A stretch of 64,000 nt of DNA, from contig OZ024755.1 of assembly GCA_964016885.1 (NCBI GenBank), positions 17,856,001 to 17,920,000 on the forward strand, read 5' to 3'. Position numbers and translations under genes: made by a program. Numbering within the stretch: the stretch's first letter is position 1; the number at the start of each line of letters is the position of its first letter. This document shows, one piece after another, positions 1 through 64,000 of the stretch. The notes beneath the pieces are model-generated. The model saw only the letters and a program-made list of their open reading frames with translations. It ran no database searches and had not been told where the DNA came from. Origin of the DNA: Eledone cirrhosa (Eukaryota).

Positions 1-190
1 GTCAAAAATCTAAACCCCATTTATAAGCCAAGGCAGCTAATCAACACAATGTTTAGATAGTGTATATAAGCCGATCCTCACCACCACCACACCATTTTAC
101 TATTGATTATTTAATCACATATTCCTCGGCTTATATTCGAGTTTATATGATAAGTAAAGTTATTCCACATGCCAACACCATAAACGAAAG

Positions 191-417
191 TTAACCCTTT
201 AGCATTTATATTACACTATATATACTATTGTATTTTCACTGTAAAGGCTTTACCTCACATAATATTTTACATAATATCGAATCTATGAGATTTTGATATT
301 ATTTATTTTGAAAACAATACCTTAATGTCAGTATGACTGGCTGATTATGGCCAGTTTGAACAGAAGAGGTGAGAGAATTCTGGCTGGATATGGCCGGTTT
401 AAATGCTAAAGGGTTAA
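191..417 (+). mobile_element. piggyBac-like MITE, family 1
   Basis: TTAA TSD with TIRs CCCTTTAGCATTTA / TAAATGCTAAAGGG; multiple copies in the window. Confidence 0.85.
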
Positions 418-1254
418 GGGTCTGTCTACCTCATGTTGGCAGTGGACAGAATGGTGATGCTTCTTAGGAAGGTCTGTAAAAACAGAATGTATGAGAAAGA
501 TGTATTCACCTGCCCAGTCAAACTTGAGAACATGACAACTAGTTTAACCCATGGAAGCACAGAAAACAATTGTTTTTCATAATCGACTGGCTATTGTTAT
601 AATGTAGTAAATACAAAGCATTGCGAGATATGTAATAAAAGACCAATAATTTTCAATGTGATTGAAAAATACAAAGGGCAAATGATGACAAATAAAACAA
701 AACAGAGTATAGACACTTGACACATGAGTATTTCAGACACATAGGCAAGTTAAGGGAGAACAACATCGATCATTTGTTTTGTTTTAAACTGTTTCAGCTC
801 TACATTTGAAAAGAGGGTATTAGCTCCGAAATATCATGTTGAAATACACTGTAAAACATTACTTTGTATTGTTTTATTTGTCATCATTTGCCCTTCATAT
901 TTTTCTAGTGCATTGTACCGGCTTTTTTTTAAATGATTTGTCTTTTATTATTATTATTATTATAGTCACTTGTGTTGGGACAACTACATTCCAAATTTCG
1001 AATATTTCCTAATGTTTCATAACTGAACAAATTGTTTAACTGAACAAAGATATTCTTCCATAACATTATTTTTAAAAATCTAAATATCAATCATGTTCCC
1101 GTAACTGATAGAGCAAGTTGTTGGTAGGGGCCACTCTAGAGACTTTCGTAGACAGCTGTTGCTACTGGTCTCTATTCCTCGTCATGCCTAGAAGGTTCTC
1201 AGTGTTATTTAAACATAAATACTTTAAAAATAAGATGTTTGTCGTGATAGAATA

Positions 1255-1746
1255 AAGATGGTTTTGTGTGAGTTGGTATCAAACGATGGTTTGGGGTTGG
1301 TATCAAACGATGGTTTGGGGTTGGTATCAAAAGATGGTTTGGGGTTGGTATCAAAAGATGGTTTGGGGTTGGTATCAAAAGATGGTTTGGGGTTGGTATC
1401 AAAAGATGGTTTGGGGTTGGTATCAAAAGATGGTTTTGTGTGAGTTGGTATCAAACGATGGTTTGGGGTTGGTATCAAAAGATGGTTTGGGGTTGGTATC
1501 AAAAGATGGTTTGGGGTTGGTATCAAAAGATGGTTTGGGGTTGGTATCAAAAGATGGTTTTGGGTTGGTATCAAAAGATGGTTTGGGGTTGGTATCAAAA
1601 GATGGTTTGGGGTTGGTATCAAAAGATGGTTTTGAGTTGGTATCAAACGATGGTTTTGAGTTGGTATCAAACGATGGTTTTGAGTTGGTATCAAAAGATG
1701 GTTTGGGGTTGGTATCAAAAGATGGTTTGGGGTTGGTATCAAAAGG
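1255..1746. repeat. 24-bp minisatellite (TTGGTATCAAAAGATGGTTTGGGG), about 20 units
   Basis: Directly visible; 28-bp variant units near 1262 and 1434. Confidence 0.95.
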
Positions 1747-1937
1747 ATTACACTTTATATACTTTTATATTTTCATTTGATTATCTCACACAATATAAAA
1801 TCTATGAGATTTTGATATTATTTATTTTCAGGACAATACATTAACATCAGTATGAGTGGCTGGTTACAGCCAGTTTGATCAGAAAGAAGTGAGAGAATTC
1901 TGGACGGGTATGGCTGGTTTAAATGCTAAAGGGTTAA
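1747..1937 (+). mobile_element. piggyBac-like MITE family 1, 5'-truncated
   Basis: Matches 210-417 and ends ...GCTAAAGGGTTAA. Confidence 0.75.
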
Positions 1938-2335
1938 GCAATCTTAAATGAAATCTAAACAAGAAAGAAAACCAATATAAGATACTTACATGATCTTGAT
2001 TTCTAAGTCGATCAGTATGTGTATATCCTTTCATAGTTGTGCTTTCTAGCTGTATTTTTTACATAAATAACCAAAATTCCTCTTTGTATTTAAACCTGTG
2101 TATATTTTTCTTCTTTCAGGCAGCAAATTGGCAGAGTTGTTAGAATGTCAGATATAATGCTTTGCGGCATCCATTCCAACCGTCTGCTCTCTGAGTTCAA
2201 ATCTCGTTCAGGTCAACTTTTTCTTTCATCTATTCAAGGTTGATAAAAAAAGAAAGCTCCCCTCAAAGGTAGAAGACCAGGCAAGCTGTTTTGTGCGAAT
2301 ACAAATACATATGTCAGTCTGTGTGTATACGTATG

Positions 2336-2378
<43 letters not shown>

Positions 2379-3479
2379 GTCTGTGTATGTATGTTCGTTG
2401 TTTGTCCTCTCTGTTAATTTTCCTAAGTTTATCATTAATAATCTGTGACATACGTGTTATCTCTTCTCCCCCTTAATTTAAATGGCTTACATTTTTTAAC
2501 ACGATATCTTACTTACTTACTTCTTGCTTTTTTTTCTTCCTTTTCTTCTTTTCTTTTCCTTTGTTTCATTCCCGAAGCTTTCGTGCTATAAGAATCACCA
2601 CACTTTTCCCTGACATCACATAAAATTTCACGTGTACTTGTTATAGTTTAATTGCTATAAATTGATGTTTTATCTCTTGACTCTTACTCCACTGGACAGC
2701 TTTTGGTTTGTGTTAGATACTGTGACCCCGGATAGACCAGGAGTATTGTTGGTAGGGGTCGAAACTGCCAAAGTCCATCTCAATGGCCTATGACTCTGGA
2801 GTTCTGTGTCTTTTGTTTGTATTTTTTAAAAAACAATTTTTTAAGGTGAACCATAAAAAATTGTTTTTCGTTTTGTCTTGTTTTCGTTCGTTGTCTTGGC
2901 CTCTCTGTTAATTTTCCTAAGTTTATCATATATATATATATGTGTGTGTGTGTGAATTTCGTATATCCAAAGAAATGCGGTATGTTTATAAATAAACATT
3001 CTGTAAACCATAGCTATGAATATAATACTGGTGGTCAGCGCTGCCAAGCAGCGGAGATAAATTCTATTTATATATATATATATATATATAATTAGAATTT
3101 ATCTTATATAATGATGATGATGTTGCGTGTGTGTGTATGTATATATATGTATATATGTGTGTGTGTATGTATATATATATATATATGTGTGTCTTTGTCT
3201 ATGTCTTTGTTTACTGTTTGTTTATGTTGTGTAACTTAGCAGTTTGATATTAAAAAAAAAAAAAAAGTTCAATGAAATAAGTTCCAGATGTGACAAAACA
3301 AACTGTGTCCCGAAGTCAACAGAATCGGCTTTAAGGTAGTACTCCAGCATGGCCACAGTCTATAGCAAATGGTGATTTTGGTGACTTTAAGAAGCAGCTT
3401 CTCCATGGTTCCTAAACTGAATATATACAACCAACTTTTGTACTTCTCAGACAGGTTTATACTTAGATTGTATATCTAC

Positions 3480-4150
3480 ATGTACACACATGAGAATGCA
3501 TAAAAATATATACATTAATATACATACATCAAACTACATACATACATATACACACATCAAACTACATACATATACACACATCAAACTACATACATACATA
3601 TACACACATCAAACTTCATACATACATATACACATATCAAACTACATACATACATCACAAATACATACATAGATATACATACATCACAAATACATATATA
3701 CATACATAGATATACATACATCACAAATACATATATACACACATACACCACAAATACATATATACTTGAAAATACACTCATACATATATACATCAAACTA
3801 CACACATACATATATATACATATACCACACACACACACACAGGCAAACATTCATACATCCATTTACATACACATTCACACACACACATTCATATACACAT
3901 TTATATACACATTTACATACACACACATTCATATACACATTCACATGTACACACATTCACACACTTATGTTTAAGGATTAATTTTCATGTTTTTATGTAC
4001 AAGTTTCTTAGTGTATGAGTGTATACATATTTCAGTGTGTGTGTATGTGTGAAGGTGTATGCAATAGGTATGTATGTATGTGTATGCAATAGGTATGTGC
4101 ATGCCTGAAGGTGTATAAAATATGTATGCTTTTTTGTGTGTGTATATATA

Positions 4151-4201
<51 letters not shown>

Positions 4202-4232
4202 GTGTATATATATATATATGTATATATGTATA

Positions 4233-4263
<31 letters not shown>

Positions 4264-4350
4264 GTGTGTATATATATATATATATGTATATATATGTGTA
4301 TGTATATATATATATATATGTGTATATATATATATGTGTGTATATATATG

Positions 4351-4381
<31 letters not shown>

Positions 4382-4388
4382 GTGTGTG

Positions 4389-4427
<39 letters not shown>

Positions 4428-4451
4428 GTATATATATGTATATATATATAC

Positions 4452-4507
<56 letters not shown>

Positions 4508-4625
4508 ATGTGTAGGTGTGTGCAATAGGTATACATGTATATATGTGAGTGTGTGTGTGTGGAGGTACGCAAGAGGTACGCCTACTTTTGTGTGTGTGTG
4601 TGTGTATGTATATATGTATGTGTGA
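3480..4625. repeat. compound (CA/TA)n and (TG/TA)n microsatellite block
   Basis: Directly visible; similar blocks at 6280-6720, 7675-7900, 36410-36470, 52050-52100 and 58980-59145. Confidence 0.95.
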
Positions 4626-5539
4626 GAATCTGGGAGGTGTTGCAGCATGTATTAGTTCCAAGCATTATACCAATACCTTCAAAACCAATTATTATAATAG
4701 TTTTTACCTGGCAACTGAACTAAATTGATAGCAAACACTTGAACAGTTCTTAGCAAGCTAAAAATCTTAAACCTCGCTAGGAATTTTATTTAAAACACAC
4801 AGGCCTGTGTATAAACACACATATATACTCTTCGCCATCTCAACACATAAATATATTTGTGTGTATCATCATCATCATCATCATCGTTTAACGTCCATCT
4901 TCCACACTTGCATGGGTTTGGACGGGAGTTTTCCCACTTGAGGCAAGAGTGGTTGTCTTGCTCGCATAGGACTGTCTGGCGGGTTTTCTACGGCTGGGTG
5001 CCCTTCCTAACACCAACCACGTTTACAGTGTGGACTGGGAGGTTTTTACCGTGTTGCCTACATGGCCACATTACACCGTGGACCTTGTGTTTTTTTGTCG
5101 TGACACCTACACGACCTCATTTGTTTCGGACTGGATGTTGTGGTACCAACATAACTTTACATTGAAAGGGGTGGTGTGGATGGGGTGGGGGTAGTGGGAC
5201 GGGGGTGTATTTTGTTAGAGGTGCCTACTGACTGTAGTAGGTTTCACTTTGTACTTAGGTAGGGCGGGTCTTCTGTATTACTGTGTATGTACATGTGTAT
5301 GTACATGTGTATGTGTGAGTATATATATGTATCATCATCATCACCGTTTAACATCCACCCACCTTCCACACTAATATGGGTTAGATGGGTTGTCCCATTT
5401 GAGGCAGGTTGGGTCAGGTGGTGACCGTATCCTGATCATACAGAACTGTTTCTGGCTTGATTTCTACAGCTGGATGCCTTTCCTAATGCCAACCACATTA
5501 ACAGTGTCTGGTGGGTGCTTTTTGGAATGACACATACAT

Positions 5540-5874
5540 GGAGGCACATGGCTTAGTGGTTAGAGCATTGGCCTTGCAATCGAAAGGTTGTGAGTTCAAT
5601 TCTCTGACTGGCTGATGTGTTGTTTCCTTGAGCAAGACACTTTATTTCACATTGCTCCAGTTTACTCAGCTGTAGAAATGAGATGATAGGGACTGGGGTC
5701 CCTATCATTCCACTGCAAAGTGGTCGTGGAGGTGCCACGGCAAAAAAACACCCAGCCCACACTGTAAATGAGGTTGGTGTTAGGAAGGGCATCCAGCTGT
5801 AGAAATCAAGCCAGAATCAGTTCCCGTCCCACCCTTGCAAGCAGGGAAAAGCGGACGTAAAATGATGATGATGA
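5540..5874 (+). mobile_element. tRNA-headed, CORE-like SINE with an RTE-type (TGA)n tail
   Basis: A box TGGCTTAGTGG, B-box-like GAGTTCAATTC, CCTTGAGCAAGACACTT core; near-identical copies elsewhere in the window. Confidence 0.8.
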
Positions 5875-5926
5875 ACACCACTTTAAAGTGTGGACTGGGT
5901 GCTTTTTGTCGTGACACCTTATATAC

Positions 5927-5986
<60 letters not shown>

Positions 5987-6030
5987 TGACGAAACATAAG
6001 TCAATTGCATGAACTCATAATCCTTTATTT

Positions 6031-6086
6031 ACTGCTATATATATTTCGATGATAGCCATTGAATGGCTATGACCTCATCAGGTAGT
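6031..6086 (-). ncRNA. minimal type-I hammerhead ribozyme, Penelope-like
   Basis: Minus strand reads ACUAC CUGAUGA [GGUCAUAGCCAU UCA AUGGCUAUCAUC] GAAA UAUAUA UA GCAGU, then AAUAAA; the full catalytic core is present. Confidence 0.7.
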
Positions 6087-6439
6087 TAGTCAGTTCTTAG
6101 ATATGCCAGCTCTGTGTTTAGAGTGTTGATGGTATCAGAGCCTTGGGACATATAAACTGTAGTATAAGTTTGGTAGAAATATCGAAGAGTAAGAGCACTC
6201 AGTCTATTCAGCCTGAATGAGTTGGGGTGTGTAACCCAAAGAAACTTAAGTACCACCTGTATATGTCATTGTTGTAACTAATTATATATATACACACACA
6301 CACATATATATACATATACATATATATATACACACATATATACATATGTATATATATGTACATATATATATATATACCCATGCAAGCGTGGAACATGGAC
6401 GTTAAACGATGATGATGATGATGATGATGATGATGATAC

Positions 6440-6478
<39 letters not shown>

Positions 6479-6519
6479 CACATACATACATATATATATA
6501 TACACATACATATATATAT

Positions 6520-6554
<35 letters not shown>

Positions 6555-6625
6555 CACACATATATATAAATATATACATACATACACACACATATATATA
6601 TACACACACACACATATATATATAT

Positions 6626-6674
<49 letters not shown>

Positions 6675-6683
6675 TATACACAC

Positions 6684-6716
<33 letters not shown>

Positions 6717-7670
6717 TATATCATCATCATCAACGTTTAACGTCCGTGTTCCACGCTTGGACGGGGGTTTTCCCACTTGAGGCAAGAGTGATTTATCTTG
6801 CTCGCATAGGACATCTACCTGTTTATGGTAAGGCCAATAACACTATTTGAACTTCTACTGGGTGTATTTATCACATTTATTGTCAGCATGATAAACGCAC
6901 CCAGTACACTGTATAAGTGGTTGGTGATAGGAAGGACATCCAACCATAGAAAACCTTCCAAAGAAAGGGTTGGCAGACCCTTTCATCTAACCTCGCTAGT
7001 GTTGGTGATTTACACAATAAATACACCTAGTACACTCTATTATAATTCTGGTGGTTATTGTGGTTGTGGTGAAGGTACATGGCTTAGTGTTTAGAGCATT
7101 GGGCTTGCAATCGATTCTCGGACCGGGTGATGTGTTGTGTTCTTGAGCAAGACATTTTATTTCATGTTGCTCCAGTTTACTCAGAAGAAATGAGTTGCGA
7201 CGTCACTGGTGCCAAGCTGTATCAGCCATAGCTTTTCCCTTGGACAACATCAGCGGTGTGGAGAGGGGAGGCTGGTATGCATGGGTAACTGCTGGTCCCC
7301 CACAAACAACCTTGCCTGGATTTGTGCCTTGGAGGGAAACTTTGTAGGTGCAAATCCCATGGTCATTCGTAACCAAAGGCGGGGGGGGGGGGTCTTTACC
7401 CCTTGTGGTTGTTGTGGTCTTTACCCCTCCTGTTATAGCAGTGGTTGTCATTTAGTCATTTCTCACAGTAGGTTGGTTTGGTCGGTCAAGCAGTTGAGTC
7501 ATGATTACATTATATCTGAGCACCTTAGAAGAATTAGGATCCTTGCTATGAGTAGCTCTGCAACCAACTAAGAATAAAACGTAATGGACCTCTCTTGGCT
7601 TCAACAATGAGTGTTTTGGTTGTCTGGTTGTTTTGGTGTTTTGGCCCCTTCTCTCTCTTTCTGCTTTGCT

Positions 7671-7724
<54 letters not shown>

Positions 7725-7819
7725 CAAAGCTCTTTCATCACACATTCTGTGACTTCCTCAGTGATTAGGTTTTTATTTTGTGTCTCCTTTACAGAGGTCC
7801 TACACCATCTTGTTTTTGT

Positions 7820-7903
<84 letters not shown>

Positions 7904-9315
7904 TTCGAAATTATTTGAAAAATCATCAGCAATGGATTTCATTAGAAATATGGTAACAAAAGGATTAATGTATCTCTCTTCTTAGAAGTAACTCAAAAAA
8001 TTTGTTCTTGGCTTTTGAGAGGAAATAGTTTTGTTTTGTTTCAAATAAAGATAAAAGTTCACAAAATGTCTTGCTCAGCCTTATACTCTAGGCAGAATGG
8101 TATCTGTTGAATCACAAACAGGTTCTGCTTATATCAGATTAATGGCCAGTTCTGACTTTCTATTGTGTCACCTGAATAACTTATAACCTTTTATATCCTC
8201 CATTTTATGTCTTCTCATGTTGTTAACTATTCCAGTGCAGCTGTTGAATTTAAAATAGAGATTTCAACAGATATTTTGTGAACTCACTGTTTGAATTGAT
8301 TGCCCAATAGTGCTGTTTCCCTACATATAGACTGTATTATACTCACATGGAATTATTTCCATTAGTTATCTGTCATTCCTACTGCAAATATCTACACCTA
8401 CACACATTTACACAATACACACACACACATATATATATATATATAGTAATAATAAATACAAGACCAAAATCCAAAGAGGGCTTAATAAGGATTGTATATG
8501 TATATAATATAAACCCATAGAGCAGATACTTATTATTAGTACAGATTCAAGTTTAAACAAAGAATTCTTGCTTTCACCCTATACAGGATTTTCTGAAACT
8601 GTGCTCAGGGCTTTCTTGATGATTTCCTTTGAATGAAACAGTTCTAGTCCTGTAGAAGCCATTTCTATATTACAATTGTTATATATATATAATGATAGCC
8701 AGAAGATCACTGATGATGGATAGTCCTGGTTCTTTCTCTATTTTTTATTTCACTTGTATCACATTCGTAACAATGCAGCACACCATTTTTCATTCATATA
8801 TATTTTTTCCCTCTGCTGTGACCTGTCTGTTTCTATTACCTTACTGTTATCCTCTTTCTCTCTCCCCCTTCTCTCTCCTTGTATCTCTTACTTTCATTCA
8901 CCCCCTCTGCTGGTCACCCTCTCTCGGCTGGCCTCTTCCTCACACTTTCACCCACTCTCTGCTACTCCCCCTCTCTCACTTCCTCCCGTCTGACCTGTGT
9001 GAAATGCTTTTCTCGCTCACATTTCGCTAGGTTTGGATGCGTCTGTTCTTCTCGTCATTGATTTGCTAGAACTTAAGTTCACAATGTATCACTGACTTGT
9101 TCTCTCATCTTCCTCTCTTTACGTTGCCTTCCCATTCTGTTTGTTTACATGTCTCTCTTTCTCCACCCAATTCTTTTTATCCCAATAACTTATTTTATTT
9201 ATTGCTCGCACTGTCTTGAGGTATCTGGTCTTTAATGTGAAGAAATACCGATGATAGCCAGAAGATCACTGATGATGGATAGTCCTGGTTCGCAACAACG
9301 CAGCACGCCATTTTT

Positions 9316-9348
<33 letters not shown>

Positions 9349-10375
9349 GCGGTGCCCCAGCATGGCCTCAGCCGGATGGCTGAAACAGGTAAAAGAGTAA
9401 AATATACATCTTTTATTGTGTAGCTCACCAACACTAGAGACATTATCATATTTTTGACACAGCAGATATGTACATATATGTAAAGTGGTCATGTAGATGT
9501 CACAACAAAAAGCGCCAGTCCACACTGTAAATCTGGTTGACATTAGGAAGGGCATCTGGTCATAGAAACCAAGCCAAAATCAGTTCTGTGATGAAACACA
9601 GTCCCCCAACCTGATCACTCACAAAGGGCAGTCCGTCCTAACCATGCTAGCATGGAAAATGGATGTTAAACGATGACGATGATGATGATGATATGAAATA
9701 GGTGAATTCCTTATACATATCAAGCGGTATCCACAGTTAAAAAAGGTACTCAATATGTTAGTAGAGATTAGGCATCTTTATTATCTTTTTTATACAGGAC
9801 TAGAACTGTTCCATGCGTAAGTTTCCTGATGATTTCTTACGACTGAAACAGTTCTGATCCAGTTACTCTCTCTGTCTTTTGTTCAACTCCCCATTACCAC
9901 CCCTTAACATCTCACTATCCTCTTTCCTATCTCTTCACCCACCCCTCTCTATCGAGCACATCAGATTTTGAGTTGAACCCTCTCTCCCCATTAGCAACAT
10001 TCCTTCTTCCAGGGTTGATAAAATAAGTACCCCTTAAGTACTCAATCCATATAATTAACTACCTCCTTTCCAGTTTGTAACTTTGCATCCATGTCAGAAA
10101 TCATTATTACACCCAAAGTTCAAATCCCGCCGAGGTTGACTTTGCCTTTCATCCTTACAGGGTCGATAAAATAAAGTACCAGTAATGCACTGGGTAATTG
10201 CTGGCCTTGTGCTAAAGTAGAAACAATTATTACACCCAAAGCAGTGGATTAGCAGTATTGGTAGAGCTTCGGACGCCATGCTTTGCAGCATAGAGTTATG
10301 GCCCTTTATAGTCTGAGTTCAAATTCTGCCAAGGTTAACTTTGGCCTTCTTTGGAGTAGGTGAGGAGAGGTGCTT

Positions 10376-11040
10376 TCACTGCATAGATTGTCTCTTTGTC
10401 TCTGGCTTAAAGTGATGAACCCAACACTCATCTTGGGTTAGGAAACATCCAAGAACACCAGCTGGATCTGCCTCAAACAATGTCAGATTTTCTTGTGATG
10501 TAATCAGCCTGGGGCGCTTTTGATCAGGTGTCAAAAAGTGGAAACCTTTGTCAGGCCATAATATTCTCCACTCTCTCACGAGATATGCTAATAGCATTGG
10601 CTATTTGATTTATAGTCAATTGCCTGTCATCCATCACCATGTGGTGAACACGATCAATTTTTTCATCAGTGGTGACAATTGCAGAATGTCCAGAACTTGG
10701 GGTCACCTTCAAGATTCTCCCTCCTCTCCTAAATTCAGCTGCCCGCTTTTGCACTGCTGATAAAGCTGGAGTATCATCGCCTAATGTAGCAACCACGTCA
10801 GCATGAATGTCCTTGGAGGTTAAACCTTTTTTATGCAGGTAACTGGTATTACCACCATGCCAAATTTTGTTCATTTTCAAGAGAAGTGACTACTTGTTAC
10901 TTTTGAAGTCTTCTTTAAACAGTCAGATGTCAGGTTACCTGGGAGTAAACAATTCAGTTATTAATAAGAAGAGTTGAAATTAATGCATGCAAGATTTCAC
11001 AGCTCTAGCATCACTCCTTCATAGTCAGCTTGCCCTCGTA
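10376..11040 (-). mobile_element. 5' half of a decayed mariner transposon (transposase pseudogene)
   Basis: Frameshifted ORFs: HTH region (KGLTSKDIHAD...DRQLTINQIA), then LTPDQK...TQDECWVHHFKPETKRQSMQ with the first catalytic Asp. The end reads TACGAGGG on the minus strand. Confidence 0.9.
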
Positions 11041-11059
11041 TGTATAACGGAAGTACTGC

Positions 11060-11302
11060 GTATTGATATTAAAGAGAGAGAGAAAATAAACAATAGTAAA
11101 ATTTACTACTACATTACAAACTATTACGACTACTTCTTCCGCTGCACTCAGCAACAAGCATACACGAAACACGTGTTTTTGACAGATAAACTGTATTGAA
11201 AACGACTCACGCTTTCATTTTTACTAACAGTCACATGATACAAATAACTGGGACTATTATCTTCTAACACAGGAGAGGTTGAACACTGACGATCTATACA
11301 GA
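11060..11302 (+). promoter_or_regulatory. putative sortilin proximal promoter / 5' UTR
   Basis: Locally CpG-enriched unique DNA before the ATG, with CTTCCG (ETS-like), CACGTG at 11170-11175 and GTCACATGA at 11230-11238. Confidence 0.45.
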
Positions 11303-11563
11303 ATGGCGTCGTGGCTGCTATCTCTTCACTTTACATCACCTTATCAACGATTCTTTCTCTTTCTACTGGTTTTTCTTGTCTATAATAACCAAGCAATAGC
11401 TCGGGAAGTTATTCATATGGAAAAGAGAGACATTTCTGCCATAAAAACAGAGCATAGTAAATCACAAACACGATTCAAACGCAATGTTGATTATGTGTGT
11501 CAGCAACAAGAAGCAAATTTCTTGCAAGATTTGAAGCATAATAATATTACTATACATAAAGAG
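11303..11563 (+). CDS. SORT1: sortilin exon 1 (signal peptide, propeptide, RFKR)
   Basis: MASWLLS...FFLFLLVFLV...TRFKRNVDYVC...TIHKE, donor GAG|GTGTGT, phase 0. Confidence 0.85.
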
Positions 11564-12514
11564 GTGTGTATGATTTTGTTTTAAATCGTTAGATGTATTT
11601 TGTAAATGTAATTTAAAGGAAAAAGATCAATAACAACAATTATTTATCTGTATTAATTTGCGACTTGAATATCTTGTCTTGAGAATGATCAGGTTTGATA
11701 CGTCGACGACTCGTGACGAAAATAATGTAAACTCAATACTGAAAAATGTGTTTTGCGTTATTAAAAAATTATAAATGTGTGTGCATCAAACAATTCTTCC
11801 CCTCATATCAGTACCCTCCCTTACTGAAATTATTATGTTCACATAATTATGAACTTCTGTCATACCGTCGATCTATTTTCGCTGTAAACATTAGCAAGTG
11901 TTTAGCTAAATCATTTCCAGATATATTTCCTATTCAATACCCTGTTTATATATATATATATATGTATATCTACAATATCTGCTGCTACTTCTCTGATTTA
12001 AATCTCGCGAGGGCGCTTGGCTGTTTCAGTGTATCAGCCTCGCCATCACCCGAGGTAACACTGCGAGTGTGCCGGCTTGCCTCAAAAATCATTAGAGAGG
12101 TTGCCCAGTACTCCTCGTTGCTGTCTTTTGCTCTGGTGTTGGCTCCGTTGTTCACCCCTTCCTTTACATTTTCTTTAATATTGTAACATTAAAAGAATAT
12201 ATTTTTCTGAATGAATCGTGAGCTATTTATAATGTTATCTAAGCATTTGTAATGTTATTTATGTATATATTTAAAACATATTTGTTATGTTATTCTACTG
12301 TAAATTTATTTATATGCTCTGTTTATATTTTCATTCTGAAAGAATTGCAAACGATTTGTAATGTTATTTATACAACTATGAATAAAATTCATAGTTAGAA
12401 GTTCGATGATCTACATATTCACTTTTACTTTTATTTGTCCCTGTATTGTGTTTGTTTATTTTGTCAGTTGTCTAATTTAAGGTGTGATTATTTATTTATA
12501 TATGTGAATGCGTT

Positions 12515-12545
<31 letters not shown>

Positions 12546-12788
12546 TGTTATACTTTGGGAGGGTCATGTTGCCAATAATTCAGAAACAAAATATATATAT
12601 ATATATATATATATATTTAAAATAACCGATTAAAGTTTAAGCAAAGAATCGCTGCTTTCACCCTTAACGCGATCATATATACGGTTCTTATATATTTGAT
12701 ATATATTTATCCTTATCGAGCCCTCTTTAGATTTTAGTCTTCAAATTTATTATTATTACTATATATATATATATGTGTGTATATACAC

Positions 12789-12840
<52 letters not shown>

Positions 12841-15800
12841 TATATTAAAAATGAAAGAATATCTAATGTTAAATCTATTTTACCATTTATCTTGAATTAG
12901 CGAGTCTGATTTTCTCTTAATCGAATGCCATTGTTTTATATCATAAATCAGAACGATTTCTCTCTTTCCATATATATATATATATTATATTGTAAGACCA
13001 TAAATCGGATTTTCATATCTGCATTAGCATCGTAAATATCTAGTCGTCGCTTTTATAATTCTTAAATATATGTATGTATTTGCATTGTTTGAAAATATTG
13101 CTCGTAAGACAAAAAAAATAACTAGTGGTACTTATATATATTTATTTATTAATTAGAAGCATCTAGATAACAAAATAATAAAACTAATATATTGGATAAA
13201 TGTAATCTAACAATATAATTAACAGGTTGTAATTTTTTTACTGTTGGATCTGTTGTAATTTCCCTGTAAAGCACAATTTTGAGGGGAAAAAATTAAATTT
13301 GATAGTGAGTTGCAGACGCTTGATATTTTAGTCATGCGAGCTAACGAGAAATTCTCCTCTACATGGTCGATCACCCTGCTAGAAATAGCAGCCAATTTTT
13401 CTCTCGAATTAAGGACACGTTGGATAAGGTAGATCACTGCTTGAAAAAATAAAATAAAATAAAATGAAATGAAATAAGAGTTGTCACCAGCTAAAATGCT
13501 TTTTGATCATGGGTCTGTTCGATCAGGAATAACATGGGGCCAGGCATCAATAGTAGTTTTAGTTAATAATTTACCCTATTTGACTTTCATTTTTATATGG
13601 TAAGGTTTTGAAAAATCCTCTTCACATTCTGTCTCTTTTCCCTCAAGTTAATTTCTAGTATTTACGAAGGAATCTGACACACACAAGTTTCAAATGCATA
13701 ACCGAGAGTATATTCAATTCGATATTCTAACAATACTATTTTACTGTTGTCATCCTGGGGGGTATGAAGTGGGGCTGTCAAAACAGACTGGATCCTTTTG
13801 AGGATAGCCCATACACTTATTCAACTAGCTCAGTGGTTCCCAGATTTAGTAGGTCATGAATCACTTCCCAAATCGCAAAACGCACACCTATATTTTATGA
13901 ACAAACCCTGCCATCTTTATTTTAGTAAGTTGTTTTAGAGAGATCATTTCTTTATGTATCATCATCATCATCACACATCTACTTTTCCCTGCTTGCAAGG
14001 GTGGGACGAGTCTTCTACAGCACAGCACCTCCATTTGTCACGGCCCTCATGGTGGCATATCACACACCACACCATCTCACTTAACTTTTGAAAATTATGA
14101 AACTGAAACCAGTGAAGTTATTAAAAAAAAACAAAAAAAAAACTGAAGTTATTGTAAATAGATCTTCTTAAAGACTCCAATTTTCAACTTCTTTTTCCTT
14201 TATTTTTACCTGTGTAATATATTATTTAAAAAAAACAACCTTTCTTTCTCTTATATCATCATCATCATCATCATCAACGTTTAACGTCCGTGTTCCACGC
14301 TTGCATAGGTTTGGACGGGGGTAGTCCCACTTGAGGCAAGAGTGATTGTCTTGCTCGCATAGGACTGTCTGGCAGGTTTTCTACAGTTGGATGCCCTTCC
14401 TAACACCAACCACATTTACAGTGTGGGTCTGGGAGGTTTTTACCGTGTTGCCTACACGGCCACATTACAGCGTGGACTGTGTGTTTTTTTGTCGTGACAC
14501 CTACACGATCTCATTTGTTTCGGCCTGGATGGCGCGCGGCACCAACATAACTTTACATAGAACGGGGTGGTGTGGATGGGGTAGAGGTGGTATATTTTGT
14601 TAGAGATGCCTACTGGCTGTAGTAGGTTTTACTATGTATTTAGGTAAGGCGGGTCTTCTCTGTTACTGAGTACCGCCAAAGGTCTCGGTCCAGTGACATT
14701 GTCTTGGAGAGGTGTAAGTGTGTGAGGTCGGATATATATATATAAGGGTGGTGCCCTAGCATGGCCTCACCCAGATGGATGGAACAGGTAAAAGAGTATA
14801 AAAATATATATATATAATCATCAACATCATCATTTAACATCCATTTTCCACACTAGCATGGGTTAGATGGGTTGTCCCATTAGAAGTAAGTCGAGTCACG
14901 TGACCGTGTCTTGCTCATACAGAACTGTTTCTGGCTTGGTTTTTACGGCTGGATGCCCATCCTAATGTCAACTACATTTACAAGTGTGTGCTGGGTACTT
15001 TTTGTTGTGACAACTACATGACCACTTTACAGTGTAAGCTGGATGCTTTTTTTGTTGTGATACCAACATAACTTTACTGTGTAAGGGTGGTGTGGACAGA
15101 ATTTGGAGGTGGTGTTGGTGTGTGGGAGGTATATGGAAGGGGGTTTAGTGGTTAAGAGGTGCCTACTAGATGTATGTTTGAGTCCATACACATGGGATGG
15201 CTTGTCTTCTGTATTACTGTATAACATCAAAGATCTCGATCCTGTGTCATTGTCGTTGAGGGGTGCATATAACATGATATATTTTGACTATATTTTATTA
15301 AGACACCTTATAAAACCCACTAAGATTATCTCTAAAAACTCTATTACACCTATGTAGTATCATCATCATCATAAACACCCTTTTATTTTATTTTTTATAA
15401 GTAAAGAAAGACCCCCTAACCCCTAATTAATAATACACATAGATTTATTAAATTCTATTGAATATTACTGCATGTAAGGAAAACAATTAATTGGGCAGTT
15501 ATTATTAGTTTTGTTGTTTGTTTTTTTAATTTGCTCCGGTCTGTAAAGGCCTGGGATTCCTCAAAATAATAAATGTTTCTCCTATGTGTTAAGTTACTCT
15601 AAGCACCTCATTCCTCCTATGTTTTAAGGTGTCCTAAACACCTTGTTGCTCTAAGGTACCTTAACCCATTTACATTACTCTATATATACTATTGTATTTT
15701 CATGGTAAAGGCTTTACCTCACATAATTATCTCACATAATATCGAATCTACGAGATTTTGATATTATTTATTTTGAGAACAATACCTTAACATCAGTATG

Positions 15801-18800
15801 AGTGGCTGGTTACAGCTGGTTTGAATAGAAAGAGGTGAGAGAATTCTGGCCAGATATGACCGGACTAGATGCTAAAGGGTTAAACACCCCATTTCTCCTG
15901 TTTTAAGGTGTCCTAAAATCCCTATTACTCCTATTTATTAGTGTTTCCTAAAATCCCTGTTATTCTTATGTATTAAAGTACCCTAAATTCACTGCTACTC
16001 CTATTTATTAGGATATCCTAAAATACCTGTTACTCCTATCTTTTAAAGGTACATTAAACACCTTGTTTGCAATAAGGTACCCTAAACATCCCTGCTTCAC
16101 CTAAGTATTAGGATGCAAAAAATTGCTATTACTCCTTTGTAGTAGTGGATCCTAAGTACTCTCTCACTCCTGTGTTGTGTTGTTATGACCTTAAAATTAT
16201 ACAACATCACGTCGAGGAGTATTTATTTGAAATATAAAATATATTATACGTTGTTGTTCTGTTGAAACCTCACATACCTCCACCACTTGTCCTCATATAC
16301 TTTATACACACCCCGAAGCAAACATCAACTATGTATGTGGTCGATCTAGGTTGAAAAAAAAAAAAAAAATGTTTCTTTGTTCTCCATTTGTAGGGTTAGA
16401 ATGTTGTACAAAACACAATTTTAAAAAGCAATAGCTTCAATAGCAAAGAGCAAGATGTTAATATTTTATTCCATTTGACGGAGGCTTTATATAAATATAT
16501 ATATATATCATCATACATCCGCTTTTCCCTGCTGATATATATATATATATATATCAGATAGGGTGTGGTAAAAACTTGATACTTGGGGTAGTAGAGTGGG
16601 TAATATGAAAAGATTCAGGACCCCAATGGCTGAGCTCCGGCTATTTCGACATGGCCAGAGCTCAGCCGTCGAGGTCCTGAATCTTTTCATATATATATAT
16701 ATATATATATATAAGAAGTTAGGTAATAGTGACACAATGAGTAATGCAACCTGAGACATGTTGCCACATTAATACTACAACAATGAAAAATACAGAGTCT
16801 GTATTTTCAGTTGTAGTAGTATTAATGTGGCAACGTCTCTGGTCACTTACTTTTATGTATCAGCTGTGCTAGTGCGAGAAATAAAATTCTTATTTTATTT
16901 ATATATATATATAAATATATTGTAAGCCTTTCTAAAGTATTCTTTTACATCAACCCTTTGATGCTTTTATTTTAACCAACCTGAAACTGTCTTTAGTTCT
17001 AGCATACAAAATTGTGTTAATTTTTAATTGTTTATATTCATCTAAAAATGTGTTCTATTATTATTTTATCAAAGAACTTTTGTTAATTAATTATATTACA
17101 AAATCTCTCTAATAATTTTTTTTTTAATTATTATTCTTGTCAACATTATTTGAAACACACTAACAGTGTATTTCATTCCACATACTATTTATTGTATTTT
17201 CGTGGTAAAGGCTTAACCTCACATAATTATCTCACATAATATCGAATCTATGAGATTTTGATATTATTTATTTTGAAGACAATACCTTAACATAAGTATG
17301 AGTGGCCAATTACTGTTGGTTTGACAAGAAAGAGATGGGAGAATTCTGGCNNNNNNNNNNNNNNNNNNNNNNNNNNNNNNNNNNNNNNNNNNNNNNNNNN
17401 NNNNNNNNNNNNNNNNNNNNNNNNNNNNNNNNNNNNNNNNNNNNNNNNNNNNNNNNNNNNNNNNNNNNNNNNNNNNNNNNNNNNNNNNNNNNNNNNNNNN
17501 NNNNNNNNNNNNNNNNNNNNNNNNNNNNNNNNNNNNNNNNNNNNNNNNNNGTTGCTCACTTGTGCTTACATTAATTAAATAAGTTCACAATAGTGATTAT
17601 TTAACAAAGTAAATTGAGTGCATGACATGAGTAATAGAAATTACAATACAAGGAGTATCCAATATCAGCAATAAGTTCTAGCTGTATTTCATGGTTCACA
17701 TCTAAACTATTCTGCATTTGGAAACAAGATATTTTATTCATGTTCATCTTTTCTCTTTTATGTTTTCCAAACTTTCACTAGAACTTAAAAGGTTTTGATC
17801 CAAATGCTAGCTGAGTCAACTATGATCAACATATTCCCAGCAATTTTATATGCATTCTCAGTCCATGTAATGATTCTCAAGGCTGTGATTGGAGCCACCT
17901 AATAGCATAAGATGTGTCTTTAAATAAGATTTTAGCATATATATATATATGTCTCAAGATCTGACAAGTTCTTCGGCATCTCTACCAAGATTTAGGCCAC
18001 TAAACATAAGCCTTTGCTTTCTTCTGTGTTTGCGTGTCATGAATTATAAAAAGAACTTTTGCACAGAATCATTTAGGAATAAATAGCTTTTATTTCAAAT
18101 AATATTATTCTCTACAGACAGTTTCTGAAAAATGTCTGGCAACCTTTGAATATCATTACATAAGCCCCACATTCAATATTGCTCCAAGTGTTTAACTAAC
18201 ATATGCTATAGGCTTTCCAATTTTGAGACATTATTTCTGCTCCAGAACATTTAGAAATATTAACTGTGAGCATAGTTTCACATATGGAATAGAAAGTTGT
18301 CAAAAACAAAGAATTGAGTAAGAAGTATTTTTGTCACCTTAAAATGCCTGTTTTTGATACATTTTAGGCAGTGGCTTGTCAAAATCTTTAGATTGTTGGT
18401 CTCCTTCCTGTTGGTTTTTCCCCGTAAAATCTGTCCAGCAGTTTAATCCCTCCTACTCTTCTTCCACTTATTCTCAGGAATAAGTGGAAGAAGACTTTGC
18501 CCGAGGTCTTCTACCCCTTGGTTTCCTTCCAGTTAGTTTTGCCCCATAAAAATCTGTCCAACTGTTTAATACTGTCCTTTGAAATAAATATCCATTTGTA
18601 GAGTTATCTGTGAAAAATGGATTTCATCATCATCACCGTTTTATGTCCGTTCTTCCATGCTAGCATGGGTTAGACGGGTTGTCCTGTTTTGGGCAGTGTC
18701 CAGTTGGCTGACCTTGTCTTGCTCATACGGGAACTGATTCTGGCTTGATTTCTACAGCTGGATGCCCTTCCTATCACCAAGCTCATTGACAGTGAGTGCT

Positions 18801-21800
18801 GGGTGCTTTTTTGCCATGGCACCTCCACGACCACTTTGCAGTGGAATGATAGGGACCCCAGTCCCTATCATCTCATTTCTACAGCTGAGTAAACTGGAGC
18901 AATGTGAAATAAAGTGTCTTGCTCAAGGAAACAACACATCACCCGGTCCGAGAATTGAACTCACAACCTTTCGATTGCAAGCCCAATGCTCTAACCACTA
19001 AGCCATGCGCCTGTGGATTAATTGATCCATTGGCACCTTTCAGTCCAGCAATAACTGCATTTTCTTGATTAATCTATTTATTTCCGGTTGCTTCTAAAAT
19101 AAATACGTCATTGTGGTAGGTTATACATTATTACACCATTAATTCCTTTCAATATAGACCACATACTGTGTTGGAAAATAGAGCTACTATTTTTAAGTCC
19201 TATCTGAAATCCGTTTACTAAGTAAAGATCATTGATTCTGTTTATCATACACATGATGCTGCATGGTAGTAAAACATGGGATGTGCAATGTAAGTGAGAG
19301 AAAGGCAGAGCTTGGGCAAGCTGAGGGAGAAGCTGAGTTTAAGAGGAATCCGAGGTGGTGTGCATGAGAAGACTGCGTTGATAAACATATGATGTGCATG
19401 AATAATGATCAATGGGTGAAGAAATGCCAGGAAATCTCAATTGTAGGAAACCACAGTAGAAGTGGACCAAGAAAGACCTGGTCAGAGGTGGTGAGAGCTG
19501 ACCTCAAATTGCTGAGACTCACAGAGGAGATGACGAAGGAATGCAGCAAGTGTAGAGATGTTGTGCTGAGAAGGACCCATCCAACCCATGCAAACCTGGA
19601 AACACGAACGTAAAAATGATGATGATGAAGATGAATCTCTTCATCTTAATTCAAATCCATCTGCCAATATACAATATTTACATCAATTGAGGAAAAAAAA
19701 CTTTTTTCTTTGTATGTTAATTAATATGGTTTGAAGATGAGGAAGGAGTTAGATAAAAAAAAAATTTGAATCTTGTCTGTAGAGATTCATTGAACCTAGA
19801 AGCACATGGTTGCAAAGTGAACTCCTTAACCTCACAGCTTCGCTTGTGCCTAATTATTTTGTTAACAACAAAGCCAGAAAAATGGAGCATGCTGCATTTG
19901 AACTGGGAGTTTGTTCCTATTGACAATTAACCCTGTCTTATAATTAGCATTCAATATTAATTCCTTGTCATGAAATAGCTTAGTAAAACACAGTGGTTTG
20001 AGCTGCAAAATTTGCTGAAATGACCCACTTTGTGACACTGAAAGTATTTCTTCCTATATGCAAGTCAGGACCTAGAAGGATGTGATATTCCTCAATTGCT
20101 GCAATTTTTACCATGGCCTAGTGGTAAGGGTGTTGGACATATGATCATAATGTCGTGGGTTTCATTCCTGGAATGGGCCGTGCATTGTTTTCTTGAGCAA
20201 ACCACTTCATTTCACGTTGCTCCAGTAAATTCAGCTGAAAATGAGTACCAGCAGCAACAGTTGGGAGTTTTAACCCTGCGACGAACTCGCATCCTATCCA
20301 GGGGGGAAGTTTTGTGTTCTCAGTTGCTTAATGCTACAGAAACCGGGATAAGCACCAGCCTGATGAGCTTCCAGGCTCAAGACAGACTTTAGCCATTTTT
20401 CTAGATATTTGTATTGGAGCTCAATCATTTCCAACAAGTGTCCCAGTTGATGGAATAGCCAGCTCATGAAATTAACACGTAAGTGACTGTGAGCATTCCA
20501 CAGACACATGTACCCTTAATATAGCTCTCTCAGAGATTCAGCATGACACAAGTGGGACAAAGCTGGCATTTTTTATTACAGCCAAGGAAATCGAGCTAAA
20601 CACCGGCCTGATAAGCCTCTGGGCTTAAGGAAGACTTTAGATTTTGTTTAATTACATAAAATACTTGCATATCAGAACTTGACTGTACTATTGATTGAGG
20701 AACAAACAGTACCATTACTAACAAAGCTAACCATGACTTGACATAGATGCGCTAGGCTAAGTTCTAAGACGAGATTGGGAATCTTTATTTTTTGTCTGAG
20801 TACAATTGATTCTGTTAATAAAAACCAATTTTACAATCTTTACAACTGGAATGTCTTTGATTATAGAGACTTCACATAAAGAAGGAATGTGTATTGATCC
20901 TGAGCAGAAAATCTTTAGCTAGTTCTCCTTGTTTTTGATTTAGGTCCAAAAATTTAAGTCTGTTTATCTTTATTTTTCATAACACACTTAAACCCATTTT
21001 ATACAAAATTGCCTGAAACTACTCTTGGTTCAACAATGGCAACTTCTTTTTCCGTCTTTTAAGGGTCTTCACCCTATTTTATAGCATCTCCATGTATGAG
21101 CACACCACTCTTTATATAAAACTGTTTGTTTTAAAGAGTTTCGATCATAATTATGTAAGAATCTTTATCAAGCCATACTCCGAACATCAGATAAATAATG
21201 AGAAAATTAATTGTATTTTTAAAATCTGTCCAAATTCTTGATTATTTTCAAAATTAAAAATTATAACGTAATGTGTTTCATTAAAAATATAACAACAAAA
21301 AGGTTAAATCTTCAAATGTACAATCTTGAATTGTAAGGTATAGGACAGGTCAGGCTTCTACCTGCTACAGGTATCATGTAACCCAGTACAACTTGCTTCG
21401 TGTTTGAGTGGTTGGCGACTAAACTAGCTCTCCCACCAAACCAGGGTCTTGTGAGAATAGTAAGTAGAACCCCAGCAGCACTAAAAACAAGAGCTGTTAA
21501 AAGGGAAGATGAACTCTTCAGAGTCAATGGCCATCCACTCCAGGGGAGGGCAAGAGAGATGGAGGCGATGACAGTGGGAGTGCAGCGTCAGTTGTCTGTA
21601 GGGAGGTAGTGATACATACATATATGTATATATATTATATTGTTCTCTATCGTTTCACCAGTCAGTTCTATATGTGTATGTATATTTGTTTTTTTATAGC
21701 TGCAATACACCTTTGAATTTCGATTATCTACCATAATGAGTAGTAATACAGTTTCAACATATACATTCTAAAAACAAATGAGTTGTTTCTATGTTTTAAA

Positions 21801-24800
21801 AAGTCTTACTATGGGTTAAACTGCCTCACCAACCTGGAATCGGCCATGCATGGTGAGTATGGCTACAACCCTGACATAACCAAAACCAAACAGAATGTGG
21901 TGGAGGTCAACCAGGGTGAGATTCCTCCGACAGGAGTGAGAAAGCCCTGGATTGGATTGAGGTCACCCAGGGAGGGGTTCCTCCAACAGGTGTGAGAGGG
22001 CCCTGGATTAGATTGAGGTCACCCAGGGAGGGGTTCCTCCAACAGGTGTGAGAGGGCCCTGGATTAGATTGAGGTCAACCAGGGAGGGGTTCCTCCAACA
22101 GGAGTGAGAAGACATTGGATTGGATAGGACATCTTTCAGTTTGATGCTTGTATTGATACCACACAATTCAAGGAATTTTGGCCAAACTAGTTCAAATTGA
22201 TTGGTTGCTATAAATACTTGGAAGTTAAACTCTATTAACCAGGCATCTGTTTTTTAGTATTCCAATCCAAACCTGGACCGTCTCATTCTTGTTGGAGGAA
22301 CCCCTCCCTGATTGATCTCATCTGCTTTCTGTTTGGTCATGTCTTTAGGAGTGTTGCCATACTCACCACACTTGGTCAATTGTCGGCTGGTGAGGCTATT
22401 TAAACCATAGTTGGGGTGGATGGCTGTTGACTCTCAGAAGTTCATCTATCTCTTTTAACAGCTCTTGTTTTGTTTTTTTGTGTTAATGGGGTTCCACTAA
22501 CTCTCCTCACTAGACCAGAGTTTGGTGGAGGAACAGGTTTATTGGGTTACATAGTACCAGTAGCATTATGAAGATTTCCTTATTTATTTACCAGACGCCA
22601 TCTTAGCATCATTAGCTGATTATTAGAGCTGGGAATCTTCACCACCAATTTGTTGCATTTACAGTAATTATTCCTGCAATTATTTTCTTCTCTTGTCTAT
22701 TATTAACATATATTAATGATAGAATAGAGAACAATGTGTAATTAATTAGAATACTATCAATATAACACTGTAGTATTATCGTTTCAAAGGCAGTGACGTA
22801 ACAGATTTGTTAGAATGCTTTACAATATTTATTCCAGTTCTCTGCACTCTGAGTTCAAATCCTGCCAGGGTTGACTTTGTTTTTTATCCTTTCGAGGTTG
22901 AATATATAAAAAAAAAGTACCAGTGCTGGGGTCAATTCTTCTCCTCTGTCAATATCTCTTTCTTTCTCTCTAGAAGAAATCGGTTGCGTTTTAAACCTGG
23001 AGAGTGGTAGGGTCTGCCAGATTTTAAATGCCCAAGAAACACTATATATCACTAGGGCACCTCTATGATCCCACCAGGGGTTACAGGTCCGTACATGCAT
23101 ATTATTATTTATGTCAATTTAGTAGTATGTAAAGATTTAAGTTTAGTACTCTATACTATCTCATTTTATTGTTCCCTACTCTGTCCTGCCTTCCCCATCA
23201 TATTCTCTGATTATTCAACAGAAAATATCTAAAATTGAGTTTATTAATTCAGATGTTTGTAATATCTTTCCTAGATGAAACATCTTTGTTAAAAGTTGCA
23301 GTATTAGAGTAAAGACTTTAATATTTAATGTGATGCAGTCTTACAGTGTTGTTTTGTATTTTTGAAAGAATGTCTTGTTAATGGGGTTTCATGCGGTACA
23401 GGATGTTAAGAATTAATGTGATCTTCAGAAGCAGTGTGACAGAGTGTGACACATGGCCTATCACTAGGCCATGTGTATCGATTGCAAGTATAGTTGTTTG
23501 TTATTGTTGTATTGTTGTTGTTACAGCGCATACCTGTGTAGGTTGAGCCAGTAACCTCTGAGATTGTATGACATAGGTTCCTTGGATGTTTTAATGACAG
23601 GGTTTCCAATCCTTCTATATCATATTATCATTTAAGTAATGTTCAAACTTGTTATTTCTCTTCTCTCTATTAATATTTAGTGTTATTTAATTTATTTAAT
23701 TTATTTAATTTATTCTTTCTTGTAGTTTGTCTTTAGGAATGAATCTGATGTCAATATCACCTTAACATGGGCTGATGATGGCGTAAGTATATTCTTTTAT
23801 TCTTTTACTGGTTTCATTCATTAGACCACAGCCATGCTGGAGCATCATCTTCAAGGGATTTTTTTATCCTATCAACCCCAGTATTTTTTTTTTTTTACCC
23901 GTCCTGTACTTATTTTATCAATCTCTCTCTTTGTTGAACTGCAAAGTTGTTTAACAAATTGACAAGATCCCAGACCTCATTTGCTTGCTGAGTGAGGTGG
24001 AACTCAGCAGATCAGACCAAGGAAACAATGTTTCCATTGGTCTTTCCAATTGCTAATACTATCTTAGCAGTCTCAACACCTGGCAGAAAGAGCAACCTGA
24101 AATAAAGCATTTTGCTCAAGGACATAACACATCACCTGGCCCAGAAATCGAACTCACAACCTAAAAATTGTAAATCAAACTCTTTAACCACTAAGCCACG
24201 CTCATTCACTGTAAACACAGTCTCACACATATATATATATCCCCTCATCATCATCAACATCATTGAATGTTTGTTTTCCCAGCTAGTTCAACTGGTCTTC
24301 ACAGACCTAGTTAGTACTCAAGCAGAGCTACTGACCTCACAGATGGGCTGAAAGCCTGCATCTCATCTACATACATTTCTGCATTCTGCCAAGTTCTCAA
24401 ATAAGCCAGGCTCTCACATATATGTATATATATTTATATATGTATGGCTTAGTGGTTAGAGCATTGGCCTTGCAATCGAAAGGATGTGAGTTCAATTCTC
24501 AGACCGAGTGATGTGTTGTTTCCTTGAGCAAGACACTTTATTTCACATTGCTCCAGTTTACTCAGCTGTAGAAATGAGATGATGGGGACTGGGGTCCATA
24601 TCATTCCACTGCAAAGTGGTCGTGGAGGTGCCACGGCAAAAAAAGCACCCAGCACTCACTGTAAATGAGGTTGGTGTTAGGAAGGGCATCCAGCTGTAGA
24701 AATCAAGCCAGAATCAGTTCCCGTCCCACCCTTGCAAGCAGGGAAAAGCGGATGTAAAATGAAATGATGATGATGATGATGATATATACAAAAAGCTACA

Positions 24801-27800
24801 GATTGACAGAGTTGTTAAAATGTCAGATATTCAGAATGTGTGGCATTTATTCCGGCTCTTTGCTTTCCGAGTTCAAGTCCTGCCTAGGTCATCGTTGCCG
24901 TTCATCCATTCTTGGTTGATAAAAAAAGGGGACCAGCCAAGTCCTGGGGTTGATTTTTCTTTTATATCTCTTTCTCGCTTCCTTTCTCTCATTCTCTCTA
25001 TCCTTCTCTGGAAGAAGTCTGCTGTAGATATGCTCTAGATATGCTTTATGTCAACATGGTGCCTCTACGACTCCCTCAGGAGTTACGGATCCATACCATG
25101 CTATATACCACAGGTTTCTACACAGTTTCTGTCTACCAAATTGCGCTCACAAAACATGGTAGAAGACATCTGTTGATGGTGCTGTGCATCAGCAATTTAT
25201 GGGCTTCCACACAGATTCTGCCTACCAAGTTGGTCAACCTGCATTGATCAATCTGAAGCTATAGCGTAGAAGACTCTGGTTCCCATGGTGCCATGCAGTG
25301 GGACTGAACTTGAAACCATTTGTTTGGCAGAGCTAACTCTTTAGCCACACCCTTGTCCAAATTGTTTCAATTATTTATTTATTTATTGTTTCAGCAATTG
25401 TTTGTATGACTTTTCTATTGTTAAATATTCACCAGTAAAGTAGGTAAGGAAAAGGTTGTTGTTGTTGTGTCACAAGCAAACTGGAGTAGTCAAATGCTTT
25501 GTTCATCTGACACAACACTGTGACTAGTGTAGTATGATAGATTTGAACTTGTGACCACATGGATGTGTGTGTATGTATGTGTGTGCGTGTATGAATGTGA
25601 GTGTGTATCTACTATGTATGTGTGTGTAATAAATTGATGGGGTTTATTTTTGAAAAATAGTCCCTCCCTGGAAAGATAAAATGCAATCATTAATAAGAAG
25701 AAAAGTTGAAATTAATGCATGCAAGATTTCACAGCTCTAGCATCATTTCTTTATAATCAGCCAATGAACTTTTCTGCCCACCCTCGTAAAACACATTAAA
25801 AAAAATGATTGAAATGATATCAGTGAATAGATAATGATAAGTCCTATTCTGACATGAACAACTAAGTGAAGGTGAAATAAGAAGGTTAGTACTAAGACGG
25901 AAGCTAATTTAGAAAGCAGCTGTATAAATATTTAATAATTGTTTCTACTTTTGGCACAAGGCCAGCAATTATTCCAGTGTATTACTGTATATAGTAATAC
26001 AAGGACGATTTGTTAAGCCTTCATTACGTTTATTGATTGGTGACGCGTGTTTCGCTATTGATCAGCACAAGGTTCAATCTGGCCCGACTGGAATCAAAAG
26101 CCCGTCGAACCTCTGCTGTTGTAACGATATGATGGTGTGTGTAAATGAATATATAAAAATCAATGTCTGAAGTGTAAACACTTTTTTTCTGTTTTTTTTA
26201 GGTTATGTTGGTGGCTATGACAAGTCAGAATAGAATATCTTCATCAAATCTTTACAGAAGGTAAATAAAACAACATTGTTTTTAAATTTTATATTTATAG
26301 GATAGGTACCAGCCTGATGATCCTCCAGGCTCAAGGCAGACTTTAGACTTTTTAATACTATGGTCTCTTTGTATTTGTTTTTCTGATTATCTTTTAACCC
26401 TTTAGCATTTATATTACTCTATATACACCATTGTATTTTCACAGTAAAGGCTTTATCTTACATAATTATCTCACATAATATCGAATCTATGAGATTTTGA
26501 TGTTATTCATTTTGAGAACAATACCTTAATGTAGGTATGAGCAGCCAGTTACAGCCGGTTTGAACCGAAAAAAATGAGAGTTCTGACCAGATACGGCCGG
26601 TTTAAATGCTAAAGGGTTAAGACATGATATTTTTTATACGGGGGCTGAGGCCTATATCTAATAGGAACCCTTCCTCTACCTTTGCTGTAACCATCCTTCT
26701 CCTATTACCTACGTCCTCAATTTCCCCAAACTTCCTCTCCCTCTCTCCCCAGTTCCCATCCAACACCATGTAGTCCCCCCCTCCCTTCCCCCAAGTGTCA
26801 AGACAAAAGCGCCCAGTTCACACTGTAAAGTGGTCATGTAGGTGACTCAACAAAAAGCACCCAGCACACTCTATAAATGTGGTTGGCATTAGGAAGGGCA
26901 TCCAGCTGTAGAAACCAAGCCAAAATCAGCCCCGGGTGAGCAAAACATGGTCCTCAGACTTGATTCTCTCCCAAAGGGTTAACCCATCCTACCCATGCTA
27001 GCGTGGAAAATGGACGTTAAATGATGATGATGATGATCAATGTATTGCCAGTAACAACAATATTGAATGTTGTTTCAAGAGCTGTGACTCTACAAATTCA
27101 AATAGTAGTCTAGACAGAGTAAAGCTAATTATGAGCAGATTAAATTAGCCATCCAGCCTGCCAATGTCATTAACTTATTTCTAACCATATTTCTATTCAA
27201 AGACACTTCCTATGACTTTAAAATAATTTTGAAAATTGCTAAGAATTTGGAAAGATTTAGTAATATAGCTAACTTATTCATTATTAAGTTGGTGTTTGGA
27301 ACATAGCTTAACAAATGTTCTACATAAAATTATGATGGAAATATTTTAGATAAATATAAACCGAGCCAAAAAGAGATACATATGAGCAAGACATGATCAG
27401 CTATTTGTTTGTCCTGTATCTATTGAATGAGAGAATATTTAGAGTGTTTGCTGAGTAAAAACTCTGTTACTGAATTTTTACTAGTCTATATTGTTAACAT
27501 TATTACTGCGATTGGCAGTATCAGTAGAGCATCAGACACCAAGCTTTGCAGCATGGAGTTATGGCCCTTTGCGTTTGGGATCAATAAAATAAAGTACCAA
27601 TAATGAACTGGAGTAATTGCTGGCTTTGTGCCAAAAGTAGAATCCATCATTACTGTGTGTTTCTGATTGAAAATAGTTACATACATATGTATATATACAC
27701 AGGTTTCTAACTCCTAATCAGCTGCATGTTATATCACAAAGGTTTATGATTATAGGCTCAATGTTGAAACACAAATCAGAGACACCTGATATAGTTTTAG

Positions 27801-29057
27801 ATCTTGATAACTTTTCGTAGTATACAATCTAGTGTTTATCTCATTAACCTTAGGAAGATAAACAAAAAAAAAAAACAGGTCTATGTCAGCTCAGTTTCAT
27901 TTTATTCTCAGATCAGTAAGCCATAGCTCTGAACACAGTTATCATCATTATTTTATGACTGTTTTTCTCCATGTTTGCATGAGTTGGATAGGTCTTTTGC
28001 AGCACAGCTTCCCTCCTTCTTTGTCTTTGTCTTTGTCTTTGTCAGCTCTAAACCCCCCTGCCCAATGCTTATCATCATCATCGCCACCATTTAACATCCA
28101 TGATGATGATAATCATAATATAATATAGGGAGGACTGCAGGACTGTCCTGAATATATTTTTTTATCCCGTTAGTAAAATAAGTAGGATTACTTTGAATAA
28201 ATAATGAATGAATATTATATAATTTTTGTACTAAATTTCGTAGCTGTTGATTAAACATAAATATTCTTATATATAATGATTGCTTATTTTAAGATTCACT
28301 TCTTTTAAAATTTTCAAATATCTACACTTCCGGTTAGCATATGTTATATCATTACACTTATTACATCGCTTATGTAAGCATTCATATATTTGCATCATTA
28401 TATAAGGTTTATATTTCTCTCACTAATTTTCTCCTTTTTCGTTTTCATTACATTTCACCATAATGCAGTTTATATATAATATCGTCTTTTTTAAATGTAT
28501 CATGGATTACTTTACTGATTACGGAAGACAGTATAACACAGTCTCTCTTCAATTTCTGTGCATATTGTCAATTACAATTTTATTTGAGATATCATATCTA
28601 CATGCATGTATATTTGCATATAATATCAATATGCACACTACACATGCTAGTTTTATCTAATGCCCTAACAATTCTGCCAAATCCACTGCCTTTGGTTGAT
28701 ACTAAATAATTGTATATGTCAGAAAATAGGTGTTCTATTTTAACCTGTCTCTAACTGTTGTTTCTTCTATTTATAGTAACCCTTCTGGTGAAAAATTTCA
28801 AACTATTAACCACCTATTGAATAATGAAAATATCAGGACAGGCAATGGTTTACAGCACCATAAGTCCAATGTGAAGAAGGTAAAATACTTCCCATTGTTT
28901 TGCATGTATTTTGTTGCTAGCGTGGAAGATGGATGTTAAACGATGATGATGATGATGTATATATGTATCAAACAGAAAGTTATTGGTCACTAATATACAA
29001 GCAAAACTTTCTAATATTAGTTTGTCTAGCTTGTTTTCCTTCCATGTATATTTTGGC

Positions 29058-29099
<42 letters not shown>

Positions 29100-31094
29100 A
29101 GTAGAACACTGGAGGGTTGTATCCATAATAGTAGAGCACTCAGTCCATGGGACGAGTTTGGTAGAAGTAGTTCCACAACAGTTAGTTCACCATACTGAGA
29201 ACAAATGTTTCACCTTATTCAGATCCTCAACTGTGTGTGTGTGTGTGTATGTAATAATAATAATAATAATGAAATTATTGTGTAAAGTGCTCAGGTGCAC
29301 TACAACTCGTCAAAGGTGTATGTATAGTACATAGAATAATACACAAATGTCAGGGAAGTACATGTGTGTATGTGTTAGCTGTAGTGTTGGCGGATCTCTG
29401 GAAGCATGGAGGCCTTAAAGGATGCAGTGTCTCGACAGCTAACAACTGATGCAGGTAGTTTGTTCCATGCTTCAGCAACTCTGAGCGTGAAAAAAATGTT
29501 TCCGAAAGTCATGGGAACTGTGCTGTTTTCTTACTTTGTGGGCATGTCCACGTGTGTTAGACACATGGAAATCAAAAAGGTACTCAGGGTTGTTGTTGGC
29601 AACATGGTTAACAATTTTGTGGGTGTTTACCAAGTCAGTTGCCAGGCGTCGGAGCTTCAATGTATCCATACCCAGGGAAGCAAGGCGCTCAGAGTATTGA
29701 TCAATCCAAGACTACAGTGGAAGGTACCATGCTATGTGACTGAATCCAAAACGATGAGGTTCTGAAGTGAACTCCTTAACCACGCAGCCATTTCTAATTT
29801 ACTATCTTTTCTATCCTATTTTTTCTCTCTCCTACTTCCTCTCTCTCCTTTCACAATATTGCATCTATTTCAACCTTCACTTATTTCTTTTTGTTTCCCA
29901 CCATTACTGTTATTGTTAGCTCTATATGTGACACTACGGTGTCTCTTGTTTCTTTCATTTCAGCTGTATGTTATTACAAAATCTAGCCTATTTATTACTG
30001 AAGATGGTGGAAGGAATTTTGAAAAAGCTCTGTTGAGTTTTGACTTGGATAGTTTGTTAATATTCAACGAGAACAGTGAAAACTACATACTGACTAAAGA
30101 GTCCAAGACTAAGGTACGTATAAATCAGTTTTATATCTGTTCGGTATGTTATAAATCAGTTTTATATCTGTCAGGTATGTACATCTGTAAGGTATGTTAT
30201 AAGTCAGTTTTATATCTGTAAGGTATGTTATAAATCAGTTTTATATCTGTCAGGTATGTACATCTGTAAGGTATGTTATAAGTCAGTTTTATATCTGTAA
30301 GGTATGTTATAAATCAGTTTTATATCTGTCAGGTATGTACATCTGTAAGGTATGTTATAAGTCAGTTTTATATCTGTAAGGTATGTTATAAATCAGTTTT
30401 ATATCTGTTAGGTATGTACATCTGTAAGGTATGTTATAAGTCAATTTTACATCTGTTAGGTATGTTATAAATCAGTTTTATATCTGTTAGGTATGTACAT
30501 CTGTAAGGTATGTTATAAGTCAGTTTTATATCTGTAAGGTATGTTATAAATCAGTTTTATATCTGTTAGGTATGTACATCTGTAAGGTATGTTATAAGTC
30601 AGTTTTATATCTGTAAGGTATGTTATAAATCAGTTTTATATCTGTTAGGTATGTACATCTGTAAGGTATGTTATAAGTCAGTTTTATATCTGTTCGGTAT
30701 GTTATAAATCAGTTTTATATCTGTAAGGTATGTACATCTGTAAGGTATGTTATAAGTCAATTTTACATCTGTTAGGTATGTTATAAGTCAGTTTTACATC
30801 TGTTAGATATGTATGTCTGTTTTATATCTGTTAGATATGTATGTCTGTTTTATATCTGTAAGTCATGAGGAAATTGGCTATGGTAAAGACACTTGCACAA
30901 GATGCCACGTGGCACTATTGAACTGAGGACCTCATGATTGCAAAGTGAACTTCTTAACCACTCAGCCATGCCTGTTTCTACTGAGTAATTCTAAATATAG
31001 GAGGACTGTATTTTGTTCATCAACCTCAAATGTTTTGGGTTAAAATCTGAAGGGTTTACTTTTGTAAAGTTTAGTTAATTCAGCTCTAGTTTAT

Positions 31095-31126
<32 letters not shown>

Positions 31127-34100
31127 GTGTTTGTGCAAGATGGAGACAGAGAGAGAAAGAAAGTAGGTTGTATTTTAAAACTTATTGTGTATACTTTCTT
31201 ACAGATGCTTTACATTTCAAAAGAGGGTGGAAGGAGTTGGGAAAATATTTCTTCAAATGTTAGTTTATTTTACTGGTAAGCATTTTTTCTCTTTATTTAT
31301 CACTTCTGCAAACATTAGTATCTTAACAAACTATACTTGTTGATTAAATTAACTCTATTAATATCAACCTTCCCAAAACCTCCACTGGTTCTATGAAAGA
31401 AAAAAATCACCAATTTAATAGGACCCTATCTCTATTAAAATCTCCCCACAAAATTTAATATAAGAATCTTTGGTTATGTTACATATACCACCTTAAAGTT
31501 AAAAATGAAATACCGATAAATTTGTTTTAAAAGCCGGTTCAATGTAGTAGAAGAATACAAAGGGCAAATGATGACAAATGAAACAAGTGTTAACTACATT
31601 ACTCTAAAAATGAAATAAGTTTAGTAAAACCCTTCAGAATTTGCCATTAAGTAGTTGAAATACTGTGTATTTCAATTTAATTCTGGACATGAATGGATTA
31701 ATTTCACTTGGTGGAATAGTATAAAGAATCATTGCGAGTGCAGTTAAAAGTAGAGTTTCAGATCTAATGTCTTGTAATACTTAGTTAGGTCTCTTTACAT
31801 TCTTCAGTTCAAATCTTAGGTTATTTTTGCCTTTCATTCTTCTGGTGTTGATAGAATAAAGGCCCTAGTTATCTTTGCCTTTCATTCTTCTGGGGTTGAT
31901 AAAATAAAGGCCCTGGTTCTCTTTGCTTTTCATTCTTCTGGGGTTGATAAAATAAAGGTCCTGGTTATGTTTGTCTTTCATTCTTCTGGGGTTGATAAGA
32001 TAGAATAGGGAGTACTCTTTAGTTTTTCATGATACAAGACAAGCTTACAAGTGTTGGTGCCACAATAAGATGCACCCAGTACACACCACACTGTCAAGTG
32101 ATTGGTAATTGAACAGAGACAATTTGGGGTCAAGGGGAACTTTTAGTCCTGCTGACAACCTCACTGGTGTTGGCACCACAATAAAATCCACTCAGTACAC
32201 TTTGTAAAGTAGTTGGTATTAAGAAAAGCATCCAGCCATAGAAACCATGCCATAAATGGAATATATGAGTAATAGGTCCTCTGACCTGTCTAGGAGGACA
32301 TTAACTTTAAATAAGAACTGATTCAAAACATGAGGATTTGTCCAACCAATTCCAATATAGAATAATGATGATTTTAAGGACAAGAAATAGTTATTACATT
32401 CTCAAATTAATTATCAGTATTCATAGACTAGTATTATTTGAAATACATTGTTCAAACTATAAATATTAGTTAGCAATAGTTTTAACCCTTTAGCATTTAA
32501 ACCGGCCAGAATTCTCTCACCTCTTTCTATTCAAACCGGCCATAACTGGCCACTCATACTGACGTTAAGGTGTTGTTCTCAAAATAAATAACATCAAAAT
32601 CTCATAGATTCGATATTATGTGAGATAATTATATGAGATAAAGCCTTTACCACAAAAATGTAATTGTATATATAGAGTAATGTAAATGCTAAAGGGTTAA
32701 AAGGCAGTGAATCGGCAGAGTTGGTAGAACATCTGATAGAATGCTTTGCTGTATTCATTGCGGCTCTTTGATCTCAAATCCAGTTCAAGGTCAACTTTGC
32801 CTTTCATCCCCTCAAAGTCGCTAAAAAAAAGTACCAGTCTAGTACTGGGGTAAATTCTTCCTCTATATCTCTTTCTCACTTTCTATCCTCTGGAGGAAAT
32901 CTGCTGTGTTCAGACCTAAAGATGTATGGACTCCACCAGGCTTTAAAGTGCCCAAGAAATGCTGTATGCCACTATGGCAGCCCTACAACACAATCTGGAA
33001 TTACAGAACTATACCATACTATACGGTGGAGGCACATGGCCTAGTGGTAAGGGTCTTGGACTTACGATCATAATGTTGTGGGTTCGATTCCTGGGTTGCG
33101 TGTTGTGTTCTTGAGCAAAACACTTCATTTCACGTTGCTCCAGTATACTCAGCTGAAAATGAGTACTATCAATAGCTGGGAGTTTAACCCTGCAATGGAC
33201 TGGCGTCCTGTTCAGGGGGAAGTCTTGTACTCTCAGTCGCTTCATGCCATGAAACCAGGATAAGCACCAGCCAAATGAGCCTTCTGGCTTAAGACAGACT
33301 TTAAACTTTTAGACCATACTATACCAGTAATGGCTTTCTGACTAGCAGAAAGTAACTCTATTCTAGATGTTACATATTTTGTCATTTTCTATTTGTTTTT
33401 GTTTTGTTTATATTTACAGGTCAACTTCAAAAAATGATAAAAATTACACTATCTACATATCAGAGACGAATGCATCACATACAACAAGATGTAAGTTTTA
33501 CTTGTTTAATAAATAAATAAGAAAAAAGAAATCTGTCCTGACCCTTGGGGTTCATGAGGCTGATGATTATCCAGGTTTCATTGACATTTGGAAGCTCATC
33601 AGGCGAGTGCTTATAAGGGTTTTAGTGGTGTTAAGCGACTGAAAGTACAAGACCTCCCTCCCCGTTTTGTTCAGGATACCTGTCCATCGCAGACTTAATC
33701 CTCAGCTGAACATGAAATGAAATTTTTTGCTCAAAAGCCCAACGCACAACCCTATCCATGAATAGAACCCCAACAAAACTTGGCAGTTGTTTGCTCCAAC
33801 ACAATAACCACAAGGCCACATGTCTTCATAAGCGCAGTTGTTTATGTTATTGGATGTGTTAAAGGCTTCCATGATGTTGGATCAGAATATTGTTAATGTT
33901 AGCAACATTGTCTCATTCAGATATGAATGATTGCATTGAAACCTGACAAAAAGTACCCAGTCCACTCTGTAAAGTGGTCATTTTGGTGCCTTGATAAAAG
34001 TTCCCAGTCGTTGCTGTAAATGTGGTTGTTTTGGTGCCATGGCAAAAGTGCCCAGTCCACACTGTAAAGTTGTCATGTTGGTGACATGACAAAAAGCGCC

Positions 34101-36407
34101 CAACCCATGCTGTGAAGTGGTCGTGTTGATGTCATGACAAAAAGTGCTCAGTTCACACTGTAAAAGGGTCGTTTTGGTGCCTAAATAAAAAGTACCCAGT
34201 CCACATTGTAAATGTGGTTGACGTTAGGAAGAGCATCCAGCCATAGAAACCAAGCCAGAAGCAGTTCATGAGCATGATATGGTCACCTAATCTGACTTGT
34301 CTCACAGCAGGTCAACTTGTCTAACCAATGCTAGCGTGGAAAAAGGGACGGTGATGAGAATGATAGAGAAAATGTAATGTATACATAATACAGGCTTGTA
34401 TGGGTTGGGCAAGTCCTTCACAGCACAGCATCTCTCCACTTTTCACGTTCCTTTGTCATCTCTTCCGTGAGCTTCAGCGATCTCAGAGCAGCTCTCACCC
34501 CTTCCATCCAGGTCTTCTTGGCATGTACGAGGGACGGCTGAAAAATTCAGATACTCTCATGGAATGACCAAACGAGGTTTATATATTCAACATAGTCGCT
34601 GGAAAGAAATAATGCAGTTATTAACAGGAAGAATTGAAATTAATGCATGCAAGATTTCACTGCTCTAGCATCATTCCTTCCTTCGTGGTTAGTCTATGAA
34701 CTTTTCAGCCGACTCTTTTACTATCACATTCGTAGAGTTGAAATAAAGCATGCAAGATTTCACAGCCCTAGCATCATTCCTTCCTATGAATTTTTCAGCC
34801 GACCCTCATATATGGAAATGAACTGAAAGGAGATGTTAGGTGTATCTTCTAGATATTATTATCCCTGTTTATTTTTTTAACAGATTATATAGGTGATGTT
34901 TATACATTGAAAAAATCTAGCGGAGACTACAGAGTATGGCAATCTCTGTTAAATGGAGTGGTCGCCTTTGGAATACAAGGGAACTTCATTTATGCAACAA
35001 CTCTTACAAAAGATGTAAGTCCTCACCTTATTTGTTTTCTACATGAAATGTTACTGTTTAGCCTTTTGTTTTTCGTTACCATATTTCTAATGAAATGTAA
35101 CTGCCTATGATTTTCTGCCAAGTGTTACAAGCATTTAGTTAGTACATGAAATGTTATTGTTTAACCTACGACAAAAAAACACACAGTCCACGCTGTAATA
35201 TGGTTGGTGTTAGGAAGGGCATCCAGCCGTAGAAAACCTGCCAGATAGTCCTATACGAGCGAGGCACAGTCACCCGAACAATCTTGCCTCAAGTGGGACA
35301 ACTCACATCTAACCCATGCTAGCGTGGAAGATAGACGTTAACCGATGATGATGATGATATTTCTAATGAAATGTAACTGCCAGGTGTTGCGACCAGTAGA
35401 AAGTATCAGCAATTGGAAAGAATAATGGAAACATTGTTTCCTTGGTCCAATTTGACAATAAGAGAATGAGGTTTGGGATCTTGTCGATCAAATTCTATGT
35501 TATGTCTTTTAAAAAAAGTGGTAGCAAACATGTAGTGTATGATATTCAAAAAGTTGAGATAGTCATGGCTGTTCTCAAATAAATATCATCATCATCAAAA
35601 TTTCATAGATTTGATATTATATGAGATAATACAATAGTAAATATAGAGTAATGTAGATGGTAATGGGTTAACTATAGTTTTTTTAATTGACTCATGTTAA
35701 TTTTTTTTTTTTGGATTTATTGATTTGTGCTTTGACAAAAAAAAAACAAATTCCCTTGGTTTTAACAAGAAAGAAACTGTCCCACCATTAGAAAAAATCA
35801 ATTTCTATGATCTTGGTCTGCCTGGGAGGTCAGTAGCTCCTGCTTCGATACTGACTTGGTCTATGCAGACCCGTCCAACCCTTGCTACCAAGGAAAACAG
35901 ATGTTAAATGATGATGATGATGATTGCTATTATTAAAAAAAATTATTTATTTGAGAGAAACTCACATTAAATCCTTTATTTTTCTCTCTAATCTTGTCCT
36001 GTACCACATGAAATCCCATTAGCAAAAAAAAATACAAAACAGTACTGCATTACATTAAATATTAAAAATCTTTATTTTTCTGCAAAGTTTTTCAATATTC
36101 TGTCTACTAGTAAAGGTATTATAAACATTTAAATTAAATAATCGTGGTGTTTTTATATATTTTTTACGAAATCATTACAGGATTTAGTGTAAATCGAATG
36201 TAGGTCAGTTTTTATTTTAGGTGACTTAAAAACAGCCTTTGTAGCTAGTTGTGCTTTGAAAAACAAAATAACAAAAACATTTAAATTTTATAAACATGGT
36301 ATTTAGAGTACTGAGGGATTGTCCAACACAATGGGAAATGTATACTGTATCAAAACTTGTCAGTCAGGTCAACTGTCTAGCTCTTTATTTTACATTTTGA
36401 TATGAAA

Positions 36408-36478
<71 letters not shown>

Positions 36479-36943
36479 GAATTACAATTTAGTTTCAGGC
36501 ATAGTTGTATACATAACTACTGCTCTCCAAATGTTTATTTTAAACATACCGTATTTCTTCTCAAATACGAAATTCCAATATATTTATATATATATATGTG
36601 TGTGTGTATGTTGTGTATTTCCATAGAAAGGTAAAGGAAAGAAGAGTGCTTTATGTATTGTACAGAGCTATTTAATTACATAATAAACAACACAATATAA
36701 TTCTTCCATTACCAAAGGTTTCAGGAAGCTAGACGATCTTAACAGAAATATCCAGTGCACTCAACAGATGAAATAGTTATGTTTTGGATATATGATTTGA
36801 AATTAATATCTACTAAAAATGAACGTGAGGCTGAATTAAAATAACGGAAAAATACCTGTGCACACAGATTCAGATATACATACATGCACATACACATAAA
36901 AATACATCCACGCATCCATGCGTACATACATATATAAATACAT

Positions 36944-36999
<56 letters not shown>

Positions 37000-39900
37000 A
37001 TGGAATAATTATATTGTTTATTATGTAAATAAATAATATATATATATATGTGTGAATGTGTTTTTACTAATCTATCTGTGTGAATATGTCTGTACTCATC
37101 TGTGTGTGTGTGTACCCATTTGTGTGAATGTGTGTGTACTCAACTGTGTGAATGTATCTTTACTAATCTGAGTGTCATCATCATCATCATCATCACCACT
37201 GTTTTACATCCGTTCTTCCATGCTAGCATGGGTTAGACGGGTTGTCTTGTTGTGGGCAGTGTCTGGTCGGCTGACCATGCCTTGCTCATACAGGAACTGA
37301 TTTGGGCTTGATTTCTACAGCTGGATGCCCTTCCTAACACCAACCTCATTTACAGTGAGTGCTGGTTGCTTTTTTCCATGGCGCCTACACGTACACTTTA
37401 CAGTGTGGGCTGGGTGCTTTTTTGCCGTGGCACCTCCACAACCACTTTGCAGTGGGAGGGTGTGGGGGCATATTGTCTATATGCTTCAGCTTGTACCCAT
37501 GGGAGGTCGGGTACTCTGTATGTGTGTGCAATAAAATAAATGAGAAAATGTTACTACAGAAGAGGTTAAAATATTTTGTCTACGAATATTAAACATGCCA
37601 TCTGATTTATTGTTTGAAATTATTTCTCTCACCCCTAACCACCTACCACCCTATCCCATCCTACCTCTTAAAAGGGTACAAAGGCCATTGCTTGACTGAT
37701 ATTGTGACTTTCGAATTTTATCTGTGAATGTTTTGACGGGAAAATCTGTTAATATACTTAACCTTTAGTCAAAGTCACACTTCTAAGTACTTATTGCAGA
37801 CAGAATAAGCAAGACAACTGCCCTACCCACTAAGGGTGCTTGGAAGGCAAATTGTGGTGAAGGAGGAAAGGAGCCCATAATAGAAATTTGTAGCTGCTCA
37901 TTAAACTATATTGGTTTTAGTTCATAAATGTTTAGAAAAATTGGTTATGTTTAGCCCCAGGTTAGCCCTGATTAAAAAAAAATTTGTTGTAATGAAAAAT
38001 TCTTTATAACGAGATTGACCGAAACAAATCAAGCATTTGTTTATTACCTCAGGGATGAGAAAAATTTTGTTATGCTAAAAAATTTGTTATAACGTAATTT
38101 TACCTGTATTTATGAATACCTATAGAAAGTTCTCTTATTTGATATTTTGCTTTCAAAGTATTCTAAGATTATGAGTGGCTGGAGGTAAATGAAAATTGGA
38201 GAAATTTGTTGAAACTTAACATATTGGAAACTTGTTACATAATGGAATTGTGAAAACAACACTTAAAACATTTTGAACATCAAAATATTAAAACTTCATA
38301 AATATATTTTATACTCATGAGAATGTCAATGTGCGTGAACAACCAAGCATAGACGAGTTGAGAGAGAAACTGTGTATAAGAGGGATAAACTGTAGTGTAC
38401 GGGAGAGAAGACTGTGTTGGTAAGGACATGTGATGCGCATGGAGGATGACCGCTGGGTAAAGAAGTGCCAAGAAATCCCAGTGGAAGGAAGACGCAGTAG
38501 AGGAAGTCCACGAAAATCATGGGTAGAGCTGAGGATCGCTGAAGCTCACAGAGGAGATGGCGAAGGACATAAAGTGATGGTGATGAGAATCTCAAAACTA
38601 CGCCATCCTAACATAGTGTGTTGATTAGCTGCCTCGGCTTATAAATAGATTTTGGATTGTTGCCCATTTCTCAGACATAAAATGGCGGGGGTGTATATTT
38701 ATATACAGTAAAAATCTATCACCAAAATTTCTCAAGGATCCATCGAGTAGAAAAAGAATAGTGTCAACAAGTTGAGAGTTCCAGAAAGTGTTATTGTATT
38801 AATAGTAGTTTAGATAAAGGAAAGATATGATTTAATGGTTGTTAAACTGTTGCTTATCAAGGAGAACATCATTGTAATTCATGTTTATAGCTATTAGCAC
38901 TGAAGCATTGTTACATTAAAGATATTCTTCTTGTGAATTTTACCCTTTTGATACTAAACCATCTGAAACCACTGCTGGTTATAATATGATATAAAAGAGT
39001 GAGAGTGTTTATATTTATCTGGAAAAACAAATTTCATCTTAATTCTATGTAAGAACTTTTATTAAGTTATGTTCCAAACATCAGATAAATAATGAAAAAA
39101 ATGATATTATTAAATCTATTAAAGAGGTTGGGGGATTGGCAATATTGGTCAAGCATCAGGCATGTTTTGTGGCATATGGTTACATCCCTTTATGTTCTGA
39201 GTTCAAATCCCACCGAGGTTAGCTTCGCCTTTCATCCTTACAGGGTTGATAAAATAAAGCACCAGTAATGCACTGATGTCCATTTAATCAAGTTTCCCCT
39301 CCATCTAAAATTGTTGGCCTTCTGCCTAAATCAGAGACACTTCTGAATAATATGATAAATAACTTTGATAAAATGAAACCCTAAATCTGAAACCATTATT
39401 AAATCTATTAAATGTTTTGATTATTTTCAAAATTATTCAAAATTCATAGATAATGTCTTAGAAATATTATAATGAAATGGTTGAATCCTGCATGAGTGGG
39501 TGCTGAAATATTCATTGTTTGGATGAAAGAAAATACAGGAGGATCAGTTAATTATGATTTTATTCAACATATTCACACAGTTATTGTAGCGGCCCTACCG
39601 CCCATGTAAAGATAACAACTCTACTCTTAAGCCTTTAGCATTCAAACTGGCCAGAACCAGCTAGAATTCTTTCACCTCTTTCTGTTCAAACTGGCTGTAA
39701 CTGGTCCCTCATACTCACGTTAAGGTATTGTTCTCAAAATATATATCAAAATCTCAGATTCTATATTATGTGAAATAATTATGAGATAAAGCCTTTACTG
39801 CGAAAATAAAATAGTATATATATAGAGTAATGTAAATGCTAAAGGGTTAAAGCCCTCATGTATTTAAAAAAATGCTTTTTCCTAATTAGAATGATTTGTA

Positions 39901-40678
39901 GTGAAGTAATGTTTTTGACATTAACAATGAGTTAATTGTTATTGTTTGTTGTTTGTGAATATTCCTAAAAATGTCATTTCCTTCAGTTGTGTCTTTATTT
40001 TTATTTTTAAAAGGGTAAAGAGAGAAGAATGCAGATTTCATCCGATGGTGGCATTACTTGGAATGAAGCCCAACTTGAAACCATCACGCATGATCGAGTA
40101 AGTTTGTTTCCATACCTCCATCTCCTCCCCTCCCATTAATAATGTATGGTTTAGTTCAGTTGTCTTTTGTCTTTTTCATACTCTGGCATGAAAACAAATC
40201 TTACTTTATACCCTACGAGGTTTTAACAAGAGTTAAAGGAAGGCCCTAATGAGGAATAAACAGTCCCCTCTCCCTCTCCCTCTCCATCTCCTTCTCCTTC
40301 CAGCTGTCACACCTTGGATATTCTGCTGATTCAACGGAGTGAGGATTGAGAAGCTATCTGGCAGCTCATGACTGCATGGTACATACTACTAGGTCACATT
40401 TACAATGACTGAGAAAGGCATGAGTGTCACAACAGTATTATGTACAGAGCACCAGGCATAGTAACTTACAGTATTAAAATTTGTTCCTATACGAGAGTAG
40501 GCTGACCAAGATACTCTCATAGAATGACCAAATGAGGTTTATTTTTCAACATAATCTCTGGAAAGAAACAATGCAGTTATTAATAAGAGGAGTTGAAATT
40601 AATGCATTCATGATTTCACAGCACTAGCATCACTCCCACGTTCAGTGGGTTTATACACTCTGTTATTATTAGACTAGT

Positions 40679-40711
<33 letters not shown>

Positions 40712-42633
40712 ACGTAAATGTGTGTGTGTATTGAACAATGAAAATAAAACTAAAGTCAAAGATATGTTTTAATTAGTTCATTGTTTTGCGATCATTTCAG
40801 AGGGTTGATTGGGCATTGTAAATCGATATATTGACTAGCAGGTAATGGTTAGGACACTGTCTATTCCTAGTCTCGAAATCCCTGATTTAGTCAAAGCTAT
40901 GGTGAAATCTTCTAATTCAATTTTCAAATACTGCTTGCTGTTTTTCTAAACATACGTTATCTTATATATATATTTTTCAGTTTTTCTCCATTCTGGATAT
41001 GTCTGAAGGATTGATATTCATGCATGTTGATGACCCTGGAGGTAAGCAACAGCAAATTTATTTTGGTTTTTGTATCTTATTTAGATACAACCAAAAAATT
41101 GGAAATGATAATTAGAAGACTTGCCTTGATGATGATTTGTTTTAAATACTACAGGATATTAATTTTATGTTTAAAATACTGTAGTATTTAAAACATTCCA
41201 AACACTAACTAAATGAGCAATCAGTATTGGTGGGTAGAGTGTAGAAATTTATTTTCTAAATAGAAAAGTGACAGTGATTTCGAAGTTTCAGTTTGCTTAC
41301 TTCATCTGCCTGCTAGATGAAGTAATCCAGCTGAAACTCTGAAGTTAGTGCTGCTTTTCTACTTACATATACATATACACACACTCATATGATTAGATAA
41401 AGAAGTGTTGTTTTGGGTTTTGTAATAGACAAAGAATGTTATTGTCAACCGTAACTTTTAAGGCTACTCTTTCTTTCTTTTGTTCAGATACTGGTCATGG
41501 AACATTGTATACATCTGGTCAAGATGGAATCATCTACTCTAAATCTCTGGAACGCCATTTTTATCCCAGCTATTATGAACTTGCTGATTTCTACAAAGTG
41601 AAATCTATTCGTGGAGTCTACCTGGCCAGCCGAATACAGCATGACAAGAGTATTTCAACAGTAATCACCTTTGACCGAGGTGGCATTTGGCAGGAGATTA
41701 AGCCACCTGCAGGTATTCCTTGTCCAAACAACACGGTAAGTTGGAGACGCCTGACATGGATGGGGGGGTTGCCATAGAGAATTTTGTTTGTAACCGCACT
41801 GTGAAGAGGTTTGATGTTTTTTATCCTTCCTAGCATTCATGTGTAGCAACCATCTAAAGCAGAGGTTCTCAAACTTTTTGGGCCACTGTTCCCCTCACGG
41901 CCACATAATACCCTTAGCGCCCCCAACCCTATTTCCAGAGAGGCCTGCCTATACACAAATCATAGATAATATATAAATATAATAAATAATATAATATATA
42001 CTATGTATAATTATATAGTATATACTATGTATAAATAAATATTATATATTTTTTTTATTTTACTATATTTATATATAATATATATATTATTTGATATTTA
42101 ATATACTATTATAGCATCTCTACTGACCCTCCCCACTTCCCCCTTAGGCACCAGTGCCTCCCACCCGGGGGGGGGGGGGGGTTAGCTCCCACTTTGAGAA
42201 CCTCTGAGCTAAAGCATTGGTGATAGGTACTTATAAGTAGAAAAGAAAGGAAGGAAAAAACAGAGTCCTGATGTGCTGATAATCTGTTCTGTTACAGAAA
42301 ACCTGTCATCTCCACATCCACAACGCTTACAGTAAAAAACGACATGTCAATGTTGAAGTACCTCTCAGTACACCAAGTGCTATTGGATTAATTCTTGTAC
42401 ATGGTAAGTTACATCTTTCATCATTATCATCGTCGTCACCATCACCACAACCACCAACAACACTACAACTGTTATCATCACCAGCTTCATCGTCATCATC
42501 ATGATAATAATAATGATAATAATGAAATTATTGTGTACGTACAGTGCTCAGGTGCACTACAACTCATCAAAGGTGCATGTATAGTACATAGAATAATGTA
42601 CAAATGTCAGGAAAATGAACAGGATGAGTCATG

Positions 42634-42666
<33 letters not shown>

Positions 42667-45600
42667 AATATTATCATCATTGTTTATATAGAGAGAGAGT
42701 GTACACACACTATATATATACATAGTATATACCAGGCATTTGAAACATGCAGCCCACGGGCTACATGTGGCCCTTTACAAGCACACCTTCGGTCCACACA
42801 AAGATTTTTACAATGCGAACATGTTTTATCTTCGTAAAATAAGATTTTTTAAAAAATAGTTGTAATGTGCGCTACACATATGTAACCCATGTGGCCCTTG
42901 GGGCACACCTCAGTTTGACATACCTGGTATGTTGCACTATATATACATTGTATATACCACGTATAGACTAGATGTACACTATATGTGATGTTGTTCAAGG
43001 GAAAAGCAATGGTTGATACAGCTTGGCACCAGTGATGTTGCAATTCATTTCTACAGCTGAGTGAACTGGAGTAATATGGAATAAAATGTCTTGCCCAAGG
43101 ACACAATGCATCACACAGTCCAGGAATCAAGCTCACAACTTCATGATCGAAAGCTCTATGTTCTAACCACTAAGCCATGTGCCTTTAGTATTAATACTCT
43201 TTTAAATGGGCTGCCTTCACTATTACTTGCAGGATCTACATCTTTTAGTAATTACTAGCAGTGGTACCCGGCGTTGCACGGGATAAGGTATTTTGGAACG
43301 TTGGCTGCCAACAGACCTAATCGTGGAAAAACTGCATGTCAGGACAATATGTAAAGAAAATAAACTGAATACTCTGATGGCTGGATAATCTTTAAGATTT
43401 TCCTCAATGAAGCTGGAAAAATGCAGGTTTTCACCTAATGCGAGCCCTAGGGGATCAAGAAAATGAATTTTATTTATGTGCATAATATGCCTTGAAATTT
43501 CGGGAAAATTGACTAGACGTAACGCCTCAAAAAAGCCCTAAAAAGCTGAAAAAATGTTTTTCACCTAATGCGGGCCCTAGGCCATAAAAAAGTTGGATTT
43601 TCTTTACTCATGGTATGAAGAAGAGACTGACTAATACATAGTTACAATTTCAAGGAAATCGGTCTGACGTAACGCCTCAAAAAGACCCCTAAAAAGCTGA
43701 AAAACGCAGTTTTTCACCTAATGTGGGCCCTAAGTTGAATTTTTTTATGTGTATAACACTCCCTGAAACATAAGTAATACACATGTAAAGTTTGAAAAAA
43801 ATTGGTTGGGTACTTTAGGGATTCAAACTCACAGACACACACACACACATATCCTCAGTTTTATATATATAGATGATTGAGTTTGTAAACCATGTTATTG
43901 ATTCTGCTTCCTAATTTGAATGTCTTACATTGTTTCCTCTCTATTTCTTAACCCTTTTGTTACCGAACTGCCTGCAATCGCTCTTGGTTTGATTGTACAT
44001 AGTTGTTTATTTGAAAGTGTTTATATTTATACAAAAATCCTCCGTCATGATTTATGTATGAACATGTTCCAAACACTAGCTTCATAAAAATGACAAAGTA
44101 AGATATATTACTAAATGCCTCAAAATTCTTGGTTATCTTCAAAATGATTTGGAAATCATAAGCGATATCTTTCATTTAAAATATGGTAATGAAAAGCTTA
44201 ACCCTTTAGCATTTAAACCGGCCGTATCCGGCCAGAATTCTCTCACCTCTTTCTGTTTGAACCATTCATAACCGGCTGCTAATGTTTATGTTAAGGTATT
44301 GTTTTCAAAATAAATAATATCAAAATCTTGTAGATTCAATATTATGTGAGATAATTATGTGAAATAAAGGGTTAAAACACTAATTTGTTTTTGTTGTTTT
44401 TCAGGTCATGTAGCAAATACATTACAGACCACTGAACCTGATGTTTTTGTCACAAGTGATGGTGGTTATACATGGCGTAAAGTAAGGATATTGATTTTAT
44501 ATTTATTATAATTATGTATTTATATAAGCAGCGGATTGGTAGAATCGTTAGAACATCTGATAGAGGGCTTTGTGATATTTGTTTCCTCACACTGCTCTCT
44601 GAGTTCAAATCCCGCCGAGGTCAACTTTGCCTTTCATCCTTCTGAGGTCAATAAAAAAAAAAAACCTGACTAGTACTGGGGTCAATTCTTCCTCTATATT
44701 TCTTTCTCACTTCCTGTCTCTCACTCAATCCATCTTTCTCTGAAAGAAATCTGCTGCATTCAGACCTGGAGAGAGATGGGCTCTGCTAGGCTTAAGATGC
44801 GCCATATCATGTATTTATATAATTAATATTATATATTATTATATGTGTATATATTTACTTTTAAGAACAATTGCAATATGTATCCAGTTTGGAGTAGATA
44901 AATCATATCCTTTCATGTCGTTAGAAGTGTCTAAAAGGGTTGGCACCAGGAAGGATATTTAACTGTAAAGCAGTGCCTCCAGAAAAGACCCTATGCTGAG
45001 TATGAGGCCTGTCAGCTGTGATTTCCCATTGCCTTCTGGTCGTTTGTATTTGATTTACTCAGTTAACCTATGTAACAAAAGACACTGCTTGGTAGTGACA
45101 TGACTAGTCACCCTTCACACTGTATTGCTTTAATATTTAGTGATAAAAGGGTAAAGATCCCCTTTGGTCATGAATGACCATGGGTTTTGCACCTAGGCAC
45201 CAGTGACATCACATCTCATTTCTACAGCTGTGTGAACTGGAGCAATGTTAAATAAACTGTCTTGTTGATTAATTTCAGGCTCTTGATAAACCGCACCATT
45301 ATCAAATTGCTGATAGCGGGGGCCTATTAGTGGCTGTGCCTTCAGAGAAATACCCAAAATATGTGAAATTCTCAACTGATGAAGGAAATTGTTGGCACGA
45401 CTACAAGTTCACTGATGAGAACATTTCATTTACTGGCCTTCTCACGGAACCTGGTTCTCAGTCCATGTCTGTGAGCATCTGGGGATTCCGACAATCTGAT
45501 AAAAAATGGAAAATCCATATTATTGATTTCAGAAAAGTCATCAAACAGAAATGTGAGTAATATTTTTTGTTGTATAGTGTATTTTGTTTTTAATTGCCTT

Positions 45601-48600
45601 ACTGTTGTTTGTCTGATGTATTTTATTGCCTTACTCTTTGTCTCCAACTGTCTGTATGGAATGTATTAGCAAGATGTGGTCTCATTGATTCATCTGGTCT
45701 CTCTCTGACCATGCCAGCATGGAAGAGGACATAAAATGATGATGTCTATATTCTCTCTAATCTTTCTCTCTCTCACTCATCATAATCATCTACAGCCATC
45801 ACTCACAATCAAGGATGACTTGGTAATGTATATCATGCTTTTGTTAATGGTTGTAAGTGTCCATGCAGTCATGAGCTGACACAAACGCAGACAGAGTCAG
45901 ACACAGACACCTTTGGAGGCCTTTCCAATCACCAGTCACTTCACAAGGATTGAAAAGAATAAACAAATCCTTTTTTATCATTGAATTTTTCCTTGGCAAA
46001 ATTGTAGTGTTATGCTCTTGAGTGTGGGTGTGGACCCATAAATCTTGTTGAAGTCATAGGGGCATCATTCTAACGTACAACATATCTTGAGTGTTGGTTG
46101 TGTGTGTGTGGACATAGAGGCATCATTGTAACGTACAGCATATCTTGGGGGCTTTTGGACCTGGCGCAGTCCATCCCTTTACCGTGTCTGAACTCAGCTG
46201 ATTACTTCCATAGGAAGAGAGAAAGAAACTGAGAAAGAGATATATAGAAGAAGTATCGACCCCCAGTACTGGACTGGTACTTTTTTTTTTATCGACCTTG
46301 AATCGATGAAAAGCAAAGTTGACCTCAACGGGATTGGAACTCAGAGCACAAAGACCCAGAATGAATACCCTAAAGCATTCTATCCATTGTCTGTATGTGT
46401 GCATGAGTCCTTTCCTCTACTTTCCTATACAGCCAGATCTCCCCTTCTATACCCCTTCCTTCCTATTTTCATTACTTAATTTTGTTTTTATCTTTCTTTT
46501 TCATATTTCCATCATTGTATAACTTCTTTTTGTAAAATATAGTTGACATAATAAAGTTATGCGTTTAATTTCAATTATTATGGGAGTTTTTATTCTATTT
46601 AATATCTTTGTTCATTAAAGAAAATATGCTGGCATTAAGTTACTTTCTCCTTTTCCCTATATATCTTATCTCTTCTGTCTTTTACTTAAAGGTCAAGAAT
46701 CAGATTACAAACTTTGGCTTGCTCACAGTACCCGTTGGAAAAACACAAAAGAAAATACAGGATGTTTACTTGGTATAAAGTGCGCATTCTATCGACTCCG
46801 ACCAGAATCTTGGTAAATTTAGATTTCCTTTTAAATAAATATATTTTCTTCTTCGTGAGTTAACTCTTTTGATACCAAACTACATGAAACAACTCCTGGT
46901 TCTTTGATATGCAAGGTTGTTTATATTTATATGAAAACCTTCCATCATAATTCTATGTAAGAACTTTTATTAAATTGTATTTCGAGCAGCAACTCAATAA
47001 TGAAAAAGTTATATTACTAAATCTCTCCAAATTTTTTATGATTTTCATGATTTGAAAATCGTAGGCAGCATGTCAGTCTCCGACAGGTTTGGGGTTGTGC
47101 CCCTAGCAGTTGAGACTTCTGGTGTCCTTAGCCCTAGGGTTAAGCTGGCTAGCCGCAGGTATGAGCCTCGCGAGATGGAATGGCTCTTCCAGCACATCTC
47201 CCTAACCATCCTCCAGGGAAACGCCTTCTCCATTCTGTCCACCGAGGCCGTGGGGTGGCCAGCTCTCTGTTCTCTGAGTTCAAATCCTGCCTAGGTCAAC
47301 TTTGCCCTTCATCCATTCGAGGTCAATAAAAAAAGTACGAGTATAACACTGGGGTCGATTCTTCTTTATAACTCTTTCTCACTTTCTATCCTTTTCTTGA
47401 AGAAATTTGCTTTAATAAGACTTAGCGAAGGATGGGCTCTACCGGATTTAAAATGCCCAAGAAACACTGTCCGTCAATATGGTAGGCCTACAACTCCATC
47501 AAGAGTTACGGAACTATACCATACCCTGCCATTGAAAGGGTTAATGACTATGCCTTAAAAAATAAATGTAATATAAGGAGGGGGCGGTCCTACTTTGTTT
47601 TATTTTGTGAAGAATTGTGTTTAAATGTTCGTTGTTTCTCCTAATTGTTCTTATTTTATATATTTTATATGTCATAGGTGTTACAATGGTGAAAATCACA
47701 TAAACAGGAATGAAACATCAGTTTGTATGTGTACACGGTCAGATTACCAATGGTTAGTAAACATTTCCCCAGGATAATCTCTCTTTTATTATTATTATTA
47801 TTATAAAGTACCAGTCACTCACTGGGGTCGATTTAATCAACTTTCCCCAACTTTCTATGTATTGTATATTAGATAATTATTATAATTATTTATCGTTATC
47901 ATAGGTTAATGCTTGTTGTTATCTTCATTATAATGTATTACACATTCACACATACACAAACATGTGTATTGTGGTAGTTGTGGTGTCGTGATAATATGCA
48001 CCCAGTCCACCTTGTAAGGTGCTGGTGACACAACAAAAAAGCACCCAGTCCATGCTATAAGGTGGTTGTGTTGGTGACACAACAAAAAGCACCGTCAACC
48101 CTGTGAGGTGATTGTGTTGGTGACATGACAAAAAGCACCCAGTCAACCCTGTGAGGGGGTGTACAGGTGACACAATGAAAAACTATCCGGTCCAAATTGT
48201 CAGTTGGTCATTTTGGTGCCACAATAAAAAGCACCCAGTCTCTGTTATAAATGTGGTCAGCCTGAGAAAGAACATCCTGCCATAGAAACCAAGTCAGAAA
48301 CAGTTTTGTATGAGCAAGACGCAGTCACCTGATCTAACTTGTCTCACAACATGAAGACAACTCGTCTAACCCATGCTAGCATGATGGAAAAATGACATTA
48401 AACGGTGATGATGATGATGGCTGAACCATGTATGAACAAGTTTTTCTGAATATTTCCTTTTCTCTTTCTTCTAGTGATTATGGTTATAAAGCCGATGAAA
48501 ACCAGAAATGTCAACGAGGTGTTCCAGTTGGTGGGGAGATAGATATATGTATACGAGGCCATGAAGAGAAGATTGTTAGTGAAGGGTAAGTTGAAATGAA

Positions 48601-51600
48601 AAATTTTATATTTATTTTGAAAATTTAGAAGCTTTCAATGTATTTTTCTTTTACTATGGAAAATAGTCTAACAATTTGTACATAAAAAACCCCATGACGC
48701 AAAAAAAATTTCATGTTGTTCTTCTTCCACTTATTCCTGAGAGGGCCATAGGGGGCAGAGTTCTCAAACATTCCTCCCAGTGGATCCTGTCAGAAGCAAC
48801 CGTCTCTAACTTTCCGGCTGGTGAAGCTCATGGATGTTATCCAACCATCTTGCTCAGGGTCTACCCCCAGGTCTCCTACCTGTTGGTTTTGTCCATAAAA
48901 TCTGTCCAGCGATTCTTTCCTGAGACATTCTAACCACATGTCCATAGTATCAGCTGTACCCGCTCAATTCGGAGAAGTAGCAGCTCTACCTGGAGTGTCT
49001 CTTTGATCTTCAAGCTAAGCACTAGAGTAACGTTACTCTGAAGACTCTTCAGCGGAACCCCATTTCAGCCCCTTGTATGTGTGATCGTATGCTTTATTGA
49101 TTTTGTTACCGTTCTTAATTCAGAAGAAAATTGTTTAAAAAATTGAATGTTTTTCTGTTTACAACGTAAAGTTTATTTTTTTTGTTGATTTTATTTCTTA
49201 CAGATATAGAAAAATTCCTGGTGACAAATGTTTAAATGAAAATCCAAAATCTTTTCGACCAAACACCAAGAAAATAGATTTGGGTGTTCAATGTGCTCTT
49301 AAAATAAAAGTAATTTAGCTAGTTCTTCCATTATCTTTTTTCTCTCTCTCTTTCTCACGCATTTTCTCTGTCACTCCCTTTCTCTCACACATATTGTTTT
49401 CCTTGTCGTTCATAGAAAATGTAAGAAACTTGGATGCAGAAATAACTGTAAATACAGTCAGCTGTATAGATAATAGCTTAGAAAATTATGTAAAATACCC
49501 CTATGGACAGAAAAAAGTGGCCAGTAGCCACTACGAAGATACTGACTGTATTTACAGTTATTTATGCTTCTGGGATTATTTGGCACTTATTTACCCAGCG
49601 ATCATCGTCAATGTGCATCACATGTCCATACCAACGTAGTCTCCTCTCCTCTCCTTCCTGCACATTACTTCTGATTCCTCTTTTACCCAGTTTCTCCTCC
49701 AGTTCATCCATACTTTGTTGTTCTCACGCATTAACATTGCACATCCATAAAAGCATGCTTGCCACGTTGAAATAACATATTGTTTGTTTTATCTAATTTC
49801 AGAAACCGTTCATACCAGCGTCAGTAGCTAGCTTTGTTGTAGCTATCATTGCTGTGATCATCCTTATTTTAGTTCTGACTATGTCAGCATTTCTCATACA
49901 CAAGTTATGCCTTTTACGCAGACAGTAAGTCTTACTTTCTTTATCAATACATAAATAAGACTTATTGCTTCACTCAGTCCACAAAACACTGCAAATACTC
50001 CACCTAAACCAAACCCCAATCTGCACTCATGATCAGGAACATCAAAATCCTTTGAAAAATGAGCTCTCGCTTTTACCCATTCTTATCACTAAACCACGTG
50101 CCTTCAATCCTAGTATTTACAAGTCATAATAGACAACATATCAGCATAAATTATTTTATTGACCGAATATTAATCTTTAATATGTTGTACAGTCGAGTCT
50201 GCTTAAGAGTATACCCTCGGGAATGGAAAATAGTATACTCTTAACCGGACTATACTCTTATCCGGACTAAGTAAAAATATTCCATCGCGGTGGATTGGCA
50301 GTATCGGTAGAGGGTCGGACACCATGCTTTGCAGTATAGTTACGTCCCTTTATGGTCTGAGTTCAAATCCCGCCGAGGTTAACTTTGCCTTTCATCCTTA
50401 CGGGGTCGATAAAATAAAGTACCAGTAATACACTGGTATAATTGCTGACCTTGTGCCAAAAGTAGAAACAATTATTATTTTGAGTCTTTCAATGATTAAA
50501 AATCGCTTTATTATCATTTAAAATGCATTTATAAGTAAAAATAAATGAAAGTTACACCAAAAAATTTGTAGTGACCTACATTCCGCGGGCTCACATACAT
50601 TCTCTGTGCGTGATTTGGCTCAGCTTATCCAATCAGCGCCAGTAGAAGAGGATGTATCCCTACGCGTTCTGAGGGAGAAATAGCCCGCAAAGATTTGAGG
50701 ACGCTATCACTTGCAGCTGGACCATGCTAAAGTAAACACCGCTTGTTCTTTTGCTCCGTAAGCACAAACAATATGTAACGACAAAACATTACCTACGAGC
50801 CTGGCCAAACGCCTTCAGCCAGTCGTCCGTATTTTCTCTTGTAATCTTAATTGAATTATTTCATTTCTCTTGGCATGCCAGCTTAATTCACTTCTCAACC
50901 GTTGTTAATAAATAATGTAAAAACAAGCTAAAGTCGTTGGCGATATTCCTATCATATCTTTCTACCAAACCTGGTTCCTCATGGCGACATTACAACTCTC
51001 TAAATATACTATTCCCTACCTCGTTGGTGACAACATCTTCAGCCAAATTGGCGACCCTCAACGATTAAGTATGAAAACGCAGCCTATTTGAATTCGCCAT
51101 TCGTTTTAATGGCTATGTGGAGTGGCTTAACATTTGGAGTGTTCGAATCGGGTAACAAGACTCACTTAGCGTAAGTCCATAAAATTCATAATATTCCATT
51201 TGTTGAAGCACGCGGCCTGCACAATATTTCTGTCATAACTTTCATAGTAACACTAGTAACTCACGCATACAGACGAACACAAAAATACAACACAAAAAAA
51301 AAAGAATTTCTCTGGATATAGAATTTTGTATAATTTTCAAAATTTTCAAACGATTGCATCATAGAGTCAATAAAGCATTTATTCCTTCTTTTCCAGAGAT
51401 CTAAAATATTGATAAATGATTAACCCTTTAGCATTCAAACCGACAAGATTATGTCCCCTTTCATTTATTCAAACCGACATTTAATACCACACGGAGATCT
51501 CCTTCTAAAAATAAACATTGGACTCAACTGTATATAAATTTATCTTTTCAGTAAAGTCGTCTACAGATACTCATTATTAAACCAGACTGAAGATGAGTTT

Positions 51601-52051
51601 GAATCACAAGTAGAGTCTGCTCTGTCAGCACAGAAGCTTTCTTTTGGTGACTATTCAGATGATGAGGTGAGGTTTCACGGATTAGTTTTGTTTTTGTATT
51701 TATAATCTTACTTTTATGCATTACCTAAACTATCAGGTGTCAACTTTTTCATCATTTTGAGGTCGATAAAAAAAATACTAATTTAGTACTAAGATCGATT
51801 CTTCCTCTCTATCTCTTTCTCACATCTTTTCTCTCTCACTTCCTATCCTTCTCTGAAAGAAATCTTCTGTATTCAAACCTGGAGAGGTGATAGGTGCCGC
51901 CTTCCTTTTACACACATACATTTACGCAGGCAGCAGATGTGAAGAGAGAGGAGTAGTATGAGGTAGTCAAACTACTCTCTCTCTCTTTCTGTGTTGTGAC
52001 AGAATCGCAGAAATTCACTTGTGGTTACCTCCGATTTCACTTGTGATATGC

Positions 52052-52105
<54 letters not shown>

Positions 52106-52827
52106 TCATCATCACTTTACGTCCGCTTTTCCCTGCTTGCAAGGGTGGGACGGGAACTAATTCTGGCTTGATTTCTACAGCTGGTGTTTTTTTGCCGTGG
52201 CGCCTACACGTCCACTTTACAGTGTGGGCTGGGTGCTTTTTTGCCGTGGCACCTCCACGACCACTTTGCAGTGGAATGATAGGGACCCCAGTCCCTATCA
52301 TCTCATTTCTACAGCTGAGTAAACTGGAGCAATGTGAAAAATAAAGTGTCTTGCTCAAGGACACAACACATCACCTGGTCTGAGAATTGAACTCACAACC
52401 TTTCGATTGCAAGGCCAATGCTCTAACCAGTAAGCCACATTGAGTTCAAATCCCGTTGAGGTTAACTTTGCCTTTCATCCTTACGGGGTCGATAAAATAA
52501 AGTACCAGTAATGCACTGGGTAATTGCTGGCCTTGTGCCAAAAGTAGAAACAATTATTACGATAGTAACTCAATGTAAGGTTCTTAAGTAAAATTATGTT
52601 ACAAGATTTTAATTTAAATTGGAAACCTTTAAAATGGATAGTTTTATTTCATAGACGTAGAGCCAGGTTGGTAACTAAAGGGTTAGAATAAACAACTTGC
52701 TATTGTAGGGCCAGGAACAATTTCAAGTAAGCTGGGATCAGAAGGGTTAAATAAATGTTGTTGTTTACATCTGTTTTTAATTTTTAATGTCTCTCTATCT
52801 TTCTCTTTCCAGGAATTACTTCAATAA
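11303..52827 (+). CDS. SORT1: Sortilin (VPS10P-domain sorting receptor), whole spliced gene: 21 coding exons, 805 aa
   Basis: Manual splice of 21 GT-AG exons with matching phases, 2418 nt including stop. Motifs: furin site RFKR; Asp-boxes TEDGGRNF, SKEGGRSW, SSDGGITW, TFDRGGIW, TSDGGYTW, STDEGNCW; FMHVDDPGDTG; GYRKIPGDKC; TM helix; YSLL; SDDEELLQ*. No LDLR or FN3 modules, so sortilin rather than SorLA/SorCS. Confidence 0.93.
14256..14720 (-). mobile_element. RTE-related composite repeat with (TGA)n tail
   Basis: Closely similar to 4865-5280; contains GGATGCCCTTCCTAACACCAAC. Other copies at 9500-9692, 26700-27037, 35170-35358, 37174-37455 and 56210-56356. Confidence 0.7.
15290..16170. repeat. 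degenerate ~35-bp tandem array interrupted by a MITE
   Basis: Recurrent ACTCCTATGTATTAAGGTGTCCTAAACACCCTGTT-like units. Confidence 0.65.
15661..15883 (+). mobile_element. piggyBac-like MITE family 1, inserted in a degenerate tandem array
   Basis: TTAA-flanked; same body as 191-417. Confidence 0.8.
17351..17550. other. assembly gap (200 N) in sortilin intron 1
   Basis: Run of N; begins inside a family-1 MITE copy. Confidence 1.
18625..19012 (-). mobile_element. same SINE family, inverted
   Basis: Reverse complement of 5540-5874. Confidence 0.8.
19265..19630 (+). mobile_element. 3' end of an RTE-clade LINE
   Basis: DQWVKKCQEISIVG..RSGPRKTWSEVV..DL; (TGA)n tail. Confidence 0.8.
21903..22126. 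repeat. 56-bp tandem repeat x4
   Basis: GAGGTCA(A/C)CCAGGG starts at 21903, 21959, 22015 and 22071. Confidence 0.9.
23726..23782 (+). CDS. SORT1: sortilin exon 2
   Basis: ttgtag|FVFRNESDVNITLTWADDG|gtaagt, phase 0-0. Confidence 0.8.
24443..24783 (+). mobile_element. same SINE family
   Basis: Near-identical to 5545-5874. Confidence 0.8.
26202..26260 (+). CDS. SORT1: sortilin exon 3
   Basis: ttttag|VMLVAMTSQNRISSSNLYR(S)|gtaaat, phase 0-2. Confidence 0.85.
26394..26620 (+). mobile_element. piggyBac-like MITE family 1
   Basis: TTAA TSD and intact TIRs. Confidence 0.85.
28777..28879 (+). CDS. SORT1: sortilin exon 4
   Basis: ttatag|(S)NPSGEKFQTINHLLNNENIRTGNGLQHHKSNVKK|gtaaaa, phase 2-0. Confidence 0.85.
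29251..29692 (-). mobile_element. 3' end of a CR1/L2-group LINE
   Basis: LKLRRLATDL...NTRGHAHKVRKQHS...RKHFF C-terminal signature, 3' UTR and (ATT)n tail; a second 3' UTR relic at about 42505-42625. Confidence 0.8.
29964..30113 (+). CDS. SORT1: sortilin exon 5
   Basis: tttcag|LYVITKSSLFITEDGGRNF...KESKTK|gtacgt, phase 0-0. Confidence 0.88.
30111..30862. repeat. minisatellite with a 79-bp higher-order unit (31+31+17)
   Basis: TCAGG recurs at 30171, 30250 and 30329; units TAAGGTATGTTATAA(A/G)TCAGTTTTATATCTG and T(C/T)AGGTATGTACATCTG. Confidence 0.95.
31205..31275 (+). CDS. SORT1: sortilin exon 6
   Basis: tacag|MLYISKEGGRSWENISSNVSLFY(W)|gtaagc, phase 0-2. Confidence 0.88.
31818..32000. repeat. 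~49-bp tandem repeat x~4 of a SINE internal domain
   Basis: TTTGCCTTTCATTCTTCTGGGGTTGATAAAATAAAGGCCCTGG repeated. Confidence 0.85.
32482..32700 (-). mobile_element. piggyBac-like MITE family 1 (inverted)
   Basis: TTAA TSD, intact TIRs, reverse-complement body. Confidence 0.85.
32701..33020 (+). mobile_element. second SINE family (Meta-domain-like), representative copy
   Basis: GGCAG..TGGCAGA head and AACTTTGCCTTTCATCC...AAAGTACCAGT domain. More than 12 copies, e.g. 2119, 10120, 22789, 39127, 44528, 46130(-), 50286, 55563, 56795, 60545(-). Confidence 0.7.
33027..33305 (+). mobile_element. CORE-like SINE with an alternative tail (...GGATAAGCACCAGCC...AGACTTTA)
   Basis: Same head and core, different 3' part; relatives at 20110-20393 and 54565-54820, another tail variant at 7073-7405. 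Confidence 0.7.
33420..33490 (+). CDS. SORT1: sortilin exon 7
   Basis: ttacag|(W)STSKNDKNYTIYISETNASHTTR|gtaagt, phase 2-1. Confidence 0.8.
34526..34810. mobile_element. non-autonomous mariner MITE with a duplicated right end
   Basis: TACGAGGGACGGCTGAAAA ... TTTTCAGCCGAC(T/C)CT, the right end present twice; shares internal sequence with 10960-11040. Relatives at 25660-25787 and 40489-40640. Confidence 0.75.
34884..35014 (+). CDS. SORT1: sortilin exon 8
   Basis: taacag|(Y)YIGDVYTLKKSSGDYRVW...FGIQGNFIYATTLTKD|gtaagt, phase 1-0; an in-frame alternative AG at 34891-34892 is possible. Confidence 0.85.
38316..38590 (+). mobile_element. RTE-clade LINE 3' fragment
   Basis: GHVMRMEDDRWVKKCQEIPVEGRRSRGSPRKSW. 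Confidence 0.8.
39627..39849 (-). mobile_element. piggyBac-like MITE family 1 (inverted)
   Basis: TTAA-flanked, TIRs recognisable. Confidence 0.8.
40014..40097 (+). CDS. SORT1: sortilin exon 9
   Basis: aaag|GKERRMQISSDGGITWNEAQLETITHDR|gtaagt, phase 0-0. Confidence 0.9.
40981..41041 (+). CDS. SORT1: sortilin exon 10
   Basis: tttcag|FFSILDMSEGLIFMHVDDPG|gtaagc, phase 0-1. Confidence 0.92.
41488..41735 (+). CDS. SORT1: sortilin exon 11
   Basis: ttcag|(D)TGHGTLYTSGQDGIIYSKSLERH...ITFDRGGIW...CPNNT|gtaagt, phase 1-0. Confidence 0.93.
41860..42206. mobile_element. hAT (Charlie-like) MITE
   Basis: TIRs CAGAGGTTCTCAAA / TTTGAGAACCTCTG; 8-bp TSD ATCTAAAG / AGCTAAAG. Confidence 0.85.
42298..42403 (+). 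CDS. SORT1: sortilin exon 12
   Basis: ttacag|KTCHLHIHNAYS...PLSTPSAIGLILVH|gtaagt, phase 0-1. Confidence 0.92.
42733..42926. mobile_element. degenerate hAT MITE
   Basis: CAGGCATTTGAAAC ... GTTTGACATACCTG with GGCCC-rich subterminal motifs. Confidence 0.6.
43255..43873 (-). mobile_element. non-autonomous Helitron
   Basis: Minus strand: 5' TCTATATATATAAAA, a (TG)n tract, 3' hairpin CCCGTGCAACGCCGGG, then CTAG; inserted between A and T. Confidence 0.85.
43948..44375. mobile_element. two abutting TTAA-specific MITEs (family 2 at 43948-44201, family 1 at 44198-44375)
   Basis: TTAACCCTTTTGTTACC...; shared TTAA at 44198-44201; ends ...AAAGGGTTAA. Confidence 0.7.
44405..44481 (+). CDS. SORT1: sortilin exon 13
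   Basis: tttcag|(G)HVANTLQTTEPDVFVTSDGGYTWRK|gtaagg, phase 1-0. Confidence 0.92.
45279..45552 (+). CDS. SORT1: sortilin exon 14
   Basis: tttcag|ALDKPHHYQIADSGGLLVAV...FSTDEGNCW...LLTEPGS...KQK|gtgagt, phase 0-1. Confidence 0.93.
46692..46812 (+). CDS. SORT1: sortilin exon 15 (start of 10CC module)
   Basis: taaag|(C)QESDYKLWLAHS...GCLLG...RLRPES(W)|gtaaat, phase 1-2. Confidence 0.9.
46860..47544 (+). mobile_element. piggyBac-like MITE family 2 with a nested SINE and CRE-LINE fragment
   Basis: TTAACTCTTTTGATACC...GAAAGGGTTAA. Related copies at about 38940-39483, 57925-58163, 20990-21307 and 52560-52686. Confidence 0.65.
47075..47250 (+). mobile_element. C-terminal fragment of an RLE-endonuclease (CRE-like) non-LTR retrotransposon
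   Basis: FGVVPLAVETSGVL...EPREMEWLFQHISLTILQGNAFSIL. Confidence 0.7.
47678..47752 (+). CDS. SORT1: sortilin exon 16
   Basis: catag|(W)CYNGENHINRNETSVCMCTRSDYQ(C)|gttagt, phase 2-2. Confidence 0.9.
48475..48585 (+). CDS. SORT1: sortilin exon 17
   Basis: ttctag|(C)DYGYKADENQKC...ICIRGHEEKIVSE(G)|gtaagt, phase 2-2. Confidence 0.9.
48715..49095 (-). mobile_element. decayed LINE 3' end (RTE-like)
   Basis: Reverse strand shows remnants of a GHVVRM...GRRPGGRP..RW-type motif; a similar relic at about 18390-18570. Confidence 0.5.
49204..49309 (+). CDS. SORT1: sortilin exon 18
   Basis: tacag|(G)YRKIPGDKC...DLGVQCALKIK|gtaatt, phase 2-0. Confidence 0.88.
49560..49765 (-). mobile_element. RTE-clade LINE fragment
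   Basis: Reverse complement resembles 38316-38480 (RWYGHVM..D.RWV). Confidence 0.65.
49803..49924 (+). CDS. SORT1: sortilin exon 19 (transmembrane helix)
   Basis: tttcag|KPFIPASVASFVVAIIAVIILILVLTMSAFLIHKLCLLRR|gtaagt, phase 0-2. Confidence 0.9.
50190..51530. mobile_element. Tigger/pogo-like DNA element with a nested SINE (50286-50478)
   Basis: TA|CAGTCGAGTC ... GACTCAACTG|TA termini; CpG-rich interior; no transposase ORF recognised. Confidence 0.55.
51552..51666 (+). CDS. SORT1: sortilin exon 20 (cytoplasmic tail, YxxL motif)
   Basis: tttcag|(H)KVVYRYSLLNQTEDEF...GDYSDDE|gtgagg, phase 2-0. Confidence 0.9.
52102..52438 (-). mobile_element. same SINE family, inverted
   Basis: Reverse complement of 5540-5874. 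Confidence 0.8.
52813..52827 (+). CDS. SORT1: sortilin exon 21, coding part ELLQ*, followed by 3' UTR
   Basis: Long pyrimidine tract ...tttccag|GAA TTA CTT CAA TAA; completes the acidic dileucine motif DDEELLQ. Confidence 0.85.
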   Translation, partial: ELLQ

Positions 52828-53450
52828 AATGGTTAGATTGTTCCACTTGCTGAACACTTTCAGTATTCCTAAAAGATGATCACTTTAATTGGAATATTCC
52901 TTTACATTCTGACCCCCCACCCCAACCCACCCCCTCCAAGCCAACATCATTTTTTCATATTTCCTGCTGTTTGAAATATGTCCCAAACATGAGTCACTTA
53001 CCTGAAAACATTTTTGATCTCTGCTCTTATTTCCACTCAAAAGAAGCAACTCTGTTACAAAAGCTTATAAATTGGACTTTTTACCTGTATTTGGCACTCG
53101 TACCAATCTGGATATTTTTGTTTTGTTTTGCGTGTCAATTTTTGTACGCTTTTTTGTTTGTTTTCGTTTTCTTCCCCTGTTGATCTTAAGTCTAACAAGA
53201 AATTTCACAATTTTCATAAATTTCTTTTAATTTGGTTCTTTGTTGAATATATCTATATTTCTTTTTTGTTTTTGTTTTGGCTTTAGTGGATTATGATGGA
53301 TATATATATATACATACATACATACATATATTTATATATATATACATATATATATAAAGAAAAACCATGATGTTAATGATGTTATGTAACGCCTACTGGT
53401 AAATGTGTCACTTGAATAAGTGTGTATGTGTTTGTACATAAATATATAAT

Positions 53451-53456
53451 AATAAA
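53451..53456 (+). terminator. candidate polyadenylation signal for sortilin
   Basis: AATAAA followed by T/GT-rich sequence about 620 nt after the stop; other AATAAA copies lie near 53728 and 53783. Confidence 0.35.
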
Positions 53457-56400
53457 CTTTTTTTAATATATGTATATGATGTGTTTAATGATAGGAAATG
53501 GTGGGGTTTGCTTAAAATGCTATATATTTTAACCACTGAGATTTCTTACCAATATTACTCAACCCATTCATCAAGAACATAGAGATTTCTTACCAATATT
53601 ACTCAACCCATTCCATCAAGAACATAGAGATACAGACATAATAAACTGTTGTTGATAATTTCTTTAAAAAATTGTTTTCTTAAGGCTTCCAATTAGTGTA
53701 TGTATTGATATTTAATGAGATCCAATTAATAAATTATTAAATCTATTTAAATTTTTTATCGAAAGAGAATGATTAAGTAAGTAATAAATAAAAATAATTA
53801 AAACTGATTTAAGTTTCAGTTTTGGCTTTTTTTTTTTCTCCTCTCCTTTCATCTTTCCTCCCAACACACTTTAAACACAAATTTCTCTCTTCTAACATTA
53901 ACAAGTTTCAGTTCTGGATATTTTTTCTCCTCTTCTCTTTCCTCTTTCTTCCCAACACACTTTAAACATGGTTTGATCTGGTTTTTATTATCAAACTAAA
54001 CCTCACTGCATTTCCTAATTCACTATTGTGCTTTAGAATGCCAAACTCACTATCATATGATTGTATGTTCAATTCCCAAGCCAGACAGTATGTGTGTGTC
54101 CTTGAGCAAGGGAATCATTTCATTTCATATTGCTCCAGTCCACTCAACTGAAAATGAGTAACAGTAAGCAGTTGCAGTAAAAGCAGCTGTTAACCTTGTG
54201 ATGGACTGGTGACATATCCAGGGATGAGTCTTGTGCCCTCACTTACTTCATGCCACATAAAACCAGGGTAAGCCCTGAGCTGGCCTGATGAGCCTCTAGG
54301 CTTAATAAAGACTTTAACTTTAATATTGTAAATGTTAGCATTCATTGCTTGGATATTTTTATGGCTGTAGCTAACAATAATATAGAATTCCACTAGAAAA
54401 TGGATCCCTTATGTCTTATTTTATTCCATTTCATTCAATATGAAGGCAAGTGGCTTAGTGGTTAGAGAATTGGATTCGTAATCGTGAGGTTGCGAGTTTG
54501 ATTCCCAGACTAAGTGATGCATTATATCCTTGAGCATGACACTTTATTTCACGTTGCTCTTTTGTGGAGGGGTATGACCTATTGGTAAGGGTGTTGGACT
54601 TAGGATCATAATGTCATGGGTTTGATTCTTGGACAAACACTTCATTTTACGTTGCTACAGTATACTTAGCTGAAAATGAGGACAAACAATGGCTGGGAGT
54701 TTAACCCTATGATGGACTGGCATCCTGTCCAGGGAGAAGTCTTGTACTCTTAGTCACTTCATGCCATAAAACCGGGATAAGCACTCACCTAATGAGCCTT
54801 CTGGCTTGAGACAAACTTTCTGCCAGGAGTTGCAACTGGTAGATAATATCAACAATAGAAATATCAATTGAAACATTGTTTCCTTTGTCTGATTTGATGA
54901 GTTCCACCCCATTCAGTTGGTAAATGAGGTCTGGGGTCTTGTTGATCTCTCTCTCTCTCATTCATTGGATTGTGGTCATGATGTACTGCATTTAAATATT
55001 TGTCTTAATCTTTAGTTCCCTGATATCACTTTATATCTACATTCTGATCAGAAGGCTTTCACTGATGCTCAGCTTAATTAAAAACCAAAATAAAAAATAT
55101 AGGGTGCGCATTTTACATTGTGATGTTTCTGGGTGCTCGTTAAATATTTTTACTTTTTTTTATAGGGGACATCAAACTGCATTCCTATTAAGTTTAGGTT
55201 GGGATGGTTGACATACACTTCTTACTTAAATGTCTTCATATTGTCAGTTAGAAGTAAAAAAAAAAAAAAACGTTGACCTTAGGAAGATATATAAGAAATT
55301 AGTAGATATTGATATGGTACAAGCCATATCCAATCCAAGCCTTCCCACTCTTCTTGGAGGTACCCCTCTCTGGTTGATCTCCAGCACTTTCTGTTGGGTT
55401 TTGGTCATGTCTTCAGGGGTGTAGCCATACTCACCATGCTTGACCGATTGCAGGTTGGTGAGGGTATTTAGCCCATAGCCATATAGCACATGTTTATTCT
55501 GAGTCAAGATTTGGGGAATACAACTATACAAATATTGATAATAATAACAACTATTATCATTAGGCAGCAAATCCCAAGTTGGTTAGAACGTCAGATAGAA
55601 TACTTTGTGATATTTGTTCCAGCTCTCTGTTCTCTGAGTTCAAATCCTGCCGAGGTCGATAAAATAAAGCACCAGTAACGTACTGGGGCCAATTTAATCG
55701 ACTTTCCTCGTCTCCCCCTCAATTAATATTAATAATGGTTTCTAATTTAGGCACAACACCAGCAATTTTGGAGAAGGAAAGGTAGAATTTATCAAACACC
55801 CCATACCACCCCTCTCCTAGTACTTAACTACTATTTTATTTTGTCGACCCTGGAAGGATGAAAGGCAAAGTTGAATTTAAATACGGAATGTAAAGAGCTC
55901 TAACTAGATATTGCAAAGTATTTTGTCTGGCACTCTACCGGTTCTGCAGTCCATGTCCCTACTACTAATAATAATGGTTTCTGATTTAGACACAAGGCCA
56001 GCAATTTTGAGGGAGGGGAAAGTTAATTAAATCAACCCCTGTGTGTGACTGGTATATTATTTTATCAACTCCATAAGGATGAAAGGCAAATAAAGTACCA
56101 GTAATGCACTGGGATCGACTTTGCTCTCCCTCAATTAAATTCAGGCGAAAAAGTGAGTCTTGTTACTCTGGAGTTTCGCCTTTCTACCACATACAGATAT
56201 ATATATATATTGGTGTTAGGAAGGGCATCCAGCCATAGAAAACCTGCCAGACAGTCCTATACGAGCAAGACAACCAATCTTGCCTCAAGTGGGACAATTC
56301 CCGTCTAAACCCATGCTAGCGTGGAAGATAGACGTTAAACGATGATGATGATGATATATATATATTATAAGAATAGATTAAAGTTTAAACAAAGAATCGC

Positions 56401-58763
56401 TGCTTTCAACCTTAATGGGATCTTAATCTGTTCTTATAATAAGTATTTGCTCTACGGGTGTTTATATATATATAATCCTTATTGAGGCCTCTTCGGATTT
56501 TAGTCTTCACATTGATTATCACTATATATATATATATATGCCTTGTATGTTGTGTTGTGCAAAATGAAAAGGCTTTTTATGAACAATGTTATGTTCTAAA
56601 TGACTCCTAACCCCTATTGTCTCTCCCTCCATACCAGGTTGTTCTACCCGTATTCCCCACTTTTAGTTTTTATTTGACTTCATCTTTTTTTTATTTTATT
56701 TTTTTAAAAGAAATATTTTTATTTATTCTCTTAAAAATTGTCTATCATTATCTAATTAAATAAACAATAGACTCGTTATTATTATTATTATTAGGGTGGT
56801 GGTTTGGCAGAGTCATGAAACCATTGGACAAAATGCTTTGCAGCATTTAGTCACAGCCCTTTACATTCGGGCACTCTGCTTCACGGCACAGAGTTACGTC
56901 CCTTTGCGTTCTGAGTCCAAATCCCACCAAGGTTAGATTTGTCTTTCATCCTTTCGGGGTAAAATAAAGTACCAATAGATCACTAGGGTGGATTTAATCG
57001 ACTTTCCCGTCCCCCCTTCAAATTGCTGGCCTTGTGCCTAAAGTAGAATCAATTACTATTATCCGTATAAGATCATTTTCATAGTAATGATCTTATTAAT
57101 AACACTGAATCATCTAACTCTCTATATGAGGTTAGGTAATTTGGTAGGGAGTCAATTTAATGATCCAGTGTTAATAAGATCATCACTGTGCAAAAGAATA
57201 TTAATAATAATAACAACAACAACAGCAACAGTGAGTCTATTGTATAAATTTAAAAAAAAACTGATAGGATTCAAGCTTATGTTTATGTTGTACATAATTG
57301 AATGAAATGTTGATGTCTTGTTGAGCTACAGAAAATGTCATTGAGTAGATCTGTCATTGTTTTAAATATTATTAACTACTGGCATTTAGTGAAGGCTCAT
57401 GACTTACTGGTTAGAGAACTGGATTTGTAATTGTGAAGTTGCGAGTTTGATTCCTGGACCGGGTGATGCGTTATGTCCTTGATCAAGACACTTTATTTCC
57501 TGTTACTCCTTCTACCAGGAGTTGTGACCGGAGGATAGCATCAGCAATGGAAACATTGTTTCTGTGGTCCGATTATTTTACAAGTTCCATTCCACCCCAT
57601 TCGGTGAGCAAATGTGGTCTGGGATCTTATCAATCAACTCCTTTCATGGCATTTATTGTCTTCAGTGTTTTGTCATATCATTCTAATCATTCCAGACAAC
57701 ACTGTTTTATCAATATCTACTAATTTTCTTTTGTAAATAGAACTTACTTTATATTATTATTATTATTATTATTATTATTGAGTGTATATAGATTTATTTG
57801 GCTGGCAAACTTCTAGTTATATATTCTTGTATCTTCAATATATGATATGTAGAAATCTAAATATCAATATACTGTACATTTCTGTTGCCAGATCTCATTC
57901 AGAATAACATTATGCAATGTTCTTTTAATCCTTTAGTTACCAACCTGACCAAAACCAGCTCTGGTTCTATGAAATAAAACTACCCATTTTAAAGGTTTCC
58001 AATTTAAATTAAAATCTTCCAACATAATTTTAGATAAGAACCTTACATTAAGTTACTATCTCAGTAATTATATAATTGATAATTTTAGTAAATCTTCAAA
58101 ATTCTTCATTAATTAATTGAAATAGAGTGTATTTCATTAAAAATGTAGTCGTGAGAGGGTTATTAATATATATCTGGGGGATTTTTCCTGATTTCTGCTT
58201 CACCACTTGGTTTGGGTTAAATAATAGAAAGTGATTTCTTTGAAGAATCACAAGATCTCGAAAGAACATTTCTGACTTTGTAAAATAATTCTATATTGTT
58301 CCCAAGAAGCAGTTATTTCCATTTCTTCTCTCTCTCTCTCGATATATATATATATATATAATTCTCTTACTGGTATTTTTAGCTATCATTTATTGAGATT
58401 TTCGCAATTTTCGCAATTCAAAGCAGTCCATGCTGTTACGAGGTCCATCTCGTGTTGTATTATATTACAGAGTTAAGGAAGCTGTAGTGTGCAGGGTGTA
58501 AATAAAGTATGTAGGATCGGAGTCAGTGTTGCATCATATATATAAACTTTATTGGCATATTAGAATTGTTTCAATAGTGATCAGCTCAGGGTACAATCAT
58601 AATGACTGGGATCTGACTCTTCCTCAATATTTTATCTGATATACAAGTTGATCATTGTACCCTGAACTGATCGATATTGAAATGTTTGTAATATGCCTTA
58701 CTAGAGAATATACTACTATGGTATAGATCACTCATTCTCACAACCATTAATTCTAACCATGTA

Positions 58764-58795
<32 letters not shown>

Positions 58796-58979
58796 CATAT
58801 AAGAATTGAAATACTAGAGTGTGTTGGAGTTAAACACCCTCTTCGTATTATAGAAATGACAGTAAAGGTATAGCTCAATGTAATTAAACAGAGCCAAAGA
58901 ATTATGAAAATAAACCAAAGAAGCCTTCAATACATCAAATACATCAATATATTGAAGGCTACTTTGGTTTATTTTCATA

Positions 58980-59010
<31 letters not shown>

Positions 59011-59088
59011 CATATACGTACATGTATATATATATATACACATATACATATATATACACACATACATATATACATAACATACATGTAT

Positions 59089-59147
<59 letters not shown>

Positions 59148-59476
59148 AATGTGTCTTTCCAAACCTAAAGATATCAAGATATTTTTTACTTAGTTTTGTC
59201 AACTAATGTCTGTATAAAACCCTTAGTGATTATTGTTTTTAGAGTATATTTAATTTAATTATTTTACTACCTTTGGTGATTGTGGTAAGGTAATATGTAT
59301 AGTACTTAACTAATTATTTTTTTCCAGGATTTCCTCTTACTTGATTTGTATTTTACAATAAAATATAAATAAACAAAGATTGTGTTGCTTTACATTTATT
59401 TATTGACAAACATTGCTGACTGTCATTGAACAATTTCTATAAAACTGTGGGGTGAGATGGAGTGAAATAGAACGAG

Positions 59477-59617
59477 TGTAAAACTGGAGACCCAGATAGG
59501 GTCAAATTCAATGTGTATAAAACTGGAGACCCGGATAGGGTCAAATACAAAGTGTATAAAACTGGAGGCCCAGATAGGGTCAAATACAATGTGTATAAAA
59601 CTGGAGACCCAGATAGA
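59477..59617. repeat. 39-bp tandem repeat x~3.7
   Basis: TGTATAAAACTGGAGACCCAGATAGGGTCAAATACAATG. Confidence 0.9.
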
Positions 59618-59989
59618 CAATTTTGAATTGTACCTGTAATTTCAAGTTGTAGCCATATAGTATTAGTATGGTGATTCAGTTTCAAAATTATGCCGTGGCT
59701 ACACGTATCAATGAAATACTCAGCCATTTACACTAATTTCTCAAGTTGGAGTTCCGTTGATCGAACAACTAAATGTTTTCCATCGAAAGCAAGAAACAAA
59801 AGTTCTGCAAGACACCTTTACAATATTCTAATTGTTTATAGAGAGTTTGCCTTTCGTTTGTTATTTTACGAAGCTGTTTATACAAAAACAAAACAAAACA
59901 CTATTACAGGGAAGAAAAATATAAATGAAAAGAAGGAAAATAAAAAAAATTAAGCTACGAATGAAAGGGAGAGATAGACGCTACACCTC

Positions 59990-60210
59990 TTCCAGTTTGA
60001 GCAGTGCCTCAGCCGCGGACGAAATGGCAAAGGCATTCCCGTGGAGAATGGCTGTTGCAACAGCTACTCCACTTCATGGGGCTCCCTCCTTGTGTGGGCT
60101 GCTCTTTTGGACTTTACGAACGAAATCAGCAGTGTGCTTTCCTTCATAAAATCGACGGGGACCGATACAAAGAGGAAGCTGTTGGCCAGGCCCCAGTTTA
60201 TCTCCTCCGT
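59990..60210 (-). mobile_element. CRE-like retrotransposon C-terminal relic
   Basis: Minus strand: GLANSFLFVSVPVD...REPHEVE*LLQ../AILHGNAFAIS. Confidence 0.6.
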
Positions 60211-60995
60211 TTTAGTAGACAACACCAATAAATATGATAGTCTTACACATTATTTAACGTGGACCGCTAAATCTGGTCAATCGGTATATTTATGACATTC
60301 GGTAGTGTTAAAGTAGGACATATTGTCAACCGTGTTTGATGCTTTTCTGACCAATTCAGATGTAGATTTTAAGCAGAGCTGTAAAATTCGCAACATCTTT
60401 TCACGTGCTCTGATGTTGCAAACTCTTTTATTGCTAAGATACCTTACTCGCAGGAGTGGATCTTCCAGTGCATTTCCCAAGGAAACACCTTCTCTATTCT
60501 GTCCGCGGGGGTGCCAGCGCCTGGGCCCTCATTTGCTCATAAAAATTGTTTCTTCTTTTGGCACAAAGCCAGCAATTATCCCAGTGCATTACTGGTACTT
60601 TATTTTATCGACCCCGTAAGGAAGAAAGGCAAAGTTAAACTCGGCGGGATTTGAACTCAGAACGCAAACATAATTATGAGAGATGGGGAGGGACGGAGGT
60701 GGTGACAGTGGGAGTTTGGTTCCTCTGTGTTTGGACCTGGTGTACCTGTGTGTGTGACAAATGTTTGAGGTAATATATATTGGATTTTTTTCTTTTTTAG
60801 ACTAATTTGAATCGATATTTGTATTTATAAACTTACTCTATTAGAAAATACTCACAAAACACTTTATTCTTTTTTTTAAATGTTCAATACGTTCTATATA
60901 TTTCTAATGAAGATCAAGTTTTGTGAAGATAAGTAAATCTTGTTAATTAGATTTCGTGTAACTTTTAGTTTTCCCTGAAAAGATATTTCCAATTA

Positions 60996-61518
60996 CCGTA
61001 TATACTCGAGTAATAGTCGATCTCATGTAAAAGTCGCTCCTCCCCTTATTTTTGGCCAAAAAATCTGGAATTTTCCATAGAACTCGTATAAAAGTCGACC
61101 CTAGTATTTCACGGATAACAGGTTAACATTTGTGAGTCAAGGTACCATCATGTGCGTAGAAATAACATGGTAATATACTGTAATTATGAGATATAAATTG
61201 ATTGCATTAAGCTAACTGTTAAGTTTGATGGACACGGGTAAAAGAGCAAGGTAAATATCTATAAAAGTTACGCGGTCTTCTTTATTGATGTTATTTAATA
61301 GGACGTCTTTTGATGCATACAATCGGTAATGTTACTGTAATTCATTGTTTTATTTTTATTCGTTTAGAGACCAGTTGGACTTCTGCTACTGATACGGTAC
61401 TTTAAATTCTAGCTTCAATTTCAAGCCCCTCAAAAGTCATATCCATGTAATAGTCGATACCATAAATTTAACCTTTAAAATGGTCTAAAAGATTCGACTT
61501 TTACACGAGTATATACGG
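60996..61518. mobile_element. Tc2-like (Tc1/mariner superfamily) MITE
   Basis: TIRs CCGTATATACTCGAGTAATAGTCGA / TCGACTTTTACACGAGTATATACGG with internal AGTCGA subrepeats; a related right end lies at about 1-150. Confidence 0.8.
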
Positions 61519-61729
61519 AATTGTAAGCTCAAACGGATTCTGTTATATGCATTATATATTTCATTCTTTATTGACATATATAATTTTATATAGCTTTATA
61601 GACATATGTGTATAATTTTATAAAACTTTAACGCACATATATACATAGCTCGAATTTTAGAACTTACGAGACCGTCGAGGAAATAAATTTATAAGAAGAT
61701 GTAAGAAGCCCAGACACAGAAAATAACTG

Positions 61730-62718
61730 GAAGATACACAACAAGGACTTTCCTCAACAAATATACATAGAATTTACCCTAGAGATGTGGATTTTTATCT
61801 GGAAGATGTACAGAGGGGATTTTCCTTCCAAGATTTACAAATTGGATTTCAACATGGAGGTATATAGATTGGTAATATACTTTGATGTTATACAAAATGG
61901 GATCTTAAATGTAGCATGGATTTCATCTTGCTTAAAGCGTATATTTTACTTTGAAGATATAGACTGGAGTTTACTTTGGAGATATGCAAGCAGTAGATTT
62001 TACCTTGGAGATATACAGGTAATGGATTTTCTTGAATTTATACAATGTGGAGTTTACCTTGACCACATACAGAGGTGATTTTACCTTCGAGATATAAATA
62101 GTTGATTGTACCTTGGAGATGTACAGACTGGAGTTTACCTTCTTTGTGTACAGGCTTGATTGTACCTTGAATATATATATATATATAGAACGGTTTATAC
62201 TGTGCAGATAAACACAGTGAATTTTTTCCTGGGAGATATATTATTGAATTTTACCTTTGAGTTATAAAGAGGATTTTACCTTCCAAGTATACAATGTGGA
62301 TTTTACCTTGGAGATATACATATTGTATTTTCGTTGACAGACATACATGGTAGACATACAAATACAGTAGATTTTACCTTGGAGATACAAAGTTGATTTT
62401 ACCTTCAAAATATACTGATTCTATTGTAACTTTGAATATACACCATGCTGATTTTACCTGAAATATCTATAGAGAGGATTACACCTGGGAGAAATAATGT
62501 CCTAGAATTTACCTTGGAATTGAATTGAATGGATTGGATTTTACCTTGGGTCTCTAAAGTGAGTTTTACCTTTGATTTCTACTGAGCGGATTGCACCTTA
62601 AAGATTTGACATGTTGATTTTATCCTGGAGATATACAGAGTGGAATTTATCATGCTGCCTTATGAGGTAAGTTTTACTTTGAATGTATAGAAAATGATTT
62701 TTACCTTGAAGATGTAGA
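61730..62718. repeat. degenerate ~30-bp tandem array
   Basis: Recurrent GGATTTTACCTTGGAGATATACA motif over about 1 kb. Confidence 0.8.
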
Positions 62719-64000
62719 GCAGTGTTTCTTAACCTGGGGTGCCGGCACTCCCAAGGGATGCGAGGTTCAGTTCTTAAGGGTGCAAACAGAGGTTGAGAAA
62801 AACAACTTTTTTTTTCATTTTACCTCGCATAATTCATAGCTTTCCACTTTAGATAATGTTGTTAGATTACGTCCACATACGAAAAAGACAGAATGATCAC
62901 GGCTGGAATATCTTTGATCATAACTCTGCCCAACCAAGGTTGAACTTGAACGCTAAACAACCAGCCTTATTCCCATTAAATGTCAATATTTTCCTCAACT
63001 TAAAAGGAAGATAACTTTGAAAGACCACACAATTGTTATCTCCCTTTAAATTCTGATATTTTTTTTTTTTATTATCACTATCAATCATCATCGTTTTTAC
63101 GTCCAATTTTTTTATGCTATCAAGAGTTGGACAAGATATTTTGAGACAATGTTTCATTGCCAGGTGCTTTTCCTGATTCTAACCCTTTTAGTCGCCTCTT
63201 ACGACACGCAGGGAAACAATCTACCTATGTTTTTAAAAAAACCCGGGATACAGCAAAATGTATAAAATAACGAAGAACTCAGAATTTTAACAAAGCTCCA
63301 TCATTTATATATACAGGGTGATGCAAACGTCATACACCACCTTAATTATGTGAAAACCCGTTTATATAAGAGAAACGATAATCTTTTATTTATCGTTTAT
63401 TATAACAAAATTATTTTACTGATGCACGACTTTTGTTATAATAAAGTTTATACCTCCGCCACTTTACAGTCCTTTAGAATTCTTCTTCTAACTACATCAT
63501 ATTTCTACACGCATTTGTTTGATTCGATCGACAAGATCCCAGATCTCATTCGTTTATCGAGTGGGGTGGAGCTCGTCAAATCGAACCAAGGAATTTCCTG
63601 GCTGAAAGAGCAACGCAAAATAAAGTGTCTTGCTCAAGAACGTAATGCATCACCCGGTCCAGGAATCGAACTGGCAACCTCATGATTGTGAATCCAATAC
63701 TTTAACTGTTAAGTTATGCGGTATTAACTTAAATAATTTCCAGTGAATATCGATCTCACTAGCCTGTGAAAGTGTTTAAAACTTTTGTTACTAATCTGCC
63801 TGAAACTGCCTCTGTTTATCTAAAATCATTCCACCATGATTTTATGTAAAAATCTTTAAGTTATGTTCCATACACCAAATTAATAATGGTTTCTGATTTA
63901 GGCACAGAACCAATGATTTGGGGGCAGAAGAAAGTTGATTAAATCAACCCCAGAGCATTACTGGTGATTTTATCGACCCCATAAGGATGAAAGGCAAAGC

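What the first reader, a model, noticed from the sequence alone, without database searches (positions are those of the whole stretch)
30111..30862. Tandem array made by amplifying the exon-5 splice donor
Seen: the first unit begins at the real donor AAG|GTACGT (GT at 30114). Later units carry mostly (A/C/T)AG|GTATGT, about 25 donor-like sites in about 660 bp. Two are in frame with no stop: 30144 (TCG|GTATGT, +10 aa VRINQFYICS) and 30192 (+26 aa); a stop follows at 30219-30221. Many sites read TTTTATATCTGT(C/T)AG|GTATGT, an acceptor-like AG fused to a donor, as in recursive-splicing ratchet points. Inference: a copy-number-variable U1 decoy or alternative-donor ladder that could tune sortilin output through NMD or insert Cys-containing loops into the propeller.
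Basis: partly seen in the sequence, partly recalled or inferred. Interest (0 to 1): 0.75.

Follow-up and report, generated by a model that had tools for sequence, protein, structure and literature searches.

The report
Splice-donor minisatellite in octopod sortilin
A short piece spanning the end of an exon and its splice signal is copied 25 more times into the next intron of an octopus-type sortilin gene, but the one spliced transcript found is cut at the first, genuine signal, so this is most likely an ordinary example of a repeat type already known from human and lancelet genes.

Summary
The array is real: 30110-30862, 28 units of 31/31/17 bp forming a 79-bp higher-order repeat, holding the true sortilin exon-5 donor (30114) and 25 donor copies; its core word occurs nowhere else in the genome. 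The functional reading is not supported. One spliced contig (2,261 nt, depth 177, run X1) joins 30113 directly to exon 6 at 31205, and no X1 contig lies on the first three copied donors; 12 of 12 alignable cephalopod sortilins have no insertion there. The AG|GT 'ratchet' look follows from copying the exon's last bases (TAAG flanks both ends); the intron is 1.1 kb and every array AG has another AG 15-19 nt upstream. Splice-site-spanning arrays were no commoner than chance at 194 kinase exon matches (1 seen, about 2.4 expected). It is a new member of a known kind: human F7, 6-16, CBS, ABCA7 donor VNTRs and amphioxus 'mirages'. This scan has reported the same kind before, in this genome and others. 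Rare use of nearby donors, re-splicing and copy-number variation remain untested.

The parts
29964..30113 (+). Sortilin coding exon 5 (150 nt, phase 0-0)
   Evidence: tblastn with cephalopod sortilins; X1 contig covers 29962-30113 and leaves at both splice sites
30111..30121 (+). Authentic intron-5 donor AAG|GTACGTAT (GT at 30114), 9 of 11 matches to U1; the only site in the array pairing at both +7 and +8
   Evidence: used in the X1 contig
30110..30862 (+). Minisatellite of 28 units whose first unit spans the exon 5/intron 5 boundary
   Evidence: core 28-mer found 14 times in the genome, all here
30144..30806 (+). Core with 25 donor copies; 31+17+31-bp higher-order unit, order ABCDBCDBCDECFECDECDECGHCFI
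30807..30862 (+). Two degenerate 28-bp tail units without a GT donor
30110..30113 (+). Left TAAG (last four exon bases), likely seed microhomology
   Evidence: sequence; role inferred
30859..30862 (+). Right TAAG closing the array, likely seed microhomology
   Evidence: sequence; role inferred
30144..30145 (+). Nearest copied donor TCG|GT: in frame (+10 aa) but weakest (6 of 11)
   Evidence: no X1 contig
30175..30176 (+). Copied donor CAG|GTATGTAC: as strong as the true donor (9 of 11), frameshifting (+61 nt, stop in exon 6)
   Evidence: no X1 contig
30192..30193 (+). Copied donor AAG|GT: in frame (+26 aa), 7 of 11
   Evidence: no X1 contig
30219..30221 (+). In-frame TAA that closes every longer extension
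30114..31204 (+). Intron 5, 1,091 bp, about two thirds of it the array
   Evidence: junction in X1 contig
31205..31275 (+). Sortilin coding exon 6 (71 nt)

Best explanation
The array is an intronic minisatellite whose first unit spans the sortilin exon-5 splice donor; it likely arose by slippage between two TAAG words and is likely neutral, because the spliced transcript seen is cut at the first donor. Steps: (1, shown) the unit starts with the exon's last four bases TAAG and the array ends in TAAG; (2, inferred) slippage or unequal exchange between those 4-bp repeats, about 30 bp apart, duplicated the segment, so each new junction reads AAG|GT automatically; (3, inferred) an internal 14-bp deletion made the 17-bp unit, and the 31+17+31 block was then amplified and partly homogenised, leaving diverged first and last units; (4, shown for one sample) the mature mRNA uses 30114; (5, inferred from F7 minigenes) the exon-proximal donor wins by position, helped by its extra +7/+8 pairing with U1 and by the next copy being the weakest; (6, inferred) any rare slip to most copies would give a premature stop and be cleared by NMD, so the array is tolerated.
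For: X1 contig, 2,261 nt, depth 177, runs exon 4-5-6-7 with the junction 30113/31205; it is the only X1 record laid on 29880-30222 (1 of 1) and the only one on exon 6. No insertion at the junction in 12 of 12 alignable cephalopod sortilins. TAAG at both ends and unit order; short flanking repeats as minisatellite seeds (PMC6947457 passage citing Haber and Louis 1998). F7: only the most upstream of identical donors is used, and adding or deleting monomers did not change donor choice (PMC1557585); amphioxus mirages do not disturb splicing (PMC3087553 passage). Frequency: 142 minisatellites in 799 kb around kinase exons (1.78 per 10 kb, median unit 34.5 bp); 1 array spans a splice site at 194 exon matches versus about 2.4 expected from density.
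Against: RNA evidence is one assembled contig from one sample whose kind is not on record; Logan contigs drop rare variants, so minor isoforms are not excluded. [quoted passage not shown] In 6-16 and CBS two nearby copies are used (PMC1557585 introduction) and in ABCA7 the second unit's donor is used (PMC5954066 passage). The seed microhomology is 4 bp, shorter than the 5-10 bp cited. Position-based donor choice was shown in mammalian cells, not molluscs. Arrays starting within 60 bp of exon ends were somewhat over-represented in my first count (7 versus 2.0 expected), so placement near junctions may not be fully random.
Confidence: 0.8

Rival explanations
1. Leaky proximal donors: a minor share of transcripts uses 30144, 30175 or 30192, giving +10 or +26 aa loops or an NMD-sensitive frameshift, possibly scaling with array length as in ABCA7.
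For: Copies are donor-grade; two keep the frame; precedent in 6-16, CBS and ABCA7.
Against: No X1 contig on 30114-30222; no insertion in 12 of 12 cephalopod proteins; the nearest copy is the weakest (6 of 11); F7 copies silent and copy number without effect.
Confidence: 0.14
2. Recursive re-splicing ladder: AG|GT sites in the array act as zero-length exons so that the intron is removed in steps, leaving the same mRNA.
For: 23 of 25 copies read AG|GT; 15 of them score 3.9-6.8 on an acceptor matrix built from the gene's own 18 acceptors, around or above the 95th percentile (4.2) of 2,170 AGs in the gene span. The mature junction cannot exclude it.
Against: Intron is 1,091 bp; recursive splicing is described for introns over 10 kb with removed segments of about 2 kb or more (PMC8758631 passages). 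All 25 array sites have another AG 15-19 nt upstream, whereas all 18 true acceptors have none within 24 nt; 14 of 18 true acceptors score above the best array site (6.8) in leave-one-out. Neighbouring sites are 17-31 nt apart. The AG is explained by the duplicated exon end.
Confidence: 0.03
3. U1 decoy or U1-loading platform maintained for an effect on splicing rate or on premature polyadenylation of sortilin.
For: 25 U1-complementary sites within 660 nt.
Against: No conservation evidence; unique young-looking array (96% matches); F7 monomer deletions and insertions were without effect; much larger arrays of this kind are reported elsewhere in this genome by earlier, unchecked notes.
Confidence: 0.03

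Closest known systems
Human F7 intron-7 37-bp VNTR (Borensztajn et al. 2006, PMC1557585; parts 1-3 of 6 read: abstract, introduction, most results)
   Same: First monomer holds the last four exon bases plus the intron start, so the donor is reiterated downstream; only the most upstream donor is used.
   Different: F7 has 5-9 identical monomers and proven length polymorphism; here 25 copies in a 31/17/31 higher-order repeat, the true donor differs from its copies (GTACGT versus GTATGT), and polymorphism is unproven.
Human 6-16 (IFI6), CBS IVS13, LMNB2 and PDGF donor-spanning minisatellites (known to me only through the introduction of PMC1557585)
   Same: 6-16 has 25 pseudo-donors after the true one, the same number as here; CBS has 15-20 monomers; LMNB2 and PDGF use only the true donor.
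   Different: 6-16 and CBS use two proximal copies as well; no such use is seen here in one contig.
ABCA7 intron-18 25-bp VNTR (De Roeck et al. 2018, PMC5954066; passages read)
   Different: There it is demonstrated and tied to length and disease risk; here not observed.
Amphioxus 'mirage' minisatellites (Adh3, BflGb6, BflGb9; PMC3087553, passages read; Canestro et al. 2002 only as cited there)
   Same: [quoted passage not shown]
   Different: Different phylum; globin units are 150-160 bp with long exon parts, here only four exon bases; length instability shown there, not here.
Recursive splice sites / ratchet points (review PMC8758631, passages read)
   Same: AG|GT motif preceded by some pyrimidines.
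   Different: Those lie singly, kilobases apart, in introns over 10 kb and have strong acceptors; these are 17-31 nt apart in a 1.1-kb intron.

Membership tests
Splice-junction-spanning minisatellite ('mirage'; F7/6-16/CBS type) | Head-to-tail array with unit of 10-100+ bp | tested here: met
   28 units of 17-31 bp; 79-bp period, 9.0 copies, 96% matches
Splice-junction-spanning minisatellite ('mirage'; F7/6-16/CBS type) | First unit spans a true exon-intron boundary | tested here: met
   Array starts at 30110, exon 5 ends at 30113, junction confirmed in X1 contig
Splice-junction-spanning minisatellite ('mirage'; F7/6-16/CBS type) | Splice signal reiterated in the intron | tested here: met
   25 copies, 6-9 of 11 matches to own U1
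Splice-junction-spanning minisatellite ('mirage'; F7/6-16/CBS type) | Authentic site is the main one used | tested here: met
   One contig, one sample; minor forms not visible in contigs
Splice-junction-spanning minisatellite ('mirage'; F7/6-16/CBS type) | Length polymorphism (VNTR) | tested here: inconclusive
   Only one DNA sample covers it; CAG block at 2.0-2.5x flank versus 3.0 expected is a weak hint of a shorter second allele
Recursive splice site (ratchet point) | Juxtaposed AG|GT | tested here: met
   23 of 25 copies
Recursive splice site (ratchet point) | Host intron very long (over 10 kb), segments of kilobases | tested here: not met
   Intron 1,091 bp; sites 17-31 nt apart
Recursive splice site (ratchet point) | Strong acceptor with AG-free zone | tested here: not met
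   Best score 6.8, below 14 of 18 true acceptors; upstream AG at 15-19 nt in 25 of 25 versus at least 25 nt in 18 of 18 true acceptors (small matrix)
Recursive splice site (ratchet point) | Exon-to-site junctions in nascent RNA, partial lariats | not testable with these tools
   Only assembled contigs of one RNA-like run were on hand
Recursive splice site (ratchet point) | Conservation across species | not testable with these tools
   No relative genomes held

The most novel reading that the evidence does not exclude
The 23 AG|GT units form a re-splicing ladder in a short intron: exon 5 is first joined to an array AG, regenerating a donor, and the intron is removed in steps that leave a normal mRNA, with step number set by array length. 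A repeat-born, mRNA-silent recursive ladder in a 1.1-kb intron would be a new way for recursive sites to arise, and the spliced contig cannot exclude it.
Probability: 0.03. Interest if true: 0.75.

Novelty: new member of a known kind. Interest (0 to 1): 0.15.

Why it matters
As it stands, little: it extends the F7/'mirage' pattern to a cephalopod sortilin gene and agrees with first-donor choice. It has one modest use as a natural test case: three downstream copies pair with U1 as well as the true donor yet the transcript seen ignores them, so it could test whether position-first donor choice, shown in mammalian cells, holds in molluscs. It would matter more if deep RNA showed length-dependent leakage (an ABCA7-like dial on a neurotrophin and lysosomal sorting receptor; that role of sortilin is recalled, not from a call) or re-splicing intermediates.

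Tried and rejected
No RNA holder was listed as such; X1's kind is not on record and I read it as RNA because its contig lies on exons only and joins them. Dispersed satellite or transposon origin: rejected, the core 28-mer has 14 matches, all in this array. Assembly artefact: rejected as far as one sample allows. Genome-wide count of AGGTAAGT ladders (7,832 matches versus 855 control) is not usable as enrichment: matches overlap within arrays, many listed ones are AGGT microsatellites and only the first 100 (contig C1) are listed. Of 6 non-microsatellite ladders fetched from that list, one (L015) looks exon-anchored by eye and none could be confirmed by homology. My first kinase-exon count used a filter that dropped higher-order arrays, including this one; it was redone with a positive control. 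Paper search for octopus + minisatellite + intron + splice site gave one unrelated review, seen as a listing only; the library lacks most subscription papers, so this is no proof of absence. No structure was predicted: no insertion isoform was seen to model. No supplements were read.

Full report
Setting. The window lies on contig C15 of a 3.0-Gb genome. An exon at 41469-41735 matches Argonauta hians and Octopus vulgaris sortilin at 87% and 82%, so the animal is an octopod. tblastn with these proteins maps about 20 coding exons on the + strand from 11303 to 51666. The fifth is 29964-30113 and the sixth 31205-31275; intron 5 is 30114-31204, 1,091 bp.

Observation. Tandem Repeats Finder reports a 79-bp period, 9.0 copies, 96% matches from 30110. 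Split at donors, the array has 28 units: a 30-bp first unit, sixteen... in full, 17 further units of 31 bp, 8 of 17 bp and two degenerate 28-bp tail units without GT, in the order ABCDBCDBCDECFECDECDECGHCFIJK. It holds the true donor and 25 copies: 14 AAG|GT, 6 TAG|GT, 3 CAG|GT, 2 TCG|GT. GGTAYGT occurs once in the rest of the gene span. The core 28-mer has 14 exact matches in the genome, all inside the array.

Is it in the DNA reads? Runs X2-X4 (one sample, possibly the assembled one) cover the flank at 10.9, 12.4 and 6.9 and array contigs at multiples of that. Against copy numbers counted in the assembly: 1.5-1.8x observed for 1.74 expected; 3.5-4.0x for 4.1 (taking the one-mismatch contig to be the TAG variant, an inference); 2.0-2.5x for 3.0 (CAG variant). 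This argues against an artefact; the last ratio is a weak hint of a shorter second allele. Contig depth is not a copy number.

Which donor is used? Run X1 (kind not on record, another sample) yields a 2,261-nt contig of depth 177 that lies on exon 6 only, with loose ends reading the end of exon 5 and the start of exon 7, and on exon 5 only, leaving at 30113 into exon 6 and entering from exon 4. It is the only X1 record laid on 29880-30222; none lies on 30114-30222, which holds donors 30144, 30175 and 30192. Contigs drop rare variants, and this is one sample, so the result shows the dominant form only. At protein level, 12 of 12 cephalopod sortilins that align on both sides have no insertion at the junction; of the 22 proteins examined, 8 vertebrate ones did not align reliably, one was a fragment and one unnamed protein was 2 residues shorter there.

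Donor strength. The genome's own U1 (42 matches) gives the 11-base target. The true donor matches 9 of 11 and is the only site pairing at both +7 and +8; the nearest copy is the weakest (6), most copies match 7-8, and three CAG copies match 9 with a better duplex energy (-9.7 versus -8.3). The gene's 17 mapped donors match 5-9. So the copies are plausible donors, and strength alone does not explain their silence; position does, by analogy with F7.

Ratchet reading. 23 of 25 copies read AG|GT. On a matrix from the gene's 18 acceptors, the 15 long-unit AG sites score 3.9-6.8 and the 8 short-unit sites below zero; 14 of 18 true acceptors score higher than 6.8 in leave-one-out. Every array site has another AG 15-19 nt upstream, while all 18 true acceptors have none within 24 nt. 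Recursive splicing is described for introns over 10 kb with segments of about 2 kb upward (PMC8758631, passages). The AG needs no special cause: the array begins with the exon's last bases TAAG and ends in TAAG, so slippage between these words would create AAG|GT at each junction (inferred; seeding by short flanking repeats is described in PMC6947457, passage citing Haber and Louis 1998, for 5-10 bp repeats). Re-splicing would leave the same mRNA, so the contig does not exclude it.

Is the position special? I took 89 exon-sized Pfam kinase matches in 80 stretches of 10 kb (from 138 matches; 30 top rows, 14 long rows, 4 weak rows and 1 stretch left out) and added 105 matches from my own looser profile (194 in all, 155 strong). 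With a filter that recovers the sortilin array, there are 142 minisatellites in 799 kb, median unit 34.5 bp, about 0.6% per junction or 2.4 expected over 388 match ends. Six arrays touch a match; by eye one spans a splice site, an acceptor array in L079, and none a donor. Not all match ends are splice sites, so this is rough, but no enrichment is seen; a gene with 35 mapped junctions has about a one-in-five chance of such an array. Against this, arrays starting within 60 bp of exon ends were over-represented in the first count (7 versus 2.0).

Known cases. PMC1557585 (parts 1-3 of 6 read) describes the F7 intron-7 VNTR whose first monomer holds four exon bases; only the most upstream donor is used, stronger downstream copies compete only when perfect, and adding or removing monomers changes nothing. 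Its introduction lists 6-16 (25 pseudo-sites, two used), CBS (two used), LMNB2 and PDGF (none used); I did not read those originals. PMC5954066 (passages) shows the ABCA7 VNTR beginning at the donor GT, with one-unit retention causing a frameshift. PMC3087553 (passages) names such repeats 'mirages' in amphioxus and reports normal splicing. A search for a cephalopod report found none, in a library lacking most subscription journals. Earlier notes of this scan list 25 similar findings in at least 13 genomes and larger donor and acceptor arrays in this genome; they are unchecked and gave me the 'mirage' lead only.

Verdict. Real, correctly described, and a new member of a known kind. Most likely a neutral donor-spanning minisatellite (0.80); minor leak to near donors 0.14; re-splicing 0.03; selected U1 platform 0.03. 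Interest 0.15.

Noticed in passing
L079:7050-7350 (G000:C15:13219203-13229193, minus strand): Acceptor-side mirage: about 8 units of 37-38 bp ending TTTTACAG|A.., copied from the intron end and first exon bases of a kinase exon (…RAVDIWAVG…); the last copy is the one in frame with the exon.
   Followed up: partly
L015:3853-4175 (G000:C1, near 202,752,600): Degenerate 32-bp array of AAG|GTAARTAT donors directly after a possible 51-nt exon (open frame DLLLFLCREGEDGKVGK); probably another donor mirage, exon unconfirmed.
   Followed up: partly
L017:3701-9401 (G000:C1, near 421,956,300): At least 5.7-kb array, about 194 copies of a 30-bp unit, 147 perfect AGGTAAGT; no exon recognised upstream.
   Followed up: partly
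window 62076-62331, minus strand: Degenerate 27-bp array with AAGGTAAAAT in most units, downstream of and antisense to sortilin; no exon identified.
   Followed up: partly
window 30114-30121: The true donor has a CpG (GTACGT) where all 25 copies have TpG plus one extra T; one change before amplification would explain it.
   Followed up: no
G000:C2:180,973,544-180,995,099 and C1128: U1 snRNA genes in tandem with a period of about 2,674 bp.
   Followed up: no
P0002, P0013-P0016: Octopus vulgaris and O. sinensis each have more than one sortilin-like record on one chromosome, suggesting a local duplication or split models.
   Followed up: no
L076:4624-7427, L104:5256-6119, L109:1-626: A shared 60-72-bp minisatellite family occurs in introns of three different kinase loci.
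   Followed up: no
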